From a phage: a stretch of 64,000 nucleotides of DNA. The translations under genes were made by a program, and so were the position numbers. How positions within the stretch are numbered: position 1 is the stretch's first letter; the number at the start of each line of letters is the position of its first letter. This document shows positions 1 to 64,000 of this stretch, one piece after another. The DNA lies in assembly GCA_018015315.1 (NCBI GenBank), contig GCA_018015315.1_3629.1, one strand, 5' to 3'. The notes below the pieces were generated by a model. It was given only the letters and a program-made list of their open reading frames with translations. It made no database searches and was not told the DNA's origin.

Positions 1-114
1 AAACATAGTGTACTTTACATCGCTTTCAGTTTGCTGCTCTGCCTTTTCAGCCTTTGGAGATTTAACCTCTTGAGGCTTGTACAGGTCTTTTTCATCAACT
101 ATATTGCTTGGCAT
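1..114 (-). CDS. hypothetical protein, N-terminal 38 codons only (continues past window start)
   Basis: ATG at 112-114 (minus) preceded by GGAGAGG; open frame to window edge; directly downstream of tape-measure gene. Confidence 0.35.
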   Translation of the reverse strand, partial: MPSNIVDEKDLYKPQEVKSPKAEKAEQQTESDVKYTMF

Positions 115-181
115 AACCTCTCCAGGACACTCCGATACCATCTAAATATTGTATCATAAAATAGCCGTTTTTACAACACCG

Positions 182-208
182 ATAAAATAAAGGGGGCCGG
201 AGCCCCCC
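182..208 (-). terminator. rho-independent terminator after tape-measure gene
   Basis: GGGGGC-CGGA-GCCCCC hairpin followed on minus strand by TTTATTTTAT. Confidence 0.55.
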
Positions 209-219
209 TGCACAGTTTA

Positions 220-2556
220 TTACCAAAGGTCGGTAGACATGAAGTTGATATCTTTATTGTTCTCCCACTCAAGTTTTGCATCAAATATTTTGTTAAACTC
301 ACCCTCATCTATTGAAATCGTGATTTTCCCATCACTGATCTCTAAAGGTAGCATTTCCATAGTTCTTAATTGAGAAGCAAAACCAGGGCCACCCGGCAAC
401 GGAAGAGTCCCGCCAGGCAAGGTGTCCAAAGGATTAACAAACCCGTTACCTCCCGATATGATATCTTTGCGAATCATATCGCTGATAGTATCCAGCTGCT
501 GATTTCTTTCACTTAGTGGGTTGTAACGGTCATTAAATAATTCCCCGGCGCTTAGTATTGTACCGATAATACCCAGCTTACCGAGCAGACCAACTTTGCC
601 ACCAGGTGTCTTGAGGCCACCTCCACCTTTTCCTGCCGGAGCTCCACCACCAGACCCTTCTGTAGTAGCGGCACCCGCTGCTCCAGCTGCACCCCTTAGA
701 GAGTTAAGGAATTTAAAGGTTTTTACAAGCATGGATGCCATGACAAAACCTTTTGTTAGGGCGTTGACTACCAGCATGATGGCAGCAGCAAACCCTGCCC
801 ATTTAGCATAGCTAAAGGTGTCATGAAGCTCTTCAGAATATTCCTTCGTCTTAGCTGTTATGAATCCCCATTTAATCCCCCATTCAAGGAAAAACATGCG
901 GATCTTGACTATAGTGTTGTTTAGTTCACCAACTACCCAGTTAAGGCCTCTCACAAACCCGCTAACAAAATCACCAGAGGCATCCCACACAAATTGCAGA
1001 GTCTCACCAGTGCGGATTAGTGTATAATAGAACTCTGTTAGTTCGTCAGACCAACGGGTGAACAGTTTCTGACGAGTCAGTTCGATGAAGGTTTTCAGTC
1101 TGTTTTCTGCCAGCACGTTAGACTTCTGCATTCTTTCATAACCAGCTGCAGATGCCTCGTTCATGTACTTAGCCACATACTTCATGATCTTGGCTGTTTT
1201 AACCTCACCTTTCTTCATCATGTCCATGAACTGATCCATGGAGAGTTCAGAAAGACCAAAAGCCTCTTTGGTGGCCTTGATAAAAGGTTCGTATGCACCA
1301 GGCAATGCTTCAGCAAGTTGTTGCTTCAGTTCTTCGGACATTACTTGTCCCTTGCCAAGCATCTGTTGGATTGCCATAATACCGCGCTGGTATTTTACCT
1401 CATCGGCACCATAAGCAGCAGCATACTGGGAGTATGCAGAAAACAGCTCATGCACTTCCTGATTTGTCATCTGGTTTTTGGCGTTTACCGACATCTGGGC
1501 GTAACCTTGAAGACCAGATTTGAGATCAAAACCAAGACGCATAGCCTCTTGCTGGACAAACGCAACCTCACTGTTAGCTTTGTTTGGATCTCCAGTAACA
1601 GCTGTAAGAGCAGCACTTGCCCCCTCCATCATGTGACCGGATCTGTTAACCGCAGCAAATCCAGAAAAAGCCGTATACGCAGCTGTTGCATTAATAACAG
1701 ATCTACGTAGGTCTCTCATGGCATCGCCTAGTGTAAGCGTTTGGCTGGTGGCGCTTTTAAACCCAGACTGCAGCGCTGACAGGTGGGCGTTAAAGGTTGA
1801 CTTCTTCATCTCCCCGCGAGCAAACCTGGACTCTAACTCTGAGTATCCTGGCAAGCTTCCACGGAATCCGGCCCCATACTTGGCAGAAAGTCTTATCGCT
1901 GAGTTGTAGAGGTGGGTTCTCCTTGCCTCACGATCCGACATAAGCCTATTATCCATACCAGCTTTACTGTCTCTTCTTAGCTGTCTATGATAACGATTCA
2001 TAGCGGCTGTCTGAGCTTTCACAAGGTTAGGGTCGGAAGCCACACCACCCATATTAGGGTTACCGGGGATATATTTGAAAGATTTGGCATTAGCCAAAAC
2101 TCTTGCCTTAGGTGCCTTATAACCACCGTAAGACACTGGTGCAGATTTGGCAGCCTTTTTGGCCTCTTTAGCTTGCTGCTGGTAGAACTTACGCATCCTA
2201 GCCATTTCTGGATTTTTAGCGGTAAGATTACCTACAGCTTGTTTACGTCTCGCATTCTCCCTACGTTCTATTGCAGCCCTTACTGCAGCCTCTTTCTTGG
2301 CCTGTGCTACGCTCTCTCTGTGCAGTTTAGCATTTGCCTGAGATTGCTGTCTGGCAACCCTCTGCATTGTCTGCTGGGTTTTAACAGCTACCGCCTGCCA
2401 TCTACTCATGGGGTTGGATGAGTTAAAATCCTCGCCCAGTTTCCTGAACTCCCTCCCAATACTGCGAATTTTCTCTACAGCTTTTTTGTAGGAGGAGTTC
2501 TCTATCTCAAAGCCAATCTTGTTGACTGTTGTGGCAACTATTTTGTTTGTAGCCAT
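220..2556 (-). CDS. tail tape measure protein
   Basis: 778 aa; Ala/Lys/Gln-rich coiled-coil N-half, Gly-rich segment near C-terminus; sits after sheath, tube and chaperone genes. Confidence 0.6.
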   Translation of the reverse strand: MATNKIVATTVNKIGFEIENSSYKKAVEKIRSIGREFRKLGEDFNSSNPMSRWQAVAVKTQQTMQRVARQQSQANAKLHRESVAQAKKEAAVRAAIERRENARRKQAVGNLTAKNPEMARMRKFYQQQAKEAKKAAKSAPVSYGGYKAPKARVLANAKSFKYIPGNPNMGGVASDPNLVKAQTAAMNRYHRQLRRDSKAGMDNRLMSDREARRTHLYNSAIRLSAKYGAGFRGSLPGYSELESRFARGEMKKSTFNAHLSALQSGFKSATSQTLTLGDAMRDLRRSVINATAAYTAFSGFAAVNRSGHMMEGASAALTAVTGDPNKANSEVAFVQQEAMRLGFDLKSGLQGYAQMSVNAKNQMTNQEVHELFSAYSQYAAAYGADEVKYQRGIMAIQQMLGKGQVMSEELKQQLAEALPGAYEPFIKATKEAFGLSELSMDQFMDMMKKGEVKTAKIMKYVAKYMNEASAAGYERMQKSNVLAENRLKTFIELTRQKLFTRWSDELTEFYYTLIRTGETLQFVWDASGDFVSGFVRGLNWVVGELNNTIVKIRMFFLEWGIKWGFITAKTKEYSEELHDTFSYAKWAGFAAAIMLVVNALTKGFVMASMLVKTFKFLNSLRGAAGAAGAATTEGSGGGAPAGKGGGGLKTPGGKVGLLGKLGIIGTILSAGELFNDRYNPLSERNQQLDTISDMIRKDIISGGNGFVNPLDTLPGGTLPLPGGPGFASQLRTMEMLPLEISDGKITISIDEGEFNKIFDAKLEWENNKDINFMSTDLW

Positions 2557-2610
2557 GGTTTCCTCATAATAAAAAGGGCCAGATCCCAGAAAAGGAATCC
2601 GGCCCTTAGA

Positions 2611-2859
2611 TTATCCTCTCCTGCGCTTAGCTTTCGCAGCAGCTGCGGCAGCCTTCTGCTCCCGCTCCATTTCCCTGTTTTGGACGGTATCTAGGAATTC
2701 TTCAATATCAAGATACTCACAGAGCTTCAGGAAATACGCCATATCTGCAAGATTTAGCGATTCAAAATTTTCCCCTTTGAAATTCTTGAGCACCCTGCAC
2801 CAAAGAAAGTCGAACCAGTTGAGTGAACTGTTCTTGGCTGCCCACTCACTGGCCCTCAC
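2611..2859 (-). CDS. tail assembly chaperone extension ORF (possible -1 frameshift product)
   Basis: 82-codon frame, -1 relative to upstream 2871-3344 ORF and open across its stop; GTG start; position as lambda G/GT. Confidence 0.35.
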   Translation of the reverse strand: MRASEWAAKNSSLNWFDFLWCRVLKNFKGENFESLNLADMAYFLKLCEYLDIEEFLDTVQNREMEREQKAAAAAAKAKRRRG

Positions 2860-2870
2860 AACAACCTTGC

Positions 2871-3344
2871 TTATTCCTGCTCTTCCGGAGTCTGATCCAG
2901 GTTGTTCACCTGCTGAATCATACCCATCTGCTGTAACATCTCCAGAAGGCTTCCTAAACCGTCTTGTGTGAAAAAACAGCCGTAGTTAACCTCCAGAACC
3001 TTACCTGCCAGCTTAATCATCTCCAGCAGATGCCCCGCAAACACAACATCCGGGTTAAGCTTATCCACACCATCTACGGTAATATCTTCGAACAAGATTT
3101 TAAATAGCTCTTCAATAGAGTTATCATCAAGTTCTTGGAACAGGTAAGCCAGAGCAGTAGGAAGGACCTCTGCCATGTTCTGACCGCCTGAGATAATAGA
3201 TCCACCGATAGCACCTAGCGGGACAGCCACAATCTTACCGATTTTAGGCATGTTTTTCATTGCTTTCATCGGTCCCCAATGGGTGATCACAAAGTTGTGC
3301 CCTGCTAAATCAATCTCTGTTGTAGGTCTAAAGTTTATAGCCAT
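2871..3344 (-). CDS. putative tail assembly chaperone
   Basis: 157 aa acidic protein between tail tube and tape measure genes. Confidence 0.4.
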   Translation of the reverse strand: MAINFRPTTEIDLAGHNFVITHWGPMKAMKNMPKIGKIVAVPLGAIGGSIISGGQNMAEVLPTALAYLFQELDDNSIEELFKILFEDITVDGVDKLNPDVVFAGHLLEMIKLAGKVLEVNYGCFFTQDGLGSLLEMLQQMGMIQQVNNLDQTPEEQE

Positions 3345-3505
3345 TTTATAGCATCCTTATTAGTCATGTTGTGCACCATATTTGTGTATTTTACCATGAT
3401 TAGGGTGCATTGTCAATTTAACCTTTCAAGCAATTCAAGAACGTGTGTCAAAACCATAAAAGCAAAAAGCCCCACCCGAAGGTGAGGCTTATGCTAAAGT
3501 TGCCC

Positions 3506-3979
3506 TTAGATAATACCTGCAAGACCTGCTAGGCCAGTAAGAGCACCAGTGATGTTATCACGGTTGAGCCATGCATCCAGAATACCGATATCCCAGTCCA
3601 GTTGACCTACTTCGGTTCCGTAAGTCAGGTCAGGCTGTTTCTGGATCCAACCGATTGTGGAAATACCAGGACCCTGGCTACCTTCCAGCAGAACCGGGAA
3701 GAATACCAGACCAGTAATCGATGCCTGTTTCTGCCAGTCAGAAAGGTAAGCGTTCCATACAGAAGTGTTCTGCAAAGATACAGTCATAACACCAGATTGG
3801 TTACGAGACAGGGCCGCAGACATTTCGCCATCCACACCAACGTGAGGGTAGATGTTGTCTTCGTTTCTTGAAACAACGATCTTGGTGTCAGCAGCGAAGC
3901 CAGTGACACGCTGCTGCATCAGGTACAGTTTGACCTTTTTAGGATCATAAGCATAAGGAGTTAAAATTTGAGTTTCCAT
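3506..3979 (-). CDS. tail tube protein
   Basis: 157 aa ORF immediately downstream of sheath gene; high-expression codon usage. Confidence 0.5.
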   Translation of the reverse strand: METQILTPYAYDPKKVKLYLMQQRVTGFAADTKIVVSRNEDNIYPHVGVDGEMSAALSRNQSGVMTVSLQNTSVWNAYLSDWQKQASITGLVFFPVLLEGSQGPGISTIGWIQKQPDLTYGTEVGQLDWDIGILDAWLNRDNITGALTGLAGLAGII

Positions 3980-3989
3980 CTAGTCTTCC

Positions 3990-5366
3990 TTATTCAGTCA
4001 TTGCAACAGCATTGGTGGATTTAGAACCAACTTTGTCCAGAAGGACGTTGATCCGGATACGAACGAAGTGCAGGGCGTTGTTATACACCAGTTCTACTTT
4101 CACACCTTCCAGAACACGAGCAGCCAACTGATTGGTTGGAATCTCTGCACGTTTAGGAACTGTGATGATCGGGTCGTAGAACACATTGTTGTCTTCGTCA
4201 AAACCTGTCAGGATCGCACCATTCTTAATGCCAGTGTTGATTGGGTTGTTCATCAGGACAGACTTGATAACCGGAAGATCATCATCAGACATCTTCATGC
4301 TTAAACCCATGTTGGAGCGACGATGCATGTACCCAAACATAGATTCTTCAGATCTGAACTTGATCCAGTGTGCAAAACGAATAGCGTCTGCATACTGACC
4401 TGAAGCACACTTACCTTCCCAGAAAGCACCAACACCGTTAATCATTCTGTAGAAGTTAACGTGGTTTTCCCAAATAGCCATACGCTGAGTTAAAGTCAGA
4501 GACGGTGCAATCACACCTGGCATCTGTTTTAAGTGCAAGCTGTCGCCGTAAGACGGATCGTTGGATGCCATAGCACCTATGATACCACCCTCCGGGAAGT
4601 CCTTATCTGCACGAGGATCGTACATGCCGACACTGTCATATTGTGCAGCTTTCAGTTTGGTGGCGATGTTATTATCTTTACCCGTCACATCTTCTGCAGT
4701 AGAGTAGACATGCAGCTTGTAGTTAGCCTGAGCCCACTTAGCACATGCTTCAATGTCGGTGTGGTCTTCATGGCACAGGAAGTACCAATTGTCACGCTCA
4801 GCATTGATCTTATCAACTACTGTAGAAGGTTTTTCAGCATTGGCGATATTTTTGATTGTATAGTTACCAGTATGGTAACCAACAGTACAGTCACCAGTGA
4901 TGGTGAGAACACCTTCAGAAGCCTCTACAGTGATATCGTCCAAGTTATCATCTGCTTCGATTTTAGTCTTCATTGACTCTGCAATCTGAGTTGCAGCTGT
5001 TCCACCAGAGATAGGGACTATCAAAGAGGTATTGTAGCTACCTTTTGCAATAGTCATTACGACATCGGTATCAGCTGCGGCAGCAATACCTTTAAAATCT
5101 ACAGTGGTCTTTTCTTTGGCCTGTCTGCCGATCATAACGTATTGTGGAGGGAATACACCACCAAAAGCTTTTGCTGCAAACTCATACGCTGCAGAGCCTT
5201 GTGCGAAACCATCTTCCACCATCTGATCCAGCTCTGCATATACGCGAGCTCGCTCAGTAAAGTTGTTGTGGATAGCGATGAACAGGGGAGTTTCGAAACC
5301 TACAGTGTCAATAGGCTGGGTTCCGAGGTTAACTGTAACATCTACCACTTTATCTAAATATGGCAT
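3990..5366 (-). CDS. contractile tail sheath protein
   Basis: 458 aa; size and position (before tube, chaperones, tape measure); strongly biased codon usage. Confidence 0.6.
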   Translation of the reverse strand: MPYLDKVVDVTVNLGTQPIDTVGFETPLFIAIHNNFTERARVYAELDQMVEDGFAQGSAAYEFAAKAFGGVFPPQYVMIGRQAKEKTTVDFKGIAAAADTDVVMTIAKGSYNTSLIVPISGGTAATQIAESMKTKIEADDNLDDITVEASEGVLTITGDCTVGYHTGNYTIKNIANAEKPSTVVDKINAERDNWYFLCHEDHTDIEACAKWAQANYKLHVYSTAEDVTGKDNNIATKLKAAQYDSVGMYDPRADKDFPEGGIIGAMASNDPSYGDSLHLKQMPGVIAPSLTLTQRMAIWENHVNFYRMINGVGAFWEGKCASGQYADAIRFAHWIKFRSEESMFGYMHRRSNMGLSMKMSDDDLPVIKSVLMNNPINTGIKNGAILTGFDEDNNVFYDPIITVPKRAEIPTNQLAARVLEGVKVELVYNNALHFVRIRINVLLDKVGSKSTNAVAMTE

Positions 5367-5438
5367 TTGTTTCCTCTTAATATCTGTGCACGGATATCAA
5401 ACACGCAGTGTAATCATTACACTACACAATTATAACGA

Positions 5439-5990
5439 TTACTGACCACTGTCTGTAACCGCTTTACCAGAATTGGGTGAAGGGAAGTGTGTGGTTATTT
5501 CAGCCTTAATTCCCTGAAGATCCTCAAAAGCCCCAATGTCTGTTTCAACAAACCTTACGTTAAATGTCAGCATCACAGTGGCTCTATTTTCATACGTCTG
5601 CTTATTCAACGGCACTCTTTGAGGTGAGATTGTTGAATTGTTAGAGTAGGCAAAGCACGATCCCAGAGGGAAATACTTGTCATAAAACATTGGAAGGTTT
5701 ATTGCTTGCAATACTCTGCTAAGTGCAGCATATGCCCTGCCACGATAAGCTGTTAACAGATAAGTAACAGTGTAGCTGTGGGTGACGTAAGCATTACCCT
5801 CCGCATCTTGAAACTCATTATCTTCCCAAGTGGTGGGATTGATCGCCAAGGTTTGTAAAAGCACAAACTCACCTTCCGGCTTCGGTATGGTAGAGCTTTC
5901 TGCCAGAACTACAGTTCTTCCTGTGGCAACCTTGACAAGCTTAGCAATGATTGTTTCAAGATCAGAAAAAACTTTTTCGAAAGCTTCCAT
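5439..5990 (-). CDS. hypothetical virion protein (tail completion/terminator candidate)
   Basis: 183 aa ORF between head-tail genes and sheath. Confidence 0.4.
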   Translation of the reverse strand: MEAFEKVFSDLETIIAKLVKVATGRTVVLAESSTIPKPEGEFVLLQTLAINPTTWEDNEFQDAEGNAYVTHSYTVTYLLTAYRGRAYAALSRVLQAINLPMFYDKYFPLGSCFAYSNNSTISPQRVPLNKQTYENRATVMLTFNVRFVETDIGAFEDLQGIKAEITTHFPSPNSGKAVTDSGQ

Positions 5991-6415
5991 CAGTCTTCTC
6001 CTTCAGGCTCTTCTACCACAAAAAATCTATATCTCCCACCACCAGAGGTAACATATGCATCGCATTTTAAAACGGTAAACCATTTCAAGTCACCACGGAT
6101 GTCAGGCAGCTGAATTTGATCAGCCATTGCATATGTTCCTTCATCTGGACTATACAACTTGGTTGAGGAGTAGACTGTAAAAGCCTCGTACTGTCTGTCA
6201 CCTTCTGGATTTATTTGAGAGGAGTAATCTTTAGCTGCCCTTCCTGTCAACGGCTGCACAACACACTCTAAGACATCAAACTCTTCATACTCAAGTTCTA
6301 ACCCCTCGTTAGCAAAAGGACCACCAACTGTTTTGTTATACACTCTGTGGCGACCTTTGAATGTTTTACGGGGTATTAGCCTGTTCTTTCCTATCAGCTT
6401 ATAACCTGCTGCCAC
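5990..6415 (-). CDS. hypothetical virion protein (head-tail joining region)
   Basis: 141 aa ORF, start/stop overlap with neighbour. Confidence 0.4.
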   Translation of the reverse strand: MAAGYKLIGKNRLIPRKTFKGRHRVYNKTVGGPFANEGLELEYEEFDVLECVVQPLTGRAAKDYSSQINPEGDRQYEAFTVYSSTKLYSPDEGTYAMADQIQLPDIRGDLKWFTVLKCDAYVTSGGGRYRFFVVEEPEGED

Positions 6416-6424
6416 TCAACCCCC

Positions 6425-6901
6425 TTATTTTTGCTGTCCAATTTTAAAGGTTGCAGATTCCAGCAGCACATCGTAATGCCGCATAGCCTCGTTGAAGCCC
6501 TTCTCTTGTGCCCACTGCTCACTAACAGTAGGGTTACTAAACTGACCAGCCTCAATAACAAACTGGATAGCTTTGGCCCCTGTGTCCCCCATCTGCTTAA
6601 GAATAGCCTCTGCACTTGATCCTCTAGCCATAGCTCTCAACAATTTTTCTGTCAAGGTCTGTAGTTGAGTGCTGTGAAATGCAAAAGCTGTCTCCATGAA
6701 ATTGCGAACAGGCAGCCCGTTCCAACCGAAGTTGTGAATGGCTGCCAATGTTGCCATATTTAAGCCTGACGGGTGAGGTTCGTCATAAAAGCCGTAGGTT
6801 ATTGTTTTACTTTCAAGTCTCACAAGTTCTTTGTAGAAGCGATCTAAACGCTTTAGGTTGAACCTTGTTTGACATTTAACCTTTAGCATTATATCTCTCA
6901 C
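6425..6901 (-). CDS. hypothetical virion protein (head-tail joining region)
   Basis: 158 aa ORF in structural operon. Confidence 0.4.
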   Translation of the reverse strand: MRDIMLKVKCQTRFNLKRLDRFYKELVRLESKTITYGFYDEPHPSGLNMATLAAIHNFGWNGLPVRNFMETAFAFHSTQLQTLTEKLLRAMARGSSAEAILKQMGDTGAKAIQFVIEAGQFSNPTVSEQWAQEKGFNEAMRHYDVLLESATFKIGQQK

Positions 6902-6942
6902 TAATGTATTTTACCACAAAGATACATCAAAAGCAACAATTT

Positions 6943-7563
6943 TTAAAAACTGCGTTTGCGTCTTGGGTGGCGAGGAGGTTGGTTATTTAGACCGCTGATA
7001 GGTGTAATCCCCTGGACATCGAACGGTCCGTTGCTGTTTTCATTAAATTTAACCCGAATTCCTTCGTCTACACGAACACCACCAATGATAATCATTCTGC
7101 TGTAAGCATCTAGCTCAGAATCTACATAATCTGGGTGTGCCAGCAGCCAATCAAGAAAATCTTTCCACTGAGCGTAGGAAGATCCACCACGAATCTCTAT
7201 GGTCTCATCACCTATTTTTTCCAGACGAGAAGTTATACTTGCATTACCGCTGGAAACTTCCTGCATCATCAGCCACCGCACAAGCTGCACAAGCACATTG
7301 TACTTAAGCAGGGGTAGCTTATCAGGGTCTGCCGGATAATTTAGTTTCAACTTCTCCATGTCAAGGAATGTTTTAATTACCCCATCAGGGAGTGTTTCCT
7401 CATCAACATTTCCAAGCAATAACCTCATAATATCAATAAGAGGTTGGTCTGGATCAGGTTCTGGGGGCACAGGATCTTCTTTTGGTGGTTCTTCTGGGGT
7501 ATCGACTACACCATCATGGTTAGGCGGTGACGGGATAATCTCTTCATCTTCATACCATGCCAT
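6943..7563 (-). CDS. hypothetical virion protein, acidic Pro-rich N-terminus
   Basis: start moved to internal ATG (MAWYEDEE) with GAGG RBS, downstream of stop of 7623-8477. Confidence 0.4.
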   Translation of the reverse strand: MAWYEDEEIIPSPPNHDGVVDTPEEPPKEDPVPPEPDPDQPLIDIMRLLLGNVDEETLPDGVIKTFLDMEKLKLNYPADPDKLPLLKYNVLVQLVRWLMMQEVSSGNASITSRLEKIGDETIEIRGGSSYAQWKDFLDWLLAHPDYVDSELDAYSRMIIIGGVRVDEGIRVKFNENSNGPFDVQGITPISGLNNQPPRHPRRKRSF

Positions 7564-7579
7564 TTGAAAATACCTCGTA

Positions 7580-7612
7580 AAAATAAAGCCCCATTCCTGA
7601 TTTGGAAGGGGC
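7580..7612 (-). terminator. terminator-like hairpin
   Basis: GCCCC..GGGGC hairpin followed by TTTATTTT on minus strand. Confidence 0.35.
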
Positions 7613-7622
7613 CTTAACAAAA

Positions 7623-8477
7623 TTATGCCAGTGCAGCCTCAAAATCTTTCATCATATTTTGGAAAGTTTTTGCCTTACTTAAGGTAACACCGTGCTCTTT
7701 AGCGAAGGTTTGGAGTGCATCTTTCGAACCACTTTTGTCATCTTCGTTGTTAAGAGCTGCGGCTTGGTGCAGTATGGCATCAACATCGCCGTGAGAAGAT
7801 CTTGATTCTTGTGCCTGCTCAGGATCCTGTTCAGTACCTTCCGTACCCTCCTGTGCGGTCGGGCCTGGTGATTCCTCACTGCCACCACCAGGTTCAGTAG
7901 GGCCTACAGGTGGCTCCGGCTCTGGTTCAGGTTCTGGGGCTACTGTAGAAGTCAGCCCAAGATTTACAACCTGAGAACGTTTCTTAGGCCACTCAATGGT
8001 GAAAGTCTGGGTATCTTCTGCATAAGCAACATCGCATTGCTCATCGTTTATGGTCACTTTTTTGGGCATCCCTTCAGGGTCCCACAGATGGCCCTCTGCC
8101 ACTGAAACTTTGAAAGCGGCATCTACCTCTTTAAACACTGACGGGGTGAGTGTGATATTGACATCACCGCTTTGCAGTGTTAAAGTGCTTTCATCAAGGT
8201 TCTCTGTGAAGAACAGAAGAATAACACCCATACGGATAGTTGAGATACCAGTATCAATTGGCAGGCCTGTGTGTTTTGCAATCTTCTCGAAGAAGTCTAC
8301 AATCGTTCTGCATGGATAGTGAACACTTCCAATAACGAACTCTGTTGGTGGCAGCAGGGCTGATAAACCAACATTGATTTCTGGATTGTATTGTGCTAAA
8401 AATTGATAAAAACTTAACTGATTGTTGAAAACTCTTAATAGAGGATCATACTCGACTGGATATACAACTCTATTCAC
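7623..8477 (-). CDS. hypothetical structural protein with (PE)n linker
   Basis: 284 aa; central PEPEPEPEPP low-complexity linker; immediately after major capsid gene. Confidence 0.4.
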   Translation of the reverse strand: MNRVVYPVEYDPLLRVFNNQLSFYQFLAQYNPEINVGLSALLPPTEFVIGSVHYPCRTIVDFFEKIAKHTGLPIDTGISTIRMGVILLFFTENLDESTLTLQSGDVNITLTPSVFKEVDAAFKVSVAEGHLWDPEGMPKKVTINDEQCDVAYAEDTQTFTIEWPKKRSQVVNLGLTSTVAPEPEPEPEPPVGPTEPGGGSEESPGPTAQEGTEGTEQDPEQAQESRSSHGDVDAILHQAAALNNEDDKSGSKDALQTFAKEHGVTLSKAKTFQNMMKDFEAALA

Positions 8478-8498
8478 GGGACACTCCTGTTAAACCCT

Positions 8499-8534
8499 AA
8501 TAAATAAAAAGGGGAGGGGGAGAACCCCCTCCCC
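8499..8534 (-). terminator. strong rho-independent terminator after major capsid gene
   Basis: 10-bp perfect stem GGGGAGGGGG/CCCCCTCCCC, loop AGAA, followed by TTTTTATTTATT on minus strand. Confidence 0.7.
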
Positions 8535-8558
8535 ATATGGGATGAATCACCTTAGTGA

Positions 8559-9575
8559 TTAGTCACCACCTTTCAGAGTTGCTTTAACAACCAGCTCTGG
8601 ACGGGTGTTAACTGCCAGCATAGAGGTTTCAGATTCGATTTTCTGTTCTCTCAGGTAGGCAGAGTGTTTATACCACATATACAGCTCTTGAGCTGGGGTA
8701 TTTGCATCTTCCACAGTGTCAGCCGGGGCAAAGTGCAGCTGGAACATCTGATCGATACCCATAGGCATCAGGCGAGCCTCACCGTCCGGAATGTTGCCAG
8801 AAATATCTTCGATAAAGGTCATACCCTTGTGTTCAAACACACGGTAAATGCTTTGTTCGCCACCTGCACCCAGACGACGACGCAGCGGTTCCTGAGAAGA
8901 GCTGTAGTAGGTGTAGGCCAGCTCTACCAGTGGGTGATGAACCAGTGCAGAGAAGAATTTCGGAGAGCACAGCGCGATGATGTTATAAGCACCAGCGTTG
9001 TCACCAGCCTGCAGAGCAATGTGCAGACGTGCATCTTCGATTACTTCCATCGGGTCCTGTGCTGCATTTTTAGGATCGATTTCGATAGATTTCTGAGAAA
9101 CGCCCCACAGCGTGTAATAGTCATACTGGCAAGTTTTGTCACCAGGTGCATAGGATTTACCCAGAATTGCAGAAAAAAGAGCTTTTTCACGCAGGGTTTC
9201 GTGGCTCAGACGAATACGACGAACTACACGAGTAACCACGTCTTGCACAGTTTTCGGTGCATCTGGGGTGAAGTAGCGACGAAAGTTCTGAACGTCCGCA
9301 GCAGTAATGCCCTTATCCAGCGGGAAGAACGGGATGTTCAGGTTTTTGATCTGTGCACGTTCGCTATCAACGTAGTTACGTTCACCACCACGACGGCGAG
9401 CGGCGATATCACCAACCACTTCATCAACACGTTCGATCTGTGCGATTGTTGAGGTGCCGAGATGGGTTTCAAACAGATCCATACCAGTGATCAGGCGATA
9501 TTGGCGCGGAACCAGTTCAAGAGTAGCACCTAAATCAACAATACCAAAATCATCTTTACGCATTATTTTCTCCAA
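8559..9575 (-). CDS. major capsid protein
   Basis: 338 aa; last gene of portal-scaffold-decoration-capsid order; strong codon bias; strong terminator downstream. Confidence 0.6.
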   Translation of the reverse strand: MEKIMRKDDFGIVDLGATLELVPRQYRLITGMDLFETHLGTSTIAQIERVDEVVGDIAARRRGGERNYVDSERAQIKNLNIPFFPLDKGITAADVQNFRRYFTPDAPKTVQDVVTRVVRRIRLSHETLREKALFSAILGKSYAPGDKTCQYDYYTLWGVSQKSIEIDPKNAAQDPMEVIEDARLHIALQAGDNAGAYNIIALCSPKFFSALVHHPLVELAYTYYSSSQEPLRRRLGAGGEQSIYRVFEHKGMTFIEDISGNIPDGEARLMPMGIDQMFQLHFAPADTVEDANTPAQELYMWYKHSAYLREQKIESETSMLAVNTRPELVVKATLKGGD

Positions 9576-9609
9576 ATAACTTTAAAATTTGTTTCCCAAA
9601 GATCTAGGA

Positions 9610-9984
9610 TTATTCCTGAACTTTGTTGCCTTTGGCTTCGAGAGCTTCCAGAACTGCAGCAGGTGCAGCTTCGCCGCTGGCTACTTTCAGGTGTTTTTTA
9701 GCGAAAGTAACGCCACGAACAGCAACGACTAATTTGTATTTCTGACCCACAGTCAGAGGCTCTGCCAGATTAACTTTGCCAGCAGAGTCCGGCAGAAGTG
9801 CACGGTCAACCAGAACACCAAATGTGTCTGTACCATCTTTGTTAGCCAGAGTGCCAGTTTTGGTAACTACTGCGCCAGCAACGTGATCAGCAGTAAGGGT
9901 AATTTCAATCTCTTTAAAGTTGAAACCTGCATCGCTTGCATCTACTTTGCCGAGCACGATATCAGAATATTGAGTGGTGATCAT
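9610..9984 (-). CDS. putative head decoration protein
   Basis: 124 aa ORF between scaffold and capsid genes (lambda D position). Confidence 0.4.
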   Translation of the reverse strand: MITTQYSDIVLGKVDASDAGFNFKEIEITLTADHVAGAVVTKTGTLANKDGTDTFGVLVDRALLPDSAGKVNLAEPLTVGQKYKLVVAVRGVTFAKKHLKVASGEAAPAAVLEALEAKGNKVQE

Positions 9985-10005
9985 TATTTTCCCCTATTAA
10001 GCAGA

Positions 10006-10986
10006 TTATTTATTAGATTCTTTACGTGCACGAGCCAGAGCTTTAGCGACGTTTTCAGCAATAATATCTTCAGCAGATTTAGCAATGTCATCTACTACGA
10101 CATCACCATCTTTGCCTTGCTCGGTGGTTGCGAACTCTTCTTTAGCTTTTTCAACTTTAGCTTCCAGTTCAGCAATACGAGCTTGAGCTTTTTCCAGCAA
10201 TTCAACAACAGGAGCGTTAGCTTTATCCAGCATGAATTCGACCAGAGATGCGTGGTCTTCTTCAGTGGTGAAGCTTAACGCCTGAGCTTTTTCCAGCATT
10301 TTAGCTTTTTCAACTTCTACCTGAGCCTTGATGATTTCTTCAGCTTTTTCATTGGTAGCTTTCAGTTCTTCGAACTGTTTCAGCAGGTCCAGGTACTCTT
10401 GAGACTTGGTTACGTCTTCCACCGGATTCTCCTCGGTATTTGCGGATTTATCAACATTGTCCACAGCGTCTGTAACAACTTCTTCTGTGGTTTCCTGCGC
10501 CGCTTTAATAAGTTTCCCTTCTTCATCGAAGAGATCAGCGGTCATCTGCTCAAAAACTTGTTGGGTTTTCAACAGAGTGTATTGGTCAACAATACTTAAA
10601 TCTTTACCTTCTTTAGCAGCTTTGTGAATGGTTACGTTATCACAACGTTCTTCTAACCACTGCACACAAGCCTCTGCATCAGCCTGTGCCCACTCCCAAT
10701 CTGGGTGTTCTTTTGCCCAAGCTTCTTCCTCAATCTCGAACCCAAGCAGGTGAGCCAGTGCCTTAGCATCGTCATACCACATATCGAAAAAACGACGCAG
10801 GTATTCTTCAAAACTGAGCTCCACAGTAACTTGGCGAAGTGCCTTAACAATATCGTCTGTTAACTGCTCAGGCTTAAGATCGCTCTTCATTAAAAGAGAT
10901 ACAGGCCGATTGTTAGCGCTATAGCCTTGCGCCTTATGGCACAGGGCAATACCCTTCTCTTTAATAGTGATTGTTTTTTCAGACAT
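10006..10986 (-). CDS. putative scaffolding protein
   Basis: 326 aa, highly acidic, coiled-coil C-terminal half; between portal and capsid genes. Confidence 0.5.
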   Translation of the reverse strand: MSEKTITIKEKGIALCHKAQGYSANNRPVSLLMKSDLKPEQLTDDIVKALRQVTVELSFEEYLRRFFDMWYDDAKALAHLLGFEIEEEAWAKEHPDWEWAQADAEACVQWLEERCDNVTIHKAAKEGKDLSIVDQYTLLKTQQVFEQMTADLFDEEGKLIKAAQETTEEVVTDAVDNVDKSANTEENPVEDVTKSQEYLDLLKQFEELKATNEKAEEIIKAQVEVEKAKMLEKAQALSFTTEEDHASLVEFMLDKANAPVVELLEKAQARIAELEAKVEKAKEEFATTEQGKDGDVVVDDIAKSAEDIIAENVAKALARARKESNK

Positions 10987-11417
10987 TATTCATTGCCCTC
11001 TTCTACAACACTGATCCCGAAATTTACATTGGTAATTTCGCCCGTCTCTTCATCAACATTACCTGTTGCCTGAATGCTTAGGCCACCAACAATGCCAGCC
11101 TTCTTAGCTTCCCATAATTCAGGATTATTGTATTTAACTTTAGCAACCCAAGAGCCAGCCTTGATGACCTGCTCAGTACCAATTACTACAACATCAAACT
11201 CTTCTTGAATCCACGTCTTTTCAATAGTGAAAGCATCTGTAGAGGTCAAGTGGAAAAGGTTTTCAGAAACTAGGCCTGCGGCGTATGCTGCGTCCCAATT
11301 ATCTTTAGCCTTTTTGATGGTGTCTTTACTCATCCACTCACCGTGAGCGTCTTTAGTGTCCGGTTCGTAGATGATTTCGTAGGAAATCATTTCTTCCTGT
11401 GGCATCTTATTCCCCAT
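10986..11417 (-). CDS. hypothetical head morphogenesis protein
   Basis: ORF between portal and scaffold; start uncertain (track ORF overlaps portal 3-prime end, internal ATG chosen); no protease motif seen. Confidence 0.3.
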   Translation of the reverse strand: MGNKMPQEEMISYEIIYEPDTKDAHGEWMSKDTIKKAKDNWDAAYAAGLVSENLFHLTSTDAFTIEKTWIQEEFDVVVIGTEQVIKAGSWVAKVKYNNPELWEAKKAGIVGGLSIQATGNVDEETGEITNVNFGISVVEEGNE

Positions 11418-11472
11418 GTGGATTATTTTATCACGCCAAAGGAGGTTTTGCAACCCCCTGTGTTGATAATTT

Positions 11473-13029
11473 TTAATTTTCCATGTTGGATATGGAATTA
11501 TCTCTGGTTGATGACATCTTAGAAGTGCCGTTGCCAGCGGATCCTGCAGCCATTCCATCGCCAGCCCTACTGATGTCCTGGCCCAAGAGCTTCATTAGCT
11601 CTTCCTGATCCATGTCCTCGTCAAATCTTTCATCAAACCCACCTACTTCAAGAATCTTATTAATTACTGCAGGAGTTTTTGGCAAGTAACCTACAGCACC
11701 GATCCTCTGGACAAACTTGGAGAAGCTCTCCATGTCCACCTCTTCAATCAGGCCAGGTTTCAGTTTAGGCATATCATCATCTTCAAGGATGATACCATTC
11801 AATGCCAGAAGCTGTGGAATAAGATCTTTATTGAAGGCCTCAGTGATAATATCTATATCACGCTGAACAAAATGACCATGGATAGACTGTTTTGACTCAG
11901 ACAGAGAGAAGGATCCGACGTTATCGTTACCGAGGTTAATAAAGCCAGCACCGAAACGGTCAAGAATCGCCTTCTTACGGGCATCAATCAAATCTTTAGT
12001 TGAATACTGCTTGCCCATACCGTCAACCCCCTTCAGGGTCATGGAGTAAAGCTCTTTACCAGACTTATCTCTATCAGACGGAAGTATAAAGAAACTTTGC
12101 TCCCCACTATGGGCGTTTGCTGCGTCAAGCATAAGATCTGCAACCATTCTCCCTTCCATTGAATTCGGGTCAATACTGGCCTTGTTCAAAATATTGGAAG
12201 GAATTTTCAGCTCAAGCACACCACCAAGGTCTTTGGAACAGCCAACAACCTCAAGGTTTTCAATCAAAACTTTCTCACGGAAAGATCTGTAGCAACCTAT
12301 CATCGGTGACACACCTGCAGGGTTAGATTCTGTTCCTGACAGAGTCATGAGCATAAGCTTTTTAGCAGGGATGAAAATTTCAGGCTCATTAAAGCCTTTT
12401 GAAGGCATTGCAGCGAGAGGACCAGCCCAGCGTGCATTCTGCGTGTTTAGAAATGCATTAGGTGATTGATAAATACCTGTCAGTGTTCTACTATTCTTGT
12501 CAAAGACAAACGGCTCTGATCTGGACAAACTGGCCTGTGGTCGGAACGCAATCTTATCAATAAGAAGCATCCCGGCGTATTTACCTTCTTTCTCTCTGCG
12601 GTATACTTTCTCAAACAGTGAAAAACCATACTCGTTAAAGGTAGCTGCGCTTCTTGCAATATCTCGAAGAGTTTGTTGGTTTGCCAAATTACGCAAAGAA
12701 TACTCTATAAGCTCGGCAGCTTTCTTAGAGTCTTCACTTTTAACATTATAAAGGATCTTAAAATCATTAAATGCTTTCGTGATGAAAACATATTTTGTAT
12801 CTAAGGCAGTAGCAACTGTGGAATCACATTTCATAGTCTCCACTGTGGCAATCAGTTGAGGCCAACGCAATTCCTCAACCATCATAGATTGTGATTCTGC
12901 CATAATTTGGGAAAGTGCGCCAGAACCGATCTCACTCATACGAACATTATGAGTTGGTGCGCCTGCGTTCCCAGATTTATTCACAGTTTTGGCTGTGGCG
13001 TTGTGTTTCCTGCGGTTCTTTTTGGACAC
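11473..13029 (-). CDS. portal protein
   Basis: 518 aa ORF directly downstream of terminase large subunit; acidic C-terminus. Confidence 0.6.
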   Translation of the reverse strand: MSKKNRRKHNATAKTVNKSGNAGAPTHNVRMSEIGSGALSQIMAESQSMMVEELRWPQLIATVETMKCDSTVATALDTKYVFITKAFNDFKILYNVKSEDSKKAAELIEYSLRNLANQQTLRDIARSAATFNEYGFSLFEKVYRREKEGKYAGMLLIDKIAFRPQASLSRSEPFVFDKNSRTLTGIYQSPNAFLNTQNARWAGPLAAMPSKGFNEPEIFIPAKKLMLMTLSGTESNPAGVSPMIGCYRSFREKVLIENLEVVGCSKDLGGVLELKIPSNILNKASIDPNSMEGRMVADLMLDAANAHSGEQSFFILPSDRDKSGKELYSMTLKGVDGMGKQYSTKDLIDARKKAILDRFGAGFINLGNDNVGSFSLSESKQSIHGHFVQRDIDIITEAFNKDLIPQLLALNGIILEDDDMPKLKPGLIEEVDMESFSKFVQRIGAVGYLPKTPAVINKILEVGGFDERFDEDMDQEELMKLLGQDISRAGDGMAAGSAGNGTSKMSSTRDNSISNMEN

Positions 13030-13052
13030 AAGCTTTACCCCTCAAAACAGTA

Positions 13053-13081
13053 TAACAAAATAGCCCTCGTGTTAGAGGGCT
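13053..13081 (-). terminator. hairpin between terminase and portal genes (attenuator?)
   Basis: AGCCCTC-GTGTTA-GAGGGCT followed by weak U-tract on minus strand. Confidence 0.3.
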
Positions 13082-13131
13082 AGTATCTCCGATTAATCTA
13101 TTCTACCACATCTAATTAAGATTGGCAACAC

Positions 13132-14679
13132 TTAGATAAAACGCTTGAACATAGAAGGTGATGAGATTGATGGAATCACACAAGGAAGTGCTACCTCCTC
13201 TTTCTCCAGGAAATTAATTGCAGAAGCTACACAGTCAGCCCAGTCGTCTTTTCTGTTAAATGTTGATCTTTCCCCGTTGAATTTTTCAAGTTCGGTCAGA
13301 AATGCTTCCAGAGTATCAGGATGGAAACTGGATTTTACAATCCTCACCATCCCTTGTTGGGCAAGATTGGCAAAAGGTGAGAACCTTGTCAGTTTAGACT
13401 TGTTGGAAGGCATTGGGTCTTCTTCAACCCTGAACCCTTCTGCGAGCAAGGATCTGGATGAGGTTAAGAACTCACTCTTACCTGCCTGACCAGGGTCCAC
13501 AGAGAATACGATTATACAATCATCACCATCAAACTGCGCCTGTTTCCTGATGATCACATCTCGTTCACCAGCCTTTTTACAGAACTTGCCTTCCAGACCT
13601 GTGGAATACCTCCCGTCATCCACGTTTTCAGGACAATAATCCCCTGACAGGTAATAAAATCCGTCGCTATCTTTACTTACCTTAACACTGGCGGTAAAGT
13701 CAGGAAATTTATTACCGGAAGTTCTCTCGGTTCCTGCCTTATCCCATGCCCTGCAAGATACTGATCCAAGGGGTACTCTATCGGCATCACGAAGGAAAGA
13801 TCTTTGAAAATAGTTTGCACCCTCAGGCTTTGCAAACCAGTTACCATGGAGAAGCTGAGCTTTTTCCAGCTCTGGTAGACCTTCGAGGAAAGCAAGGTAT
13901 TCTGGGTTGTCTCTCAAACAGACAGGATTATCGAATATTGTTGCGCCTATGAACGAGAATGACAACGGTCTTGGCTTGATCTCCACACCCAGTCCGTTAA
14001 CCGTGGTGTATTTCTCTATCAACTCTTCCTTAGAGTCTCCCCAAATAAATTCACCGTCGCGTCGGATAAAATATCTTTTCTTACCACATTTCTCCGGATC
14101 TGGATACCCTTCATCGTCCAACCACCATCTAACCAGTTTGGCAAGCATGTGTTCTGAATCAGGGTTACAGCTGATAACCATCCTTGATGGATACTTTGAC
14201 TGAGATCGCAGACGAGACATCAGGTAGTCTATCTGCTCCCATTCGAACTGCGTGCCCTCATCGAAGCAAACCATGGTGTACTCAAGCCCCTGATGGTTAA
14301 GCTTATCTTGTACATACTCCATGTGGCAGTATTTTACAACAGCTCCCTTTTTGCTTCTATCCCACTTGCCAGTGCTCGGATCAAACCGTGGAAAAATGAA
14401 CTTATGATCCTTCTCTCTAAACTTTGGCTTAATGTTTTCAGGCAGATCACTATAAATAGCTACTGCTTTAGGCCATAGTCCACCCTCACCTTCCAACTGC
14501 GGGGTTGTTCTTCGGAACATAACCACAGAGCTGTGGGGGTCATCAATAATTTTAAGCGGCATCAACTGCAAGAGGAACGACTTGCCAGACCCTGCGGCAC
14601 CGCCGATTACCAAAATATCTGCATCGTTTTCGAGGATCATCTTCTGCTTTTCAGAACACGGTCCGTAAATCTTAGACAT
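13132..14679 (-). CDS. terminase large subunit
   Basis: 515 aa; Walker A GGAAGSGKS near N-terminus, Walker B-like VCFDEG, C-terminal nuclease-sized domain. Confidence 0.85.
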   Translation of the reverse strand: MSKIYGPCSEKQKMILENDADILVIGGAAGSGKSFLLQLMPLKIIDDPHSSVVMFRRTTPQLEGEGGLWPKAVAIYSDLPENIKPKFREKDHKFIFPRFDPSTGKWDRSKKGAVVKYCHMEYVQDKLNHQGLEYTMVCFDEGTQFEWEQIDYLMSRLRSQSKYPSRMVISCNPDSEHMLAKLVRWWLDDEGYPDPEKCGKKRYFIRRDGEFIWGDSKEELIEKYTTVNGLGVEIKPRPLSFSFIGATIFDNPVCLRDNPEYLAFLEGLPELEKAQLLHGNWFAKPEGANYFQRSFLRDADRVPLGSVSCRAWDKAGTERTSGNKFPDFTASVKVSKDSDGFYYLSGDYCPENVDDGRYSTGLEGKFCKKAGERDVIIRKQAQFDGDDCIIVFSVDPGQAGKSEFLTSSRSLLAEGFRVEEDPMPSNKSKLTRFSPFANLAQQGMVRIVKSSFHPDTLEAFLTELEKFNGERSTFNRKDDWADCVASAINFLEKEEVALPCVIPSISSPSMFKRFI

Positions 14680-14966
14680 TAACCTCTCTCCTTTGGAAAC
14701 AGTGTTCTAATATAGTCTTGCAAAATGATCAATTTAGCTCTATCATTGCTACAAGACAAATTATTATCCCTCATAATGCCAGAATTTACTGCATCTGGAG
14801 CACCTTTCTTCAAAGGCATAGCTTTAGCAGGTGGTTTCATGGCACCTTCCGGGGGTTTAACAATCAACCTTCCTACATCTGGAGGGTCAATCTTGTATTC
14901 TCTCTCAACGCTGGTTGCACACCCACATAATAACAAGCACACAATAAACAGTGTAGCAACTCTCAT
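14679..14966 (-). CDS. o-spanin-like outer-membrane lipoprotein (Rz1-like)
   Basis: 95 aa; signal peptide with lipobox LLLCGC; Pro-rich mature region; start overlaps stop of upstream gene. Confidence 0.55.
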   Translation of the reverse strand: MRVATLFIVCLLLCGCATSVEREYKIDPPDVGRLIVKPPEGAMKPPAKAMPLKKGAPDAVNSGIMRDNNLSCSNDRAKLIILQDYIRTLFPKERG

Positions 14967-15361
14967 CTACCCTCCTGATTAATACTCTCATTATAAATAT
15001 CTATAAGCTGATCAGGGAGTGTTGACTTCTTACCCTCAGGTGACTGGAGGTAAATAATCTGCTTTTCTTTACCTGCCTTCTCAGCCATATTTAATTTATC
15101 CTGTAGATCAGAAAGGGATTTTTCAAGGTTTTTAACCTCCTCTGCGTGGCCCATTTTAATTTTGTCGGCCTGCTTTTGTTGCTGATCAAGGATCCGTTCC
15201 CACTTTAACTCTGTTGCTGACACACCTTCTTGGTAGGCATCATTAAGCTTAGAGTTAAACCAATACACGGCCCCAAGATAAGCTGTACCTATCGCAGCTG
15301 CAAAAACTAAACCTTTTATGATCCCTCTATACCTGCTCAGCCATGTTAAAACTGAAATCAT
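14963..15361 (-). CDS. i-spanin-like protein (Rz-like)
   Basis: 132 aa; single N-terminal TM segment then coiled-coil periplasmic domain. Confidence 0.55.
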   Translation of the reverse strand: MISVLTWLSRYRGIIKGLVFAAAIGTAYLGAVYWFNSKLNDAYQEGVSATELKWERILDQQQKQADKIKMGHAEEVKNLEKSLSDLQDKLNMAEKAGKEKQIIYLQSPEGKKSTLPDQLIDIYNESINQEGR

Positions 15362-15378
15362 TTTAAGGCTCCAGAAAC

Positions 15379-15410
15379 GAAAAAACCCCGCAGCTATACA
15401 GCTAACGGGG
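15379..15410 (-). terminator. rho-independent terminator
   Basis: CCCCG..CGGGG hairpin followed by TTTTTTCG on minus strand. Confidence 0.4.
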
Positions 15411-15466
15411 CGGGTTAAAATTGAGTAACCTAAATAGATCGAAACTAACTAAAAGGAGACTAATAC

Positions 15467-15736
15467 TTATCGAGGCACTCGGTGGATGATTCTAACAGTA
15501 ACTGCATTTTCATTCATCAAGTATGCATCTACATCTCTGTAAATATAAAACTTCTGCTCACTATCAACAACACAAGCTACCGCCCCTTCAGAGTTGTCTT
15601 CAAAAAAGACCACCACTGCATCGCAGCTGAGTTCATGATATGACTCTCGAAGATTTACAGCCAGAGGATTGAAATCGTCACGAAAATCTACGGTATGGGT
15701 TGGATTTACACGCTCTACAATTTTAAGTGTATACAT
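15467..15736 (-). CDS. hypothetical protein
   Basis: start moved to internal ATG (MYTLKIV) with AAAGGAA RBS because track ORF would overlap tRNA-Pro. Confidence 0.4.
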   Translation of the reverse strand: MYTLKIVERVNPTHTVDFRDDFNPLAVNLRESYHELSCDAVVVFFEDNSEGAVACVVDSEQKFYIYRDVDAYLMNENAVTVRIIHRVPR

Positions 15737-15782
15737 TTTAAAGGTTCCTTTTGTTTGTATATGTTTAAAGTATAACTGAAAG

Positions 15783-15859
15783 TGGTCTCCACGGAGTGAT
15801 TCGAACACTCGACCTCCTGATCCCAAATCAGGCGCTCTACCAAGCTGAGCTACGCGGAG
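15783..15859 (-). tRNA. tRNA-Pro (anticodon TGG)
   Basis: cloverleaf by eye: 7-bp acceptor stem (one G-T), anticodon loop TTTGGGA, T-loop TTCGAAT, encoded CCA. Confidence 0.8.
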
Positions 15860-15870
15860 TATTTACTATT

Positions 15871-15945
15871 TGGTGGCCCTGGGTGGAATTGAACCACCGT
15901 CTGGCGATTATGAGTCGCTTGCTTGAACCTTCCAGCTACAGGGCC
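15871..15945 (-). tRNA. tRNA-Met (anticodon CAT; initiator, elongator or Ile-lysidine not distinguishable)
   Basis: perfect 7-bp acceptor GGCCCTG/CAGGGCC, loop CTCATAA, T-loop TTCAATT, encoded CCA. Confidence 0.8.
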
Positions 15946-15946
15946 T

Positions 15947-16022
15947 TGGTGCTGATGGCAGGACTTGAACCTGCAACATATTGATTACAAATCAATTGCA
16001 CTACCAATTGTGCTACATCAGC
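15947..16022 (-). tRNA. tRNA-Thr (anticodon TGT)
   Basis: acceptor GCTGATG/CATCAGC, anticodon loop TTTGTAA, T-loop TTCAAGT, encoded CCA. Confidence 0.8.
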
Positions 16023-16029
16023 AAAAAGG

Positions 16030-16126
16030 TGCTAGGTGATGGAATCGAACCATCTATGTATTCAACGACTACCTCGTCTATTTTCAGGATTAAAAATCCT
16101 CGCCCTTGCCAAAGGGCTTACCTAGC
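16030..16126 (-). tRNA. atypical type-II tRNA-like gene (Leu-like scaffold, apparent anticodon TTT)
   Basis: perfect acceptor GCTAGGT/ACCTAGC, D-arm, perfect T-arm GATGG-TTCGATT-CCATC, discriminator A; anticodon hairpin AGGATTTTTAATCCT; about 30-nt variable region with GACGA/TCGTT hairpin; CCA not encoded. Confidence 0.45.
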
Positions 16127-16224
16127 TCAGTATGTTGACCATGTTGCTAGTCGGCGATGACGACTGTAACATTTGATAATCCGGTTCTGCTTCCGGCTTT
16201 CGCTTAATTACAAGGTCAACAATG

Positions 16225-16315
16225 TGGCAGAGGATAATGGAATCGAACCATCATCGAGTCATCCTCAACGGGACGGTTTTCAAGACCGCTTGAGCACCAT
16301 TGCTCCCTACCCTCT
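16225..16315 (-). tRNA. tRNA-Ser (anticodon TGA)
   Basis: type-II: acceptor AGAGGGT/ATCCTCT, anticodon loop CTTGAAA, about 20-nt variable arm, discriminator G, encoded CCA. Confidence 0.7.
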
Positions 16316-16432
16316 TTTATTATAAACAATACTGATAATGACACTGATTTTCGAGCAGTTAGTGACTAGTATAAACGACGATAAATACCAATGCCATTAT
16401 CTGTATGATTTATGCATCTAAAAATATAAATT

Positions 16433-16519
16433 TGGTGGGGAGTGGTGGAGTCGAACCACCCGAGTCGCAATGACAATAGATTTACAGTCTACACCGCTAC
16501 CTCTACGGGATAACTCCCC
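16433..16519 (-). tRNA. tRNA-Tyr (anticodon GTA)
   Basis: type-II: acceptor GGGGAGT/ACTCCCC, anticodon loop CTGTAAA, long variable arm, discriminator A, encoded CCA. Confidence 0.8.
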
Positions 16520-16523
16520 AATT

Positions 16524-16598
16524 TGGCACCCCGTACTGGACTCGAACCAGTGTCAACGGCTTAGAAGGCCGCTGCTTTATCCACTAAGCTAACAGGGC
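16524..16598 (-). tRNA. tRNA-Arg (anticodon TCT)
   Basis: anticodon stem-loop GCGGC-CTTCTAA-GCCGT, T-arm ACTGG-TTCGAGT-CCAGT, acceptor with two G-T pairs, encoded CCA. Confidence 0.75.
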
Positions 16599-16694
16599 AC
16601 TGGGTGGCTTTCTTTTACACCTTAGCCGCCAGAAAAGGTGGGAGACCATGTTTACAATATTACACTGTTAAGCAAAGTTTGTCAAGAAAATATT

Positions 16695-17033
16695 TTAGCT
16701 ATTGCTAACAGGCTGTATTTCTGTGGTGAATGGCATAAAAGGTGCTGGTTTTTCAGCCTCTTCTACTACCACCTCTTCCTCTTCACCAAACATCTCATCA
16801 TATTCTTCCTGCATTCGGTCTGCCTTATCAAGAACATACTCTGCAATGCTTTGACGAATATTTTGTTTGGTTTTCGGGTCCAACATCAGCTCTCTTAGAA
16901 CTTTGTGAGCTTCTGGAACCATCGCTATAAAAGATTCCTTCATATCAAGGATGTTCTTCTCTAGCTGAATGGCGTTGGACTCCTCTTTCAGAGGTCTGCC
17001 TCTACGGCGACGCTTTTTAGTTGTATCCGCCAT
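16695..17033 (-). CDS. hypothetical protein (basic N-terminus, acidic C-terminus)
   Basis: start moved to internal ATG (MADTTKKRRRRGRP) with GGAGG RBS. Confidence 0.4.
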   Translation of the reverse strand: MADTTKKRRRRGRPLKEESNAIQLEKNILDMKESFIAMVPEAHKVLRELMLDPKTKQNIRQSIAEYVLDKADRMQEEYDEMFGEEEEVVVEEAEKPAPFMPFTTEIQPVSNS

Positions 17034-17377
17034 GTTTCCTCCATTATCACGTGATAGGTGGATTTTATCATAGCAAATACTGATTGTCAAGTTCGCCGCA
17101 GGGTGGTATTCCCTGCGACTTGTCCAGCGTCCTGGACCAGCAAGACCCAACAAGTGGGTTACCAGAGCCCATTACCGCGCTTTGGCTAGACCTTATTACA
17201 GGTTGGCTGGGGTCACATCGTCATGTGCTGGCTGCCCCTACCATTTTAAGTGTGGTGCACTATCAAGCTCTCTAAGGGGAACTCAGCCTTCTCCGAACCC
17301 TGTTTCAAAGCATCCGGAGATAAAGCCATCAAATTCATCTTTAAATTGGATATTCATCATGATACACGAAAACAACC

Positions 17378-17620
17378 TCATTGTAAAGCACAAATAAATA
17401 AAACATACTTAATTTGTTTGTTATCAGGCTCAGGGTAGAAGTAGAAGATCTTGCTATCACCGATCTGAACACCACCATCCCAACAGCATAGCCCATAACC
17501 CGTATTCATACAAGCTAAGTCGTTGGCAAAATCTATTGCATCATCCAGTGCACGAAATTCACCTTCATCTTCTAAATAATCCTCATTCATGGAACGAAAA
17601 ACGAGCTTAACCTTAAACAT
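17378..17620 (-). CDS. hypothetical protein
   Basis: 80 aa ORF in minus-strand gene run. Confidence 0.4.
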   Translation of the reverse strand: MFKVKLVFRSMNEDYLEDEGEFRALDDAIDFANDLACMNTGYGLCCWDGGVQIGDSKIFYFYPEPDNKQIKYVLFICALQ

Positions 17621-17696
17621 AGCATTACCTGTAGACCTCGTAAGTTAAAATTGTATCACATCATATTGCAGATCTTATCAGGTAACATTATTTTTG

Positions 17697-17885
17697 TCAA
17701 CAGATTCCGGCCTTATCTCGCCTGTCTGTGTATTCTTTAATCGCAACCTCATCTGCATTAGTGACCAGGTCTTCAAAGTAACTCTCAAGCTCCTCGTCAA
17801 TGTCAGGAGACCAGCCCTTTTTCCTGTCAGTGTGAATCGCAGACTTGTTAAACTTAGTACAGTTCTTTGCTACCGGATTGTTCAT
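17697..17885 (-). CDS. hypothetical protein
   Basis: internal ATG (MNNPVAKN) with GAGGGG RBS after stop of upstream gene. Confidence 0.3.
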   Translation of the reverse strand: MNNPVAKNCTKFNKSAIHTDRKKGWSPDIDEELESYFEDLVTNADEVAIKEYTDRRDKAGIC

Positions 17886-17895
17886 TAAGCACCCC

Positions 17896-18474
17896 TCAGC
17901 GTTCATAGTAAATCTTATTTAACATTACCTCATCCTTTGCAGAAAGGATATCTAGATATGCATCACCGAATCTACCTGCAACAACCTCTGCATGATACAT
18001 CACTTCGTTAATATCGTCAAGAGTGATAACTGGATGACCGTATCTCTCTGAGTATTGTCTCAGAGTGCGATGTAGGGAGTCATCATCATAGGCAGACTTT
18101 TTAATATCACAAACACGACGAATAGCCTTGATGTCGAAAAACCCTGTACGATACCAACCAAGAAAAAGGTTTCGTGCAGTGTCAACATCTACATCAATAC
18201 CATTAAGAACCTTATCTACAAGATAGCTGTCATCCTTTGGACCAGCTTCCTTAGTGCGAATGTAGTTGCCATCTTTTCCAGGTGACATCTCCTTCTCATC
18301 ACCAACCTGCATGCCATCATTTGGCGGTGTTAGCCACTTATCCGGATGCTTACGATCACGAGCGTTAGAATGATTACGCTGGAAACCAGGCTTCCACTTG
18401 AAAGTTTTCTCCATCTGTTCTTCATTCTGATAACGTTTTGCAATCTTTTCACGGTCATCTTTGCGTGAACCCAT
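17896..18474 (-). CDS. hypothetical protein
   Basis: 192 aa ORF; no recognisable motif. Confidence 0.45.
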   Translation of the reverse strand: MGSRKDDREKIAKRYQNEEQMEKTFKWKPGFQRNHSNARDRKHPDKWLTPPNDGMQVGDEKEMSPGKDGNYIRTKEAGPKDDSYLVDKVLNGIDVDVDTARNLFLGWYRTGFFDIKAIRRVCDIKKSAYDDDSLHRTLRQYSERYGHPVITLDDINEVMYHAEVVAGRFGDAYLDILSAKDEVMLNKIYYER

Positions 18475-18978
18475 AGCTGCCTCCTCTTCAAGTTATAGAA
18501 AAACTCACTGTATCACTTTGTAACGAGCTTTTCTATCAAACTGGTGCGATTGCATTACCTGGTATAGTTTATATAGCTGTGGAGCGATTTAGGGGCCTTC
18601 TTGTCAGTTTCCACACATAAACTTCATCCAAGCTCGCGCGGGAGACTCTCAACCGACTCCTTACGGCGCTGGCAAGCTTTCGTCGGTGGTCCACATCAGT
18701 GCTCGGCCTTTGGCCTGCGCTATCGCTTCGCTCCCACACATGTTAACAGACCTGCATGTATGCACTTCTGTTATTGTGTGCACCAAGGAGGCCCGGCATC
18801 TCGCCCATCGTAGGCGAGTGCCAATGAAGGGCCGACACTACCTATAGTAAGTAATAATTTTAAAACATGGTACTTAGGATCTAGTATATTCTACATAAGT
18901 TAAGTATATGTACTTAGTACCATAAGTACTAGATCTTTTATTTTTTATTATTTAGTTATTTTAGTTATATTCTTTATG

Positions 18979-19059
18979 TGTCCGTATCACGGACAGTTAG
19001 TGTCCGTATTACGGGCAGATGTGTCCGCGTGACGGACAGTAGTGTCCGTATCACGGACA
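18979..19059. repeat. four phased 17-bp palindromic sites TGTCCGT-nnn-ACGGACA
   Basis: sites at 18979-18995, 19001-19017, 19022-19038, 19043-19059; centre spacing 22/21/21 bp; flanked by AT-rich DNA. Confidence 0.8.
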
Positions 19060-19134
19060 GTTACTGACCTCTGTTCCAGAGCGAACATAAAACATACGAA
19101 TCCTTATAGTACAGATATTTAAGTTTTTACTGGT

Positions 19135-19485
19135 CTAACCAGTTGTTGACATTCGAATAACCTCTTCTGGTGGCAAAACTTTGGAAAATGTACATCTTTT
19201 ACCTCTCCCTTGTGTGGATATTTCAACCACTCCTGCACATTCTAAAGTTTTAACGCACGCTGCTGCTTTTGTTTTCTTTATCCCAACATCTGCTGCAATT
19301 TTCCTTGTGCTTGGTGTGAAGCGTGAATTTCCTCCAAGCTTATACCAGTTGTGCAGGTAGCAGTATACGATCTTGTCATATAAGTCAAGAACAACAACCT
19401 CCCCAGTTGTGTCATTCAAAACTTTTGACATAGACAGTATTTCAAGGGGGACTTTAAGATATAGCAGCTTATCCCCATCTTTCAT
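19135..19485 (-). CDS. putative winged-helix DNA-binding protein
   Basis: 116 aa; C-terminal segment resembles HTH/winged-helix; gene ends about 60 bp from palindrome array. Confidence 0.4.
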   Translation of the reverse strand: MKDGDKLLYLKVPLEILSMSKVLNDTTGEVVVLDLYDKIVYCYLHNWYKLGGNSRFTPSTRKIAADVGIKKTKAAACVKTLECAGVVEISTQGRGKRCTFSKVLPPEEVIRMSTTG

Positions 19486-19532
19486 ATCTCCTGATTCTCC
19501 TTGTGTGGCAATTTTCTTTAAAATAGCAGGGA

Positions 19533-20087
19533 TTACTCCCCGCTGTCAATAGCAAGACTCATTGCAATAAGGTATGCCTCTTCTAATGGTAAGAGTCTCC
19601 CCCACACATCCCAACCGACATCAAACTGCCTGCCAAACAACTGCTGTGTGGTTCCGTGAGCATGACCGAACAGTTGGACTGATCCGTGAGGCTTTCTGTT
19701 CCACTTTGCAAACTGGTAATGGCTCATACAGATCAAATTCTTGTTGTGGCGAAGCTCGTAATAATCTACAACCTCATGACCGAACTCTTTCATAATTCTG
19801 ACAGTCGTCCTTGTGTCATGGTTACCACGAACAAGAATAATATGTCCGTTCAACATATTTAGAACATCTGGGAGCAATTTGTTGATATTCTTATCATTAG
19901 TGCACGCAATATCTCCCAAGTGAAACACAGTGTCTGCAGGCGACACAACAGAGTTCCACTCGGCGATGATTCCCGCATTCATACTGTCAAGATTGTGATC
20001 ATACTGAGATCTGTGTTTTTGACATGAATCAAACTCCATGACCCGCTGGTGGAGAAAGTGTGTGTCGCTTGTTACAAAGTATTTCAT
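19533..20087 (-). CDS. calcineurin-like metallophosphoesterase
   Basis: motifs DTHF, GDIA, GNHD in order; start moved to ATG (MKYFVTSDTHF) with GAGGA RBS overlapping stop of kinase gene. Confidence 0.75.
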   Translation of the reverse strand: MKYFVTSDTHFLHQRVMEFDSCQKHRSQYDHNLDSMNAGIIAEWNSVVSPADTVFHLGDIACTNDKNINKLLPDVLNMLNGHIILVRGNHDTRTTVRIMKEFGHEVVDYYELRHNKNLICMSHYQFAKWNRKPHGSVQLFGHAHGTTQQLFGRQFDVGWDVWGRLLPLEEAYLIAMSLAIDSGE

Positions 20088-20094
20088 ACATTCC

Positions 20095-20505
20095 TCATTT
20101 AAGTTTAATGCAGTTTTTAAGCTGGCGTTCCATACGATCCACAACCTTGTCTGGAACATCATGAATGCTTTTATTACCGTGGCGGTTTTCAACCACGATC
20201 ACGGTATAACTATACCCATGACTGATTGCCATGTCAACATATTCCTGCACATGTTTTTCTTTTGTAAACGTATTACTTACCACGATACGGTCGTATCCCA
20301 TACGCATCATATCTTCTACGTTATCTTTGCACCATTTTGCTGCGAGTGTTACTTTACTTGCATCCCAGTTGTAATTGCCGTCATCGTCATACCAGAACAT
20401 ATCGTTCTCAAAATGTGGATACAGACCTTCTAAAGATAGCGCATTTGCCAGTGTTGATTTGCCAGACCCTGGCAGACCACGCACGATATATAGCATTTTA
20501 GACAT
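20095..20505 (-). CDS. P-loop kinase (polynucleotide-kinase-like)
   Basis: Walker A GLPGSGKST at N-terminus, about 135 aa; start at ATG (MSKMLYIV) with GGAGG RBS. Confidence 0.6.
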   Translation of the reverse strand: MSKMLYIVRGLPGSGKSTLANALSLEGLYPHFENDMFWYDDDGNYNWDASKVTLAAKWCKDNVEDMMRMGYDRIVVSNTFTKEKHVQEYVDMAISHGYSYTVIVVENRHGNKSIHDVPDKVVDRMERQLKNCIKLK

Positions 20506-20533
20506 AGCAATCCTCCGTTTTAATTTTAATGAT

Positions 20534-20562
20534 AGTATACCTAACTGTTTTGTTAATTTCAA
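20534..20562 (-). promoter_or_regulatory. sigma70-like promoter for kinase/phosphoesterase operon
   Basis: minus-strand TTGAAA-17 bp-TATACT upstream of RBS. Confidence 0.45.
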
Positions 20563-20623
20563 GTGTTGACACTAGGTTATTTGTGTGGCAGGATAGACTG
20601 ACAAAATGACAAATGAGGAACGT

Positions 20624-21541
20624 ATGATGAAGTATTTTAATGCAGATGACCTAGTAGACAAAGGTCTTGTAACCAGTCGGTATTATCCAGATCTTGGATT
20701 AAAGATCTATAAATATGCCAGAAAAGTATTCTACAACAATCTGTGGCATTTGTCTCCGCGTTTACTGGAGTGCCGAGGTATTGTTGTTGGCAATGAGGGG
20801 AATGTTGTGGCATGGCCTTTCACAAAAGTATTCAACTTAGGAGAAAACTCCACCAACCTACCGGACAGTAAACTTGTTACTGCGGTAGAGAAAAAGAACG
20901 GATTCCTCGGTGTGGTATCATCTCATAAAGGTGAACTATTGTTCTCAACAACCGGGTCTCTTGATTCTCCATATTGTAACCTTGCAAAGGAAACCATCCA
21001 AGAGCAATGTGGTAATTTAGATCTTATCAAGAAGGTTATGGGCAATGAAAACATGACATTCATGTTTGAAATTTGTCACCCTTCAGATCCGCATATTGTT
21101 CAAGAAGACCATGGCGCATATTTGATAGGTTGCAGATATAATGATTCTGGAATAATGCTACCAGAAGCAGCTTTAGATGGGATTGCCAAATACCTTGGTG
21201 CAAAACGTCCTCACACTGTGCGTGAAATCCCGTTCAGCTATGCAAAAGAATTAGCTGCAGAAACAAGGGGCGAAGGGTATATGATCCGTAAGCCTTACTA
21301 CCCTTATGACCTGCAGCTGAAGATCAAGTCTCCATACTATTTGGCACGGAAGGCCGTAATGAGAGGTAAAGCATGGAAGATTTGGGATGACGATATTTTT
21401 AAACGTGTTGACGAGGAGTTTTACGGTATGGTAAAATTTATTCGTAGCAACTATACAGAAGATGTGTGGAATTGCTTATTAGAGCAGGAGCGTCGCGAGA
21501 TACTGGACTGCTATTTCCACAACGAGGACTACATGAAATGA
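20624..21541 (+). CDS. RNA-ligase-like nucleotidyltransferase
   Basis: ligase motifs: I EKKNGF, III FMFEI, IV EGYMIRK, V LKIKSP; start taken at ATG 20624 after GAGGA (track start 20606). Confidence 0.5.
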   Translation: MMKYFNADDLVDKGLVTSRYYPDLGLKIYKYARKVFYNNLWHLSPRLLECRGIVVGNEGNVVAWPFTKVFNLGENSTNLPDSKLVTAVEKKNGFLGVVSSHKGELLFSTTGSLDSPYCNLAKETIQEQCGNLDLIKKVMGNENMTFMFEICHPSDPHIVQEDHGAYLIGCRYNDSGIMLPEAALDGIAKYLGAKRPHTVREIPFSYAKELAAETRGEGYMIRKPYYPYDLQLKIKSPYYLARKAVMRGKAWKIWDDDIFKRVDEEFYGMVKFIRSNYTEDVWNCLLEQERREILDCYFHNEDYMK

Positions 21542-21888
21542 AGAAGTGGATTGTGTGGCTTGATGATTTTAGAGATCCGTCAGATTATGGACTCCCAGAC
21601 GCTCTGTGGCTAAAGAATTCTTCTGAATTTATGGATTTTCTTAATGATAAGAGAAAGCTCTACAGACGCGTATCTGAATGGTATTTTGACAATGATCTAG
21701 GTGAAGTTCTTGAAGGGTACGACTGCTTCTCTGCGCTAGAGGAGAAACTTGTATTCGGAAAGCCACCACTTATTGACAACGTGATTATTTTCGTGCATAC
21801 TTCTAATCCATCGGCAGCTCGTAAATTTATGCTTGCTGCTGACTCATTCAAGAAGTTTGGAATAGAGATCAAACAAAACATCTACTGA
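21538..21888 (+). CDS. hypothetical protein coupled to Sir2-like gene
   Basis: 116 aa; ATG overlaps ligase stop (ATGA); ends 9 bp before Sir2-like start. Confidence 0.4.
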   Translation: MKKWIVWLDDFRDPSDYGLPDALWLKNSSEFMDFLNDKRKLYRRVSEWYFDNDLGEVLEGYDCFSALEEKLVFGKPPLIDNVIIFVHTSNPSAARKFMLAADSFKKFGIEIKQNIY

Positions 21889-21896
21889 GGACACTT

Positions 21897-22658
21897 ATGC
21901 GACGACTGATTATTATCTCCGGTGCTGGTTTGAGCGCTGAATCTGGTATTCCCACTTTCCGATCTGGTAGCACTGCAATGTGGGAGAATTTCAGCATCGA
22001 TGAGGTGTGCAACATCCACACCTTTGCCAAGAACTACTATAAGGTGCATGACTTTTACAATGCACGTCGTGTAGCTCTGGGCAGTGTTGATCCTAACCTT
22101 GCACATCTTCGGATCGCTGAGTGGTATTCCCGCTGGTCTGGTCGTGTGATCAACCTTACCACCAATGTAGATGATTTGCTGGAGCGTGCTGGTGTAAAAC
22201 ATGAAGATATTTTACATGTCCACGGGTATTTGCCTGAAATCACCTACGAAGATGCTGAAGGTAATGATGTAATTAAAAATATCGGATACACGGAGGTAGA
22301 TACAGGCAAGTATACCTGGGTTAAGCCCAATGTAGTGTTCTTCGGTGAGGTTGCTCCTAAGTATACAGACATGTATGACCTGTTGACATCTCTCACAAGC
22401 AATGATATGGTGATCCTAGTAGGTTGTTCTAACACAGTTATTAATTTTAACTGGGAATTGTTTCCTGCTACTTGTAAAGGCACAAAACTGCTGATTGTAA
22501 ACAAGTATGACTCGCAGAGTGCAGATGGAAGTGGCATTTCACGTAGCGACCTTTATCAATATGAGGATCGCGGGATCCCTGTATGGTTTAACGGTGCTGT
22601 TGACGCTTTCTCTGATAAAGCATTTATTGAAACTGTAGAAAACTTTATGGAACTTTAA
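21897..22658 (+). CDS. Sir2-family protein (no zinc ribbon)
   Basis: GAGLSAESGIPTFRS, TTNVDDL, catalytic HG, VVFFGE motifs; no CxxC pairs. Confidence 0.75.
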   Translation: MRRLIIISGAGLSAESGIPTFRSGSTAMWENFSIDEVCNIHTFAKNYYKVHDFYNARRVALGSVDPNLAHLRIAEWYSRWSGRVINLTTNVDDLLERAGVKHEDILHVHGYLPEITYEDAEGNDVIKNIGYTEVDTGKYTWVKPNVVFFGEVAPKYTDMYDLLTSLTSNDMVILVGCSNTVINFNWELFPATCKGTKLLIVNKYDSQSADGSGISRSDLYQYEDRGIPVWFNGAVDAFSDKAFIETVENFMEL

Positions 22659-22671
22659 AAGGAGACCTTTA

Positions 22672-23385
22672 ATGCTGAATACTAAACTGATCGACAACCT
22701 GGAAAAACTGTCTCAGCCTGAAAACTACCTTTGGTCTGCCAACTGGGTGGAAAACTGGAACCGTGTGGCAGCTAAAGTGAAAAAATCATACACACCATTC
22801 GAATTACAGCTTAGCTTCATTGAGGAAGAGTTCAATGAGGTTTTGGAAGAGCTGGAGAAAGGTGATGGTGGAGATCACCTGCTAAAAGAGGCCTGCGATC
22901 TTCACGTTGTCACAAGTTATGCCGCTTATCTTGTTAATGATAATCACGAAAAGTGGTCAAACCTGTTTGATAATCCACGAGGTCTTAAGTTCAAGATCGG
23001 TGAGTTCTATGATACACTGATCGCTGCGAAAAACACATCCAAGCAAAGAGCGTCAGCTTACCGCTTAGCGGAGTTGTCAACAGCTTTGCTGTTCCAGCTT
23101 CGCGGCGATGTGTGTGGGATGATGCGGAAGGTTCTCAAATCTAATGACAGTAAGTTTGCACGGATCAACCATCTACGATATTCTCACAGTGCCAGTGCAG
23201 ATATGTCTACTGAATTGCTCATAGAGTTAGAGATTGAAGATCTTGAGCGTCGTTTTGGTGGTCGCTACGAAGGTTTCGTTGCTAAAGAGGAGTTCTACAA
23301 CGGTAATAAAGTTATTATATTCCTTGACAGTAAAGGTAAGATTATGAAGCCTTCGAGCTTCAAGGATGTAACAGAGTATATTTAA
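22672..23385 (+). CDS. MazG-like nucleotide pyrophosphohydrolase domain protein
   Basis: N-terminal EEEFNEVLEELEKGD...KEACDLH resembles MazG EExxE/D motif. Confidence 0.4.
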   Translation: MLNTKLIDNLEKLSQPENYLWSANWVENWNRVAAKVKKSYTPFELQLSFIEEEFNEVLEELEKGDGGDHLLKEACDLHVVTSYAAYLVNDNHEKWSNLFDNPRGLKFKIGEFYDTLIAAKNTSKQRASAYRLAELSTALLFQLRGDVCGMMRKVLKSNDSKFARINHLRYSHSASADMSTELLIELEIEDLERRFGGRYEGFVAKEEFYNGNKVIIFLDSKGKIMKPSSFKDVTEYI

Positions 23386-23391
23386 CAACAT

Positions 23392-23418
23392 AGCCGGGAT
23401 TACCCGGCTTTACTTATT
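23392..23418 (+). terminator. rho-independent terminator
   Basis: AGCCGGG-ATTA-CCCGGCT followed by TTTACTTATT. Confidence 0.5.
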
Positions 23419-23447
23419 ATGGAAAGTATGCAGTGAGGTAGTTAGTT

Positions 23448-23756
23448 ATGTACAAGCATTCCAGAGATCTTGAAAAAGATGCTGTGTTTGGCGACCAGAT
23501 GAAGGAGCTGATCAAACTTATAGGTAGAATGGAAGATAAGTTTGACACTAAAATCTACATCGATAGCAAGATCTTCAACCACAAAATATGGACAAATGTG
23601 TGTGTTGGGCTACATGGTGATAAAGATATTGTAAATTTGGTTGTAATAAAGTTCATAGTGTGGCAGAATAGGACTATACGTTATTCCGATCCACACTTAC
23701 TTGTTTATCCTATAAAAGACCTACTACAGAAGGAGGACTGCAATGCCGTTATTTAA
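23448..23756 (+). CDS. hypothetical protein
   Basis: 102 aa ORF. Confidence 0.4.
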   Translation: MYKHSRDLEKDAVFGDQMKELIKLIGRMEDKFDTKIYIDSKIFNHKIWTNVCVGLHGDKDIVNLVVIKFIVWQNRTIRYSDPHLLVYPIKDLLQKEDCNAVI

Positions 23757-24012
23757 TCTTGCTAAACCTGTAGAAGCACACCAGTTTGATGGAAGCTCTT
23801 CATCAGTATCTGATCTGCAACGGTGGATTGATACAGGTGTGTTTACATCGTCACCTGTTCGGACCAGAGATATTCGTCGCATGTGTGAGCTTGTTGAGCC
23901 GTTTGGCAACTTGGTTTTGTACCAGGGAGATTGGTTAGTTGACTTTATGGGAGACTGGTCGGTAATGAGTAAAGAAGAGATGTTTAAAATTTTTAAGGAA
24001 GAGGCCGAGTAA
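23743..24012 (+). CDS. hypothetical protein
   Basis: 89 aa ORF overlapping neighbours. Confidence 0.4.
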   Translation: MPLFNLAKPVEAHQFDGSSSSVSDLQRWIDTGVFTSSPVRTRDIRRMCELVEPFGNLVLYQGDWLVDFMGDWSVMSKEEMFKIFKEEAE

Positions 24013-25295
24013 TGCATCAAATCAAAACAACACTGTACGCACTGAACAAAGATGGCAGCTACCAACAGTGGAAAGTATTCACTGATGGCGAAAAGGTTAT
24101 CGTAGAGTTTGGCAAGCTTGACGGTAAATTGCAGTACAAAGAGACGGTATGCACACCTAAAAACGTAGGTCGTGCCAACGAGACTACAGCTGAGCAACAG
24201 GCCGAGCTTGAGGCTATCAGCAAGTGGGAAAAACAAGTCCGTCTGGGGTATGTTGAAAACATGGAAGATTGCGAGCAGGGTGTTGATCTTTTACCTATGC
24301 TGGTGCATGACTACCTGAAGCGTGGCAAGGCACTTAAATTACCTTGCTGGATCTTGCGTAAGTTAGATGGCCTTCGTCTGCTTGTTGTTTTCCAAAATGG
24401 TGAGCCTAAATTTATTTCCCGTGGTAATAAGTCCTACCCTATTCAAGGAAAGCTTTTAGAGCAACTTCGTTCTTTCCATTCTACCACTGGGATTAAACAA
24501 CTTGATGGGGAACTATACATTCATGGTCTTCCTTTGCAGAAAATAGTGTCTCTTGCTAAACGGTGGCGCACACAGGAAGAGATTCAGGCCGAGATCGATA
24601 AAGACTATGAGGCAGATAAAAAACGCCGTCATGCAGCAATTAAGGCAGGCTTATCAACATACAAAAACTTCAACAAGGTAGATATTCCTGTCGATGTTGA
24701 GCCTGTTCGTGATGATTTGCGTTACGGTGGGTACTGTAGCTACGATCTGGAGTATCACATTTTTGATATTCCTAGCGACAAGGTGTGGTGGGATCCAGAA
24801 ACAGAGTCTGGACGCTGCAAGGATCTTATGGATGCAGAGGATACCGTTACCACTCTGATGCTTGATCATATCAAGGTTGTTGACGCAGAGCTTGCGTACA
24901 CAGTTGATCATTGCGAAGAATCTGTTGGTATATTCATGTCCGAAGGATATGAAGGTACTATCATGCGTAATTTCTGCGGTAAATATGAGTATGGTCAGCG
25001 AACATCTGAAGCATTGAAATGGAAAAAGTTCAACGACGCAGAGGTGAAAGTTATTGACGTTGAGAAAGATAAGAATGATGAAGGTGTTCTTATCTGTGTT
25101 GACAAGGAAGGTGTTGTTGTTAAAATGAAGATGAAAGGCACGCACGAGGAGCGTAGCTATGACAGGATGCAGGAAATGATCGGCAAGTTTGTCACCTTCA
25201 AATACCAAGCAAGGACAGAAGACAACAACTACCAATTCCCTGTCGGTATCTGCGTCCGAAATGTTAACCCAGACACTTGGGAGGTGCTTGAATGA
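24012..25295 (+). CDS. ATP-dependent DNA ligase
   Basis: 427 aa; motif I KLDGLR (KxDGxR) and downstream ligase-like motifs. Confidence 0.8.
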   Translation: MHQIKTTLYALNKDGSYQQWKVFTDGEKVIVEFGKLDGKLQYKETVCTPKNVGRANETTAEQQAELEAISKWEKQVRLGYVENMEDCEQGVDLLPMLVHDYLKRGKALKLPCWILRKLDGLRLLVVFQNGEPKFISRGNKSYPIQGKLLEQLRSFHSTTGIKQLDGELYIHGLPLQKIVSLAKRWRTQEEIQAEIDKDYEADKKRRHAAIKAGLSTYKNFNKVDIPVDVEPVRDDLRYGGYCSYDLEYHIFDIPSDKVWWDPETESGRCKDLMDAEDTVTTLMLDHIKVVDAELAYTVDHCEESVGIFMSEGYEGTIMRNFCGKYEYGQRTSEALKWKKFNDAEVKVIDVEKDKNDEGVLICVDKEGVVVKMKMKGTHEERSYDRMQEMIGKFVTFKYQARTEDNNYQFPVGICVRNVNPDTWEVLE

Positions 25296-25418
25296 TGTAG
25301 GAAGGTTCAGTAGGTAACGGTAGCCAATTGAATGATGGTTTTCAATCGGCACCTACATAACCACACTGTGTAGTGTTGTTGATCGTGTTAGTTATGAGTA
25401 AACTGGAGAGTATGAAAA

Positions 25419-25889
25419 ATGAAACTTGATAAAAATGTTCAACGAAAAGCTTTCTTGGACATGATCGCATATTCGGAAGGCACAGATAATGGTAGGCAAC
25501 CCACTAAGGATCGGGGATACGATGTCATAGTTGGTGGCAAGCTGTTTAGCGATTACAGCAAGCATCCAGGTGTGTACGTTAAGCTAAATGCTAAACTTAC
25601 CTCCTCCGCTGCTGGTCGTTACCAGGTTTTGGAGAAGTTTGCTAAACACTACATGGAACAGTTAGGATTGCCAGATTTTGGCCCTGCCAGTCAGGACAAG
25701 ATTGCGTTGCAACTGATCCGTGAGTGCAAGGCTCTCGCCGACATTGACGAAGGGCGTATCCACGAGGCTATCCATAAATGCCGTTCCCGCTGGGCTTCGT
25801 TACCTGGTGCTGGATATGGTCAGCATGAACAGAAGATCGAGAAGTTGATCGAGGTGTTTAAAAAGGCAGGCGGTGTTGTCCTTGATTGA
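25419..25889 (+). CDS. endolysin, lambda R-type lytic transglycosylase
   Basis: 156 aa; near-colinear similarity to lambda R from memory (QRKAFLDM..SEGTDNGRQ..GYDVIVGG..ASLPGAGYGQ). Confidence 0.9.
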   Translation: MKLDKNVQRKAFLDMIAYSEGTDNGRQPTKDRGYDVIVGGKLFSDYSKHPGVYVKLNAKLTSSAAGRYQVLEKFAKHYMEQLGLPDFGPASQDKIALQLIRECKALADIDEGRIHEAIHKCRSRWASLPGAGYGQHEQKIEKLIEVFKKAGGVVLD

Positions 25890-25952
25890 TCATTGACATA
25901 ACCACACGGACGTGGTATTGTTACCTCATAAAATGTTTAGGAGGGCTTAACC

Positions 25953-26159
25953 ATGAAAGATTTTCTGTTGGCAATTTTGTTCATGGCAGCATGTCTGGCC
26001 TGTGGTGTCGTGTTTGCAGGTGAAACAGCGTATCTTGTCGATGTATATCGGGACAATGGTAAACGTATTTGCCTTTATGAGACAAGTCAAGGTGAGCTCT
26101 ACGAGCTTGTGAAACAAGGCGAGGCTGGATCTTGTCCTCGCACCCATTTCTTTGAATGA
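25953..26159 (+). CDS. small secreted/lipoprotein-like protein after endolysin
   Basis: 68 aa; single N-terminal hydrophobic segment with Cys; not holin-like topology. Confidence 0.4.
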   Translation: MKDFLLAILFMAACLACGVVFAGETAYLVDVYRDNGKRICLYETSQGELYELVKQGEAGSCPRTHFFE

Positions 26160-26168
26160 GGAGAATAC

Positions 26169-26633
26169 GTGGAAGACGGACGTTTAATGAAGTCTGAACG
26201 CAGGCTTATTGTGCAACTGATCCCAGAAACAGCTTGGTATAATAACCTCCGAAACGCTGTGAAGAAGAGTGAGTGGGATAAGATCCGTAAGAAGTGCTAC
26301 AGAGAAGCAAACTACACTTGCGAGGTGTGCGGAGGTAAAGGCAGCAAACATCCAGTTGAGTGTCATGAACTTTACACTTTCGAAGAAGGAGTGATCCGGC
26401 TTGTCGGACTGATAGCGTTGTGCCCAGATTGTCACACATCGGTGCATCCTGGGTTAGCAAATATCCGTGGAAAGTATGCTCAGGCAGTTAATCAGTTGGC
26501 TAAGGTGAATAAGATCACCAAGGGTATGGCAGAGGCGTATTACCGAGACTGCTTTGCAGAGTGGCGTGAGCTTAGTAAAGTTCCAGAATGGAAGACTGAC
26601 TTTTCGTGGATAGAGGGTTACCTTGATGGCTAA
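26169..26633 (+). CDS. zinc-finger protein, HNH-like nuclease candidate
   Basis: CEVCGG...ECHELY...CPDCH cysteine/histidine pattern; GTG start after GAGGAG. Confidence 0.4.
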   Translation: MEDGRLMKSERRLIVQLIPETAWYNNLRNAVKKSEWDKIRKKCYREANYTCEVCGGKGSKHPVECHELYTFEEGVIRLVGLIALCPDCHTSVHPGLANIRGKYAQAVNQLAKVNKITKGMAEAYYRDCFAEWRELSKVPEWKTDFSWIEGYLDG

Positions 26634-26916
26634 GAAACCTGTAAAAGAGAAATTTGATAAGACAGCTTTTGTATTCGATACACCTTTGGACGATATCATC
26701 AGAGGTATGCAAGCCTTGTATCGGAAGTCTGAATCTGAGCAGCTGTCGGAATCAGAGCTTTACTGGTTGGGTTGGTGGGAGCTTAATCTACCTAAAGCTG
26801 AAAGCTCTGATCTAAAAACCGTTAAAACGTGTGCCCAAGAAAATGCTGCACTTGGAATTTACCACAAAAGAAAAAGATCAACAAAAAGCTCTCCAAGAAA
26901 GACTAAAAAGTCTTGA
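26626..26916 (+). CDS. hypothetical basic protein
   Basis: ATG overlapping upstream stop; Lys/Arg-rich C-terminus. Confidence 0.4.
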   Translation: MAKKPVKEKFDKTAFVFDTPLDDIIRGMQALYRKSESEQLSESELYWLGWWELNLPKAESSDLKTVKTCAQENAALGIYHKRKRSTKSSPRKTKKS

Positions 26917-26942
26917 CAAATGAGTCTCTGATCTGATATTAT
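26913..26942 (+). promoter_or_regulatory. sigma70-like promoter
   Basis: TTGACA-18 bp-TATTAT. Confidence 0.5.
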
Positions 26943-26975
26943 CAGTTAACTATTTATTAACTAGGAGAACTAGGT

Positions 26976-27284
26976 ATGCTTAAAATTTTTATTGTTGAAG
27001 ATAAAGATATCGTCCAGTTGTATGCAAACGAGAATCACAAAGGTATGATTCTGAAGAAGGCAAAAAACCTTCATGAAAACACAATTCAACCGGGCGATGT
27101 AATTAAGATCTGTGGTTATATGATACCAGACTCCTTGATGAAAATAACCCACCACTGGGGGTCTAATCCGTTCCTTTTTGAAAAGTATTGGGATGTTGAG
27201 TCACTTATTGCAGAGAGTGATGATGCATTTCATTACAGCATCCAACCATCTTGCAGAATAACTAACAGGAGGGGCTTTGAGTAG
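26976..27284 (+). CDS. hypothetical protein
   Basis: 102 aa; AGGAGAA RBS. Confidence 0.45.
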   Translation: MLKIFIVEDKDIVQLYANENHKGMILKKAKNLHENTIQPGDVIKICGYMIPDSLMKITHHWGSNPFLFEKYWDVESLIAESDDAFHYSIQPSCRITNRRGFE

Positions 27285-35778: not shown

Positions 35779-38090
35779 TCACCAAGGTAATTAAAAGCAA
35801 CGGATGTGAAGTGGCATTCGATCCAGAACGTTTAAATAAGGCAGCTATTTTCGGTGACGACGGTAACGGCAATTGGTCACACATTGCACTGGATGCATAC
35901 AAACGACTGTATGATGGATGTACAACTAAAGAAGTTAACCAAGCTATCATAGACTCCTGTGTTAGCCGTAAAGACGAAGAACATTCCCGTATGGCTGGTC
36001 GTGTTCTTATTGGTCAGATTTATAAAGAGGCTTTTGGAGGGTTTACAAAGATCCCTTCCTTACCATCATTTTACAATACCATGGTTGAGAAAGGGTATTG
36101 GGAGGATATGGGCTATAGCTTTACCGAGCTAAACACTTTAGACGCTGTTATTGACCACAGTAAAGATCTCGGTTATGGCTATGCAGTCCTTAAACAGTTT
36201 CGCGACAAATACGGGATCAAGGATACTCTTAAAGACACCTTGTTTGAATCTCCCCAGATGATGTTTATGGGGATAGCAATGGCTGTCATGAAGAATATGC
36301 CGAAAGAACGTCGTATCAACGATGTTGTAAAATTATACACTTATCTGTCCGACTTAAAGATCAATGCCCCGACACCGTACTTAAACGGGCTGCGCACAGG
36401 TAAGACAGGGTATGCATCTTGTTGTGTAATAAAAGCTGATGATACAGCAAAATCTATTGGTGTGGCACGTGAAGTTGCGTACACAATGACGGTTAACCAA
36501 GCAGGTATCGGCTACTATTTATCATCAAGATCTGCAGGCGATGGTGTTCGTGGTAACACTATTAAACACATGGGTAAGATTCCATATTATCGAGGTATTG
36601 ATGCTGGGGTTAAGGAGAACAGACAACAATCACGTGGCGGTTCTGCAACAGTATCATTCCTTGCACTAGACCCGCAGATTGATGAGCTAATCCGTTTGAG
36701 AAACCCTATGACTGTTGCTTCAAAAAGAATCAACACCATGGACTACTCTATAGGTATTAATAGATCGTTTATCAACCGTGTGGCTAAGAATTTAGATTGG
36801 ATGCTTGTTTCTTATAAGCACGCGCCTCAACTGCATGAAGGTATCTTCACCATGTCTATGGAGGAGTTTGATGCAGAGGTTGATCGTATCGCTAAAGATG
36901 ACAGTATTCCTAAAACATGGATCCGAGCTAGAGATCTTGCTGTTGAACTGCTCACGCAGCGTATTGAGGTTGGAAGGCTGTTCGTATACTGGACAGACGA
37001 GATGAATAGACATACACCTTTTAAAGATGTGATCTATTCAAGTAACCTGTGTGCAGAAATAGCCCTCCCGACAAAAGGCTATTCAGATATGCGTAATATC
37101 TTCAAGCACGATGTTGATGATGGCGAAGTTGCATTGTGCTTCCTGTCATCACTTGTAGCTGGAAGGGTTACCCCAGAGGAGTATGAGGATGTTGCATATT
37201 ACACGGTGCTTATGATTGACAATGTTATGGAAATCATGACATATCCGTATGAAAATATGGAGAGCACTGTTAAAAAACGCAGATCCATCGGAGTTGGCCT
37301 TACCAATGTTGCACATTTTATTGCCAGCCACAAGGTTACTTACGGATCTCCTGAAAGTAAACAGCTTGTTCACGATCTTGCAGAACTTCACAGCTACAGC
37401 TTGCATAAGGCAAGTTTACGATTGGCAAAAGAGCGTGGTGTCTGTGAGTGGATGCATAAAACAAAATACCCGGAGGGTTGGTTACCAATCGACACCTATA
37501 ACAAAGAGGTCGATAGCGTGGTGAAAGATCCTTCTCTTAAACAGGATTGGGAAGGGTTACGTAAAGAAATCATTGAAAATGGTGGGCTACGTAATAGCGT
37601 TCTTGAAGCATATATGCCTAATGAAAGCTCTTCGCTGGCAACAAACACCACTAACGGGGTTTATCCTGTCCGTGAGCACATTATCTTTAAAAAGTCGCCA
37701 CAAGGGCAGGTGCTATTTATCGTTCCTGACTATGATGAGTTGAAAAAGTATTACACTTCGGCTTGGGACGTTGATACTAACGACATGATCGATATGTATG
37801 CTGTGATTCAAAAATTCACAGGTCAGGCAATCAGCGCGGATTTATACATAGACTACACCAAGTTGAAAGATGGTAAAATTTCAATGAAGGAGCAGCTAGG
37901 GTACCTTATCCGTGCCACTAAATTCGGGATGAAGACATGGTATTATTTAAACTCTAGGGTTGGTGCTGGTGACTCCTTGGCAGAGGAACTTCATGCCAAG
38001 AAACAGGCTGAAGATGAAACCAGAAAGAACTACCCTTTGATTGCAGATAGTTCAGTTGAAGATCCGTATTGCGAAAGCTGTGCACTATAA
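35775..38090 (+). CDS. nrdA: ribonucleotide reductase class Ia alpha subunit
   Basis: 771 aa; N-terminal ATP-cone, active-site NLCAEIALP, C-terminal CESCAL tail. Confidence 0.95.
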   Translation: MITKVIKSNGCEVAFDPERLNKAAIFGDDGNGNWSHIALDAYKRLYDGCTTKEVNQAIIDSCVSRKDEEHSRMAGRVLIGQIYKEAFGGFTKIPSLPSFYNTMVEKGYWEDMGYSFTELNTLDAVIDHSKDLGYGYAVLKQFRDKYGIKDTLKDTLFESPQMMFMGIAMAVMKNMPKERRINDVVKLYTYLSDLKINAPTPYLNGLRTGKTGYASCCVIKADDTAKSIGVAREVAYTMTVNQAGIGYYLSSRSAGDGVRGNTIKHMGKIPYYRGIDAGVKENRQQSRGGSATVSFLALDPQIDELIRLRNPMTVASKRINTMDYSIGINRSFINRVAKNLDWMLVSYKHAPQLHEGIFTMSMEEFDAEVDRIAKDDSIPKTWIRARDLAVELLTQRIEVGRLFVYWTDEMNRHTPFKDVIYSSNLCAEIALPTKGYSDMRNIFKHDVDDGEVALCFLSSLVAGRVTPEEYEDVAYYTVLMIDNVMEIMTYPYENMESTVKKRRSIGVGLTNVAHFIASHKVTYGSPESKQLVHDLAELHSYSLHKASLRLAKERGVCEWMHKTKYPEGWLPIDTYNKEVDSVVKDPSLKQDWEGLRKEIIENGGLRNSVLEAYMPNESSSLATNTTNGVYPVREHIIFKKSPQGQVLFIVPDYDELKKYYTSAWDVDTNDMIDMYAVIQKFTGQAISADLYIDYTKLKDGKISMKEQLGYLIRATKFGMKTWYYLNSRVGAGDSLAEELHAKKQAEDETRKNYPLIADSSVEDPYCESCAL

Positions 38091-38097
38091 TTTTAAA

Positions 38098-38116
38098 GGG
38101 GCTTCGGCCCCATTTT
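38098..38116 (+). terminator. hairpin terminator/attenuator between nrdA and nrdB
   Basis: GGGGC-TTCG-GCCCC followed by ATTTT, 12 bp before nrdB start. Confidence 0.45.
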
Positions 38117-38128
38117 AGAGGTAGAATA

Positions 38129-39217
38129 ATGGCTGTATTTAATGCTGAGAACACCGCTCATAAAACTGGTGACTATCCGCTGTTTCTGGGACAGCAAATG
38201 GGTATGTACGACTCTATCAACAAAAAATATCCACAACTGTTCGAACTGTACAAAAAACAAAAAGAACAAGACTGGGCAGAGGATGAAGTGGATTTGTCGC
38301 AATCTATTTCAGATTTTGTAACATGCTCCAAGTCAACTTATGATGTGATGGTGCAGACCTTGATGTGGCAATGGGAGGCTGATAGCGTTGCGGCAAGATC
38401 GATCATCTGCCTCTTTTCACCATTCATCACTAATAGTGAGCTTTTCACTCTATTGATGAAACAGTCAGAGATTGAAGTTCTTCACGCACTAACTTACTCA
38501 GAGATTGTTAGACAATGCCTCCCCAATGCCCGTGAGATTATAGAAGAGATTCAGGAAAACCAAAACGTTCTGAGCAGATCTGGCGTTATTGTCAAATACA
38601 TGCAAGAGCTTGAGGTTATTGGTGCAAAATACCGACTGGATCCTTCTAGTGTTGAAGAGGATATTGTGCGGAAATGCATTCTTAGAGCGCTTTTTGCACT
38701 TTTAGCCCTGGAAAGTATTGAGTTTATTGCAAGTTTTGCATGCACTTTCGCAGTAGCTGAACAGGGTATTTTTGTTCAGGTGGCGCAGCTTGTTCAAAAA
38801 ATCATGCTTGACGAAATGCTACATTCGAAAGGTGATTTTGCCATCATTGATATCCTGCTTAATGATCCGGCATGGGAGAAAAGCTTCCTTGAGATAAAAG
38901 GGGAGTTAAAAGAGATTCTTGATGAAGTACGAACCAAAGAGTACGGTTGGAGTGACTACATTTTCAGCGAAGGAAGAGCGATTATAGGTCTTAACTCACC
39001 GTTGCTTAAAGAATGGGTTGACTATAACTGCTCACCGATTTATGATTACTACGGCATCGACAAAGACTTTGTGCCGCCAACAAAGGACCCTCTACCGTTT
39101 ATGCAGGTGTGGATGAAACCTTCATTGCAACAGACGGCGAACCAAGAAATGTCGAACACTGACTACCGCGTCAACACAACTGTTAATGACGCTGAAGAAG
39201 AAATTTGGGAGTTTTAA
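38129..39217 (+). CDS. nrdB: ribonucleotide reductase class Ia beta subunit
   Basis: start at MAVFNAENT with AGAGGTAG RBS; ferritin-like di-iron fold implied by size and context. Confidence 0.9.
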   Translation: MAVFNAENTAHKTGDYPLFLGQQMGMYDSINKKYPQLFELYKKQKEQDWAEDEVDLSQSISDFVTCSKSTYDVMVQTLMWQWEADSVAARSIICLFSPFITNSELFTLLMKQSEIEVLHALTYSEIVRQCLPNAREIIEEIQENQNVLSRSGVIVKYMQELEVIGAKYRLDPSSVEEDIVRKCILRALFALLALESIEFIASFACTFAVAEQGIFVQVAQLVQKIMLDEMLHSKGDFAIIDILLNDPAWEKSFLEIKGELKEILDEVRTKEYGWSDYIFSEGRAIIGLNSPLLKEWVDYNCSPIYDYYGIDKDFVPPTKDPLPFMQVWMKPSLQQTANQEMSNTDYRVNTTVNDAEEEIWEF

Positions 39218-39220
39218 TAC

Positions 39221-39499
39221 ATGAGCTGTGAAAAATCTTTTTTCTTTATTATTTACGGTAAAGATAACTGCCCACATTGTGTAAGAGCAAAAGAATTTGC
39301 AGTCAGTAAAGGTCTGCCTTTTGTATATAAGACACTTGGCGAGGGTTACACAAAAGAAGAGCTTATTGAGAAGTGCAGTCCAATCGTACCCAGAACGTTG
39401 CCGCAGATCTTCTTAGAAAGCAATCTTGAAAGTGTCCATATAGGCGGTGCCGACGATTTCATCTCTTTTGTTAAGAATGGTTTTGGAGAGAAAAAGTGA
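39221..39499 (+). CDS. glutaredoxin/NrdH-like redoxin
   Basis: 92 aa; CPHC active site near N-terminus; between nrdB and nrdD. Confidence 0.8.
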   Translation: MSCEKSFFFIIYGKDNCPHCVRAKEFAVSKGLPFVYKTLGEGYTKEELIEKCSPIVPRTLPQIFLESNLESVHIGGADDFISFVKNGFGEKK

Positions 39500-41619
39500 A
39501 AGTTGTAAAACGGGACGGTAGAGAAGAGGTCTATAACGGAATTAAGGTGATCAAGGCGGCAGAGTCCGCCTTACTTGAGTCTGGACATACTGAAGAAGAA
39601 GCTTACCGGATCGCCTGTGCGGTTAATGAAGTTGTTGCTAACAATCTACCAACCGATCAGTGCACGATCTCTGTAAAAAATATCCATATCCTTGTTGAAG
39701 ATGCTCTTATGGATATGGGTTTAAAATGTGCAGCCAGAGAATACATCCAGTATAGGCAGACAAGAGATAATAACAGAGAGGCAGGTGGAAAACTGCTTGC
39801 AGATATTAGTGGCTTCTTGGATCGCACTTGTGATGAATTTACAAAAGAAAACGCAAATAAGCCTACCAATCATGTACACACTCATCGTGACCTGCTTGCA
39901 GGCATCCTTAGCAAACACCTTGCATCAACACAGATCCTGCCAGACCGTGTCTCAGAAGAGCACAATAAAGGCTTCATCCATGTGCATGATCTTGACTACT
40001 TGATCAGTCCGTTAACAAACTGTTGTTTGGTAAATTATCCAGATATGTTGGAAAACGGATTCAACATTGGCAACGCCCATGTCAGTAAGCCGAAGTCAAT
40101 AGGGGTTGCAACAACAATCCTTAGCCAAATCTCTAGTGCAGTAGCTAGTGCTCAATATGGAGGTCAGACTATGAGCCATATTGATCATTATCTGGCACAG
40201 TATGCTGAGGCGACCTATGAGAAGAATCTTAAATTTTGCCAGGAACACTGGTTGCCAGATGCTGAGACTGTTGCAATGCAAATGACAGATAAAGACGTAT
40301 TTGACAGCATGCAGACTTTGCTCTATCAAATCAATACGTTAACCTCTGTCAACGGGCAAACTCCATTCATCACATTAAGTTTAGGACTGGATACCTCGGT
40401 CTTTGGTAGAATGATTACCAAAAACTACTTGAAAGTCCACAAAATGGGTCTTGGTGAAGAACGTATCACACCTGTGTTCCCTAAAGTGCTGTTCTTCCTA
40501 GAAGAGGGTGTCAACATGAGCCCTGGAGATCCCAACTATGATTTGAAACGATTAGCTCTGGAATGCTCTGCAGAGCGGATTTATCCTGACTTTGTTTCTG
40601 TTCCACTAAATCGTAAAGTGACAGGCTCGACAGATGGCAAAGTAACGAGCATGGGTTGCCGGAGTTTTCTTAGCAAATACAATGACTTGGAAACAGGCGA
40701 GGAGAAATACCTTGGTAGATTTAACTTAGGCGTTGTTAGCCTTAACCTGCCAATGATTGCGGCAAAAGCTAAAACGGAAGGTGTTGATTTCTTTGCAGTT
40801 CTTGACGAATACCTGGATCTTGCATACGAGGCTCACCTTGTAAGGGTTAACCGTCTAAAAGGAACAAAGGCAGGGCAGAACCCTATCATGTGGTGTGAAG
40901 GCGCTCTTGCTCGCCTGGATCCTGAAGAGAGTATTGATAAACTCTTCTATGACGGGTACGCTTCCATCAGTATTGGGTATATTGGTGTGTATGAAACCTG
41001 TCAGATTTTGGGCAGGGAGGGTGACAAGGCTTTAGCTCTTGGAATACTCCAGCACATGAGAGATGCTTGTGAGCGATACAAGAAGGAAAGTAGACTAGCG
41101 TTTAGCTTGTACGGCACCCCTTCTGAGAGTCTATGCTATAAAGCTGCAACCTGTCTGGATCGTGAATATCCTGAAGTGTTGAAGCACGAGCATGAATATC
41201 TCACCAACAGTTTCCATCAGCCAGTATGGATCAATAGCTCTCCTTTTGATAAGTGGGAGTATGAGGAAGGTTTTGCTATGATCTCCTCTGGTGGCAACAT
41301 CGGATACGTAGAGACACCAAATCTGAAAAACAACTTAGATGCTTTGGAAGCTCTTGTTGATTTCGGATATAAACACATTATGTATTTTGGTATCAACCAG
41401 CCTGTGGATAAATGTCTTAAGTGTGGTTTCTCTGGTGAGTTCAGTGCAACAGCTAAGGGATTCGTATGCCCAGAGTGTGGAAACCATGAAGAGGGAACGA
41501 TCAGTGTGATCAGACGTGTATCCGGGTACCTGTCTAGTCCAAACTCCCGTCCTTACAATAAAGGTAAGCAAGCGGAAGTTATAGAACGGGTTAAGCACTA
41601 CGGAAGTTGTGGTTGCTGA
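39496..41619 (+). CDS. nrdD: anaerobic ribonucleotide reductase class III
   Basis: 707 aa; N-terminal ATP-cone; C-terminal zinc site CLKCG...CPECG and glycyl-radical motif RRVSGYL. Confidence 0.9.
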   Translation: MKVVKRDGREEVYNGIKVIKAAESALLESGHTEEEAYRIACAVNEVVANNLPTDQCTISVKNIHILVEDALMDMGLKCAAREYIQYRQTRDNNREAGGKLLADISGFLDRTCDEFTKENANKPTNHVHTHRDLLAGILSKHLASTQILPDRVSEEHNKGFIHVHDLDYLISPLTNCCLVNYPDMLENGFNIGNAHVSKPKSIGVATTILSQISSAVASAQYGGQTMSHIDHYLAQYAEATYEKNLKFCQEHWLPDAETVAMQMTDKDVFDSMQTLLYQINTLTSVNGQTPFITLSLGLDTSVFGRMITKNYLKVHKMGLGEERITPVFPKVLFFLEEGVNMSPGDPNYDLKRLALECSAERIYPDFVSVPLNRKVTGSTDGKVTSMGCRSFLSKYNDLETGEEKYLGRFNLGVVSLNLPMIAAKAKTEGVDFFAVLDEYLDLAYEAHLVRVNRLKGTKAGQNPIMWCEGALARLDPEESIDKLFYDGYASISIGYIGVYETCQILGREGDKALALGILQHMRDACERYKKESRLAFSLYGTPSESLCYKAATCLDREYPEVLKHEHEYLTNSFHQPVWINSSPFDKWEYEEGFAMISSGGNIGYVETPNLKNNLDALEALVDFGYKHIMYFGINQPVDKCLKCGFSGEFSATAKGFVCPECGNHEEGTISVIRRVSGYLSSPNSRPYNKGKQAEVIERVKHYGSCGC

Positions 41620-41682
41620 TACTTGACAAAAGCCACAAGGATGTGGCATATTATTGACACACAGTGAGCTAGGAGGTACAGT

Positions 41683-41799
41683 ATGTCTACAGGTATTTAT
41701 AAAATTTGCAAGTGTGGTTGTCGTTGCAATCTTCGTTGGTGCAAGGCACTGGACGATTTTATTTGGCATTGCCCTAAATGTGATGCGGAGTATCTATGA
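41683..41799 (+). CDS. small Cys-rich zinc-ribbon-like protein (38 aa)
   Basis: AGGAGG RBS 7 bp upstream of ATG; 8 Cys in 38 aa; stop overlaps nrdG ATG. Confidence 0.4.
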   Translation: MSTGIYKICKCGCRCNLRWCKALDDFIWHCPKCDAEYL

Positions 41800-42269
41800 A
41801 TATTGCCGGATACACAGAAATATCTTACACCGAAGGGCCAGGTATTAGAACTGCCTTGTGGGTATCTGGGTGCCCACACGCTTGCCCTGGTTGCTTTAAT
41901 CAGGCATTTTGGTCAAAAGATAAGGGAAGGGAGTTTACTGAAGAAGACTTGCAAAAAATCTTGTCAGATTTAGATAACCCGTCTGTGTGCGGTATCTCTC
42001 TGCTGGGTGGAGAACCCTTAGCATACTATAATGAGCCAGATATTATTAGCCTGATGGAGAAAATTAAGGAAAAATTTGGTGACAAGAAAACTATTCTTGT
42101 ATATACTGGGTTCACATTTGACCATATCTCTAGTGATGTTCTTAAACTGGCTGATATCATCATTGACGGTAAGTATGTAAAAGATTTACCAACCAAGAAA
42201 CCGTTCCGAGGCAGTGATAACCAAAGAATGTTTAAAAAAGTATCAGGCGGTTGGGTTCAGGTAGACTAG
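41796..42269 (+). CDS. nrdG: anaerobic RNR activating enzyme (radical SAM)
   Basis: 157 aa; CPHACPGC cluster motif; follows nrdD. Confidence 0.85.
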   Translation: MNIAGYTEISYTEGPGIRTALWVSGCPHACPGCFNQAFWSKDKGREFTEEDLQKILSDLDNPSVCGISLLGGEPLAYYNEPDIISLMEKIKEKFGDKKTILVYTGFTFDHISSDVLKLADIIIDGKYVKDLPTKKPFRGSDNQRMFKKVSGGWVQVD

Positions 42270-42272
42270 CTG

Positions 42273-42302
42273 TTGACAAAGCTTTGTTTAGATAGGTATA
42301 GT
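42273..42302 (+). promoter_or_regulatory. sigma70-like promoter
   Basis: TTGACA-18 bp-TATAGT. Confidence 0.45.
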
Positions 42303-42333
42303 TATCGTAAAATGAAAGCAGAGGAGGTGCCAA

Positions 42334-42447
42334 ATGGCTAAAAAAGCCTTGAAGAAGGCGTACAAAAAAGAAATTGCGCTTGAGCTTAAGAAAAAACACA
42401 AGCGTGAAAAGAAACATCATGAGGATGAAGAGGTGGTGCAACAGTGA
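42334..42447 (+). CDS. small basic protein (37 aa)
   Basis: GAGGAGG RBS; Lys-rich; stop overlaps GTG start of next gene. Confidence 0.3.
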   Translation: MAKKALKKAYKKEIALELKKKHKREKKHHEDEEVVQQ

Positions 42448-42794
42448 CACAAGAACGTATCGATTTGGCTAATAAGTTTGTAGATCTCATTTTGCCACGG
42501 TTAGTTACTCAACATGCAGACGCTATTTCTACTAATCTTGATGGCTTACGCCTAATGCTGAATCGCACAGATGACCCTCGCATTCGGGCTGATTTAGAAG
42601 CCTCTGCCAACAAACTGGAAAAGTTCTTGCAAGTAGACACGCAAGAAGCCTTACACAAGATTATGGTGGAAGGTTTCTCTAAAGAATTTACCATTAAAGA
42701 GCTTAAGGAGCTGATCCACCAAGAAGAGATGAATATCCGAGTTCAGGCTGTTGCAAGCAGCATGGAAGAGGCTATTGAAAAACTGTTGCAGTAA
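42444..42794 (+). CDS. hypothetical protein
   Basis: 116 aa ORF. Confidence 0.4.
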   Translation: MTQERIDLANKFVDLILPRLVTQHADAISTNLDGLRLMLNRTDDPRIRADLEASANKLEKFLQVDTQEALHKIMVEGFSKEFTIKELKELIHQEEMNIRVQAVASSMEEAIEKLLQ

Positions 42795-42832
42795 AAGTAC
42801 TTGGCACATCTCAATCTAAAAGGAGTCCCAAC

Positions 42833-43621
42833 ATGGGTCGAGCTAAAGAAACAAAACGCATGCGTGATGAAGCTAGAGAGGCTCGCAAATCTGATCGCCT
42901 GCGTAAGGCTGCTGAGAAATTTGCTGACGAAAGAGAGTACACCGCTCCAGCTCTCCGACCAATGAATAAGAAGCAGCAAAAGTATCTTGATTATCTAGGG
43001 TCACGTAAGATTATCATTGTAAACGGTGTGTTTGGATCCGGTAAGACATTCATGGCATCTGCATATGCAGGTGATCTTCTGCGTAAGAACGAGATTGATA
43101 AGATCATTGTTGCACGTCCTTACGTTCAGACAGGAAAGACTTCAGGATTTAAACCTGGAAATGCAATGCAGAAACTGTGGCCCTATCTTCGAAGCATGAT
43201 GGACACGATTTGTCGTCGTGTTGGCAAAGGTGCTTTTGCCGCAATGCTGGGAGACGGTCAGAACAGCCGTATCGAGATTTGTGAGGTTGAAAGCATTCGT
43301 GGTCGTAGTTTCGATGAGCGATGCTTTGTCCTGATTGACGAGGCACAGCAAACTAACCCTGAAGAAATGTTGTCAATTATCACAAGGATCTCTGATCAGG
43401 CCACCCTTGTAATTATGGGCGATAATAGCCAACGTGACATCCCTGGTAAATCTGGCCTTGCATGGGTGACGGATTTCTTTACTCGTCATCCAGATCCTGA
43501 GGTTGGAATGATCAGCTTTGATAGTCCAGACGATGTTGTTCGTTCCGGGTTGGGTCGTCAGATTGCACTCAATCTTATTGAGGATCGTGCAAATCATATT
43601 TGGACCCCTGTTTCCGAGTAA
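42833..43621 (+). CDS. phoH: PhoH-like ATPase
   Basis: 262 aa; Walker A GVFGSGKTF, Walker B-like VLIDEAQ. Confidence 0.8.
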   Translation: MGRAKETKRMRDEAREARKSDRLRKAAEKFADEREYTAPALRPMNKKQQKYLDYLGSRKIIIVNGVFGSGKTFMASAYAGDLLRKNEIDKIIVARPYVQTGKTSGFKPGNAMQKLWPYLRSMMDTICRRVGKGAFAAMLGDGQNSRIEICEVESIRGRSFDERCFVLIDEAQQTNPEEMLSIITRISDQATLVIMGDNSQRDIPGKSGLAWVTDFFTRHPDPEVGMISFDSPDDVVRSGLGRQIALNLIEDRANHIWTPVSE

Positions 43622-43665
43622 TACAGAAGGGTGGTTATTCCACCCTTAGATATCTAAAACAGCTG

Positions 43666-43694
43666 TTGACAAACAGGTAAGATTTAGATATTAT
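43666..43694 (+). promoter_or_regulatory. sigma70-like promoter
   Basis: TTGACA-17 bp-TATTAT. Confidence 0.5.
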
Positions 43695-43724
43695 TACCGG
43701 ACAAGACAAGGAGAAGGAGATAGT

Positions 43725-44036
43725 ATGGCTACAATACAAGAGAGACTGAATAAAATATACTGCCTGTTTGTCTATAACGGCGAGACAATTTTGGCAAATA
43801 AAGGATCCAAGAATGTGTGGATCAAGGACAGTGGTGGTAATATAATCAACTTAGCGTTGCTACGTGAGCGCCGACACAGATTCTTTATCGAGTCTCGGAT
43901 TATTGAAAGCAGCACCTGCTACAGAACAGGCGATAAAGTAATTGTTGACAATGATACGTGGTATGTGGTAGACTGGCAATCATTGAGCTGTGATGCTTCT
44001 GACAATCGTAAGTATTCCCTAGTGATTGCTAAATAA
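43725..44036 (+). CDS. hypothetical protein
   Basis: 103 aa; AGGAGAAGGAG RBS. Confidence 0.45.
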   Translation: MATIQERLNKIYCLFVYNGETILANKGSKNVWIKDSGGNIINLALLRERRHRFFIESRIIESSTCYRTGDKVIVDNDTWYVVDWQSLSCDASDNRKYSLVIAK

Positions 44037-44096
44037 AGGTAAATGTGAATCAGGTTTAAATAAATAGCTTTCAACTTCCAATATTAAGGATTTCTC

Positions 44097-45146
44097 ATGA
44101 ATTTAACACCTCGCAGCACCATGGTACACGGCATGAAAGAAAAACAGAACGGTTTCGAACCTATGAGTAATAAAATGTTTGGTATGCCGGGTGGTATTAT
44201 GGAAACATACAGCTACCCAACACCTGTTGTTGACCACGTTCTTTATATCGACGATTTGGAAGACTTACAAGATCATATGTCTCGTCTGCAGACGATCCGT
44301 ATGGCTCAGCCGGAAGAAAGCATTCGGGTGATCATCAATAGCCCTGGGGGTTGCGTGCACATTGCAATGGCCTATCTGCAGGCATTCCGCGAGTCTCAGG
44401 CAAGCGTTGTTGCACATGCTGAAGGGATGTGCTGCTCTGCTGGAACAATCTTATGGCTTGGTTGTAAAGAACGTACTGTGGCTCCGGACACAGAGTTTAT
44501 GTTCCACTACTATCAAGGTGGCACTTATGGTAACGGTGTGAACATGAATACTCAGGTCAGCTACTGGAAAAAACGTTTTGAACGCCTGATCGAAAAATAC
44601 TACGGTGGGGTGCTGACAGAAGATGAGATCGCATCCATCACAGCTGGTGGCGAAGTGTGGTTGGACGGAGAAGAGCTGGCAGCACGCACTGGAGCTATTA
44701 TTCTGGATGAAGGCAACATACAACGCATCCAGAACGGACAAAAACCGAAAAAGCTTCTGGCAAAAGGTGATGAAGAAGGCGTGTTAGGTGAAGCAGGTCT
44801 TCCGGAGATTCACCAGTGCACATCTTTAGATGAGTTAGTTCATGCTGTTGAATCTGCAAAAGCGGGTGGTTCGAAAGGTGATGTTCACACTGTGTTCCTG
44901 AATCTGCAGATGGAGAGTGGCGAGACCGTCAGAATTGCCCTGGGTGAGATTACTTCAGAAGATCTGCAGAGATTCTCTGTCGTTGAACTTCAGGATATTC
45001 TGTCTCAATTGAAGACTACTCTGAACGGCGGTGAAGAGGTTAAGGTGAAAGATAAGACGCGCAAGCGTCTGGTGGACAATATTATTAAAACAGCAAAAGA
45101 GCTCAATGAAAAAATCCTGGGTGCAGGAATTGTCGAAGAAGCTTAA
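44097..45146 (+). CDS. ClpP-like serine peptidase with C-terminal extension
   Basis: INSPGG, MCCSAG (Ser), MFHYYQGG (His) match ClpP landmarks; about 130 aa extra C-terminal region. Confidence 0.65.
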   Translation: MNLTPRSTMVHGMKEKQNGFEPMSNKMFGMPGGIMETYSYPTPVVDHVLYIDDLEDLQDHMSRLQTIRMAQPEESIRVIINSPGGCVHIAMAYLQAFRESQASVVAHAEGMCCSAGTILWLGCKERTVAPDTEFMFHYYQGGTYGNGVNMNTQVSYWKKRFERLIEKYYGGVLTEDEIASITAGGEVWLDGEELAARTGAIILDEGNIQRIQNGQKPKKLLAKGDEEGVLGEAGLPEIHQCTSLDELVHAVESAKAGGSKGDVHTVFLNLQMESGETVRIALGEITSEDLQRFSVVELQDILSQLKTTLNGGEEVKVKDKTRKRLVDNIIKTAKELNEKILGAGIVEEA

Positions 45147-45158
45147 ACATTAATTCTA

Positions 45159-45182
45159 AAGCCCTCTTCGGAGGGCTTTTAT
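45159..45182 (+). terminator. rho-independent terminator
   Basis: AAGCCCTC-TTCG-GAGGGCTT followed by TT-rich run. Confidence 0.6.
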
Positions 45183-45197
45183 GATCTGGAGATTTGC

Positions 45198-45731
45198 ATG
45201 ACTTGTGCTAGAAAACCTGATGAACAACGTAACGCCTACGATGAGTATGTGACACCGGAGTGGTGTGCAGAAGGGCTGTATGACCTTATTCCGTTCCCAG
45301 AAGACTGGACCTACTTAGAGCCTTGCAGGAATAGTGCCTCAGGTGTGTTCTACTCCCGTATGCCGTTAGGATCTGCATGGGGAGAAATCCAAGAAGGTGT
45401 TGACTATCTGAATACAGAATACAACCATGTTGACTGTATTATCACCAACCCGCCGTACAGCCTGGCTCGTGAGTTTGTGGACAAGGCGTTGAAAGATGCC
45501 GACGTAGTTATTATGCTTTTGCGTCTTAATTTTCTGGAAAGCAAGGCCAGATTTGAATGGTGGCTTGATAATGCACCTACCACTGTGATCACAATATCTA
45601 AGCGCCCGTCATTCCAATCCAATGGTAGAACGGATGGGCAGGCATATGCATATTTTGTATGGGACAAGAAAAACCGTCTAAACTTGCCGCCATTTATGTG
45701 GTTGGCACCACCAGAGGCAGATTTGAAATGA
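45198..45731 (+). CDS. small DNA adenine methyltransferase-like protein
   Basis: 177 aa; catalytic IITNPPY motif. Confidence 0.6.
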   Translation: MTCARKPDEQRNAYDEYVTPEWCAEGLYDLIPFPEDWTYLEPCRNSASGVFYSRMPLGSAWGEIQEGVDYLNTEYNHVDCIITNPPYSLAREFVDKALKDADVVIMLLRLNFLESKARFEWWLDNAPTTVITISKRPSFQSNGRTDGQAYAYFVWDKKNRLNLPPFMWLAPPEADLK

Positions 45732-46012
45732 AAATGAGTGCTAAGGACAAGTTGCACCAGTTAGCGCTAAAACGTCCTGTAACGCTCCCTGACGAGCTTA
45801 ACTCCATTTATGATGCGATTGTAGGGGAGATACAAAATAAAGCGTTAGCAGGCTTTCTGGGATGCGGATTTTCGATAAATCTACCCTCACATCTCTCAGA
45901 TTACTTCCCGCATATTGTTGGGGATTTGAGGGCAGGAGGTCTGCAGGTAGATGTTGTTGGCATCTCTCCAGAGAAAAATAACACGGTTGCCTACTTGACA
46001 GTAACCTGGTAG
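45728..46012 (+). CDS. hypothetical protein
   Basis: ATG overlapping upstream stop. Confidence 0.4.
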   Translation: MKMSAKDKLHQLALKRPVTLPDELNSIYDAIVGEIQNKALAGFLGCGFSINLPSHLSDYFPHIVGDLRAGGLQVDVVGISPEKNNTVAYLTVTW

Positions 46013-46046
46013 TTATGTATTGTTGTTCTCAACAAGGGGGTCATTT

Positions 46047-46286
46047 ATGTACAAGTCATTTTCAATTTACTCAAGACAGGCGAAACACTACACAGAGATC
46101 CTGATTACTCAGAAAAAATCTGTAGAAGGTGAGTGGGAGTATCACCATAAAATGTTGCGCCCAGATTGGGTTTTTGATAGACTTATTGCTATGATCCCTC
46201 TTGGAGAAGTATACCCTCTGACAGGTCATAGGGATGCTTGGGATTTAATTGATTACATAGATTCATTTAAGGAGCCCAGTGTATGA
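46047..46286 (+). CDS. hypothetical protein
   Basis: ATG after AGGGGG RBS. Confidence 0.4.
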   Translation: MYKSFSIYSRQAKHYTEILITQKKSVEGEWEYHHKMLRPDWVFDRLIAMIPLGEVYPLTGHRDAWDLIDYIDSFKEPSV

Positions 46287-46681
46287 AGATTGAGATCACT
46301 AAAGAAGGTAAGAAAGTGTCTGGAGACTATGCAACAGTAATTCGAGATTTAATGTTTGAAACCACCAAGTTCGGCACATCTAAAGTTGGTCAAACGGTGA
46401 GTGTGCAAGGTAATATCACCTCAGGAGAGAAGATAATCATCGTGATCAAAGGACAAGATCCTGTGGAAGGAACAGTGGGCCGAGGAGGCTACCTGTGCAT
46501 TTCTGAAGAACCGCGCATGCTGGTCGCTGATGACTCCACAGGTAAAAAGCGGGTATGTAACACTGACGAGGTGATGATTATCTATCCAGTCAACCCAGAT
46601 GATCCTGCAACATGGATTGTGGGGAATGAAATCTTCTCTTTAGAAGAGTTATCCTTCCCAGCTCCGCGCTCTGTTCAGTAA
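46283..46681 (+). CDS. hypothetical protein
   Basis: 132 aa ORF. Confidence 0.4.
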   Translation: MKIEITKEGKKVSGDYATVIRDLMFETTKFGTSKVGQTVSVQGNITSGEKIIIVIKGQDPVEGTVGRGGYLCISEEPRMLVADDSTGKKRVCNTDEVMIIYPVNPDDPATWIVGNEIFSLEELSFPAPRSVQ

Positions 46682-46720
46682 TAATTTATCTTACCAGAGA
46701 CGGTAGAAGTAGGAGGTAGC

Positions 46721-46954
46721 ATGAAAGTTAAATTTCTTACAGATTTAGGGTACCCTTCCTTGGTTGACTGCGTTGGTAAAATTGTGGAAGCAAAACGACT
46801 ATCTGCAAACGATAATGTTGTCATGGTTAAGGGAAAAGATTTACTATCTGCAGGTGCAGAGTCTGGCAGGATCTCTCCTGACTATACGTATTACCTGTCT
46901 TTAAGTAATCTACCAGAACGAGGCGGCAAAGGCCTTGAAGTTGTGGAGGAGTGA
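46721..46954 (+). CDS. small acidic protein, MKVK paralog family
   Basis: MKVKFL N-terminus, VKGKDLLSAGA core, C-terminal LEVVEE. Confidence 0.5.
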   Translation: MKVKFLTDLGYPSLVDCVGKIVEAKRLSANDNVVMVKGKDLLSAGAESGRISPDYTYYLSLSNLPERGGKGLEVVEE

Positions 46955-47478
46955 CAGGTATGCTACTGGTTGATTGGAAAGATTTTTATGGCGATAAAGA
47001 CCCGAAAGCATTTATATATAAGCCTTGGAGATACTCAGAGAGTCAAATTGCTGCAATAAACCTTACAGCAAAGCGCCGAAAAATTATTGAAAGTAAATAT
47101 AGATACGCCCAGCTAGTGGCTGGTGTTTCTCCACAGGTAGAGGGTTTTGTACTTAAACTGTACGAAAAGTTTATGAATTACGATTTGTCATTCGTGAAGG
47201 TGGGCGAGGATTTATCCCCTGGTAACAACGTAACCCGTTGGAAAGTTTCGTGTGACAAAAAACTCCCGATCAGTATTGAGGTGTGTCGATACTGGGGGTA
47301 TCATGATTGTGGATTGTATGACTACCATGATGTGGAAATAAAGCCACGCAATCATCTAAGCGACCCAGAAAAAGATTACTTGAAGCATGTGATTCTTTCC
47401 ATGTTTGGAGGGTATATCACAGAGAAAAATAGCGAAGACAGAGTATCCTTTCTTAACAGTTTGAACCAGGAGATGTAA
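46951..47478 (+). CDS. hypothetical protein
   Basis: 175 aa ORF. Confidence 0.4.
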   Translation: MTGMLLVDWKDFYGDKDPKAFIYKPWRYSESQIAAINLTAKRRKIIESKYRYAQLVAGVSPQVEGFVLKLYEKFMNYDLSFVKVGEDLSPGNNVTRWKVSCDKKLPISIEVCRYWGYHDCGLYDYHDVEIKPRNHLSDPEKDYLKHVILSMFGGYITEKNSEDRVSFLNSLNQEM

Positions 47479-47479
47479 T

Positions 47480-47716
47480 ATGGCCATAGATACTGTGTTG
47501 GTTTGGTATTGCGCATTGACCTTTCTGACAATGGTTGTTTTAGCAACTCTTTGCATCATATCTTGTAGAAAAATTAAGTTTGACGACTTTATAACTATAA
47601 TCACTGCCGCACCTTTTTGGCCTGTCGTTCTCTTCATTGTTGTTATGTGCTTGGTAGATCACTGTAAAACCGTCAGAAAAATGAAGGAGGAAGATAAGAA
47701 TGGTAACAGTGACTGA
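47480..47716 (+). CDS. small membrane protein (holin-like topology)
   Basis: 78 aa; two hydrophobic segments and charged C-terminal tail. Confidence 0.35.
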   Translation: MAIDTVLVWYCALTFLTMVVLATLCIISCRKIKFDDFITIITAAPFWPVVLFIVVMCLVDHCKTVRKMKEEDKNGNSD

Positions 47717-47830
47717 AACTGTTTATACTGTTCTTAGGGAGATTGCATTCTATACAGACCTTAGTTCAGTATCTTCATGGGAAAAGAGTGTGTATTTAAA
47801 ATGGTGCGTGAAATTAGAGGGGACCTTCTA

Positions 47831-47950
47831 ATGTTTCAAGCCATGTTTATTGAAATGCTCTCCGGAGTATTACTGCTGGTAGCCATTTTGGGTGGTGCGG
47901 CACTAATGTATAATTATCTTGAAAAAGGGGACAGTAATGACAAAAAATAA
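47831..47950 (+). CDS. small hydrophobic peptide (39 aa)
   Basis: GAGGGGA RBS; single TM-like segment; below track size cutoff. Confidence 0.3.
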   Translation: MFQAMFIEMLSGVLLLVAILGGAALMYNYLEKGDSNDKK

Positions 47951-48122
47951 ATCCTTAGAACAGGCTGAAAACCTTCTCCACGAGCTGGTAAAGGAGTGGA
48001 AAGTCGAATACTCAGATTTTAATGCAAGAGAGGGTGAAGATTATTGGCCTACGGAGCGCTCAGAGGGAGAGTGGTATCAAGATTTCATAGAATGGTTATA
48101 TCAGACGTGTGATGAGGGGTGA
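47937..48122 (+). CDS. hypothetical acidic protein
   Basis: ATG after AGGGGA, overlapping upstream peptide. Confidence 0.35.
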   Translation: MTKNKSLEQAENLLHELVKEWKVEYSDFNAREGEDYWPTERSEGEWYQDFIEWLYQTCDEG

Positions 48123-48580
48123 CGATGTTTGTTAAATATGTAAAAACGTGCCTCAACAACCTTGGTAGAGAGCATTGGTACACCTTGCTTGAAAAAGGAG
48201 AAATTTTAACAAAATCTGGAAAGATAACTTTGATACCCTTGGATGATAAAGACCCGTCACTACTTGTCATAGATGATTACGTTACAGGTGTGTCGTACGA
48301 GGTCTCTGTGGAGAGGTTAATACGCAGATCTGGAGGGCCTTATGACCGAAGAGAGTATGTTTTCGATTCTGTTACAGAGAAGGAGGATCCGTCTCTAATG
48401 TTTAGGATGGTAATCAGGGATATGAAATCATCTATAAATAGGATCGTAAAGGACATTAAAGAGCCTTTTAGGGTAAAAGTTAAGAAGTTTTTTGATTCTA
48501 AGATTAACATACTCGCCGTTGTGCTAGGCGTAATTCAACTTCTGTTAATTTTGCACTATCTTGAACTGTTGTTCAAGTAG
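48119..48580 (+). CDS. hypothetical protein with C-terminal TM segment
   Basis: 153 aa; C-terminal hydrophobic stretch. Confidence 0.4.
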   Translation: MTMFVKYVKTCLNNLGREHWYTLLEKGEILTKSGKITLIPLDDKDPSLLVIDDYVTGVSYEVSVERLIRRSGGPYDRREYVFDSVTEKEDPSLMFRMVIRDMKSSINRIVKDIKEPFRVKVKKFFDSKINILAVVLGVIQLLLILHYLELLFK

Positions 48581-48640
48581 TGTGCAACAAGGCACAAAGG
48601 ATGTGCCATGATTAAATAAACTAAGAAAGAGGTAGAGAGA

Positions 48641-48988
48641 ATGCCAAAGATTAAGTCGGTATTAATGTGGGCAGCTGTTGTAGCTTTTGTAGGATACTGG
48701 ACTTGGGAAACTGAATTAAAAGATATCGGATATACCAGTCTTGAGAGCAAGGCATGCATTGGCATAACCGATGCATTCAGGCAAAATGCTATGGATCATG
48801 AATGTGTTGATGCAGATATAGATGAGAAACTGTCTAAGGACAAGGATTTTTACCATGGGCATGCTTTGCTTGATAGTGGTGACACTGTAGAGTTCTGGTC
48901 GTGGTTCCGTGAAGATGGAACAATAAAAACAGCAGTAAAGATCTCTAACAAAGAGTTAATGCTGTTGCAGCAGAAGGAGGCTCAATGA
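48641..48988 (+). CDS. hypothetical protein with N-terminal TM/signal segment
   Basis: 115 aa; AAGAGGTAGAGAG RBS. Confidence 0.45.
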   Translation: MPKIKSVLMWAAVVAFVGYWTWETELKDIGYTSLESKACIGITDAFRQNAMDHECVDADIDEKLSKDKDFYHGHALLDSGDTVEFWSWFREDGTIKTAVKISNKELMLLQQKEAQ

Positions 48989-49272
48989 TCTGGATATCCT
49001 ATACTGATGGCACCATGCTGTATACTGCAGGTACCCGATATGAGGTTCAGGAGGACGATAAAAAATTTATCGTAAAAACATTTGACAAGGACGACAACCT
49101 TTTGCTAGAATTGACTTACAAGGTTGGAGAGGTATCCGATATCCAATTGGATTGTGGTCATAAAGATAATCCACTCAAAAAACCTGGAATAGGCAAGGCT
49201 TCAGAAGAACGTTTGTCTCGTATTGCAGAAAGCGTTTCTCCCCAAAAATCTAAGAAGAGGAGTAGAAAATGA
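48985..49272 (+). CDS. hypothetical protein
   Basis: 95 aa ORF. Confidence 0.4.
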   Translation: MIWISYTDGTMLYTAGTRYEVQEDDKKFIVKTFDKDDNLLLELTYKVGEVSDIQLDCGHKDNPLKKPGIGKASEERLSRIAESVSPQKSKKRSRK

Positions 49273-49469
49273 GTGACAAAATTCTTAAATTTAATACCTA
49301 CTATGAGAATGATTTGAACGATCTGTATTATATAGTGCGTAGCGAAAACCCGAATGTAGTACTGTTTTGCCGAGAACCTTTCAAAGGAGAGGAGATTGAA
49401 TCTACCATGAATGTGGATCAGATTTCACACCTGCTGCTCCTTGGATCATTAAAAGAGGCAGTATTCTAA
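49269..49469 (+). CDS. hypothetical protein
   Basis: 66 aa ORF. Confidence 0.35.
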   Translation: MSDKILKFNTYYENDLNDLYYIVRSENPNVVLFCREPFKGEEIESTMNVDQISHLLLLGSLKEAVF

Positions 49470-49488
49470 ACCAGGATGGAGGGTTTTT

Positions 49489-49677
49489 ATGAAGCACTAT
49501 TGTCTGTCTGGTAGGATGGGTGCAGATTGTGATTGGGTTTTCTTAAAACTTGTCAGTATTCGAGAGTTCATTCCAGAGGAAGAGCAAGAAAGTGAGCTGA
49601 TGTCATGGATCAACCATTACGGTAACACTTTTCGGCATGTTAAGGTGGAAGAGTTGCCAAGCGAGGCTGAATTATGA
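49489..49677 (+). CDS. hypothetical protein
   Basis: 62 aa ORF. Confidence 0.35.
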   Translation: MKHYCLSGRMGADCDWVFLKLVSIREFIPEEEQESELMSWINHYGNTFRHVKVEELPSEAEL

Positions 49678-49967
49678 AACTTTTTGAGTGGTTTAAAAAG
49701 TTTAAATATAAAGCTGTAGCCATCGTGCCGTGGTCCATTCAGTGGGTGGACGATGATGGATTACCAATTCCAGGTGATAAAGACACGGGATACTGGATCA
49801 TGCTTGAGAACGGGTTCGGTAAACGGAAATATTCCTGCACGGATACCTCAGGAGCATCTTTTAGGAGAATTCCTGGGTATAAATGTATGATTGTGTGGAA
49901 GATGTCTGGTGTACCTCCGGCCAATGCACAATATCTTACTACCAATCCAACCACAGAAGAGGACTAG
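49674..49967 (+). CDS. hypothetical protein
   Basis: 97 aa ORF. Confidence 0.4.
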   Translation: MKLFEWFKKFKYKAVAIVPWSIQWVDDDGLPIPGDKDTGYWIMLENGFGKRKYSCTDTSGASFRRIPGYKCMIVWKMSGVPPANAQYLTTNPTTEED

Positions 49968-49969
49968 TA

Positions 49970-50251
49970 ATGAAAAAGATTTGCGATACAGATGTGGAGT
50001 TCAAGGTGTGTAGTAAGGAGACCTATTGGGAAGTGAGACAAAAGGTATATTTGTTTGGACTTATCCCATATTGGTCTAAATTCTACTGGGGAGCAGATGA
50101 ATTAGGGAGATATGCCACCAAAGCTATGGCGCTTATAGGTATAGCTGAATATATTGCTGCTAGGGACAGGGCTGGAAAAACCTGCTACTACACTGCTGAC
50201 GAGATTCGTAACAGTGTTTACGTCCCACAACCACCTGATGGAGACCGTTGA
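49970..50251 (+). CDS. hypothetical protein
   Basis: ATG after GAGGA RBS directly after upstream stop. Confidence 0.4.
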   Translation: MKKICDTDVEFKVCSKETYWEVRQKVYLFGLIPYWSKFYWGADELGRYATKAMALIGIAEYIAARDRAGKTCYYTADEIRNSVYVPQPPDGDR

Positions 50252-50475
50252 TGAAAGTTAAAGTTTTAGATTCAAGCTTCTATATTGGTCAGGAGCCTTT
50301 AGTAGGGAAAGTGTTTACTGCTGTCCCTAACGAAGATTACCCTGACCTTTTAAAAATAAAAGGGGCAGATCTTATTGCCGCTGGTGCATCTCAGGACTGC
50401 TTTGACAGCCAGTGGGACTACAACTTTGCCCTAGGTGAGGATGTAGAGATAGTGGAGGACGATCATGAAGGTTAA
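50248..50475 (+). CDS. small acidic protein, MKVK paralog family
   Basis: MKVKVLDSSFYIGQ, IKGADLIAAGA, C-terminal VEIVEDD. Confidence 0.5.
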   Translation: MMKVKVLDSSFYIGQEPLVGKVFTAVPNEDYPDLLKIKGADLIAAGASQDCFDSQWDYNFALGEDVEIVEDDHEG

Positions 50476-50719
50476 AATTCTTGATTCTAACGTCTACTTG
50501 GGGCAATCCTTCCTGAAAGGAAAGGTCGTCCCTGCGGTATACTTTGAAGGGTTGCCGTGGGATGATCCTGTGCGGCAACATCACAGTTATGTAGGCCACA
50601 ACGTGGTGTTTATTTTAGGATCAGACCTGATCACCGCTGGTGCACCTGAATATTATTTCGGGGAAGAGTCCTATTATGCCTTTGGGGTAGGGTCAGATGC
50701 AGATATTGTAGAGCTGTGA
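50465..50719 (+). CDS. small acidic protein, MKVK paralog family
   Basis: MKVKILDSNVYLGQ, ILGSDLITAGA, C-terminal DIVEL. Confidence 0.5.
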   Translation: MKVKILDSNVYLGQSFLKGKVVPAVYFEGLPWDDPVRQHHSYVGHNVVFILGSDLITAGAPEYYFGEESYYAFGVGSDADIVEL

Positions 50720-50731
50720 TGGGTAACCGTT

Positions 50732-51130
50732 GTGAAAAATAAACTGTTCAAAGTTACAATGAAAATTCGCGGAGCTTGGAGCGTAAAGCAAGGGCGTATC
50801 CCAGAATTTGAGAAAGACTTCTACGTAGTCTCCACCTCGGAGGAGGCTGCATGCTGGCAGGCTGGCTATGCCTATGCAAGAACCTGGTACGAAGGATACC
50901 AGACTGGGGGCTATGACGGAGAAATTGTCAGCAAGGGTGTAGAAGAAATTAATGTGTTGACAAGTGAAAAAGTTTTTGTTATAGTGCATCCAGATTCCAG
51001 AGTGAAGCATTACTGGAATGCCAGAACAAAAACTTGGACACCGTTTGCAGATTCTGCTACTCCACTTTTAAACCAGAAAGCTCTTGACTCTGCCCCAAGT
51101 TATGGGGTTGTTGAAGAAAAGCTAAACTGA
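50732..51130 (+). CDS. hypothetical protein (paralog of 52941-53336)
   Basis: shared segment HPDS..YWN..WTPF with 52941-53336 product. Confidence 0.45.
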   Translation: MKNKLFKVTMKIRGAWSVKQGRIPEFEKDFYVVSTSEEAACWQAGYAYARTWYEGYQTGGYDGEIVSKGVEEINVLTSEKVFVIVHPDSRVKHYWNARTKTWTPFADSATPLLNQKALDSAPSYGVVEEKLN

Positions 51131-51147
51131 AACAGTGAGGTGTCACC

Positions 51148-51438
51148 ATGATGGATTTAATTCTAAATATTGATAACGCAGGAGAGTTTAAAGACGATGG
51201 TGTAACAAGCATGGACAAACCCTGCTCTGCTAAGGTTGACTCAAAATGGACCTATAAGTTTGATGGAGAGATCTTCGCAAATGATGAGAAGGTTGTAGAT
51301 GCTGCAGCCATTTTGAACGCTCTAGGTTACGACCCTGTGAATTCTTTGATCAAGGATCCTGTTGAGTTTGCGGAGTATGTTCGAAAAATGGCAGATCTTG
51401 CTGTAGATATTTTAAAAACTATCGACAACAAGCTATAA
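51148..51438 (+). CDS. hypothetical protein
   Basis: 96 aa; GAGGTG RBS. Confidence 0.4.
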   Translation: MMDLILNIDNAGEFKDDGVTSMDKPCSAKVDSKWTYKFDGEIFANDEKVVDAAAILNALGYDPVNSLIKDPVEFAEYVRKMADLAVDILKTIDNKL

Positions 51439-51443
51439 AACTG

Positions 51444-51472
51444 TTGACACAATGCTTCAGCTATAGTATTAT
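51444..51472 (+). promoter_or_regulatory. sigma70-like promoter upstream of hpf-like gene
   Basis: TTGACA-17 bp-TATTAT, then leader hairpin AGAGAGA..TCTCTCT and AAAGGAG RBS. Confidence 0.5.
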
Positions 51473-51524
51473 TGTTTTCAAAGAGAGATGGTTGTTACTC
51501 TCTCTTCCTTAAAAGGAGCACGTT

Positions 51525-51842
51525 ATGCAAATTGAAATCACTGGCAACGTAGAAATCACTGAAGGTATGGTGTCTTTCATTTCCCACAAAATGTCTAAGC
51601 TGGAGCGTTTGCACCCATCTGCCAACTATGCACGTGTGAGTGTAAAAGTTGAAAATGATCACCAGGAAGTCATGGCGTTCATTTTTGACACTTCCGGAAA
51701 AGAAGTTATTGCCAAAGCTAAAGGCAGTGACGCTTACGAGGCAACTGACCGTATGGTAGATGTTGCAGCACGTCAGTTGGCTAAATGCGGTGGAAAGAAA
51801 GGTAAAGGGAAAGGCAAAGTAAAGATTGACTTTGGAGAATGA
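51525..51842 (+). CDS. hpf: ribosome hibernation promoting factor / RaiA-family homolog
   Basis: MQIEITGNVEITEGM closely matches E. coli HPF N-terminus MQLNITGNNVEITEA (from memory); about 100 aa; basic Gly/Lys tail. Confidence 0.7.
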   Translation: MQIEITGNVEITEGMVSFISHKMSKLERLHPSANYARVSVKVENDHQEVMAFIFDTSGKEVIAKAKGSDAYEATDRMVDVAARQLAKCGGKKGKGKGKVKIDFGE

Positions 51843-51979
51843 GGTGCTACAATGGGCGTGATTAAGAAATTAGTCCCAAATGTAGAGATTGCATGCTTTG
51901 AAATTATGTTTGCAATCGCAGTTGTAGTTAATGTGTTAGGTTACGGCTATTAATATCAAATAATTGAGGAGACCTCTAA

Positions 51980-52249
51980 ATGAAAATTAAATTATTCAAA
52001 ACTGAGCTGGCAGACAAAAACTGTGGACTGGTTGAAGGCATGATTGTTGAAGCACAACCAGTGGACTATATGAAAGTGGTTCGTGATGCCCTGGGTGAAG
52101 GTTTTGATCTGATGGAGCCAGCTCTGCGCGAAGATGTTATCGAGATGGCTAAAAAGCACACACCTGAAGGTTTGGTGGTGTTTGTTGCACCGGGTAACGG
52201 AGAAGAGTTGATTGTAACTCCTGATGTGTATGAGATTGTAGAGGAATAA
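51980..52249 (+). CDS. small acidic protein, paralog family (YEIVEE tail)
   Basis: MKIKLFK N-terminus, C-terminal PDVYEIVEE. Confidence 0.45.
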   Translation: MKIKLFKTELADKNCGLVEGMIVEAQPVDYMKVVRDALGEGFDLMEPALREDVIEMAKKHTPEGLVVFVAPGNGEELIVTPDVYEIVEE

Positions 52250-52340
52250 TCCTGCTTGGATTAGCATACTTACTCGATAAGGAAGATTTGTAATTATTTG
52301 TGGGAAAGGAATCCCAATCTCTTACCAGAGGTGATACTAT

Positions 52341-52604
52341 ATGATTGTTTATTTTAAAACTTCAGGTGGATACCCTGATTCTCAAAGCTTGATCGGGAAA
52401 ACGTGCACAGCATACTCACCTCTTGATGAAGAGGTAGGTGATATTCTACGAAATATGTATCGGATTGACCCCCAAGAAGCTTTTGATCAAAACCTTGTAT
52501 TTGTCAAGGGCTCAGACATGAAGTCTTTGGGAGCATTCCCTGAAGCAGATGATGATGCCGTTTATTCGTTCATGACCCCTTTTGAAGCTATGGTTGTTGG
52601 GTGA
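52341..52604 (+). CDS. small acidic protein, MKVK family relative
   Basis: VKGSDMKSLGA core. Confidence 0.45.
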   Translation: MIVYFKTSGGYPDSQSLIGKTCTAYSPLDEEVGDILRNMYRIDPQEAFDQNLVFVKGSDMKSLGAFPEADDDAVYSFMTPFEAMVVG

Positions 52605-52608
52605 TAAT

Positions 52609-52941
52609 ATGAAAGTACGCTTTATTGGTGAAACAATTCCTGTGCATCTCCGGTCGCCTGAAGATTCTGCAGATCTTGCATCTCAGAAGGCGAGAGGTTA
52701 TGATAAGAAAGTAATCTCAACCGATGTAGAACTTGAGGCTACTAGTCTACCTGACCCTGCTGCATTCTTTAATCATTATGGATACTATTTCAGCAATCTG
52801 ATGAATATCGGTGAGCTTGTGTTTATTAGTGGTGGAGAAATTGTTAGCAAGCTTGGCGGCGATCCGGATGTCTTTCATGAAACCTGTCCTTTTGCATTTG
52901 TGGTAGGTTCAGATGTGGAAGTTATTGAGGAGGTGCGGTAA
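52609..52941 (+). CDS. small acidic protein, MKVK paralog family
   Basis: MKVRFIGE, VVGSDVEVIEE tail; internal ATG chosen. Confidence 0.45.
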   Translation: MKVRFIGETIPVHLRSPEDSADLASQKARGYDKKVISTDVELEATSLPDPAAFFNHYGYYFSNLMNIGELVFISGGEIVSKLGGDPDVFHETCPFAFVVGSDVEVIEEVR

Positions 52942-53336
52942 TGGTAAGACTATACCGTGTTGAGTATAGCTCAGATACTGTATACAATGTAAGAAGCAAA
53001 GATCGCAGCGACAGAGTGCAAGAAATGTATGTTCTTGCCGACAGTCCGTTATCTGCAGCGTTCAAGGCAGGGTCTCTTGCATCTCGTTGGAAATTTGAAG
53101 GTGGATCTTTCTATGAAGAAACCCTTGAAGATTCTGTTGTTATTTCTTCTGCAGAGGTTTCAGATGACTACGAAGGGAAAAAGTTCGTAATGCGGCACCC
53201 ACACAGCAACATTGCGTACTACTGGGATGTTCTGAACAACGAGTGGACCCCAGATCTTCAGAAGGCCACTGTGCTAACACCGTTTTTGGCAGATAAGTTT
53301 CCACCAGAAGGTAATTTATCCGCACTGTTTCAGTAA
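52941..53336 (+). CDS. hypothetical protein (paralog of 50732-51130)
   Basis: RHPHS..YYWD..WTPD segment shared with 50732-51130. Confidence 0.45.
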   Translation: MVRLYRVEYSSDTVYNVRSKDRSDRVQEMYVLADSPLSAAFKAGSLASRWKFEGGSFYEETLEDSVVISSAEVSDDYEGKKFVMRHPHSNIAYYWDVLNNEWTPDLQKATVLTPFLADKFPPEGNLSALFQ

Positions 53337-53354
53337 TTTTCTTGCACACAGGTG

Positions 53355-53383
53355 TTGACAACGCCAACCCTGTGTGAAATAAT
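53355..53383 (+). promoter_or_regulatory. sigma70-like promoter (weak -10)
   Basis: TTGACA-17 bp-AATAAT. Confidence 0.35.
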
Positions 53384-53412
53384 ACCTTCATCTTAACAAG
53401 ACAGGAGACCGA

Positions 53413-53673
53413 TTGATGAAGATTAAATTGAAAAACCTTGAAACGGCAGAGATTCAGGACGGTGTGGATTTCCGTTCTAAAGATGGTGACATCTTAGAGG
53501 TAAATATTCCAACCTACGAGCTGATCAAAGGTTTTGGCAACGTCCCCGAGGAAGGTATCGCAGACGTTCTTCTAATGTTAATCGTTAGTGGGACAGTGTT
53601 CTTGGGGGAAGGTGAGAACGCTATTGCAATCCCAAGCCATTTTTATGAAGTAGTTGACGAAGAGGCGCTGTAA
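53413..53673 (+). CDS. small acidic protein, paralog family
   Basis: MMKIKLKNLE, C-terminal YEVVDEEAL. Confidence 0.45.
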   Translation: MMKIKLKNLETAEIQDGVDFRSKDGDILEVNIPTYELIKGFGNVPEEGIADVLLMLIVSGTVFLGEGENAIAIPSHFYEVVDEEAL

Positions 53674-54024
53674 ATGAAAGTAGAAATTACTGGTTTTGAT
53701 GTGAATGTGGTTCCGGAAGATATTTTAGCTAAACTCCCGGAAGGTTTTGGTAACGGTGTTGTGGTGGATGCTGTTCCTCCTACCAAAGACATTCTGCTGC
53801 AGTATGGTGTAGCAGAGGAAGATGTTGATAAAGTTCTTACAATGATGGCAATCGATCGTGTTGTCGTTGTTAAAGGTCTCGATAATTTTGAGAGTGATCC
53901 TCTGATTATTCGTGGAGATGACTACAAAATCATCGATAATGAAGGCCAAGAGTTCTATGAGCCTTGTGCAGAAGATATTCTTAACTTATTACTGGAAGCA
54001 GGCACCGAAGAGGAGGACGAATAA
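53674..54024 (+). CDS. small acidic protein
   Basis: MKVEITGFD N-terminus, acidic C-terminus EEEDE. Confidence 0.4.
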   Translation: MKVEITGFDVNVVPEDILAKLPEGFGNGVVVDAVPPTKDILLQYGVAEEDVDKVLTMMAIDRVVVVKGLDNFESDPLIIRGDDYKIIDNEGQEFYEPCAEDILNLLLEAGTEEEDE

Positions 54025-54353
54025 TGAAGATTGACCCGTTACTGAAGGCTCGTGCAGAAAAAGCGTACACCATTAAGCTGACCAACCTGGTTCCTACTTG
54101 TCATCCAGATGTAGGTTGGCCCGAAGGTTTGGTGGAGGGAACTGTAACAGCTGCATACCTTCCTAACATCAAATACCTCATGGAGATCTTAGAGATGGAT
54201 GAGGAAACTGCAGAACAGTTCCAGTTGGATATGAAACAGAGTGGGACTCTGGTTATTCACGGGTGGTATAATACTAAAGATGCAGAAGACCCTCTGGTAA
54301 CTTCTAATCTGGCATATGAAATCTTAGGGCCTTTGAACCTGGAGGAAGACTAA
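54024..54353 (+). CDS. small acidic protein
   Basis: 109 aa, ATGA-coupled to neighbours. Confidence 0.4.
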   Translation: MKIDPLLKARAEKAYTIKLTNLVPTCHPDVGWPEGLVEGTVTAAYLPNIKYLMEILEMDEETAEQFQLDMKQSGTLVIHGWYNTKDAEDPLVTSNLAYEILGPLNLEED

Positions 54354-54640
54354 TGAAAGATCTGGTTAAGATTAAGATTAAAGATACCAATGGGGAGCTC
54401 AGCCATTTTGGAATTAATGATGGTGACGAGCTGATCGCACACCTGCCTACCAAGGAGGTTGTAAGCAAAGCAGTTGCCGGAGAAGAAGCTGCAATGCAGG
54501 CTGCAGGTGTGGATGAAAACTATGTAGCTATGTGCATGTGCCGAGATCAGGTTGTTCTGTATAAAGCGTATCGACCAAACGGAGCCACGGAGTGGCTTGT
54601 ATTCCGACCCGAAGGATATGAAATCTTAGAGGCACTATGA
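54353..54640 (+). CDS. small acidic protein, paralog family
   Basis: KIKIKDTNGE, C-terminal EGYEILEAL. Confidence 0.45.
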   Translation: MKDLVKIKIKDTNGELSHFGINDGDELIAHLPTKEVVSKAVAGEEAAMQAAGVDENYVAMCMCRDQVVLYKAYRPNGATEWLVFRPEGYEILEAL

Positions 54641-54729
54641 TAAATCTTGCCAAGGTTGCAACGGCACTGTTAATTATTTGCTGGTCAGTAACCTTAACAC
54701 TGTGTCTTGTATTTCAGTGAGGTGCTTGT

Positions 54730-54993
54730 ATGAACATCCTGATGTGGGTTATAGCAGTGGCGTTTGTTGCATGTTTTTGCTGCTGGGTTGCGGTGAGGAT
54801 TTCTGTAGCTACCCTTCGGAAGTTGGGGTTCTCAGAATGGGATATTGATATCCTTTCTTTTCGCAATGAGACAATATCAGCCGCCCTGCTTTGTAAGAAA
54901 TTCAAGTGGGAACCTTGTGAGGTCATGAACTATCTAAGAACGGGAGATATCCCTGAAAGATTTAAAAAAGTTCTTGACGGTAAGGATAAATGA
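54730..54993 (+). CDS. small membrane protein
   Basis: 87 aa; N-terminal TM segment. Confidence 0.4.
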   Translation: MNILMWVIAVAFVACFCCWVAVRISVATLRKLGFSEWDIDILSFRNETISAALLCKKFKWEPCEVMNYLRTGDIPERFKKVLDGKDK

Positions 54994-55002
54994 TAGTATA
55001 GT
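54974..55002 (+). promoter_or_regulatory. sigma70-like promoter
   Basis: TTGACG-17 bp-TATAGT. Confidence 0.45.
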
Positions 55003-55021
55003 GACTAACAAGAGGTGAGGA

Positions 55022-55162
55022 ATGACAGATTTTACTGAAGCTTTAATGATGGCCTTGTCTGTTTTAGCGCTATCGGTGTGTTTTGGGGCGTTATTCACAT
55101 CTCTGGTTAAAGTTTTACATACAGTATTATTACCCAAGGAGCGCAGTAATGACGAAGATTGA
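55022..55162 (+). CDS. small hydrophobic peptide (46 aa)
   Basis: AGGTGAGGA RBS; hydrophobic core; below track size cutoff. Confidence 0.35.
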   Translation: MTDFTEALMMALSVLALSVCFGALFTSLVKVLHTVLLPKERSNDED

Positions 55163-55400
55163 CTTGAATGCTGGCGACCATGTTGTTGTCAAATGCATCG
55201 GAGATTATCTTGGATTCACAATCGGCAATACTTACGAGGCGGTAGTGGCGAAGGTTTATCATGATAAAGTCCTCAGTCTTGTATTTGACTGCGATGATGA
55301 TGGGGATGACCGATACGTCTGTGAGGTGCTGGCACGAGACGATAGTGAAGACCAGAAATTCCTGGTTATTGAACTGAACGGTATTTTTGTAGAACGTTAA
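55149..55400 (+). CDS. hypothetical protein
   Basis: ATG after AGGAGCG, overlapping upstream peptide. Confidence 0.4.
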   Translation: MTKIDLNAGDHVVVKCIGDYLGFTIGNTYEAVVAKVYHDKVLSLVFDCDDDGDDRYVCEVLARDDSEDQKFLVIELNGIFVER

Positions 55401-55428
55401 TTTAAAACAACATAAGGAGACTCTTACT

Positions 55429-55734
55429 ATGGCTAAATCTAAAGTTGAACTGTTCACCTCTCTTCCTTCTGACACTGCAGAGCGTGATCGCCTTCGCAAA
55501 ACAATCGAAGAACTGGTGGAACTCCAACTTCAGATTAAAGATCTGAAAGATGCCATCAAGGATATCATTCTTGTTGAGAAGCAGGATCATCTGTATTCTC
55601 CTAAATTCATCAAATCTCTGGTGGCTACCGAGTTCGATATTCGATATGAGGCTGAAAAACGTCGAGCTAAAATCGAAGAAGAGGTTGAGCACATGTCCGA
55701 GGCAGACATTCTGTTCAAACGCTCTGTAGAATAA
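55429..55734 (+). CDS. hypothetical coiled-coil protein
   Basis: 101 aa; AAGGAGA RBS; terminator downstream. Confidence 0.45.
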   Translation: MAKSKVELFTSLPSDTAERDRLRKTIEELVELQLQIKDLKDAIKDIILVEKQDHLYSPKFIKSLVATEFDIRYEAEKRRAKIEEEVEHMSEADILFKRSVE

Positions 55735-55742
55735 TGACAAAG

Positions 55743-55768
55743 AGAGGGGCTTGGGCCCCTCTTTTTAC
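55743..55768 (+). terminator. rho-independent terminator
   Basis: AGAGGGGC-TTGG-GCCCCTCT followed by TTTTTACT. Confidence 0.65.
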
Positions 55769-55789
55769 TATCTATGAAGGAGATTTGAG

Positions 55790-56116
55790 ATGGGTATACC
55801 GATCACTGTAAAAGAATTGAATGAACGTGATGCAGGTGGTCTATGGCCTGCACGAAAAATACGCTGCGTCTACATGAAAGAGAACCTTGAACATCTTGAT
55901 CAACAGATCAAGGTCGGTGATATTTTCGAGGTCTTCTATTCCAATCGTCGCAACTGGGAAACCATTCAGCCTTCTGGTTTTGTTCTTGCCAAACTTGACA
56001 CTGGAGAAGTGATTATCCCAGGGTTGGATATTGTCTTCGAAATTATCCAGGAGTGGGATCCGGATAAGATTAGATATGAAGAGTTATTCGGTGAAGGTAT
56101 TATCAAACCTGTGTGA
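55790..56116 (+). CDS. hypothetical protein
   Basis: 108 aa; GGAGA RBS. Confidence 0.45.
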   Translation: MGIPITVKELNERDAGGLWPARKIRCVYMKENLEHLDQQIKVGDIFEVFYSNRRNWETIQPSGFVLAKLDTGEVIIPGLDIVFEIIQEWDPDKIRYEELFGEGIIKPV

Positions 56117-56424
56117 GGTGGATTATGTCTACAAAGACGGCTAAATACTCCTACATGCCATCAACCTCTGCAGAGGTAGATTTTAGTTTCGATGTGTTTC
56201 CACTGTTTGAGGTGGTTCTGGCATACCCAACAATACTATCTACTCCGGAATCACTTGTGCCTGTTAAGTTGCAGAACGCCATGCATTCTATGCACTACAA
56301 CAATAAATGCAGGCACAGATGGTGTCAGGACGAGGAAAAAGATCTGGATAGTTTGAGAGATTTTGACAGTCACCTTTTGACACCTTTCAGCTACTCCAAC
56401 CTTGATAAGCCATCATGGGTATAG
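56113..56424 (+). CDS. hypothetical protein
   Basis: 103 aa; terminator downstream. Confidence 0.4.
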   Translation: MRWIMSTKTAKYSYMPSTSAEVDFSFDVFPLFEVVLAYPTILSTPESLVPVKLQNAMHSMHYNNKCRHRWCQDEEKDLDSLRDFDSHLLTPFSYSNLDKPSWV

Positions 56425-56448
56425 CAAAATATCAAATTTAAGACACCT

Positions 56449-56479
56449 AGGACGCTCTGTGGCGTCCTTTTCTTTATTT
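56449..56479 (+). terminator. rho-independent terminator
   Basis: AGGACGC-TCTGTG-GCGTCCT followed by TTTTCTTTATTT. Confidence 0.65.
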
Positions 56480-56637
56480 AGTGCACGATTGCATACCTTG
56501 GACAGATAATCTCATTACAGAGCGTTTAAGAGCTTCCTACAAACAACTCCATATTTCGAGCGTAGCGAGAACGCACGTCCGTTTTGACCCAAATCACCAT
56601 ACGCTCGGATTTTAACCAAACCCTCGCGGCGTTTCTG

Positions 56638-56666
56638 TTGACACATTATCGCTCCAGTGATAATAT
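56638..56666 (+). promoter_or_regulatory. sigma70-like promoter
   Basis: TTGACA-17 bp-TAATAT; lies inside track ORF 56584-56997. Confidence 0.5.
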
Positions 56667-56686
56667 CCACACATCATTTGGAGAAT

Positions 56687-56788
56687 ATGGAATACACAAT
56701 GAAAACACTGTCCGAAGTTTTGGTGGTGATCCTGATGATCATTACGTCCATAGCAGCTGTTGCCGGAATACTCACGGGTGGAACATGA
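56687..56788 (+). CDS. small hydrophobic peptide (33 aa)
   Basis: ATG after GGAGA (short spacing); single TM-like segment; stop overlaps next ATG. Confidence 0.3.
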   Translation: MEYTMKTLSEVLVVILMIITSIAAVAGILTGGT

Positions 56789-56997
56789 TCAACACACATG
56801 TATCTGAAGAGACATCCGAAGGAGTTACCATATGTCCATTGGCTGAGCCAGTGAAAGAGGAAAACTTCGATTCTGATGACTCTTCATCTTCGCTCCAGGT
56901 AGACCCTGAGGCTGATGACCTGACGTGGGAAGACATCGTAGATATCTGGTTCTCTATTATGCCTGAGCACGAAGAGTTCAGGGGCGGTAGACTATGA
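56785..56997 (+). CDS. small acidic protein
   Basis: 69 aa; C-terminal part of track ORF 56584-56997, restarted downstream of promoter. Confidence 0.4.
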   Translation: MINTHVSEETSEGVTICPLAEPVKEENFDSDDSSSSLQVDPEADDLTWEDIVDIWFSIMPEHEEFRGGRL

Positions 56998-57117
56998 AGC
57001 ACCGAGCCCACACAGGTTCCTCATGCTAAAGCATGGCCTGAAGAGGCAAACGTGCATAATTCCTGTGCATTGTGACGTATAAAACCCGTTCACACTCTCA
57101 TTTCCAGAGGAGATTTC

Positions 57118-57333
57118 ATGAAGATAGAAATATTTGGTGGAGTTGACAACACTCGTGGCCTGATTTACCTTGAATTCGATGAATCATACCTGCCAGAGGT
57201 GTTAAATATAGACTCTGTTGCTGAGGCTTTGGGAGTAAACCCTAAAGAACTCCACTCTTGTGCTGAGATCGATGGTTGGGAAGAGACCATGAACATTGAT
57301 TTCAGTGAAGTAGAGGATGAACCGCTGGACTGA
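57118..57333 (+). CDS. small acidic protein
   Basis: MKIEIFGG N-terminus like other family members; last plus-strand gene before non-coding region. Confidence 0.45.
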   Translation: MKIEIFGGVDNTRGLIYLEFDESYLPEVLNIDSVAEALGVNPKELHSCAEIDGWEETMNIDFSEVEDEPLD

Positions 57334-57683
57334 CACACAATTAGCTGCCAGGCTAAAGTGCTGGAAGCACCTATAACACATCTTTCAACTAAATTTCCTA
57401 CCACCACAATCACTTACCTCCCACACATGACTGTTTGCTTGTTTAGTGAGCAGTCATGCCTTGACATTCTTGCCTATCCTGATAAAATTAAGTTCTTCTC
57501 TTTTCTTTTACCGAGTAATTCGGGTTTTCTGTTCTCTTCGGTTTGAAGGGGTATGGAGATACACCTGAGTGAACAGGGTGAACAACCGAACATTTGGCTA
57601 TGGCATTAGCATGGCGAAGCGGACGGGTGACGAAAGAGGGGCCGGAGGACACCAGTCACTGCCATATGGTATATGGGTGATAA

Positions 57684-58224
57684 CCTGAAGAGTCTGAATA
57701 AGTGTTTAAGTACCAGTCAGAGGAAAAGGTGAATGGTAGCCGAAGGGGGAGGGGGGTTTCTTGTATCTTTAATTTGTATATTATGTATACACTTGTAAAC
57801 CAATCTCATTTGAATTTGTTTACCACACAAAGTGGATAGAGACAAATATTACCTATTAAACTTGAATTATTTATAGAAAATACCACAACACTACTTAAGT
57901 CTTTGATTTTACACACAAATCCTGCAGATATTCACCCTCCATATTTAACATACTTGTAACATATTCCATACTCTACCTGCCCGATCAATTCACCCAACTA
58001 CATCCCCATATTTTCCCTGTCTGTACTACCCCTGCCCCGCCGGGAGTCCCGTCATATCTGGCTTTCCAGCAAATATCACACCCACAAATATCATTGCCTG
58101 AAGAGGGTTTCATCCCATAGTACATGCCTTACCTGAAGAGCGCTTCATATACCCCGTAAATTTTTTAATTGACACCCTCCCCGCCGCCGGAGGGGGTTGG
58201 CTTTTCCCACACAGACCTGAAGAG
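57684..58224 (+). repeat. dispersed direct repeat CCTGAAGAG (4 copies)
   Basis: exact 9-mers at 57684, 58097, 58132, 58216 in non-coding DNA. Confidence 0.7.
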
Positions 58225-58785
58225 CCAGCCAGAAATATCTGAACAGGTCCAGCTATGCCACGATTTTGTGCTTGTCCTACAGGAGTGCTTCCCTGTCAGG
58301 AGCCGGTAGCGACTGGAGTGCTGCCAGGCGGACGAAATGGGAATACTTCTCATTCTTATAACAATTCTCAAATATCGAGGCAGTGAGACAAATTAATAGG
58401 CTTTGCCGTTCACACAATGGCACAACATTTGCAGCCTATCTTGTGGGGGGTGAATGAGAATACCTATCATTGCGAGAATAGTTATCATTACGGGCAATTT
58501 AACATAATACCCATTATGCGCACCACTGGCGATATATACAGGGGTTAATAACATGGTGGACTGTTTACGCACATTACAATTGCATTACTTATTATTTGTG
58601 TGGGATATAGTTAGCCACCAACAGATTGCATAATAACCTGCAGACTTCCAGCCGTCCAGACGCCTAAGCGCCTACACAATAAGGATTATACATACACAAC
58701 TGAATGTAAACAGGGCCGCAAAAATGCTACCATACAAGATTGTAAATTTTTCATGCAGCACTTGACAAAGAGGAGAAAAACTTGT

Positions 58786-58875
58786 CTGACATACTGGTGA
58801 CATAATATGACACTTTAGACACAATAGTGACATACTGGACACGATATGACACACTGGGCATAATTGACATACCTG
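58786..58875 (+). repeat. iteron-like array of (A/T)GACA(C/T)A motifs at 10-11 bp spacing
   Basis: about 8 copies, including TGACATACTGG twice and TGACACACTGG once. Confidence 0.7.
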
Positions 58876-58983
58876 ACTGTTTACGCTGTCACTATTCACT
58901 CGCTTACATGCTTAATAGACTACATGACTAATAGTTTACATAGCTAACTGTTCACGTATAGATTGTTTACTTAAAAATGATAA

Positions 58984-59264
58984 GCCATGCCATTCGTTTG
59001 CATGATAAAGATTAGCAAGTTAATAATCTTTCACTGGCTATGCCAGGTGACCTTTTGTCACCTCTTCGGGTGTTTCTATGACATAATATAAAAGCAGGGC
59101 AACTATTAGCAGATCTATAGTTGCCTTGCTTGTTATGTCATGATTAACTAAATACAAGGCAACTATGATCTGATTAATAGATTGCAGACAAACTATCACG
59201 GGGGTGATGGTTACTGCTTTTATATTATGTCGCGACTCCGTCGCGCCATGCCATTCGTTTGCAT
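58984..59264 (+). repeat. 20-bp perfect direct repeat GCCATGCCATTCGTTTGCAT (2 copies)
   Basis: copies at 58984-59003 and 59245-59264. Confidence 0.8.
59098..59125. repeat. palindrome GGCAACTAT-10 bp-ATAGTTGCC
   Basis: 9-bp inverted repeat; further half-site copies near 59160 and 59265. Confidence 0.75.
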
Positions 59265-59880
59265 AGTTGCCTTATTGTTACAGATAAAATAATTATATTG
59301 TTAATTATTTCTTATCTTTCTCTTAGTCATCTAATGATTCCAGTCAGTATAGTAATGTACAGTAAACATTAGACGACTAAAGATTTATCTGCTTATAATA
59401 ACTTACCGTGACAATTCCGGACTGTTTACGAAAAATGTTGACACCTGAGCTGATTTATGTTATGCAATTTACACGAATAATTATTTTATGCAGGTATTGA
59501 CTATTACGTTATTCTATGGTCGGAATAAATACTTAGCGGACTATAGAATGGTGACGCTACGTGAATTCTGGAATTTAGTGGCTATAGTTATACCCGATTT
59601 TTCACGTAGAACACGCTTTTGTGGTTATGTAAGTGTATGACTTATAAAGATTTTTAGTTGTTGACAAGGCACTGAAGATATGCATCAGGTTAAATTTTGT
59701 GCAATAGCTGCATTACGTGCAATTTTGGAAGGAAAAACGTGTAAAAATGGCCCTGCTACCACACAATGAAAGATTATGCAATAGCTATTTTACATGTATA
59801 TTTGTACAGTGTGTGGGATTGATGGCTAGTCAATTATTCCACTTGCCAGGCTGGGCCGTTTGTGGTAGGAGAAATACAGA

Positions 59881-59909
59881 CAAAAAGAAAGGGGCCTTTT
59901 AAAGCCCCT
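59881..59909 (-). terminator. rho-independent terminator
   Basis: GGGGC..GCCCC hairpin followed by U-tract on minus strand; 20 bp downstream of stop of 59928-60347. Confidence 0.6.
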
Positions 59910-59927
59910 GATAGTTTAGTTAAGAAA

Positions 59928-60347
59928 TTATAATGATTCGTATATTTGATAGATTCGATTTGCCAGGTCATTACGATAGCGGAATTTTTCATCACGCTTG
60001 ATCATCAGATCTTTGAAGCCATATTCTTTAAGCACTTCATTAACTTTATAGCGGCATACCTTCATATTATCTTGCGCGTCACCGATAAACTTGTTGCTAT
60101 GATGCATGGCTTTGATCTCTTCCTCCAGGACCAGGGCAACTACGCGGACCGGATCAAGCTGATATGCGGTAACATCAATGCGGCATTGTAAACGGCTTTT
60201 AACGTCTGCCACCGGATATACTGCAACCTCTTCCCCGTCAACATTCACAATAACCAGTTTACCATCAATTTCAAAACCTTTTGCGGCTGGGCCGTGACAA
60301 AAAGCGTTATCAAAGCTGTATGCGGGATTGTTAGATTTAATATTCAT
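59928..60347 (-). CDS. hypothetical protein
   Basis: 139 aa; own promoter and terminator. Confidence 0.5.
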   Translation of the reverse strand: MNIKSNNPAYSFDNAFCHGPAAKGFEIDGKLVIVNVDGEEVAVYPVADVKSRLQCRIDVTAYQLDPVRVVALVLEEEIKAMHHSNKFIGDAQDNMKVCRYKVNEVLKEYGFKDLMIKRDEKFRYRNDLANRIYQIYESL

Positions 60348-60393
60348 GGTGTTTACCTCTTAGATAATTTTCTTACAACTTCCCTTCAAAAAG

Positions 60394-60422
60394 AATATAG
60401 CAAAACTGCCGATCCCTGTCAA
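60394..60422 (-). promoter_or_regulatory. sigma70-like promoter
   Basis: minus-strand TTGACA-17 bp-TATATT. Confidence 0.5.
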
Positions 60423-60483
60423 CAAGGGATAGCATAATTTTTGTGTGGGCAATAGGGGCCGTAGCCCCTGGTTGTATCGCCTG

Positions 60484-60747
60484 TTATTTGTTATTCATCC
60501 AGTTTTCCCAAGATGCCTGATACTCGGCCTCACTGCGGCGGATCTCTTCTTGTTCTGCAAGGCGGATCTCTTCTTCCAGGTAGCCTAAGATGTCAGCTTT
60601 TTTGGTCTGGCGTAACATCCAATCGTCCTTTTTGCGAGTAAAGATTTTATATGCTTTCTCACAAACTTCTTTTTTGCTACCTTTCTGTACTTCAAGGATA
60701 CGGTAGGCCATGTATTGAACTAATTTAAGTTGGTCGATACGTTTCAT
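60484..60747 (-). CDS. hypothetical protein
   Basis: 87 aa ORF. Confidence 0.45.
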   Translation of the reverse strand: MKRIDQLKLVQYMAYRILEVQKGSKKEVCEKAYKIFTRKKDDWMLRQTKKADILGYLEEEIRLAEQEEIRRSEAEYQASWENWMNNK

Positions 60748-60806
60748 GATGTTTTCCTCTTTTGTGGTCTTGATTAGTGGGCCTTCCGGCCCGTGTCATT
60801 ATCTTA

Positions 60807-61079
60807 TTACTTACGGCGGCAGAATTCAAGGGTTTTTAATTGATAATCTTCCTCGGCCTGGAGTACAACCGCCTCGATCATTTCGTTGGCATTGTTGAAG
60901 CCATAACCTTTAGCGAACTCATCCGCACCACCTTTGTGATCATGTTCTGCGTTCATCGCTTCCACAAAATGGAATTCCAGATTGTTAAGGTATGGGCTTG
61001 ATGTTCCGTCCTCTTTTTCGATGAGATCCCAAATAGCATTAAAACGTGATTCGACTTCTTGATTAATCCAGCTTGACAT
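60807..61079 (-). CDS. hypothetical acidic protein
   Basis: 90 aa; GAGAGAGGAAAA RBS. Confidence 0.45.
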   Translation of the reverse strand: MSSWINQEVESRFNAIWDLIEKEDGTSSPYLNNLEFHFVEAMNAEHDHKGGADEFAKGYGFNNANEMIEAVVLQAEEDYQLKTLEFCRRK

Positions 61080-61244
61080 AATGTTTTCCTCTCTCCTGGT
61101 TGTTGTGTGGGCACCTTTGCCCCTTCAAGATAAATGTTAACTCACTTATCGAAAGGTGTCAACGGTTTTTATAGTTCTTATATGACAGGCAGGCCCGGTG
61201 ATTGTCTCCCCCCGTCGCCAGGTGCCTGCCGTATAATAAGTATA

Positions 61245-61276
61245 ACAAAAAACAGGACCATTGCAAGCCCTGTTTT
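61245..61276 (-). terminator. rho-independent terminator
   Basis: AACAGG..CCTGTT hairpin with T-runs on both strands. Confidence 0.5.
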
Positions 61277-61283
61277 GTAAAGA

Positions 61284-61487
61284 TTAGATGATCTGCATAT
61301 CCTCCACGATAATTTCTAATTTACAAACAAGATGATCTAAGCTCCCTGATAAAAATGATTCCGATACATAACCGCCATCGGATACTGTAGCAAGGATCTC
61401 TCCATTTGCTTGCTCTTTGATTTGAACGTCTAGGCGGTTAGCCTTTGCTTTGTTCAGGACGGCAATCAGGCGGTTAGCTGTAGTCAT
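61284..61487 (-). CDS. small protein, early-gene paralog group
   Basis: 67 aa; GGAAGG RBS; conserved leader GTAGGGCGGC upstream. Confidence 0.45.
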   Translation of the reverse strand: MTTANRLIAVLNKAKANRLDVQIKEQANGEILATVSDGGYVSESFLSGSLDHLVCKLEIIVEDMQII

Positions 61488-61570
61488 GGTTTTTCCTTCC
61501 AGTGGTTAGCGGCACCATTGCCGCCCTACAAAACACATCTTACACTATCCGGCACATCATGCAAGCTATT

Positions 61571-61762
61571 TTAAATCTTATCGCCAATATAATCTGATCT
61601 ATTCTTCTCTGTCATGCGTTTAAGCAATTCTTGCATATGGCTGATAGCTTGTAGCGTGTCTTCTTCCAGGCTTGAATCTACATAATCAGGATCGTCTATC
61701 ACCTTTCTATGATTATGATAACGCAGTACTGCTAATACCTTTCTGACTTGTTCAGTATTCAT
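61571..61762 (-). CDS. hypothetical protein
   Basis: 63 aa ORF. Confidence 0.4.
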   Translation of the reverse strand: MNTEQVRKVLAVLRYHNHRKVIDDPDYVDSSLEEDTLQAISHMQELLKRMTEKNRSDYIGDKI

Positions 61763-61778
61763 TTTACATCGCCCTTGC

Positions 61779-62069
61779 TTATTGTTGGCGGTTTACATAA
61801 GCTTTACCGTTTACCGTCATCGGCAGATCTTCCAGGTTTGGATCTTCCTTAAGGTCGCGCGCAAGCTCACCGCACCGGATACCCTCGAATCCGTAGTACT
61901 CTGTTGTACCGTCATTAAAAGTTTTAGCGGCAAGGCATAAGCGATAAGTAACCCCGATTTGATTGACGGCATGGATATCCGTTAGATCAACCTCTTTTGC
62001 CAGCTCTTTAGCCATTACAGGTGCGTTAAGTCCAACAACCAGGGCAACTACTGCGATCATCTTTTTCAT
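61779..62069 (-). CDS. secreted protein with signal peptide
   Basis: N-terminal MKKMIAVVALVVGLNAPVMA signal-like segment. Confidence 0.5.
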   Translation of the reverse strand: MKKMIAVVALVVGLNAPVMAKELAKEVDLTDIHAVNQIGVTYRLCLAAKTFNDGTTEYYGFEGIRCGELARDLKEDPNLEDLPMTVNGKAYVNRQQ

Positions 62070-62216
62070 TGTGTCTAGCCTCTTTCCGCTACGTTTAAGG
62101 CGGCGGTAACCGCCTGTTTATGCTTTGTTGGTTAATTTTCAGGTATCGCTATAAATTAAACTATGCTGTACGCTCAACTATAACAACGGTTTGGGGGATC
62201 TCACCTTCCACCACTA

Positions 62217-62375
62217 TCAAGGCTTTTTCTGCGTGATGGATATCTTTACCCGTTGCAGTGTGGCGGTGAAGTCTTTCATTTCGTCACGTGGTGTTTTAGT
62301 GCAATGCCAGATCTCAGGCTTACCTATTTGCAAGCCGCGTAAAAATTCTGTTTTGCCTGTTTTGTTAGTGATCAT
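62217..62375 (-). CDS. small protein (52 aa)
   Basis: minus-strand ORF with AAGGTG RBS; preferred over antisense track ORF 62191-62409. Confidence 0.3.
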   Translation of the reverse strand: MITNKTGKTEFLRGLQIGKPEIWHCTKTPRDEMKDFTATLQRVKISITQKKP

Positions 62376-62385
62376 TTGTTACACC

Positions 62386-62490
62386 TTAACCGATACCATT
62401 GGAAGATAGGATCATGTTAGCCAGAGTCGCAACCACTCCAACCGATAACACCAGGCCCACTATTACAACCGTGAAAATTTTCTCTAACAT
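62386..62490 (-). CDS. small hydrophobic peptide (34 aa)
   Basis: GAGGG RBS; single TM-like segment. Confidence 0.3.
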   Translation of the reverse strand: MLEKIFTVVIVGLVLSVGVVATLANMILSSNGIG

Positions 62491-62532
62491 GATTCTACCC
62501 TCATTGATGGGCGTTACTGCCCCGCTTATGGT

Positions 62533-62769
62533 TTATTGATTGATGTTATAATGAAAGTTATTTTCTTCAGTAGCTTTTAAAATAAAAGCCGTGATCGCTT
62601 TTGTGTCTACTTGTTCGAACGTATCAGAATAGCACCAATAATAATCATCCCCTACTTTCGGCGGGTAAACCTGGACAAGGAGATCGCCACCTGGTTGATC
62701 TATAATCTCAACATGCAAGCCGGATGATTCAGCGGTTTTAACGGCGGTTAATACTGTTGCAATACTCAT
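62533..62769 (-). CDS. small protein, early-gene paralog group
   Basis: 78 aa; conserved leader upstream. Confidence 0.45.
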   Translation of the reverse strand: MSIATVLTAVKTAESSGLHVEIIDQPGGDLLVQVYPPKVGDDYYWCYSDTFEQVDTKAITAFILKATEENNFHYNINQ

Positions 62770-62849
62770 AATCTTTTCCTTTCCGATGTGGGGGCGTTGC
62801 CTTATTGCCCCGCCCTACGAAATACATTCTATCAGATAACAAATTATCG

Positions 62850-62996
62850 TTAAGATTTATTTTTTACTTCCCAAACGGAAAATTCACTACCTATCGGGAG
62901 CATTCTTTTAATCTTGTTTGCTGCCGCTACCAGATCCACGGCTTGCACTGTAATAATATAACCAATTGTCGAGGCTGTTGCGTTGAAAGTTTTCAT
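62850..62996 (-). CDS. small protein
   Basis: internal ATG (MKTFNATAS) with AGAGGA RBS downstream of promoter. Confidence 0.4.
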   Translation of the reverse strand: MKTFNATASTIGYIITVQAVDLVAAANKIKRMLPIGSEFSVWEVKNKS

Positions 62997-63067
62997 TATA
63001 TTATCCTCTAATCCAGGCCGCCCTACGTGATACATCTTACACTATTTGAAAATGTTGTCAAACTATT

Positions 63068-63247
63068 TTAACGATAATCATCATATGCTTTATTTACCTG
63101 GCGAATATAACATTCAAAAGCCAGATCAATAGATTCATATTCACGGATATATTCACCATAGGAAACCACGTACATCTTTATAGCTTCCTCATATGCTAGG
63201 AGAATAGAATCTAACCCTACGATCTCAGTCTTTGCAATAATAGCCAT
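63068..63247 (-). CDS. small protein (59 aa)
   Basis: AGAGGA RBS; TTGACA-16-TAATAT promoter upstream. Confidence 0.4.
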   Translation of the reverse strand: MAIIAKTEIVGLDSILLAYEEAIKMYVVSYGEYIREYESIDLAFECYIRQVNKAYDDYR

Positions 63248-63322
63248 GATTTTTATCCTCTTTGTGGTTGGTGGGGCTTGTTGCCCCCTTTGATTTATAT
63301 ATTACAGTCTTATATGGTCATG

Positions 63323-63556
63323 TCAACTATTTTCAAAAAATTTTTCTGCTGTGATATTCTTCCCGGTGGGGTTCGCTACTTTTAAAATTTTATCATGCAC
63401 TGGACGCCCAAAAGAATAAGATCCGTATGCAGTAAACCAATAATCGCCGTCAGGCTGTACTATTACCGCCGCATATGGTACGCCTTTCTCGTTATTGCTC
63501 ACAAAATAGATCACATTGCCATTAATAGCCTCAGCGCGTTTAATTTGTTCCATCAT
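63323..63556 (-). CDS. hypothetical protein
   Basis: 77 aa; AAGAGG RBS. Confidence 0.45.
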   Translation of the reverse strand: MMEQIKRAEAINGNVIYFVSNNEKGVPYAAVIVQPDGDYWFTAYGSYSFGRPVHDKILKVANPTGKNITAEKFFENS

Positions 63557-63618
63557 GATAATTTACCTCTTTTTATTTTCATAATCTCAGGTTAGGGGCC
63601 TTATCGGCCCCTCCAGGC

Positions 63619-63903
63619 TTATTTATTGATAGCGTGCAGCGGGAAAGGTGCGCCAGGTTGATAAATAACTTTTACAACCTCATCAGGGCAAAAGAAGTTG
63701 CAGAACTCACCCCGATAAGCTTCCTCTTCTTTCAATTCGTCATCAACATACTCGAAAAAATAATCTACGCTTGGATAGTCCTGCCCGGGGTTGTAGTCAA
63801 CCATTGTAAGCACCAGTTCAAGATCATTGCGGATGATATGCATACCCGCTTTTAAATATTTTGCTTCCATTTTTACTACATCGCCAGCGGTAACAATAGC
63901 CAT
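63619..63903 (-). CDS. hypothetical acidic protein
   Basis: 94 aa; AGGAG RBS. Confidence 0.45.
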   Translation of the reverse strand: MAIVTAGDVVKMEAKYLKAGMHIIRNDLELVLTMVDYNPGQDYPSVDYFFEYVDDELKEEEAYRGEFCNFFCPDEVVKVIYQPGAPFPLHAINK

Positions 63904-64000
63904 GGTTTTAACTCCTGTTCAGGTTAATGATTGATTGGAGGCATCACCTCCTGACAACTCCTATTATCCACATTGTCAGGCTTGATGCAAGCAATTATTT

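What the first reader, a model, noticed from the sequence alone, without database searches (positions are those of the whole stretch)
21538..22658. Phage-encoded Sir2-family protein without zinc ribbon, coupled to a small upstream ORF
The 253-aa protein has the Sir2 NAD-binding and catalytic signatures (GAGLSAESGIPTFRS, TTNVDDL, HG, VVFFGE) but no CxxC...CxxC zinc module. It is translationally linked to a 116-aa ORF whose ATG overlaps the RNA-ligase stop. Sir2 domains are known as NAD-consuming or deacylase/ADP-ribosyl transferase modules; a phage copy next to RNA-repair and MazG-like genes suggests manipulation of host NAD or nucleotide signalling.
Basis: partly seen in the sequence, partly recalled or inferred. 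Interest (0 to 1): 0.65.

Follow-up and report, generated by a model that had tools for sequence, protein, structure and literature searches.

The report
Zinc-less phage sirtuin in RNA-repair operon
This is the well-annotated Sir2-like gene of an rV5-type E. coli phage, sitting in a four-gene operon with an RNA ligase, a small "cREC" phosphoesterase-like protein and a MazG-like pyrophosphatase; the arrangement was already described in silico in 2022 as a probable NAD-dependent RNA-repair system, but nobody has tested what the enzyme does.

Summary
Window 21897-22658 encodes a 253-aa Sir2-family protein (Pfam E 7e-28) with a confident sirtuin model. It lacks the four zinc cysteines. The 116-aa upstream ORF starts in an ATGA overlap with the RNA-ligase stop.

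The window is a Vequintavirus (98-99% identical to rV5 and relatives). The small ORF is a cREC domain (PF20274). Rnl1, cREC, Sir2 and a MazG-like gene form one tight unit that ends at a terminator-like hairpin. A 5'-kinase and a metallophosphoesterase are transcribed divergently, and a tRNA cluster lies 3 kb upstream.

The closest folds are the deacylase sirtuins CobB and SIRT5, not defence NADases. The zinc module keeps its length and strands; only the ligands are lost. That loss correlates with a Q-to-T change in the TQNxD motif.

Iyer et al. 2022 already name phage V5 as the prototype of this neighbourhood and predict a KptA/Tpt1-like removal of RNA 2'-phosphate. Skliros et al. 2016 already noted zinc-less phage sirtuins.

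cREC-Sir2 adjacency is lineage-specific. In related ~150-kb phages Sir2 lies ~33 kb from the cassette, and T5-like phages pair it with a HAD "Swiss-army-knife" phosphatase.

I found no experimental test of its function. I score it as already known and of modest interest.

The parts
21897..22658 (+). Sir2-family protein, 253 aa (equivalent to rV5 gp080). Class-III-like sirtuin with a Cys-less zinc module and TTNVD in place of TQNxD.
   Evidence: Pfam PF02146 E 6.9e-28. phrog_2162 E 1.5e-108. AF2 pLDDT 89.6. Foldseek best hit CobB, E 2e-19, TM 0.75-0.84. Residue mapping to SIRT5. Invariant residues.
21538..21888 (+). cREC (cyclic-phosphate-processing receiver-like) protein, 116 aa (equivalent to rV5 gp079). 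Its ATG overlaps the ligase stop (ATGA).
   Evidence: Pfam PF20274 E 9.1e-14, 52 bits against a cutoff of 27. phrog_1479. Conserved D9 and D10 (>=90%), invariant D51 and D53, T88 (>=90%) with invariant S89, and invariant K96. AF2 pLDDT 92.7. Best PDB folds are receiver domains, TM about 0.6, E 9e-3.
20606..21541 (+). Rnl1-type (T4 RnlA-like) RNA ligase, 311 aa. First gene of the unit.
   Evidence: Pfam RNA_lig_T4_1 E 9e-15. phrog_562 E 9e-66. rV5 gp078 annotation.
22672..23385 (+). MazG-like nucleotide pyrophosphohydrolase, 237 aa. Last gene of the unit.
   Evidence: phrog_671 E 5.8e-22. No Pfam or PDB sequence hit. Called MazG superfamily in PMC9503650.
23392..23409 (+). GC-rich hairpin (7 bp, 6 GC) followed by a T-rich tail. 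Terminator-like end of the Rnl1-cREC-Sir2-MazG unit.
   Evidence: Consensus scan. No terminator-like site on the + strand inside 20606-23385; the only one listed there lies on the - strand at 21351-21330.
20095..20505 (-). P-loop polynucleotide-kinase-like protein (rV5 gp077 equivalent), transcribed divergently from the ligase.
   Evidence: Pfam AAA_33 E 1.7e-10. phrog_2071 and phrog_505 polynucleotide kinase. Start taken from the rV5 annotation.
19533..20087 (-). Calcineurin-like metallophosphoesterase (rV5 gp076 equivalent). Candidate 2',3'-end healing enzyme.
   Evidence: Pfam Metallophos and Metallophos_2. phrog_547 E 8e-52. rV5 annotation.
24012..25295 (+). ATP-dependent DNA ligase. Context gene that travels with the cassette in all related myovirus loci.
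   Evidence: Pfam DNA_ligase_A_M and OB_2. phrog_114. Co-localisation.
15783..16598 (-). tRNA gene cluster (Pro, Met, Thr, one odd tRNA-like gene, Ser, Tyr, Arg) about 3 kb upstream of the cassette. Context only.
   Evidence: ARAGORN. Rfam tRNA hits.

Best explanation
The Sir2-like protein is the NAD+-using member of a phage RNA (probably tRNA) break-repair module. Host or competitor ribonucleases cut RNA and leave 2',3'-cyclic-phosphate and 5'-OH ends.

Proposed steps:
1. The divergently transcribed kinase phosphorylates the 5' end.
2. The metallophosphoesterase and/or cREC open or remove the cyclic phosphate.
3. The Rnl1 ligase seals the break.
4. Where a 2'-phosphate is left, at the junction or at an end, the sirtuin transfers ADP-ribose from NAD+ onto it. 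[quoted passage not shown] This is the chemistry of Tpt1/KptA carried out on an unrelated fold.
5. cREC and the MazG-like pyrophosphatase clear that ADP-ribose by-product.

Shown here: gene identities, operon anatomy, the sirtuin fold with an intact catalytic His/Asn/Asp, a conserved Tyr/Arg anion pocket, clade-specific active-site changes, and recurrent linkage to RNA end-processing genes. Inferred, and first proposed by Iyer et al. 2022: the RNA substrate, the 2'-phosphotransferase chemistry and the division of labour between the enzymes.
For: - Operon anatomy. Rnl1-cREC-Sir2-MazG are spaced at -4, 8 and 13 nt and end at a terminator-like hairpin. The kinase and metallophosphoesterase are divergent neighbours.
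- Linkage to RNA end-processing genes. 43 of 59 IMG/VR Sir2 loci carry at least one such family within 6 kb. These fall into two phage lineages with different partners. The rV5/Mydo-like myoviruses carry Rnl1, cREC, kinase and MPE, with the gene order rearranged. The T5-like phages carry HAD_SAK_2, PF18143, E 4e-20.
- Genome-level co-occurrence. All 11 IMG/VR contigs with a close cREC (L061-L072) also carry this Sir2 on the same contig.
- Phage restriction. Only 2 weak hits among 185,579 species genomes, against 1012 phage records.
- Catalytic residues. H109, N90 and D92 are invariant in the close clade. Y54 and R57, equivalent to the SIRT5 Y102/R105 anion-binding pair, are also invariant in the close clade. 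In the wider representative set R57 varies.
- Derived active site. The sub-clade carries correlated changes next to the NAD ribose site: Q89T, GTS to G[S/C/A]S, and loss of zinc ligands. Counts are 37 with T and no Cys against 76 with Q and Cys; Fisher p 6e-16, not corrected for phylogeny. This suggests a changed reaction or substrate.
- Literature. The same neighbourhood and the same prediction are published with phage V5 as the prototype (PMC9503650). Some Tpt1 enzymes also remove terminal 2'/3'-phosphates with NAD+ (abstract of PMC6573784).
Against: - No sirtuin has been shown to act on RNA. No experimental paper on this family turned up in four literature searches.
- The fold and every deacylase-relevant residue are retained, including F21/R22, H109, VVFFGE and the Tyr/Arg pair. 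The nearest structures are protein deacylases.
- Kinase, metallophosphoesterase and Rnl1 already make a complete T4-style heal-and-seal pathway that needs no NAD+ (established knowledge of T4 Pnkp/Rnl1).
- In the ~150-kb phage group Sir2 is ~33 kb from the intact cassette, next to a DNA methyltransferase-like gene and DUF7275. 16 of 59 loci show no RNA-repair neighbour.
- The myovirus loci are related by descent, so their synteny counts as few independent observations.
Confidence: 0.4

Rival explanations
1. It is what its fold says: a CobB/SIRT5-like NAD+-dependent protein lysine deacylase (deacetylase or desuccinylase). It resets the acylation state of host or phage proteins during infection. 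Candidate targets include acetyl-CoA synthetase, as proposed for Vibrio phage sirtuins, or the catalytic lysines of the neighbouring RNA and DNA ligases.
For: - The best sequence and structure matches are E. coli CobB, SIRT5 and Sir2-Af1.
- The best NCBIfam hits are protein deacylase models.
- The class-III Tyr/Arg pair, the catalytic His and the FGE loop are conserved.
- Canonical zinc-containing relatives lie in the same wider family.
- In Mydo-like phages Sir2 directly abuts the ATP-dependent DNA ligase.
- The deacetylase reading has been published for KVP40-like phage sirtuins (PMC5107563).
Against: - Scores fall far below every NCBIfam deacylase cutoff, for example 122.6 against 243 bits.
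- The derived Q89T and GTS changes and the loss of zinc ligands mark divergence from canonical deacylases.
- The host already has CobB.
- This reading does not explain the recurrent linkage to RNA end-healing genes in two phage lineages.
- No target is known.
Confidence: 0.3
2. It is an ADP-ribosyltransferase that modifies a macromolecule other than RNA 2'-phosphate. The target could be a host anticodon nuclease or other defence protein, which it would inactivate. It could also be an RNA or DNA end, in the manner of macrodomain-linked SirTM enzymes.
For: - Sirtuins can ADP-ribosylate proteins (cited in PMC9503650).
- An intact NAD site with an altered ribose-side residue, Q89T.
- A downstream pyrophosphatase that could process ADP-ribose derivatives.
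Against: - No macro, NADAR or ARH partner in the window cassette.
- The structure resembles deacylases.
- No candidate target was identified.
Confidence: 0.12
3. It is a free NADase, or an NAD-signal-manipulating enzyme, that depletes or remodels host NAD+ or nucleotide signalling.
For: SIR2 domains are NADase effectors in many defence systems (literature listed). The MazG-like neighbour could act on nucleotide signals.
Against: - No PADLOC defence-SIR2 model matches.
- No defence SIR2 among the top 50 structural matches.
- No sensor or effector partner is present.
- NAD+ depletion would harm a lytic phage.
- No NAD-salvage genes are annotated in the corresponding rV5 stretches inspected, record 57.8-110 kb.
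Confidence: 0.05

Closest known systems
Phage sirtuin-centred RNA-repair neighbourhood, type 2 of Iyer, Burroughs, Anantharaman & Aravind 2022 (Viruses 14:1977, PMC9503650), prototyped by Escherichia phage V5 and Proteus phage Mydo
   Same: This is the same system. The window is 98% identical to rV5 over the cassette. It contains every listed component: sirtuin, T4-like RNA ligase, cREC, nucleotide kinase, MazG-superfamily pyrophosphatase and calcineurin-like phosphoesterase.
   Different: Nothing substantive differs. Added here:
- operon boundaries;
- Cys-less but length-preserved zinc module;
- the Q89T correlation;
- class-III Tyr/Arg retention;
- the observation that Sir2 is unlinked from the cassette in ~150-kb relatives.
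E. coli CobB / human SIRT5 (class III sirtuins, lysine deacetylase/desuccinylase)
   Same: - Rossmann plus small-domain fold, TM 0.75-0.84.
- GAGxSxxSGIPxFR loop.
- Catalytic His.
- N and D of TQNxD.
- The YxxR anion pocket.
- KPxVVFFGE.
   Different: - No zinc-binding cysteines.
- Q to T in TQNxD.
- GTS to GCS.
- About 27% identity.
- Below all NCBIfam cutoffs.
- Phage-restricted and embedded in an RNA-repair operon.
Tpt1/KptA NAD+-dependent RNA 2'-phosphotransferase
   Same: [quoted passage not shown] The functional setting next to RNA ligase and end-healing enzymes is also the same. This is inference and published prediction.
   Different: The fold is unrelated, since Tpt1 belongs to the ART superfamily. 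There is no sequence or structure match here. Any similarity would be convergence, and the activity is untested.
Zinc-less Sir2/CobB of KVP40-like Vibrio phages (Skliros et al. 2016, PMC5107563)
   Same: Same wider phage sirtuin family: Vibrio phage nt-1 and relatives are hit at 46-50% identity. The absence of zinc ligands was already noted there.
   Different: The genomic context differs (NAD salvage genes, according to the paper). A different function was proposed (activation of Acs by deacetylation). The sequence match covers only about 76-79% of the query.
Defence-type SIR2 NADases (ThsA, DSR1/2, SIR2-HerA, SIR2-APAZ)
   Same: Sir2 superfamily without a zinc ribbon; NAD+ as substrate.
   Different: No PADLOC match. 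Not among the top structural matches. No sensor or partner domains. Encoded by lytic phages rather than defence islands.

Membership tests
Sir2/sirtuin superfamily (PF02146) | Profile match above the curated threshold and a Rossmann-type NAD-binding fold with a GAGxS loop | tested here: met
   98.2 bits against a cutoff of 24. AF2 model pLDDT 89.6. Foldseek E 2e-19 to CobB.
Sir2/sirtuin superfamily (PF02146) | Catalytic His, and the Asn/Asp of the (S/T)QNxD motif | tested here: met
   H109, N90 and D92 are invariant in 75 close homologues and nearly so in 142 representatives. The Gln of the motif is replaced by Thr (T89).
Sir2/sirtuin superfamily (PF02146) | Cys4 zinc ribbon in the small domain | tested here: not met
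   No Cys between H109 and F149. 0-1 Cys in 111 of 112 parsed close homologues. The module's length and three strands are retained.
Sir2/sirtuin superfamily (PF02146) | NAD+-dependent catalysis (deacylation or ADP-ribosyl transfer) | not testable with these tools
   Needs enzyme assays.
Class III sirtuins (CobB/SIRT5) | YxxR pair that binds an anionic acyl group | tested here: met
   Y54/R57 align with SIRT5 Y102/R105. Both are invariant in the close clade.
Class III sirtuins (CobB/SIRT5) | Score above the NCBIfam CobB/deacylase model cutoffs | tested here: not met
   Best score 122.6 bits against a cutoff of 243. prot_deacyl_CobB scores 104 against 320.
Defence-type SIR2 NADases | Match to PADLOC SIR2 effector models, or closest fold to ThsA/DSR/HerA-SIR2 | tested here: not met
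   No PADLOC hit at E<=0.01. The top 50 PDB fold matches are all CobB, SIRT5, Sir2-Af1 or SIRT2.
Tpt1/KptA 2'-phosphotransferase | Homology to the Tpt1 (ART-superfamily) fold | tested here: not met
   Only PF02146 is found and the fold is a sirtuin. Any relation is functional analogy only.
Tpt1/KptA 2'-phosphotransferase | NAD+-dependent removal of RNA 2'-phosphate with release of ADP-ribose>P | not testable with these tools
   A published prediction only (PMC9503650).
cREC (PF20274), for the 116-aa ORF | Profile match above threshold, a receiver-like fold and conserved acidic active-site residues | tested here: met
   52.3 bits against a cutoff of 27. Conserved D9 and D10 (>=90%), invariant D51 and D53, T88 (>=90%) with invariant S89, and invariant K96. 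The best PDB folds are receiver domains, though only at TM about 0.6 and E 9e-3.
cREC (PF20274), for the 116-aa ORF | Genomic association with RNA ligase or repair genes and never with a histidine kinase | tested here: met
   Next to Rnl1 or MPE in all 11 informative loci among L061-L072; L069 is too short to judge. tblastn hits in 356 phage records are often annotated beside an RNA ligase.
cREC (PF20274), for the 116-aa ORF | Cyclic-phosphodiesterase activity | not testable with these tools
   The family is described as experimentally uncharacterised in PMC9503650.
Iyer et al. 2022 type-2 phage sirtuin RNA-repair neighbourhood | Co-located sirtuin, T4-like RNA ligase, cREC, nucleotide kinase and MazG, with or without a calcineurin-like phosphoesterase | tested here: met
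   All six lie within window 19533-23385. The region is 98% identical to the named prototype rV5.

The most novel reading that the evidence does not exclude
The phage sirtuin would be the first sirtuin that works on nucleic acid. It would be an RNA 2'-phosphotransferase (or terminal 2'/3'-phosphate remover) convergent with Tpt1. The class-III Tyr/Arg anion pocket would be re-used to hold a phosphate, and the Q89T and zinc-loss changes would adapt the cleft to RNA. cREC would then be the first catalytic receiver-fold cyclic phosphodiesterase. Together they would form a yeast-style 2'-phosphate RNA repair route in a bacterial virus. The idea is already published as a prediction, so the novelty would lie in demonstrating it.
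Probability: 0.35. Interest if true: 0.75.

Novelty: already known. Interest (0 to 1): 0.3.

Why it matters
If the published prediction is right, sirtuins would gain a new substrate class, RNA phosphate. Phages would then have a second, NAD+-dependent way to undo tRNA and RNA cleavage by host anticodon nucleases and toxin RNases. That bears on phage host range and on how defence systems are evaded. The family is large: about 2% of sequenced phages carry it, including T5 and the rV5-like therapeutic and typing phages. A single biochemical test would therefore annotate more than a thousand genomes. As a scan finding it adds little, because the gene is routinely annotated and the neighbourhood has been described with this phage species as the prototype.

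Tried and rejected
- PADLOC scan of Sir2, cREC, Rnl1 and MazG: no hits. I rejected the defence or anti-defence NADase reading.
- PDB sequence searches:
  - cREC gave only a chance CD58 hit at E 0.6.
  - The MazG-like protein gave none.
  - The 162-aa phrog_652 protein that occupies the cREC position in L044, L046 and L052 gave none. My guess that it is NADAR-like could not be supported.
- Genome-contig scan for cellular members: only 2 weak hits, so there are no cellular contexts to compare. The scan is pattern-based and may miss divergent members.
- Search for a sigma-70 promoter for the + strand unit. There is a perfect TTGACA at 20566-20571, but no good -10 at 16-18 nt. The transcription start is unresolved.
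- Test of whether loss of the 'VYP' acyl-lysine loop proline distinguishes the derived clade. It does not: the position varies in both the canonical and the derived groups.
- Literature searches for experimental work on phage, T5 or rV5 sirtuins, plus a check of the NARP3 paper: nothing found.
- Opposite-strand ORFs inside the Sir2 gene (106 aa at 21882-22202 and 97 aa at 22244-22537). I treated them as spurious because they lie entirely within a strongly supported gene. They were not tested further.
Full report
**1. What is in the sequence**

- Rnl1-type RNA ligase: 20606-21541.
- 116-aa ORF: 21538-21888.
- 253-aa Sir2-like ORF: 21897-22658.
- 237-aa ORF: 22672-23385.

Reading the DNA, the ligase ends ...ATG AAA TGA. 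The 116-aa ORF's ATG (21538-21540) shares two bases with that stop, giving an ATGA overlap. Its own TGA is followed 8 nt later by the Sir2 ATG, with GAGGA spanning the stop. The Sir2 stop is followed 13 nt later by the next ATG, after AAGGAGA.

A consensus scan found no terminator-like site on the + strand inside the four genes. It found a 7-bp, 6-GC hairpin with a T-rich tail at 23392-23409, directly after the fourth gene. The four genes therefore look like one transcription unit.

Upstream there is a perfect TTGACA at 20566-20571 but no convincing -10. The transcription start is unresolved.

**2. Identity of the genes**

Pfam and PHROG scans give the following.

| Gene | Evidence |
|---|---|
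| Sir2 | PF02146, E 6.9e-28; phrog_2162, E 1.5e-108 |
| 116-aa ORF | cREC_REC 'cyclic-phosphate processing receiver domain', PF20274, E 9.1e-14, 52 bits against a cutoff of 27 |
| Ligase | RNA_lig_T4_1, E 9e-15 |
| Fourth gene | phrog_671 nucleotide pyrophosphohydrolase (MazG-like), E 5.8e-22; no Pfam hit |
| 20095-20505 (-) | P-loop polynucleotide-kinase-like protein (AAA_33; phrog_505) |
| 19533-20087 (-) | calcineurin-like metallophosphoesterase |

The last two are transcribed divergently from the ligase. An ATP-dependent DNA ligase follows at 24012-25295. A cluster of six or seven tRNA genes lies at 15783-16598.

**3. Where the window comes from**

The 2.8-kb cassette is 99.2% identical to Escherichia phage MiataMamis and 98% identical to rV5. 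It is found at 90% identity or better in 121 phage records. In RefSeq rV5 the genes are gp076-gp084, and gp080 is annotated 'Sir2 (NAD-dependent deacetylase)'.

A tblastn search with the Sir2 protein hits 1012 of 50,697 phage records. These include Vequintavirinae, T5 and other Demerecviridae, Mydo-like and ~150-kb myoviruses, KVP40-like Vibrio phages and ~350-kb jumbo phages.

The clade is essentially phage-restricted. A pattern-based scan of one genome from each of 185,579 prokaryotic species gave only two weak hits.

**4. The sirtuin itself**

*Sequence matches.* phmmer against PDB sequences gives E. coli CobB (1S5P, E 3e-21), then SIRT5 and Sir2-Af1.

*Residue mapping.* Using the SIRT5 alignment:
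- Phage F21/R22 correspond to F70/R71 of the cofactor loop.
- Y54/R57 correspond to Y102/R105. From established knowledge of SIRT5 and CobB, this pair binds the carboxylate of succinyl- and malonyl-lysine.
- T89-N90-D92 correspond to Q140-N141-D143.
- H109 corresponds to the catalytic H158.

Y54, R57, N90, D92, H109 and F148-F149-E151 are invariant in 75 close homologues.

*Model and fold.* An AlphaFold2 model built on that alignment is confident: pLDDT 89.6, pTM 0.88. Foldseek against the PDB returns CobB first (E 2e-19, TM 0.75-0.84). SIRT5, Sir2-Af1 and SIRT2 follow, and there is no defence-type SIR2 in the top 50. PADLOC models give no hit.

*The zinc module.* The segment between HG and FFGE is 43 residues here, against 46 in CobB. 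It forms three strands (110-118, 124-128, 142-146) and contains no cysteine. 111 of the 112 close homologues that a regex could parse, out of the 120 retrieved, have 0-1 Cys there. The module is therefore retained but de-metallated, not deleted.

*How far the loss extends.* I scanned all 1.84 billion 50%-identity representatives and aligned the best 141 with the query.

| Residue at position 89 | Cys-less module | At least 3 Cys |
|---|---|---|
| T | 37 | 11 |
| Q | 7 | 76 |

Fisher p is 6e-16, not corrected for relatedness. Module length stays near 45 residues throughout. The derived group also changes GTS to G[S/C/A]S.

The window protein thus belongs to a derived sub-clade of a family whose other members look canonical. 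Its derived changes cluster around the NAD-ribose side of the active site.

**5. The cREC protein**

There are 55 homologues, all carrying PF20274. The alignment shows conserved D9 and D10 (in 90% or more of sequences; WLDD), invariant D51 and D53 (FDNDLG), T88 (in 90% or more) with invariant S89-N90-P91 (VHTSNP), and invariant K96. This is the acidic pair, phospho-acceptor Asp, Thr/Ser and Lys quintet of receiver domains; the comparison rests on established knowledge of CheY.

The AF2 model is confident, pLDDT 92.7. Its best PDB neighbours are receiver domains (Sln1 and bacterial response regulators), but only at TM about 0.6 and E 9e-3. No cREC structure or assay exists, and PMC9503650 calls the family experimentally uncharacterised.

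**6. Is the Sir2-cREC coupling conserved?**

Only partly. I looked at 59 IMG/VR loci carrying this Sir2, scanned their flanks with the window's proteins and clustered the neighbouring genes.

- **rV5-like and Mydo-like myoviruses (135-148 kb).** They carry MPE, Rnl1, cREC, kinase, Sir2, DNA ligase and MazG. The order is rearranged, typically Rnl1-cREC-kinase-Sir2-DNA ligase.
- **L044, L046 and L052.** A 162-aa phrog_652 protein of unknown function sits between the kinase and Sir2, where cREC would be.
- **A ~150-kb group.** The cREC-MPE-(Rnl1-kinase)-DNA ligase-MazG cassette is intact, but Sir2 lies ~33 kb away on the same contig. Compare L068, L070, L071 and L072 with L032, L035, L034 and L033. 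There Sir2 sits beside a DNA-methyltransferase-like gene and DUF7275.
- **T5-like phages (104-123 kb; L003 matches phage T5's genome length, 121,750 bp).** They show no detected cREC or ligase. A HAD_SAK_2 'Swiss-army-knife RNA repair' phosphatase (PF18143, E 4e-20) lies two small genes downstream of Sir2 in 28 loci.

Overall, 43 of 59 loci carry an RNA end-processing gene within 6 kb. Only one, the Vequintavirus locus, has cREC immediately adjacent. These loci represent only a few independent lineages.

So cREC is bound to the ligase cassette. Sir2 is a looser member that nevertheless keeps turning up beside RNA end-healing enzymes in two unrelated phage families.

**7. Prior literature**

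- **Iyer, Burroughs, Anantharaman and Aravind 2022** (PMC9503650, section 3.7.3).
[quoted passage not shown] - Their third type is the T5-like (SP15) sirtuin plus HAD pairing.
  - They propose that the sirtuin acts like KptA/Tpt1 to remove 2'-phosphates, with cREC and the others either generating the 2'-phosphate or processing ADP-ribose>P.
  - Term searches of the main text for 'zinc' and 'ribbon' found no mention of the sirtuin's zinc module.
- **The same group's jumbo-phage paper** (PMC7824862) defined cREC.
- **Skliros et al. 2016** (PMC5107563) had already reported the absence of zinc ligands in the Sir2/CobB of KVP40-like Vibrio phages. They proposed deacetylation of acetyl-CoA synthetase and listed T5 among the carriers.
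- Four literature searches found no experimental characterisation of any member.

**8. Mechanism and rivals**

*Best-supported reading (confidence 0.4).* This is the published one: an NAD+-dependent, Tpt1-like step inside an RNA heal-and-seal module. My independent support for it is:
- the operon anatomy;
- the recurrent but differently composed RNA-repair neighbourhoods;
- genome-level co-occurrence with cREC;
- phage restriction;
- the conserved anion-binding Tyr/Arg pair;
- the derived active-site changes.

*Main rival (0.3).* A CobB-like protein deacylase. The fold and all the catalytic residues favour it. So does the fact that kinase, phosphoesterase and Rnl1 already suffice for T4-style repair without NAD+. 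Sir2's separation from the cassette in the ~150-kb phages points the same way.

*Minor rivals.* ADP-ribosylation of another target (0.12) and NADase or NAD-signal manipulation (0.05) have little specific support.

*Shown:* gene identities, folds, conserved residues and linkage patterns. *Inferred:* the substrate and the chemistry.

**9. Verdict**

The feature is already known in the literature as an in-silico prediction, with this phage species as the prototype, and the zinc-less state was noted earlier for related phage sirtuins.

The small additions made here are:
- the four-gene unit and its terminator;
- the retention of a de-metallated zinc module;
- the correlation between Q89T and zinc loss;
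- the class-III pocket;
- the lineage-specific nature of cREC adjacency.

The open question is biochemical, and it is clearly testable.

Noticed in passing
window 57650-59930: About 2.3 kb with no ORF longer than 75 aa, at the point where gene orientation flips. GC falls to 35-38% at 58500-59999. The stretch is dense in short repeats: five copies of an ATNCCNGACTGTTTACG-like 17-mer, a 19-nt tandem array at 58799-58869, and a perfect 18-nt inverted repeat at 59080-59097 / 59214-59231. The corresponding rV5 stretch (record 104013-106618) has no annotated feature. It may be a replication origin or a regulatory region.
   Followed up: partly
window 16028-16126 (-): An extra tRNA-like gene inside the tRNA cluster. 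ARAGORN calls it 'tRNA-???' with a 4-base anticodon (atcc). Rfam tRNA scores 37.5 bits. It is not among the six tRNAs annotated in rV5. It could be an intron-containing, frameshift-suppressor-like or degenerate tRNA.
   Followed up: no
L044 5302-5787, and the equivalent positions in L046 and L052: In three 146-149-kb phages a 162-aa protein sits between the polynucleotide kinase and Sir2, where cREC sits in Mydo-like phages. It matches phrog_652 (unknown function) and has no Pfam or PDB sequence hit. It may be a functional substitute for cREC. My guess that it is NADAR-like could not be supported.
   Followed up: partly
L032 2712-6007 (~150-kb phages), upstream of Sir2: In the phage group where Sir2 is unlinked from the RNA-repair cassette, it is preceded by a conserved block. 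The block holds a DUF7277+DUF7275 protein (334 aa), a DNA-methyltransferase-like protein (phrog_757) and two proteins of unknown function (phrog_8514, phrog_9509). The methyltransferase-like gene is also the immediate upstream neighbour of Sir2 in the 90-kb phage locus L048.
   Followed up: partly
L003 (matches phage T5's genome length, 121,750 bp) 7651-8478: Two tandem paralogous DUF7415 genes (142 and 130 aa; phrog_2502) follow the HAD_SAK_2 phosphatase downstream of the T5 Sir2. The family is the most abundant neighbour family in T5-like Sir2 loci (60 members across the loci). Its function is unknown.
   Followed up: no
window about 52000-52350 (equivalent to rV5 gp139, record 98197-98514): rV5 annotates a RaiA-like ribosome-associated translation inhibitor (hibernation factor) in the stretch the window covers, an unusual gene for a lytic phage. 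I saw it only in the rV5 annotation and did not check it in the window.
   Followed up: no
window 20566-20605: The intergenic region between the divergent kinase and RNA-ligase genes has a perfect -35 hexamer (TTGACA, 20566-20571), but no good -10 at 16-18 nt and no Shine-Dalgarno sequence before the ligase ATG. This raises the possibility of a non-canonical or leaderless start for the four-gene unit.
   Followed up: partly

Follow-up and report, generated by a model that had tools for sequence, protein, structure and literature searches.

Here, we describe a micro-gene, which we call X, at the junction between nrdD and nrdG in a 64,000-nucleotide stretch of phage DNA (the window; contig GCA_018015315.1_3629.1 of GenBank assembly GCA_018015315.1). 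The window is an rV5-like coliphage (genus Vequintavirus), and this part of it shows 99.5% identity to other such phages. The genes here run in the order nrdB, a glutaredoxin gene, nrdD, a spacer, X, nrdG, small ORFs, and phoH. The upstream neighbour of X, nrdD (39496-41619, plus strand), encodes the 707-residue catalytic subunit of a class III ribonucleotide reductase and is 99.3% identical to gp108 of rV5, while the downstream neighbour, nrdG (41796-42269, plus strand), encodes a 157-residue radical-SAM activase. A spacer of 63 nt separates the end of nrdD at 41619 from X, which occupies 41683-41799 on the same strand and consists of 38 codons and a stop, with the translation MSTGIYKICKCGCRCNLRWCKALDDFIWHCPKCDAEYL. 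The ATG of X is preceded at a distance of 6 nt by a Shine-Dalgarno sequence, AGGAGG (41671-41676, plus strand). The original prediction of a 38-codon ATG frame at 41683-41799(+), with an AGGAGG ribosome-binding site and a stop overlapping the start of nrdG, is thus confirmed. The same prediction had counted eight cysteines in the product; X has seven, at positions 9, 11, 13, 15, 20, 30, and 33, in the pattern CxCxCxC-x4-C-x9-CxxC. In a six-frame scan of the 64-kb window, a density of at least seven cysteines per 38 residues was reached in three places only (18 of 30,117 sliding windows), and X, the one of the three that was checked for a start codon and a Shine-Dalgarno sequence, has both.

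The 3' end of X is shaped by its coupling to the next gene. The TGA stop of X (41797-41799) overlaps the ATG of nrdG (41796-41798) in an ATGA junction (41796-41799, plus strand), and a GGAG (41787-41790, plus strand) lies 5 nt 5' of the nrdG ATG within the terminal Ala-Glu-Tyr codons of X, the final codons being GCG GAG TAT CTA. X therefore carries the Shine-Dalgarno sequence of the gene that follows it, and nrdG is translationally coupled to X. Upstream, a consensus scan of the nrdD-X spacer found a candidate sigma-70-like promoter (TTGACA-18-CATATT with a TG extension; 41623-41652, plus strand) placed around the hairpin GCCACAAGGATGTGGC (41632-41647), and both the promoter-like site and the hairpin are kept in the four Vequintavirus relatives compared with the window. 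A terminator-like hairpin is also found inside the X ORF, at 41736-41752. An origin of the nrdD tail (…SCGC*) plus the spacer from a tandem duplicate of X that has since decayed was considered and rejected: the two align locally with a score of 18, against 16.5 +/- 2.9 for other windows of the genome, which is not significant.

X is already known to databases, where it is inconsistently annotated and misnamed. It matches the protein family phrog_20137 over its full length (residues 1-38 on positions 1-38 of the 38-position profile, E=1.8e-31), and this family carries the label "ribonucleotide reductase". The same ORF is an annotated CDS in phage FFH2 (YP_009031017.1, "ribonucleotide reductase") and in MaxBurger (QXV82697.1, hypothetical), both 100% identical to X by tblastn, and in inoa (QHR68597.1, "putative anaerobic ribonucleoside-triphosphate reductase"). 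The rV5 reference record passes over X in favour of gp109, an ORF in a different frame. In the Murica record X is again unannotated; a terminator is annotated in its place and the GGAG is annotated as the nrdG ribosome-binding site. The description of X as unannotated thus holds for the gene-caller track of the window but not for FFH2, MaxBurger, or the phrog_20137 family. In the literature, we found no paper on this ORF, and the rV5 genome paper is silent on it. On sequence comparison, X and NrdD share nothing beyond a CPxC tetrad, and the reductase names given to X reflect adjacency or name transfer and not homology.

The family to which X belongs is narrow. Its members come in forms of 38 residues (Vequintavirus), 41 residues, 53 or 54 residues with a Lys/Glu-rich N-terminal extension, and 36 residues. 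All 18 distinct members, the window protein included, share the signature C-x(1-2)-CGCxCxLRWC-x9-CPxC-xxEYL at the C-terminus, and the seven cysteines are invariant in 18 of 18. In P0019, which is 61% identical to X, three lysines have become glutamates with the cysteines unchanged. A phmmer search of 1.84 billion representative proteins returned family members only, along with four spurious repeat or low-complexity proteins, and a profile search of 5.8 billion proteins likewise returned family members only. No further members came from scanning contigs of genomes and metagenomes (one match, L033, is out of frame in a high-GC bacterial contig), and X is absent from the bacterial genomes of 185,579 species (one per species) and from 5,426 E. 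coli genomes, the single "plasmid" match being a 137.6-kb rV5-like genome. Across these collections, X is confined to virulent phages. Pfam, NCBIfam, and PADLOC gave nothing significant. We take X to belong to a known kind of protein, the stand-alone Cys-rich zinc-finger micro-proteins of phages, as a narrow and mislabelled family.

Is such a short ORF a real gene? A full-length copy of X is found by tblastn in 121 phage records. We compared 11 copies from distinct contexts over an ungapped core of 27 codons, using pN/pS and Fisher's exact test. For the distant copies, pS is 0.5-0.99 against a pN of 0.03-0.11; pN/pS spans 0.04-0.3 overall and lies around 0.05-0.15 in the distant pairs, and synonymous sites approach saturation from one lineage to another. 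Between the window and the 53/54-residue-type copy at locus L005, 11.5 of 15 synonymous sites differ as compared with 3.5 of 66 non-synonymous sites (Fisher p=3e-8), and the bias is also seen between rV5 and L005 (p=2e-12) and between the window and the Vectrevirus phage ACG-C91 (p=7e-5). Of the reading frames here, that of X alone runs uninterrupted through 11 of 11 relatives. The translation signals are also kept: every relative has a Shine-Dalgarno-like element (AGGAGG, AGGAG, AAGGAG, or GAGGA) at an equal distance from the ATG, regardless of the sequence upstream. GGAGTA stands near the end of X in 9 of the 11, including the Vectrevirus copy that precedes a ligase gene (two copies of the 54-residue type have AGAGTA), and 10 of the 11 share the ATGA overlap with the gene that follows, the exception being rV5, where two genes are inserted after X. 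The kept frame, the synonymous-biased substitutions, the shared signature, and the stops in the competing frame of 64 codons discussed below argue that X, judged by its sequence, is a genuine protein-coding micro-gene under strong purifying selection.

The reductase genes are one of two settings in which X is found. In all Vequintavirus records, X lies beside nrdD and nrdG, between the two. A second, deeply diverged myovirus lineage (loci L004-L008 and L011), which carries the 53/54-residue form, also has X between nrdD and nrdG with a 4-nt overlap with nrdG; its nrdG homologues (L004-L008) have Fer4_12 and Radical_SAM domains, and a different hairpin (GGGCCAG...CTGGCCC) occupies the corresponding position in its nrdD-X spacer. 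Relative to the window, NrdG of this lineage is 52-55% identical and PhoH 51%. Across both myovirus lineages the X core is 82-88% identical and the C-terminal (glycyl-radical) part of NrdD 84-87%, with NrdG far less conserved. That X has stayed beside nrdD and nrdG in both lineages, with NrdG and PhoH only about 52% identical between them, would also fit a reductase-linked role.

Within the rV5 group itself, the arrangement is variable. An insertion of two genes, gp110 and gp111, follows X in rV5, inoa, and similar phages, so that X is retained but uncoupled from nrdG, and the rV5-type nrdG is a different allele, 53% identical to that of the window. In O157 typing phage 14, a 386-residue T5orf172/MUG113 endonuclease with DUF723/DUF4379 zinc fingers lies between nrdD and X. 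We considered X as a remnant of the zinc fingers of this adjacent endonuclease and discarded the idea, since hhalign gave a probability of 1.6% for the family profile of X against the 386-residue T5orf172/DUF723 protein.

The micro-ORF is missing from the nearest other phages with an nrdD-nrdG pair, Certrevirus CB7 and Phapecoctavirus ukendt, in which the two reductase genes overlap each other directly. In Silverhawkium (Ounavirinae) and Maroon (a T4-like Pseudotevenvirus), unrelated genes fill the position of X, and none of these four outgroups has the micro-ORF before nrdG. Conservation of the micro-ORF between nrdD and nrdG, which had been put forward as a check, is therefore seen in Vequintavirus and in the 53/54-residue lineage but fails in CB7 and ukendt. 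A tblastn search with nrdG gives matches in 2237 phage records.

The second setting is an unrelated group of phages. Homologues that are 61-83% identical to X are found in ACG-C91 and in three metagenomic SP6-like lineages, where they lie between a nucleotide kinase gene and the DNA ligase gene, with a Shine-Dalgarno sequence and an ATGA overlap with the ligase as in the window. Neither annotation nor tblastn finds NrdD, NrdG, or NrdB in ACG-C91. Thus, the distribution of X does not track nrdDG. Within the Vectrevirus carriers, the ligase is 95-97% identical and X 67-86%, with charge-reversing changes at non-cysteine positions and the cysteines untouched.

Both sites of X, nrdD/nrdG and kinase/ligase, are hotspots for inserted genes. 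At the nrdD/nrdG junction, the other insertions are the rV5 pair gp110 and gp111 and the T5orf172-type endonuclease of 386 residues, and in T4 the nrdG/nrdD junction is the site of the free-standing homing endonuclease mobC (PMC2988022). The kinase-ligase junction exists in four states: nothing (LL11 and SP6), X (ACG-C91), a different ORF of 38 residues with the pattern CxxC...CxxC (K1E-type), and an ORF of 57 residues (vB_EcoP_B). Each of the three inserts closes with an ATGA that overlaps the start of the ligase. That start, ATGAATATC, is native to the insert-free Vectrevirus phages LL11 and SP6, and the start of nrdG reads ATGAATAT. The X cassette is bordered by TATG on the left and by TATGAATAT on the right, the latter being common to the nrdG and ligase contexts, and such borders would fit insertion by recombination at short identities.

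X is a self-contained cassette that couples to whichever gene follows. We propose that it would be inserted with its own Shine-Dalgarno sequence, a GGAG supplied by its last codons, and a stop that overlaps the next start as ATGA; with these three elements, the cassette can precede an essential gene without silencing it. In the window, X may have replaced an ancestral nrdD-nrdG overlap and would now relay translation into nrdG.

What kind of protein might X encode? From the invariant cysteines and the knuckle motifs, we infer that it binds metal, plausibly and probably zinc. Of the two knuckles, the second (CPKC) has the canonical form. As its first knuckle, the window protein has CKC-G and the 41- and 53/54-residue variants have CK[DH]CG; a CxC first knuckle, as in the window protein, is unusual for a zinc ribbon. 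An AlphaFold2 model built on an 11-sequence alignment places strands at residues 6-8, 14-16, 28-30, and 35-37 with low confidence (mean pLDDT 54.8), and at that same low confidence the four predicted strands would form two hairpins around the two knuckles, in the manner of a zinc ribbon. A Foldseek comparison of the model with the PDB gave no match below E=1, and we draw no fold assignment from it.

Profile searches gave no significant match to a zinc-ribbon model. The window protein has no match in Pfam, zinc-ribbon models included, and the ACG-C91 variant reaches E=0.029 against zf-LITAF-like at 15 bits, below the cut-off of 23.8. The best PDB sequence match is a haloarchaeal "small CPxCG-related zinc finger protein" (E=0.12, non-significant), and nearly all of the closest neighbours in sequence and in fold, none of them significant, are small zinc modules. 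Rubredoxin and Fer2/Fer4 profiles of Pfam and NCBIfam gave no match to X even at E up to 10. A separate proposal, that X is a copy of the C-terminal zinc ribbon of NrdD, was also rejected, as only the CPxC tetrad aligns.

In light of these findings, we favour, at somewhat better than even probability, the reading that X is a portable micro-gene for a zinc-ribbon-like, metal-binding micro-protein, which also relays translation into nrdG and whose partner is not specific to the phage's NrdD or NrdG. The protein, at 36-54 residues, is most likely a miniature zinc-ribbon-like module that folds around bound metal, probably zinc. The first knuckle would be C-x(1-2)-C-G and the second C-P-x-C, and the three other cysteines may bind another metal or make up an interface or intermolecular site. 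From the distribution of X, we infer a partner that is not specific to ribonucleotide reduction and is available with or without a phage-encoded class III reductase, although both known contexts lie in modules of nucleotide and DNA metabolism. X would then probably be a small binder of a partner beyond the phage's own NrdD and NrdG, such as a host component or a general component of nucleotide/DNA metabolism or of defence.

One alternative makes X an accessory dedicated to the class III reductase, a small iron or zinc partner acting on the phage enzyme and possibly on that of the host. Possible examples would be a rubredoxin-like protein that donates electrons to the NrdG [4Fe-4S] cluster, or one that binds the zinc-ribbon/glycyl-radical end of NrdD. 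This reading would account for the place of X between nrdD and nrdG in every Vequintavirus record and again in the second lineage (NrdG 52-55% identical), for the retention of X through the swap of nrdG alleles in the rV5 type (53% identity), and for a core as conserved as the C-terminal domain of NrdD. The SP6-like carriers are not strictly contrary to it, since E. coli encodes its own NrdDG and all carriers infect E. coli. Against an accessory role, the closest relatives with nrdDG lack X, as do all four outgroups that were inspected, and Vectrevirus phages without a ribonucleotide reductase carry it. Moreover, X matches no rubredoxin or ferredoxin model, its likeness to the zinc ribbon of NrdD is limited to the CPxC tetrad, and in the rV5 type two inserted genes uncouple it from nrdG. 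On balance, we consider a dedicated accessory unlikely, though it is the foremost of the alternatives. Of the suggestion that X is a small metal-binding accessory of the anaerobic reductase, the metal-binding part is plausible, given the seven invariant cysteines and the knuckles, and the accessory part finds no support in the distribution.

A bolder form of this idea makes X a third component of phage class III ribonucleotide reduction, in which a 38-residue protein with an Fe- or Zn-Cys centre docks on the conserved zinc-ribbon/glycyl-radical region at the C-terminus of NrdD or on NrdG, in the phage and host enzymes alike. We hold this to be less probable again, with few chances in its favour. 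If it were true, X would promote or protect generation of the glycyl radical, for example as a minimal rubredoxin-like electron donor that makes activation independent of the flavodoxin of the host. Such a role would account for the equal conservation of X and the NrdD C-terminus alongside an NrdG that has drifted to about 52% identity, and for the ability of SP6-like phages that have no ribonucleotide reductase and infect the same host to use X.

A further option is that X is a cis regulator similar to Com, binding the mRNA at its own 3' end (GGAGTATYTATGAATAT, common to the nrdG and ligase contexts) and setting translation of the gene downstream. The architecture is that of com-mom, in which a short Cys-rich ORF runs into the start of its downstream neighbour, and the junction sequence moves with the cassette into an unrelated phage. 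Yet the ligase start, ATGAATATC, is native to LL11 and SP6, which do not have X, and for this reason the shared junction is better read as a recombination joint. In addition, RNA fold prediction gives no stable, inhibitory structure at the start of nrdG, the gene after X in rV5 is a different one and is not overlapped, and X resembles no Pfam zinc-ribbon family, a class that would cover the Com type. A Com-like role is conceivable, though unsupported, and we rate it as improbable.

Two readings in which X encodes no functional protein are rejected. In the first, which we judge very improbable, the peptide has no function: either the frame stays open solely to relay translation, or the region (a promoter and terminator) encodes no protein and the ORF is fortuitous. 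This draws on the promoter-like site and hairpin of the spacer, on the terminator-like hairpin in the ORF, and on the Murica record, which has a terminator here and no CDS. Constraint on the amino acids nevertheless far exceeds what an open frame needs (pN/pS 0.05-0.15 and seven invariant cysteines), and near-saturation of synonymous sites between lineages rules out an artefact of near-identical genomes. The internal hairpin and T-run are not kept in the Vectrevirus copies. A structured RNA or known RNA family (riboswitch, leader, or sRNA) in place of a gene was also considered and rejected, as no Rfam covariance model matches the X region at E up to 1 and its predicted RNA fold is no better than that of shuffled sequence (z=-0.30). 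The second reading takes X for an artefact and holds the true gene to be the ORF of 64 residues in another frame (41654-41848, plus strand) or rV5 gp109, which lies in the same region, likewise in a frame other than that of X. It has next to no chance of being correct: the 64-residue ORF was chosen by the gene callers for the window track and a similar one is annotated in the rV5 reference, but its frame has stops in 5 of 11 relatives (L003, L014, L005, L002, and L026), its start is a TTG whose sole Shine-Dalgarno-like sequence lies at an unusable distance of about 12 nt (so that it lacks a ribosome-binding site, as originally noted), it overlaps nrdG by 53 nt, and the substitution pattern matches the frame of X.

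In practice, X matters for how phage genomes are annotated. In the rV5 reference and several further records, X is missed or the out-of-frame ORF is called in its place, and many records, together with PHROGs, name it "ribonucleotide reductase" with no basis in homology. X also offers a clean example of a micro-gene cassette that fits before essential genes (nrdG and DNA ligase) in unrelated coliphages without polar effects, and it marks two insertion hotspots. If X were to bind NrdD or NrdG, it would be a new player in a well-studied enzyme system, which on present evidence is a minority possibility.

How does X compare with known systems? The proteins in phrog_20137 and under YP_009031017.1, QXV82697.1, and QHR68597.1 are the same protein as X, with no difference in sequence; only the names attached to them differ. 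Beyond the family, the closest likeness of kind is to the small CPxCG-related zinc finger proteins of haloarchaea (PDB 8q5b; HVO_0758 family), which like X are shorter than 60 residues, stand alone, and have no enzymatic domain. The two share CxxCG/CPxC(G) knuckles, some X variants having exactly CPECG, although the homology is non-significant (E=0.12 and 0.36), and X differs in having seven cysteines with a CxCxCxC run, as against four, and in being found only in virulent coliphages.

For small metalloproteins that help reductases, there is precedent in the rubredoxins and in YfaE, the [2Fe-2S] ferredoxin of the E. coli nrdAB operon. X is also a small Cys-rich protein within a ribonucleotide reductase gene cluster, but it matches no ferredoxin or rubredoxin model, its cysteines are spaced otherwise, and it is not co-distributed with nrdDG. 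The Com protein of phage Mu is a zinc-finger translational activator of 62 residues whose gene overlaps mom. X is likewise small, Cys-rich, and directly upstream of the gene whose start it overlaps; we found no sequence relation between the two, however, and the genes that follow X vary (nrdG, ligase, and gp110).

With respect to its genomic position, X can be compared with the free-standing mobile genes of T4-like phages, mobC at nrdG/nrdD and mobE at nrdA/nrdB (PMC2988022). X is far too small to be a nuclease and there is no sign that it drives its own spread, but it shares with these genes the type of site, the form of a promoter-less or self-contained cassette, and the use of overlapping stop and start codons to fit into an existing operon (PMC2988022).

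In phages related to the one studied here, further genes are found next to X, the cysteine-rich micro-gene between nrdD and nrdG. The rV5-type phages carry two of them downstream of X (rV5 locus L001, 3633-4475; inoa locus L035, 1169-1875), namely gp110 and gp111, the latter belonging to phrog_3249 and named 'putative minor capsid protein'. Their nrdD is 99% identical to that of the window and their nrdG allele only 53% identical, a pattern that looks like a swapped segment with X as its left boundary. On the other side of X, Escherichia coli O157 typing phage 14 encodes a 386-aa protein between nrdD and X (L014, 279-1439), probably a homing endonuclease of the free-standing type, which combines T5orf172/MUG113 (GIY-YIG-like) with DUF723/DUF4379 zinc-finger domains. 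X itself is disrupted in phage vB_Eco_Alma (P0002) and in an ENA contig (P0011): one of these copies is a 61-aa product of a frameshift close to the C-terminus, and in the other a deletion joins X residues 1-20 to the C-terminal portion of a protein resembling gp111. Some genomes may be able to do without X; alternatively, the two copies may be assembly errors.

The nrdD-X spacer of the window contains a putative promoter (41623-41652), sigma-70-like (TTGACA-18-CATATT) with a TG extension, which encloses the hairpin GCCACAAGGATGTGGC. A different hairpin, GGGCCAG...CTGGCCC, occupies the same position in the deeply diverged lineage with the 53/54-aa form of X (L004, 5937-6000; L005, 2937-3000) and in typing phage 14 (L014, about 1440-1500); hence a stem-loop directly before X recurs while its sequence differs.

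Upstream of this spacer, the Vequintavirus NrdD ends in ...VKHYGSCGC* (window 41599-41616), an additional Cys-Gly-Cys tail placed after the glycyl-radical domain. In the 53/54-aa lineage (L004, L005), Certrevirus and Phapecoctavirus, NrdD stops two residues past the VKH/EKH motif (KHFH*, KHLN*, KHS*, KHL*) and these cysteines are absent. The idea that the tail is a decayed copy of X was considered and rejected. Separately, insertions break nrdD of the 53/54-aa lineage into two or three pieces (L004, 2687-5936; L005, 1-2936), and as one of the insertions codes for an HNH_3 protein, it may be an intron or homing element.

Among the SP6-like phages, the junction between nucleotide kinase and DNA ligase in Vectrevirus and SP6 (L022, 499-615; L023, 499-672; L024; L025) exists in alternative states: X, a K1E-type 38-aa ORF (MTCPNCGSEETEHVVMSDTYHFYFCHSCDTTIEEEEAV), a 57-aa protein of phrog_15259, or nothing. 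Zinc-ribbon matches of the K1E-type ORF are weak and its PHROG carries the label 'DNA ligase'. An ATGA overlap with the ligase start is common to all inserts at this junction.

Some records bear names that seem at odds with their content. Eighteen 'Campylobacter phage' records (host C. jejuni; GenBank MG065635-MG065690) share 94-99.5% identity with rV5-like phages of E. coli over the X region, and CP057073.1, an E. coli 'plasmid' of 137.6 kb, is an rV5-like phage genome; these names are likely mislabels of host or molecule.

As for the flanking genes, nrdB was mechanically called from a TTG (window 38069-39217), but translation likely begins some 60 nt further on, at an ATG in the same frame (MAVFNAENT...), a preference drawn from the translated sequence alone. 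Directly after nrdG (42273-42447), a strong predicted sigma-70-like promoter (TTGACA-18-TATAGT, 11/12 consensus matches) would drive a 37-aa Lys-rich ORF (MAKKALKKAYKKEIALELKKKHKREKKHHEDEEVVQQ; phrog_7670), and the counterparts of the two in rV5 are promoter P118 and gp113.

Follow-up and report, generated by a model that had tools for sequence, protein, structure and literature searches.

The ClpP-like protein encoded in the right-hand part of the window (the whole 64,000-nucleotide stretch of DNA from an rV5-type E. coli phage that was analyzed, contig GCA_018015315.1_3629.1) is probably a ClpP-fold serine peptidase with an accessory role outside morphogenesis, and capsid maturation is most likely accomplished by a separate, XkdF-type protease. 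The initial annotation had left two readings side by side: either the prohead protease of this phage was encoded remotely, or the ClpP-like protein was a non-morphogenetic protease. The latter was the better supported, because of the gene's context in 13 phage lineages, the separate prohead proteases of T5-like and T4-like phages, the sigma70-type promoter upstream, and the position of the ICP1 homologue. The former found no support, as an XkdF-type homologue of the ICP1 capsid protease is located between the portal and scaffold genes.

The gene is already annotated and is a known accessory gene of rV5-like phages, corresponding to rV5 gp122 and to ORF114 of phage JES2013. The JES2013 product, named “putative ClpP ATP-dependent protease subunit”, was 100% identical to the protein studied here (tblastn), and the other rV5-like orthologues listed were 97-99.7% identical. 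All features are collected in Table 1.

Table 1. Coordinates of the features discussed, in window numbering; aa, residues of the ClpP-like protein unless a length is given
Feature	Positions	Strand	Basis or remarks
Head module	8559-13029	-	PHROG and Pfam assignments
Major capsid protein	8559-9575	-	PHROG/Pfam
Decoration	9610-9984	-	PHROG/Pfam
Probable scaffold, 326 aa	10006-10986	-	Assigned by position
XkdF-type (Pfam PF14550, Peptidase_S78_2) protease homologue, rV5 gp63	10986-11558	-	Between portal and scaffold
Portal	11473-13029	-	PHROG/Pfam
Terminase large subunit	13132-14679		Just upstream of head module
PhoH-like P-loop ATPase	42833-43621	+	Pfam PhoH, 3.6e-47
Sigma70-type promoter, TTGACA-17-TATTAT	43666-43694	+	Promoter scan, 11/12; upstream of small ORF and ClpP-like gene
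Small ORF, 103 aa, PHROG 5456	43725-44036	+	Between PhoH and ClpP-like gene
ClpP-like serine protease gene, PHROG 5410	44097-45146	+	ATG-to-stop ORF, 349 aa
N-terminal region, predicted disordered	44097-44228 (aa 1-44)	+	AF2 pLDDT <50 at residues 1-6 and 11-42
ClpP-fold catalytic core	44229-44741 (aa ~45-215)	+	AF2 pLDDT ~90-94
Ser114 codon, predicted nucleophile	44436-44438	+	Equivalent to E. coli ClpP Ser97
His137 codon, predicted general base	44505-44507	+	Equivalent to ClpP His122
Glu186 codon	44652-44654	+	Position of ClpP catalytic Asp171 (HMMER and profile-anchored alignments)
Flexible charged linker	44742-44825 (aa 216-243)	+	AF2 pLDDT 33-39 at residues 223-240
C-terminal alpha/beta domain	44826-45122 (aa 244-342)	+	Helix, beta-hairpin, three helices
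Methyltransferase-like gene	45198-45731	+	PHROG 799 “DNA methyltransferase”, 2.6e-67; directly downstream of ClpP-like gene

Fold, active site, and C-terminal domain

The open reading frame is real, and the ClpP-type motifs that had been pointed out in it were all present: INSPGG (residues 80-85), MCCSAG (containing Ser114), and MFHYYQGG (containing His137). The relationship to ClpP extends well beyond chance. Pfam CLP_protease was matched at E = 2.1e-12 (47.7 bits; gathering score, 20.2), and a sequence search of the PDB returned 84 ClpP sequences at E ≤ 0.01. When the AF2 model was compared to the PDB in Foldseek, the best 50 matches were all ClpP (probability 1.0; target-normalised TMt 0.57-0.76), with TMt 0.65-0.76 over 157-173 aligned columns in the leading matches. 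The core has the ClpP/crotonase-type alpha/beta fold with a handle region, the handle helix comprising residues 147-169; helix A is missing by comparison with E. coli ClpP. Ahead of the core, the N-terminal region differs in length among relatives, with the patch N25..F28-G29..Y40-P41 kept in the alignments; the linker that follows the core is of variable length and weakly conserved in the family alignment.

Profile comparisons placed the protein in a phage class of its own. PHROG 5410 was matched over its full length (4.9e-155; residues 24-345 on profile positions 4-322 of 323), followed by PHROG 1827 (2.6e-40); the match to PHROG 1684 (8.7e-22) was far weaker than either. The clpP equivalog model TIGR00493 gave 33.2 bits against a cutoff of 308.6. 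The best NCBIfam match was NF045542 (Clp_rel_HeadMat), yet at 60.4 bits it fell short of the cutoff of 120. Cellular ClpP (MEROPS S14; E. coli ClpP, PDB 1TYF/3MT6) shares with the phage protein the fold, the NSPGG motif, the serine nucleophile elbow, the histidine, and the handle helix, but the two are 18-23% identical, and the phage protein carries an additional C-terminal linker and domain of ca. 135 residues.

Ser114 and His137 were invariant in all 36 family members, as was G85 of the NSPGG oxyanion-hole motif across the family alignment, and the Ser and His were also kept in five distant homologues (ICP1, PAK_P4, KIL1, CR8, and one T5-like phage). The catalytic Asp171 of ClpP is replaced by Glu186. 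At this position, Glu was found in 4 of the 36 members (the rV5-like group) and Gln in the other 32; in the five distant homologues, it was Asp or Glu by inspection. Glu186 may substitute functionally for Asp171, and low or altered activity could follow from the Gln found in most members. The Arg170 ring-ring sensor of ClpP was Gly in 36/36. Columns for Asp171 and L189 were taken from the HMMER and profile-anchored alignments; for these columns, an L-INS-i alignment was set aside, as it matched the E. coli ClpP C-terminus to the phage C-terminal domain.

The 16 residues of the ClpX/ClpA/ADEP site were taken from a published list (bioRxiv 10.1101/2023.03.01.530711). In the phage family, seven of these residues have become charged or polar (five of them in 36/36) and two are deleted. 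The changes Y60->R, I90->H, M92->E, F82->E, and E51->R (R77, E99, H107, E109, and R68 among the phage residues) were each found in all 36 members; L114 is replaced by S or A and L23 by H or P, and L48/F49 are deleted; helix B has a 5-residue deletion. V28 is retained, and V44, L189, F30 (->Y), and Y62 (->V/I) are hydrophobic in most or all members. The hydrophobic pocket on the apical face of ClpP, in which the IGF/LGF loops of ClpX/ClpA dock (and ADEP binds), is thus absent, and its replacement by invariant charged residues renders the label “ATP-dependent” doubtful. Loss of the IGF pocket would also be expected in capsid-internal ClpP-type proteases; it therefore argues against a partnership with host ClpX, not against a morphogenetic role.

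The extra C-terminal part described in the initial annotation was borne out as the linker (ca. 216-243) followed by an alpha/beta domain (ca. 244-342) of about 100 residues, in which F293, E297, and R322 are invariant. It is a lineage-restricted orphan domain. A profile search with this domain against 1.84 billion representatives retrieved only five proteins, all consistent with the same family, and other architectures bearing the domain were rejected on that ground; a BFVD search gave one significant match. Using hhalign, no similarity of the domain was found to the probable scaffold of the same phage or to the C-terminal extension of Rhodococcus phage Whack gp4, and a protease-scaffold relationship in the style of lambda C/Nu3 was rejected on these two comparisons. 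Of the extensions of distant homologues that were compared, only that of CR8 is probably homologous (hhalign E 3e-5), and no homology to the extension of the ICP1 homologue was detectable.

The head module and its protease

The open reading frame in the usual protease slot had been given as 10986-11417 and described as having no protease motif. Over its full extent, it matched PF14550 (E = 1.1e-17; 64.6 bits, cutoff 24; profile positions 8-123 of 126) and PHROG 3017 “head maturation protease”, and that description was overturned. It was 40% identical (E ~1e-12) to the “capsid protease” of ICP1, gp125, and MZ501073 and the BASEL Vequintavirus records already name it “prohead protease”. D70, H72, H103, D122, and S161 were invariant in five sequences of 24-35% identity; a sequence search of the PDB found no relative. 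The gene order terminase-portal-protease-scaffold-decoration-capsid is identical in ICP1 and in the phi92-like EmilieFrey. ICP1 gp125 resembles the slot protein in its domain match, its position between portal and scaffold, and its conserved His/His/Ser; at 190 residues, the slot protein is shorter than gp125 (278 aa) and than a Clostridium phage protease-scaffold fusion (419 aa). According to the ICP1 paper, gp125 belongs to the late capsid cluster and is the predicted procapsid protease. On this homology, the slot gene probably encodes the true prohead maturation protease, its proteolytic activity being predicted. With this recognition, the puzzle of a missing head protease disappears, and the ClpP-like protein is most likely not the capsid-maturation enzyme, as the head module has its own gene for a standard capsid protease. 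In RefSeq Vequintavirinae records, the slot gene is mislabeled “DNA methyltransferase” via PHROG 1530, a propagated mis-annotation.

Mass spectrometry of the capsid protein N-terminus, which had been proposed as a check, would not discriminate between the proteases: peptides from rV5 virions begin at residue 3 of the major capsid protein, and no N-terminal propeptide is removed. The virion proteome of rV5 comprises 19 proteins by mass spectrometry and is likewise uninformative on this point, since both gp122 and the XkdF-type gp63 are absent from it.

Genomic context and relatives

The reported placement of the ClpP-like gene between PhoH and a methyltransferase-like gene was confirmed, with one small ORF also lying between PhoH and the gene, as was its distance from the head genes (31-35 kb): the gene begins at 44.1 kb on the plus strand, and the head module occupies 8.5-13 kb on the minus strand. 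RNR, NrdD/G, and PhoH precede it in the window. In Pfam, the downstream gene matched Dam and EcoRI_methylase, both below threshold, and the order PhoH-ClpP-methylase was also found in CR8 and Barbavirus. PADLOC returned no match for the ClpP-like protease or the small ORF, and an association with defence or anti-defence was rejected. A search of the literature on phage ClpP-like protein function and on Vequintavirus transcriptomes found nothing relevant.

The near-consensus sigma70-type promoter corresponds to the sigma70 promoter P121 as annotated by the authors of the rV5 study, who placed gene 122 in the transcription unit 82-163 and the late genes in 27-66. The small ORF is probably co-transcribed with the ClpP-like gene. 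Exact copies of the late-promoter motif TGGTAAAATA were confined to the minus-strand late region. A copy with one mismatch was located at 43835, inside the small ORF; this is within chance expectation, and a late promoter of this kind for the ClpP-like gene was rejected. The ICP1 homologue, gp211, falls in a gene range that contains genes with a mid-infection peak. From the promoter consensus and by analogy to ICP1, we infer early or middle expression of the ClpP-like gene.

Synteny was sampled in 13 phage lineages (the window and 12 others) that were chosen by hand and supplemented by local tblastn. The ClpP-like gene was outside the head module in all 13, the loci of three being essentially unannotated; its usual neighbours were RNR, PhoH, dCMP deaminase, ligase, and dNMP kinase, along with other non-structural genes. 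PhoH was located upstream on the same strand within 3 kb in 7 of the 13 (local tblastn). The PhoH and ClpP-like coding regions overlap in Flaumdravirus and Otagovirus and are separated by ca. 50 bp in Barbavirus with no intervening gene; in the rV5-likes, Vibrio phage F102, ICP1, and Certrevirus, one to three unrelated small ORFs intervene. The remaining six lineages had no PhoH near the ClpP-like gene. The T4-like Schizotequatrovirus was among the lineages sampled; in T4-like phages, gp21 is the prohead protease. T5-like phages were sampled too; in published work on one phage of this type, BF23, the reported maturation protease is ORF164/pb11, and the Clp protease is encoded by another gene, whose function is described as “currently unknown”.

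The ten distant homologues that were scanned all belonged, like the window protein, to PHROG 1827 or 5410, and the nucleotide-metabolism, early/middle location apart from a prohead protease is characteristic of this class. Vequintavirinae orthologues (PHROG 5410) share both the neighbours and the domain layout, C-terminal domain included, and nothing substantive distinguishes them from the window protein; their deposited names, “ATP-dependent protease” and “ClpP-like protease” (BASEL), imply an ATP-dependent ClpP subunit, which the pocket analysis does not support. PHROG 1827 comprises T5.042/BF23 ORF45, ICP1 gp211, PAK_P4 gp168, KIL1 gp031, and the N4-like, KVP40-like, and Barbavirus homologues. 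These share the ClpP-like core at 24-38% identity with Ser and His conserved, and they are encoded outside the head module among early/middle genes, often with PhoH upstream; most have only 180-230 residues and no C-terminal domain, although ICP1 and F102 have extensions. The ClpP-related head maturation proteases (NF045542; PHROGs 1684/2976/94/133) are ClpP-fold phage serine proteases and the next-closest families. They are AAA+-independent, frequently carry C-terminal extensions, and are encoded between portal and scaffold/capsid, whereas the ClpP-like gene lies ca. 33 kb away in a DNA-metabolism unit. Whack gp4, a genuine head-module protease of this type (portal-protease-scaffold-capsid), belongs to PHROG 2976. 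A tblastn search matched 945 phage records, the weakest matches being true head-maturation proteases.

Alternative roles and significance

In the reading that we favor, the ClpP-like protein would be made from an early/middle DNA-metabolism transcription unit and not with the late head genes, and the XkdF-type protease would most likely handle capsid maturation. The ClpP-like core probably forms ClpP-style rings, as the handle helix is present, and the Ser114-His137 pair, helped by Glu186, would hydrolyze peptides or unfolded proteins. Docking to host ClpX or ClpA is unlikely, given that the hydrophobic IGF-loop pocket now consists of invariant charged or polar residues. Each subunit would hold its C-terminal domain by a flexible linker at the apical face, in the place normally taken by the unfoldase; the domain probably recruits substrates or a phage-specific partner.

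It is unlikely that the protein is instead a remote or second morphogenetic protease, i.e. one that gets into procapsids (its C-terminal domain perhaps directing it there) and processes scaffold or internal proteins in place of or beside the XkdF-type enzyme, or one that is packaged and delivered with the DNA. The families closest to it outside its own class (PHROGs 1684, 94, 2976, and 133, with NF045542 the top NCBIfam model) are head-maturation proteases; descent from a morphogenetic protease is accordingly suggested as likely by these profile matches, and a residual capsid role is possible. ClpP-type maturation proteases carry C-terminal extensions too, e.g. Whack gp4 (403 aa), but the C-terminal domain is related neither to that extension nor to the scaffold. 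In BF23, the ClpP-like ORF45 was detected in purified virions, albeit at low abundance (3 peptides, ca. 25-fold under the prohead protease), and dihydrofolate reductase, a non-structural enzyme, was present at higher intensity in the same preparation. Similarly, rV5 gp133, which is reported to be virion-associated, is encoded in the same plus-strand unit as the ClpP-like gene, but the virion evidence for gp133 amounts to two weak peptides, and gp122 was not among the virion proteins (nor was gp63). A canonical prohead-protease homologue already fills the slot; in none of the lineages sampled does the ClpP-like gene lie in the head module, and T5-like and T4-like phages have prohead proteases besides it; and the sigma70-type promoter, together with the gene range of the ICP1 homologue, which contains genes peaking mid-infection, argues against a morphogenetic role. 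A bona fide ClpP subunit that assembles into tetradecamers, by itself or together with host ClpP, and is driven by host ClpX/ClpA to redirect host proteolysis during infection is very unlikely. The ClpP fold, the Ser and His, the NSPGG motif, the handle helix, the passed Pfam gathering score, and the long-standing database annotation (“ATP-dependent Clp protease proteolytic subunit”) are all consistent with such a subunit; the altered or deleted ADEP/IGF-site residues, the missing helix A, the changes at Arg170 and Asp171, the low TIGR00493 score, and the low identity to cellular ClpPs are not. Furthermore, from the architecture of ClpP, the C-terminal domain would sit where the unfoldase docks.

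A catalytically dead pseudo-protease with a structural or regulatory function, for instance one that inhibits host Clp components or acts as a decoy for them, is the least credible possibility and extremely improbable. The Asp171 position is not kept acidic and the Arg170 sensor is lost, but the invariance of Ser114, His137, and NSPGG in the family is a pattern typical of an active enzyme, with Ser and His present even in very distant homologues, and the docking surfaces that a decoy needs are lost as well. The linkage to PhoH points in another direction: the upstream PhoH-like ATPase could partner the ClpP-like peptidase in a two-component system, either as an unfoldase/translocase or as a nucleic-acid-bound platform, with the polar apical surface and/or the C-terminal domain as the docking site. 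This arrangement is improbable. It is favored by the proximity of PhoH on the same strand in about half of the lineages and by the residues that replace the pocket, which are invariant and not merely degenerate and hence suggest a conserved new interface. The lineages that lack a nearby PhoH stand against it; several of the lineages with PhoH are relatives or have a broader RNR...ligase synteny in common, so that the gene order may simply have been inherited; and relatives of PhoH are tied to RNA helicase/RNase functions (NCBIfam PhoH2, “RNA 5'-3' helicase”), not to protein unfolding. In its most extended form, which is quite improbable, the ClpP-like protein and PhoH would together make up an ATP-dependent degradation machine of two components that is specific to phages, or else a protease tethered to nucleic acid. 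Either would be conserved in virulent phages that are not related to one another (rV5-like, ICP1, Flaumdravirus, Otagovirus, Barbavirus, and Vibrio phage F102); the lost pocket would have been rebuilt into a docking surface of invariant polar residues, and the substrates would be selected by C-terminal domains that differ between lineages.

For the accessory peptidase that we consider the ClpP-like protein to be, the findings are mostly a matter of housekeeping. With the docking site for the unfoldase lost, “ATP-dependent Clp protease subunit” is probably a misleading name in the databases. What remains of interest is that the whole PHROG 1827/5410 class, which spans model and therapy-relevant phages (T5-like, ICP1, PAK_P-like, and Vequintavirus), lacks a known function. 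Its recurrent linkage to PhoH, itself a long-standing unknown in phages, provides a concrete hypothesis that can be tested cheaply; if the PhoH-partner machine were real, it would be the first role assigned to PhoH in phages, where the gene is very widespread yet unexplained.

The ClpP-like gene and its distance from cellular ClpP

On nucleotide identity, the window is a portion of an rV5-like E. coli myovirus. A search with positions 43000-46500 returned 122 matching records, 116 of which span at least 80% of the query; identity was 99.7% for Escherichia phage JES2013 and 97-99% for rV5, FFH2 and many other Vequintavirus genomes. The phage is distinct from JES2013, for it lacks the terminase insertion (~0.9 kb) of that phage, in which the gene is in two pieces (ORF63 and ORF65) flanking an endonuclease VII-like ORF64. 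The rV5 paper (PMC3606486) contains a section headed “Introns in terminase”. Over the same interval, some 19 records without annotation that are filed as “Campylobacter phage” (MG0656xx, with C. jejuni as host) share 97-98% identity with rV5-like phages of E. coli; they are probably mislabelled or come from a contaminated dataset.

Coordinates of the features discussed in the text
Feature	Position	Strand	Remarks
T4-late-like motif TGGTAAAATA, exact copies	3387-3396, 6907-6916	-	just upstream of tail/neck genes
Major capsid protein	8559-9575	-	Pfam Phage_cap_E
Probable scaffold	10006-10986		
XkdF-type protease homologue (slot ORF)	10986-11558	-	190 aa; Pfam PF14550, PHROG 3017
Terminase large subunit	13132-14679	-	single unbroken 515-aa ORF
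PhoH	42833-43621	+	
PhoH, ClpP-like, methyltransferase block	42833-45731	+	
Near-consensus sigma70 promoter	43666-43694		TTGACA-17-TATTAT, 11/12; directly upstream of small ORF and ClpP-like gene
ClpP-like gene	44097-45146	+	349 aa
rV5 gp133 homologue	48119-48580	+	PHROG 7821 “virion structural protein”; predicted membrane protein

The ClpP-like ORF is genuine, and the landmarks pointed out in the initial annotation were located at INSPGG (residues 80-85), MCCSAG (with Ser114) and MFHYYQGG (with His137). Kinship with ClpP is beyond chance, as Pfam, PDB sequence matches, an AF2 model and Foldseek all agree. The protein scored over the gathering threshold of Pfam CLP_protease (E=2.1e-12) and matched 84 distinct ClpP sequences in the PDB. 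The AF2 model (38 homologues as input) had pLDDT >90 across residues ~45-215, and Foldseek paired this core with ClpP crystal structures (probability 1.0, target-normalised TM ~0.7). The core is followed by a disordered, charged linker (~216-243) and an alpha/beta domain (~244-342) modelled at moderate confidence, in accord with the extra C-terminal domain of ~130 aa described initially. The claimed neighbours (PhoH, a small ORF, the ClpP-like gene and a methyltransferase-like gene, in that order) and the distance from the head genes (31-35 kb, opposite strand) were also correct.

The gene, an accessory one, is not new and is already widely catalogued. The “putative ClpP ATP-dependent protease subunit” of JES2013 is 100% identical to the window protein, and its rV5 counterpart, gp122, was named “ClpP (ATP-dependent) protease subunit” in 2013 (PMC3606486). 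PHROG 5410 matched it end to end (4.9e-155), and BASEL phage records annotate a “ClpP-like protease” plus a distinct “prohead protease”.

The E. coli ClpP sequence used as reference was checked against PDB 3MT6 (207/207), and the list of ADEP/IGF-site residues was taken from bioRxiv 10.1101/2023.03.01.530711. In an alignment of 36 family members, Ser97 and His122 of E. coli ClpP correspond to Ser114 and His137, both invariant. Asp171 corresponds to Glu186 in the window protein and to Gln in 32/36; in more distant homologues, aligned and inspected by eye, the position is Asp or Glu. Six residues are replaced in 36/36: Arg170 by Gly, Tyr60 and Glu51 by Arg, Ile90 by His, and Met92 and Phe82 by Glu. 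Leu114 is Ser or Ala, Leu23 is His or Pro, Leu48 and Phe49 fall inside a 5-residue deletion, and helix A is missing. The protein fails to qualify either as an ATP-dependent ClpP subunit (TIGR00493, 33 bits; cutoff 309) or as a member of the curated ClpP-type maturation protease family (“head maturation protease, ClpP-related”, its best NCBIfam model, 60 bits; cutoff 120). It would nonetheless work like a ClpP-fold serine peptidase. Because the unfoldase pocket is lost, partnership with host ClpX/ClpA is disfavoured; that loss alone is no argument against a capsid role.

The prohead-protease slot and virion proteomics

The initial annotation, which worked from a shorter version of the slot ORF, found no protease motif there. 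The full ORF matches Pfam PF14550 Peptidase_S78_2 (XkdF, phage serine protease; E=1.1e-17, 64.6 bits, curated cutoff 24) and PHROG 3017 (“head maturation protease”). Its tblastn identity to ICP1 gp125, annotated “capsid protease”, is 40% (E~1e-12); the ICP1 transcriptome paper predicts that gp125, which belongs to the late capsid cluster, is the procapsid protease. In several Vequintavirus records the slot ORF goes by “prohead protease”, “putative serine protease” or “peptidase”. ICP1 and phi92-like phages share with the window the arrangement terminase, portal, slot protease, scaffold, decoration, major capsid protein. When the slot ORF is aligned with homologues that are 24-35% identical, one each from ICP1, a Clostridium phage, a Curvibacter phage and a phi92-like phage, residues D70, H72, H103, D122 and S161 are invariant. 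HK97/herpesvirus-fold maturation proteases have a His/His/Ser-type residue set, to which the catalytic residues of the slot ORF may be assigned. By homology, then, the head module holds a conventional XkdF-type prohead-protease gene; the ORF, motifs, extra domain, neighbours and distance reported initially stand, and the premise of a slot without a protease falls.

RefSeq and other records, among them JES2013 ORF61, CR8 and HMD-6, call the slot-ORF protein “DNA methyltransferase”. PHROG 1530 bears that name, and the slot ORF matches its profile over positions 218-373 of 379 only; the label looks like a propagated mis-annotation inherited from this PHROG.

Neither gp122 nor the XkdF-type gp63 was found among the 19 proteins of the rV5 virion dataset, which therefore cannot discriminate between them. 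The virion peptides of the major capsid protein (coverage 83%) start at residue 3; this Phage_cap_E-type protein therefore retains its N-terminus without N-terminal processing, and mass spectrometry of that terminus is uninformative on the protease question. If maturation involves cleavage, the probable scaffold is its presumed target, and one semi-tryptic peptide of that protein in rV5 virions, K.EHPDWEWAQADAESC.I, might be a fragment left behind by such a cut. The label “structural protein (MS evidence)” on rV5 gp133 derives from two weak non-tryptic peptide matches (XCorr 2.54 and 1.90), which makes that virion assignment shaky.

Genomic context and transcription signals

By tblastn, relatives of the core turned up in 945 phage records. 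Thirteen lineages were examined: the window/rV5, Certrevirus CR8, ICP1, Pakpunavirus PAK_P4, Flaumdravirus KIL1, Otagovirus UNO-G1W1, two T5-like, two N4-like, Barbavirus, a KVP40-like Schizotequatrovirus and Vibrio phage F102. The ClpP-like gene lies outside the head module in all thirteen, usually amid genes for RNR, PhoH, dCMP deaminase, ligase or dNMP kinase, or early-type small ORFs; the loci are essentially without annotation in three. For two of them, T5-like and T4-like, the literature describes a separate prohead protease, gp21 in the T4-like case. All ten distant homologues that were scanned fall in PHROG 1827 or 5410, whereas gp4 of Rhodococcus phage Whack, a genuine ClpP-type maturation protease, sits between portal and scaffold and is a PHROG 2976 member.

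Local tblastn placed a same-strand PhoH no more than 3 kb upstream of the ClpP-like gene in 7/13 lineages. In KIL1 and UNO-G1W1, from two Pseudomonas phage genera, the coding regions of the pair overlap; in Barbavirus they are ~50 bp apart, with no gene between; one small ORF intervenes in the window and F102, two in ICP1 and three in CR8. These ORFs vary in number and size, which suggests a linkage that is kept as the intervening genes come and go. The order PhoH, ClpP-like, methyltransferase is repeated in CR8 and Barbavirus.

The sigma70 promoter upstream of the ClpP-like gene corresponds to P121 of the rV5 authors, who described genes 82-163 as one transcription unit and reported that late genes 27-66 are preceded by a T4-late-like motif (PMC3606486). 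Within the window, exact TGGTAAAATA copies are confined to the minus-strand late region; with one mismatch allowed, 15 sites were found (6.2 expected; 0/100 shuffles reached 15). The promoter and the placement of the exact motif copies fit early or middle expression of the ClpP-like gene.

The C-terminal domain and competing readings

A profile of the C-terminal domain found five proteins among 1.84 billion representatives. Three of these are 313-355 aa long and end with the domain, and two of the three are known family members; the remaining two are short and probably fragments. A viral structure library gave one significant match, and Pfam and PDB sequence searches gave nothing beyond sub-threshold SAP/HeH hints. 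Comparisons by hhalign with Rho, the probable scaffold and Whack gp4 were negative. The CR8 extension was a probable match (E 3e-5, probability 73%) and that of ICP1 negative; the shared core has thus been extended by different modules in different lineages. Since ClpP has its C-terminus at the apical face, tethered domains would ring the axial pore; recruitment of a substrate or partner is the simplest reading of their role.

The reading we favour, with some confidence, is that the ClpP-like protein would be expressed early or in the middle of infection and would form a peptidase ring, with catalysis by Ser-His(-Glu), acting without an unfoldase and carrying a lineage-specific, tethered C-terminal module. 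That it is instead a second morphogenetic or virion-associated protease is unlikely, since the slot already has its XkdF-type homologue and the gene avoids the head module in all thirteen lineages sampled. A small opening for a virion-associated role may come from purified BF23 virions, where the T5-like homologue was detected at low intensity (2.8e7; prohead protease 6.9e8, capsid protein 4e10), as was dihydrofolate reductase. Membership in a PhoH-partnered machine, to which the persistent linkage points, is given the same low probability: PhoH is not nearby in 6/13 lineages, kinship or a wider RNR...ligase synteny connects several of the PhoH-positive phages, and the relatives of PhoH are associated with RNA helicase functions. 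A functional PhoH-protease partnership in the stricter sense is interesting but unlikelier still. A true ClpX/ClpA-dependent ClpP is improbable beyond that, given the replaced or deleted pocket residues and the TIGR00493 score, and a pseudo-protease is the least probable reading of all.

The ClpP-like gene represents a class that is very widespread in phages; its “ATP-dependent” annotation is probably misleading, and the linkage to PhoH adds to the interest of the class.

Follow-up and report, generated by a model that had tools for sequence, protein, structure and literature searches.

The window analysed here, the whole 64,000-nucleotide stretch of DNA, was assigned to a Vequintavirus (an rV5-like E. 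coli myovirus; JES2013 is 98% identical), and was found to carry ten small genes, interleaved in one cluster, that fall into two families of five (A and B). An earlier note on this DNA had described at least eight paralogous small acidic proteins as a single family. The expansion proved to be real, and even larger than claimed, but sequence comparison indicates that the likeness, although more than chance, is that of two families of five rather than one of eight; the set is not demonstrably a single family. All ten are real conserved genes with single-domain, cytoplasmic, and mostly strongly acidic products. An even chance is given to the reading, based on structural models, that the two families are lineage-specific sets of predicted SH3-like barrels, which would bind macromolecules of the host or phage as modules without enzymatic activity.

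All eight ORFs listed in the note lie on the + strand, with coordinates as it gave them, and encode products of 74-110 aa. The 116-aa product that set the upper limit of its size range (75-116 aa) is encoded at 53674 (B3), which is absent from its list. In Escherichia phages JES2013 and ECML-10 (98% identity to the window), all ten genes are annotated as "hypothetical". The region is 90-99% identical in 115 of 122 records. In Vequintavirus, the array is placed after the replication and nucleotide-metabolism genes. The members are given below, with E-values against the PHROGs v4 family phrog_5009 and against an outside-only profile, which was built from 21 homologs of unrelated phages and contains no window genes. 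For family B, values are given for HMMs and hhalign comparisons in which each subfamily was left out in turn.

46721..46954, + strand: A1, family A, 77 aa, pI 5.4, core KGKDLLSAGA; phrog_5009 E 8.5e-36, outside-only profile E 5.8e-18
50251..50475, + strand: A2, family A, 74 aa from the ATG at 50251 (the ORF list begins the same gene at a TTG, 50248); phrog_5009 E 5.9e-38, outside-only profile E 5.4e-23
50465..50719, + strand: A3, family A, 84 aa, with a 14-aa insert after strand 2 and an 11-base overlap with A2; phrog_5009 E 3e-32, outside-only profile E 1.3e-15
52341..52604, + strand: A4, family A, 87 aa, with an insert of about 25 aa after strand 2; own PHROG (phrog_13920), phrog_5009 E 1.2e-4, outside-only profile E 2.7e-7
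52609..52941, + strand: A5, family A, 110 aa, with large inserts and a good alignment for the C-terminal half only; outside-only profile E 2.7e-7, hhalign to A3 6.8e-7
51980..52249, + strand: B1, family B, 89 aa, pI 4.4, predicted barrel with helical insert
53416..53673, + strand: B2, family B, 85 aa (the start in the earlier note is 53413); leave-one-out E 0.033, hhalign 80%; hhalign to B3 P 3.8e-7, 93% probability
53674..54024, + strand: B3, family B, 116 aa, missed in the earlier note; leave-one-out E 1.8e-8, hhalign 91%
54024..54353, + strand: B4, family B, 109 aa, missed in the earlier note; leave-one-out E 7e-4, hhalign 80%; hhalign to B3 P 1.2e-5
54353..54640, + strand: B5, family B, 95 aa; leave-one-out E 5e-5, hhalign 87%; hhalign to B1 P 6.7e-5 over 85 columns

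The homology of the five family A members (46721, 50251, 50465, 52341, and 52609) is solid at the level of sequence. The outside-only profile recovered exactly these five genes, with E-values from 5e-23 to 2.7e-7, and the next ORF scored 0.29. All-vs-all blastp linked 46721 to 50248 (2e-5) and to 52341 (0.025), 50248 to 50465 (1.8e-13) and to 52609 (2e-3), and 50465 to 52609 (6e-3). Regular-expression searches of the 319 ORFs with 50 aa or more found the strict core, (K/L)G(A/S/K)DL(I/L)xAGA, in three ORFs only (46721, 50248, and 50465), and a loosened core in exactly five, namely these three together with 52341 and 52609. The core motif that had been ascribed to all eight listed genes is therefore held by five of them, which also show significant sequence homology, whereas the other three fall into the second family. 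The same searches found the MK(V/I)K N-terminus, likewise said to be common to the eight, in five listed ORFs (46721, 50248, 50465, 51980, and 53413), with the remaining three lacking it. The acidic tail, (E/D)(I/V)(V/L)E(E/D), was confined to three of the listed genes and one unrelated ORF. A1, A2, and A3 match phrog_5009 with E-values of 1e-32 to 1e-38, as do 38 of 39 family A sequences at E<=1e-3; A4 and A5 are filed apart (phrog_13920 and phrog_13661). In the alignment of 39 sequences, Tyr11, Gly38, Gly45, and Tyr57 (A2 numbering), along with the G-x-D/E-L-I-x-x-G-A helix, are nearly invariant, with A5 deviating by a Phe for Tyr57 and GG for GA. These most conserved residues could form a common functional site rather than being purely structural, which is a point against the preferred reading. 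An ORF at 55790-56116 was considered as a further member (E 0.022 with a five-sequence profile), and was set aside when richer profiles gave no match.

Family B comprises 51980, 53416, and 54353 of the listed genes, as well as the unlisted 53674 and 54024, a grouping for which profile methods are the sole support. All-vs-all blastp gave no links for 51980, 53413, or 54353, and the "GxDLIxAGA" core motif is not present in the family. In the leave-one-subfamily-out HMM searches, the left-out B gene was always the top match (E 1.8e-8, 2.5e-4, 0.033, 7e-4, and 5e-5), and hhalign probabilities for the left-out members were 80-91%. Addition of diverged orthologs lowered the pairwise P-values to as little as 3.8e-7, with hhalign probabilities of up to 93%. 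PHROGs assigns a separate family to every B member, and family B was seen in rV5-like phages only.

AlphaFold models of both families showed SH3-like small beta-barrels (pLDDT 90-92; 90.2 for the A2 model), which are predictions from shallow alignments of 22-27 sequences. Both consist of five antiparallel strands in SH3-like order, with 47-58 residues superposed at 2.3-3.1 A on PDB domains, and the models of A and B match the same PDB barrels with similar Z. This strand order is common to SH3-like small beta-barrels, including eukaryotic SH3 domains, PsaE, the KOW domains of Spt5/NusG, the retroviral integrase C-terminal domain, and PhnA-like proteins. In family A, strand 1 ("MKVK-L") is followed by a Tyr-containing loop, strand 2 ("GKvv-A"), a variable insert, strand 3, the short helix "G-DLI-AGA", strand 4 ("Y-F"), and strand 5 ("E-EvvE"). 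The inserts of A3, A4, and A5 all lie between strands 2 and 3, and the predicted family B barrel has a helical insert of 30-40 residues at the same loop. Nine of the ten proteins have a pI of 4.05-4.8 and a net charge of -6 to -21, the latter value belonging to B3, which has an additional acidic C-terminal helix. A1 is not notably acidic (pI 5.4, net charge -1), an observation that weighs against a binder model.

Descent of both families from one ancestral barrel gene, with B arising through gain of the helical insert and loss of the GxDLIxAGA helix, is a tentative reading, to which we assign somewhat less than an even chance. It accords with the common predicted fold and PDB matches, the insertions at the same loop, and the interleaving of A and B genes in one cluster. 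The check proposed in the note, by alignment and HMM, gave statistical support to homology within A and within B, but between the families hhalign reached only P 7e-4 to 1.4e-3, with a probability of 18-27% over 26-28 N-terminal columns (strands 1-2), and the observed score was reached in 2 of 100 column shuffles. Attempts to bridge the families with diverged orthologs from two metagenomic relatives (L026 and L027) and with B1 relatives (P0130-P0138) left the link at P~1e-3. The L027 ortholog of B1 did match the family A profile at both termini (E 0.009), yet no B member of the window was found by phrog_5009 or by the outside-only family A profile (best E 1.2), and the separate filing of each B member in PHROGs also speaks against common ancestry. 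The shared MK-K start and acidic tail are low-information features. Small phage proteins very often adopt SH3-like barrels, which makes convergence on this fold plausible.

The intergenic gaps contain sigma-70-like sites in a consensus scan, and the unit with many such promoters holds the ten genes together with replication and accessory genes. Two putative promoters, both consensus matches only, precede family genes:

51826..51853, + strand: putative sigma-70-like promoter, 10/12 with TG, upstream of B1, A4, and A5
53355..53383, + strand: putative sigma-70-like promoter, TTGACA-17-AATAAT with extended -10, 11/12, in the gap preceding the tightly packed B2-B5

E. coli-type promoters have been described across this transcription unit in the rV5 genome (PMC3606486). 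The frequent ATGA coupling reported in the note was not found between family genes, whose junctions are one-base overlaps (TAATG/TGATG), direct abutment, a 4-base gap, or an 11-base overlap; four-base start/stop overlaps do occur among the interleaved neighbour genes. GAG/GAGG codons of the acidic tail double as the Shine-Dalgarno sequence of the next gene.

Comparison with two relatives yielded dN/dS values of 0-0.19 for all ten genes, indicating purifying selection. The metagenomic relative L026 keeps all ten in the same order at 29-74% identity, while the more distant L027 keeps A1 (68% identity, the sole A member there) and four B genes, with B4 absent. In three sister genera (Seunavirus, Mydovirus, and Avunavirus), the syntenic region sampled, +-20 kb around the ClpP-like gene, gave no match. 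Family A is a Vequintavirus expansion of a domain that appears in catalogues solely as phrog_5009 and sister PHROGs. The family has 40 cluster representatives among 1.84 billion proteins, and occurs in phages of Vibrio, Proteus, Citrobacter, Enterobacter, Aeromonas, and Pantoea and in IMG/VR contigs; LL5 (Tlsvirus) also gave a match, and a genome-collection scan with a narrow pattern found two prophage copies, in Moellerella and Providencia. Outside Vequintavirus the domain is scattered over many phages and prophages, each usually with one to three copies, and two or three family A domains sometimes occur in tandem in one protein. In lambdoid prophages, the genes lie at accessory sites, adjoining NinX/NinB or in the interval from the Q antiterminator to the holin. 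One protein from an exhaustive search (P0106, 4388 aa, with YDG and MBG domains) had no match to the outside-only profile, and was discarded as spurious.

Searches of Pfam, NCBIfam, PADLOC, and PDB sequences returned sub-threshold noise only (Acyl_transf_2, LRAT, SycN, and DUF2080), as well as a sub-threshold designed ankyrin-like repeat that matched only the "eLikaGAd" helix cap. Pfam SH3_1/KOW matched none of the ten proteins at E<=1 and none of 39 family A members at E<=0.1, and no PADLOC-DB model was matched at E<=0.1 by any of the ten. The closest catalogued likeness is phrog_5009 (with phrog_13367, 8603, and 7345; "unknown function"), which has the same length and architecture as family A, and for which PHROGs gives no function, fold, or name. 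The five-fold/ten-fold Vequintavirus expansion is not described in PHROGs, nor in the rV5 genome paper, where the words "paralog" and "duplicat" are never used (PMC3606486).

In the preferred reading, the genes would depend on host RNA polymerase for transcription within the rightward unit, along with replication and accessory genes, and each protein would most likely act as a stoichiometric binding module with its own target among the macromolecules of the host (or phage). The ten paralogs may be non-redundant binders on one scaffold, in which the variable loop or insert sets specificity. Enzymes are not to be expected, given the small size of these proteins and the structural character of the positions conserved in them (Gly, Tyr, and hydrophobic core), and net charges of -6 to -21 would make basic nucleic-acid-binding proteins the most plausible partners. 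PBS2 Ugi, T7 Ocr, T7 Gp2, and T4 Arn are small, acidic, early inhibitors made by phages, which act by DNA mimicry or by blocking host proteins. The array proteins resemble them in small size, strong negative charge, lack of enzymatic motifs, and early or accessory position, as a functional analogy only; PDB searches matched none of the four by sequence or fold.

The host-takeover or anti-defence role suggested in the note would fit the promoter-rich unit, the acidic products, and the accessory-site placement elsewhere. A fast arms-race repertoire is argued against by the strong purifying selection and stable one-to-one orthology. A specific anti-defence array, in which acidic barrels would serve as DNA mimics or decoys against restriction, Avs-type sensors, and the like, with a different system for each paralog, appears unlikely. 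The charges, the surrounding early-type promoters (consensus matches), the genus-specific occurrence, and the classic accessory or "moron" sites of family A in prophages are all in keeping with it, and small narrow-range phage proteins such as Ksap1 and Ksap2 can interact with immune sensors, binding the Avs2 sensor KpAvs2 (PMC11564622). However, strong purifying selection and stable one-to-one orthology are seen in place of rapid turnover, the region is conserved across the records, and searches of PDB structures (to 2026, solved anti-defence proteins included) gave nothing better than generic SH3 domains, with BFVD matches all uncharacterised. Ksap1 and Ksap2 resemble the array proteins in length (about 74 aa), lack of an assigned function, conservation within a genus, and proximity to a methyltransferase gene, but are not homologs; the marginal Foldseek matches of Ksap1 are predicted response-regulator domains, not barrels (PMC11564622). 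Ksap1 had been considered as a relative on grounds of size and methyltransferase neighbour, and was rejected since the published structure searches indicate a different fold (PMC11564622) and the LL5 match belongs to Tlsvirus, not Dhillonvirus.

Less probable still is a phage-internal role, in which the proteins would assist the phage's own machinery (for DNA replication, recombination, or homing endonucleases) as accessory subunits or chaperones. The Vequintavirus array does follow replication and nucleotide-metabolism genes, a family A gene precedes an HNH_3-AP2 endonuclease in one case (L010), and in another (L009) the gene lies between a large upstream ORF, a putative DnaB-like helicase read from sequence, and NinB. 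The HNH endonuclease CHOED_040, annotated immediately after DNA polymerase in Vibrio phage CHOED, ends in an in-frame family A domain. This domain, however, starts with an ATG of its own behind a GGAG, and hence the apparent fusion may reflect read-through in the annotation. Neighbours also vary from phage to phage, and acidic proteins bind DNA poorly. Equally improbable is the most far-reaching version, in which all ten genes form one superfamily and a combinatorial takeover or anti-defence array, each product being directed against its own basic, nucleic-acid-binding target in the host (a nucleoid protein, a restriction enzyme, or an NLR-type sensor) and neutralising it. If the one-superfamily array were true, family A would be a new, widespread, modular inhibitor domain, unnamed in current databases.

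The cluster offers a clean starting point. Its domain is defined and has a confident predicted fold, the ten paralogs are conserved and presumably non-redundant, and single-copy relatives are present in many other phages and prophages; the phage genus itself serves for typing and biocontrol of E. coli O157. Large lytic phages have many small genes that lack an assigned function, and the products of those deciphered so far have time and again proved to inhibit host machinery or immunity specifically. If partners are found, an entry for family A in the databases would be justified, and the family could account for accessory genes at lambdoid "nin" and Q-to-lysis sites. The present result mainly corrects the family boundaries, and adds a predicted fold and a distribution; the mechanism is not revealed.

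Two further observations concern the history of the array. Duplication of a block [A2-A3-C1] to give [A4-A5-C2] fits the gene order, but A2 and A3 are mutually closest, and it remains unproven. A4 carries a frameshift in phage phita32, and a truncated form occurs in V18 (P0032); this pseudogene state in some relatives indicates that at least one array member is dispensable.

The small genes of the array, all on the + strand and encoding proteins of 74-116 residues, represent an uncharacterised phage domain of wide but scattered occurrence that has expanded specifically in this lineage. Compared with phage records, bases 46000-55000 show 98.2% identity to the Escherichia phages ECML-10 and JES2013, and 91-96% identity to >100 further rV5-like phages of the genus Vequintavirus; all counterparts of the array genes in JES2013 are annotated "hypothetical protein". 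Downstream of genes for PhoH, a ClpP-like protease and a DNA methyltransferase, the array forms the end of a long rightward unit with replication and nucleotide-metabolism genes, which corresponds to genes 82-163 of the rV5 genome paper (PMC3606486). The array and its surroundings comprise:

46721, + strand: A1 (family A)
50251 (TTG start 50248), + strand: A2
50465, + strand: A3
50732-51130, + strand: C1, third paralog pair, 132 aa
51444-51472: predicted sigma-70-like promoter, in a gap directly upstream of the HPF/RaiA gene
51525-51842, + strand: HPF/RaiA ribosome hibernation factor, mid-cluster (Pfam Ribosomal_S30AE, E 1.9e-12)
51826: predicted sigma-70-like promoter, in a gap
51980, + strand: B1 (family B)
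52341, + strand: A4
52609, + strand: A5
52941-53336, + strand: C2, 131 aa (blastp to C1, E 2.4e-9)
53355: predicted sigma-70-like promoter, in a gap
53416 (also given as 53413), + strand: B2
53674, + strand: B3
54024, + strand: B4
54353, + strand: B5

The earlier note had described a single family of at least eight acidic paralogs sharing an N-terminus, a core and a tail. Its ORF positions were confirmed and the expansion is real, but the genes form two families of five. A regular-expression search of 319 ORFs of at least 50 aa found the strict core motif in three ORFs only (46721, 50248 and 50465); the loosened form matched exactly five, adding 52341 and 52609, and missed the other three listed genes. 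The MK(V/I)K start was present in five ORFs, and the acidic tail in three of the listed genes plus one unrelated ORF. All-vs-all blastp linked 46721, 50248, 50465, 52609 and, weakly, 52341, and returned nothing for 51980, 53413 and 54353. Two of the three motifs are of low information: MK-K is a common N-terminus, and the acidic tail shares bases with the Shine-Dalgarno sequence of the gene that follows. At five junctions (50251/50465, 52609/52941, 53416/53674, 53674/54024 and 54024/54353), a GGAGG or GAGG precedes the next ATG by 5-10 bases. E/D-rich C-terminal tails, with GAG/GAGG codons, coincide with the next Shine-Dalgarno at 50440-50475, 52915-52941, 53650-53673, 54000-54024 and 54330-54353, where the genes overlap by one base (TAATG or TGATG); thus, translational coupling may impose part of the "shared acidic tail".

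In PHROGs, 46721, 50251, 50465 and, weakly, 52341 belong to phrog_5009, and each remaining array gene to its own PHROG, all of unknown function. Within the 319-ORF set, a three-sequence HMM recovered 52341 (E 1.5e-6) and 52609 (E 7.7e-6). When 1.84 billion cluster representatives were searched exhaustively by HMM, 40 proteins, mostly of 65-80 aa, matched at E<=1e-3. A profile built from 21 non-Vequintavirus sequences among these matches, whose emitted consensus is MKVKLLNDGGYSGLENVKIGKVVEAKSVDGGELVSILGSELIRAGAKESSFDEDYEYSFFIGEEVEVVEE, retrieved the five family A genes at E 5e-23 to 2.7e-7, with the next ORF at E 0.29. Judged by sequence, the five are true homologs, because this outside-only profile is an independent test. 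Searches of Pfam, NCBIfam, PADLOC and PDB sequences gave no relatives of family A, and Foldseek against viral structure predictions matched uncharacterised phage proteins only.

The second family consists of 51980, 53416 and 54353 together with 53674 and 54024, two genes missing from the list in the earlier note. In leave-one-subfamily-out searches, the omitted gene was the top non-training match every time (E 1.8e-8, 2.5e-4, 0.033, 7e-4 and 5e-5), and hhalign matched the omitted subfamily to the remaining ones at 80-91% probability across 67-80 columns. The pairwise links became stronger once diverged orthologs were added (53674-53416, P 3.8e-7; 53674-54024, P 1.2e-5; 51980-54353, P 6.7e-5). 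The GxDLIxAGA motif occurs in none of the family B members. The two families are only suggestively related: hhalign gave P 7e-4 to 5e-3 (probability 7-27%), the alignment was confined every time to the first 26-28 columns (MK-K-L ... G-vv-A), and column shuffling reached the observed score in 2/100 trials. An SH3-like barrel is predicted to be common to both.

The ten genes are real, functional genes. All have dN/dS of 0-0.19 against phages SYGMH1 and phita32, and 115 of 122 phage records carry the region with an identity of 90-99%. A metagenomic relative (L026) retains all ten in unchanged order at 29-74% protein identity, a pattern that favours ten non-redundant functions. In L027, a more distant relative, only A1, B1, B2, B3 and B5 are present; thus, A2-A5 and B4 are either later acquisitions or have disappeared from its lineage. 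Both families are absent from the syntenic region of Seunavirus, Mydovirus and Avunavirus. A4 is dispensable in some backgrounds and decaying in some phages, since its ortholog is frameshifted by a one-base indel in phita32 (L019, about 6772-7040) and truncated to 59 aa in V18 (P0032). Chimeras in relatives show that recombination within family A is ongoing: P0014 and P0018 fuse the N-terminus of A2 with that of the A3 C-terminal part, the shared GADLIAAGA motif being the junction, and P0027 joins an A1-like N-terminus to the A2 C-terminus. Alleles are also mosaic: A3 of SYGMH1 is only 77% identical vs 94-97% for its neighbours (L018 4657-5125 vs window 50251-50719), and B2 of phita32 86% vs 97-98% (L019 vs window 53416-53673), which points to local allele replacement via recombination. 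P0087 carries the B4 C-terminus on an unrelated N-terminus with a PF24132 match.

By tblastn and an IMG/VR scan, family A was found in Proteus, Enterobacter, Pantoea, Morganella and Aeromonas phages, large Citrobacter and Proteus phages (164-174 kb), Tlsvirus LL5, about ten viral contigs of 35-52 kb, and, as two adjacent copies, Vibrio phage CHOED. Lambdoid prophages carry a single copy, directly 5′ of NinX in the vicinity of Dam and integrase, ahead of NinB, or in the Q antiterminator-holin gap, all of which are classic accessory-gene sites. In CHOED, the 219-aa "HNH endonuclease" CHOED_040 (L002 5557-6216) runs in frame, without a stop, into a complete family A domain, which possesses an ATG of its own, with GGAG in front of it, and is followed by a second family A gene, CHOED_039; CHOED_040 represents a genuine fusion or else a read-through in the annotation.

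A non-enzymatic binding scaffold, rather than an enzyme or a nucleic-acid binder, would fit the features of the array proteins: they are small, the nearly invariant positions in the family A alignment are Gly, Tyr and core hydrophobics, the pI is 4.05-4.8 in nine of the ten, the variable region of the domain is one loop, and tandem repetition is tolerated (some proteins have two or three family A domains). The favoured reading is that they bind host (or phage) macromolecules stoichiometrically, the most plausible partners being basic nucleic-acid-binding proteins. A role directed specifically against host defence is possible, although fast arms races do not usually result in purifying selection this strong or orthology this stable. 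The in-frame HNH-barrel arrangement in CHOED hints at a phage-internal role, but that barrel has its own start signals, and the neighbours differ between phages. No description of this expansion was found in the databases searched or in the rV5 genome paper, which nowhere mentions paralogs or duplications (PMC3606486); expansions of this sort are well known from large phages.

The predicted promoters would be compatible with transcription by the host polymerase, and E. coli-type promoters are reported throughout the rV5 genome (PMC3606486). The HPF/RaiA gene is annotated in relatives, and is present in L026 and missing from L027. C1 and C2, which have no Pfam match, each lie directly 3′ of two family A genes (A2-A3-C1 and A4-A5-C2); this arrangement may be the trace of an old duplication of a three-gene unit, not clearly confirmed by pairwise similarities. 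L026 has a different 96-aa gene at the C1 position, and an extra gene (11092-11388; Pfam Phage_P22_Y8K6) between the C2 and B2 orthologs. In Escherichia phage LL5, an unannotated family A ORF (L023 1111-1314, + strand) is overlapped by the annotated opposite-strand gp85, probably a mis-call. Eighteen "Campylobacter phage" records (host C. jejuni) match this E. coli Vequintavirus region, with 95-99% protein identity to the 50251 product among the matches listed, and probably reflect host mislabelling or isolate contamination.
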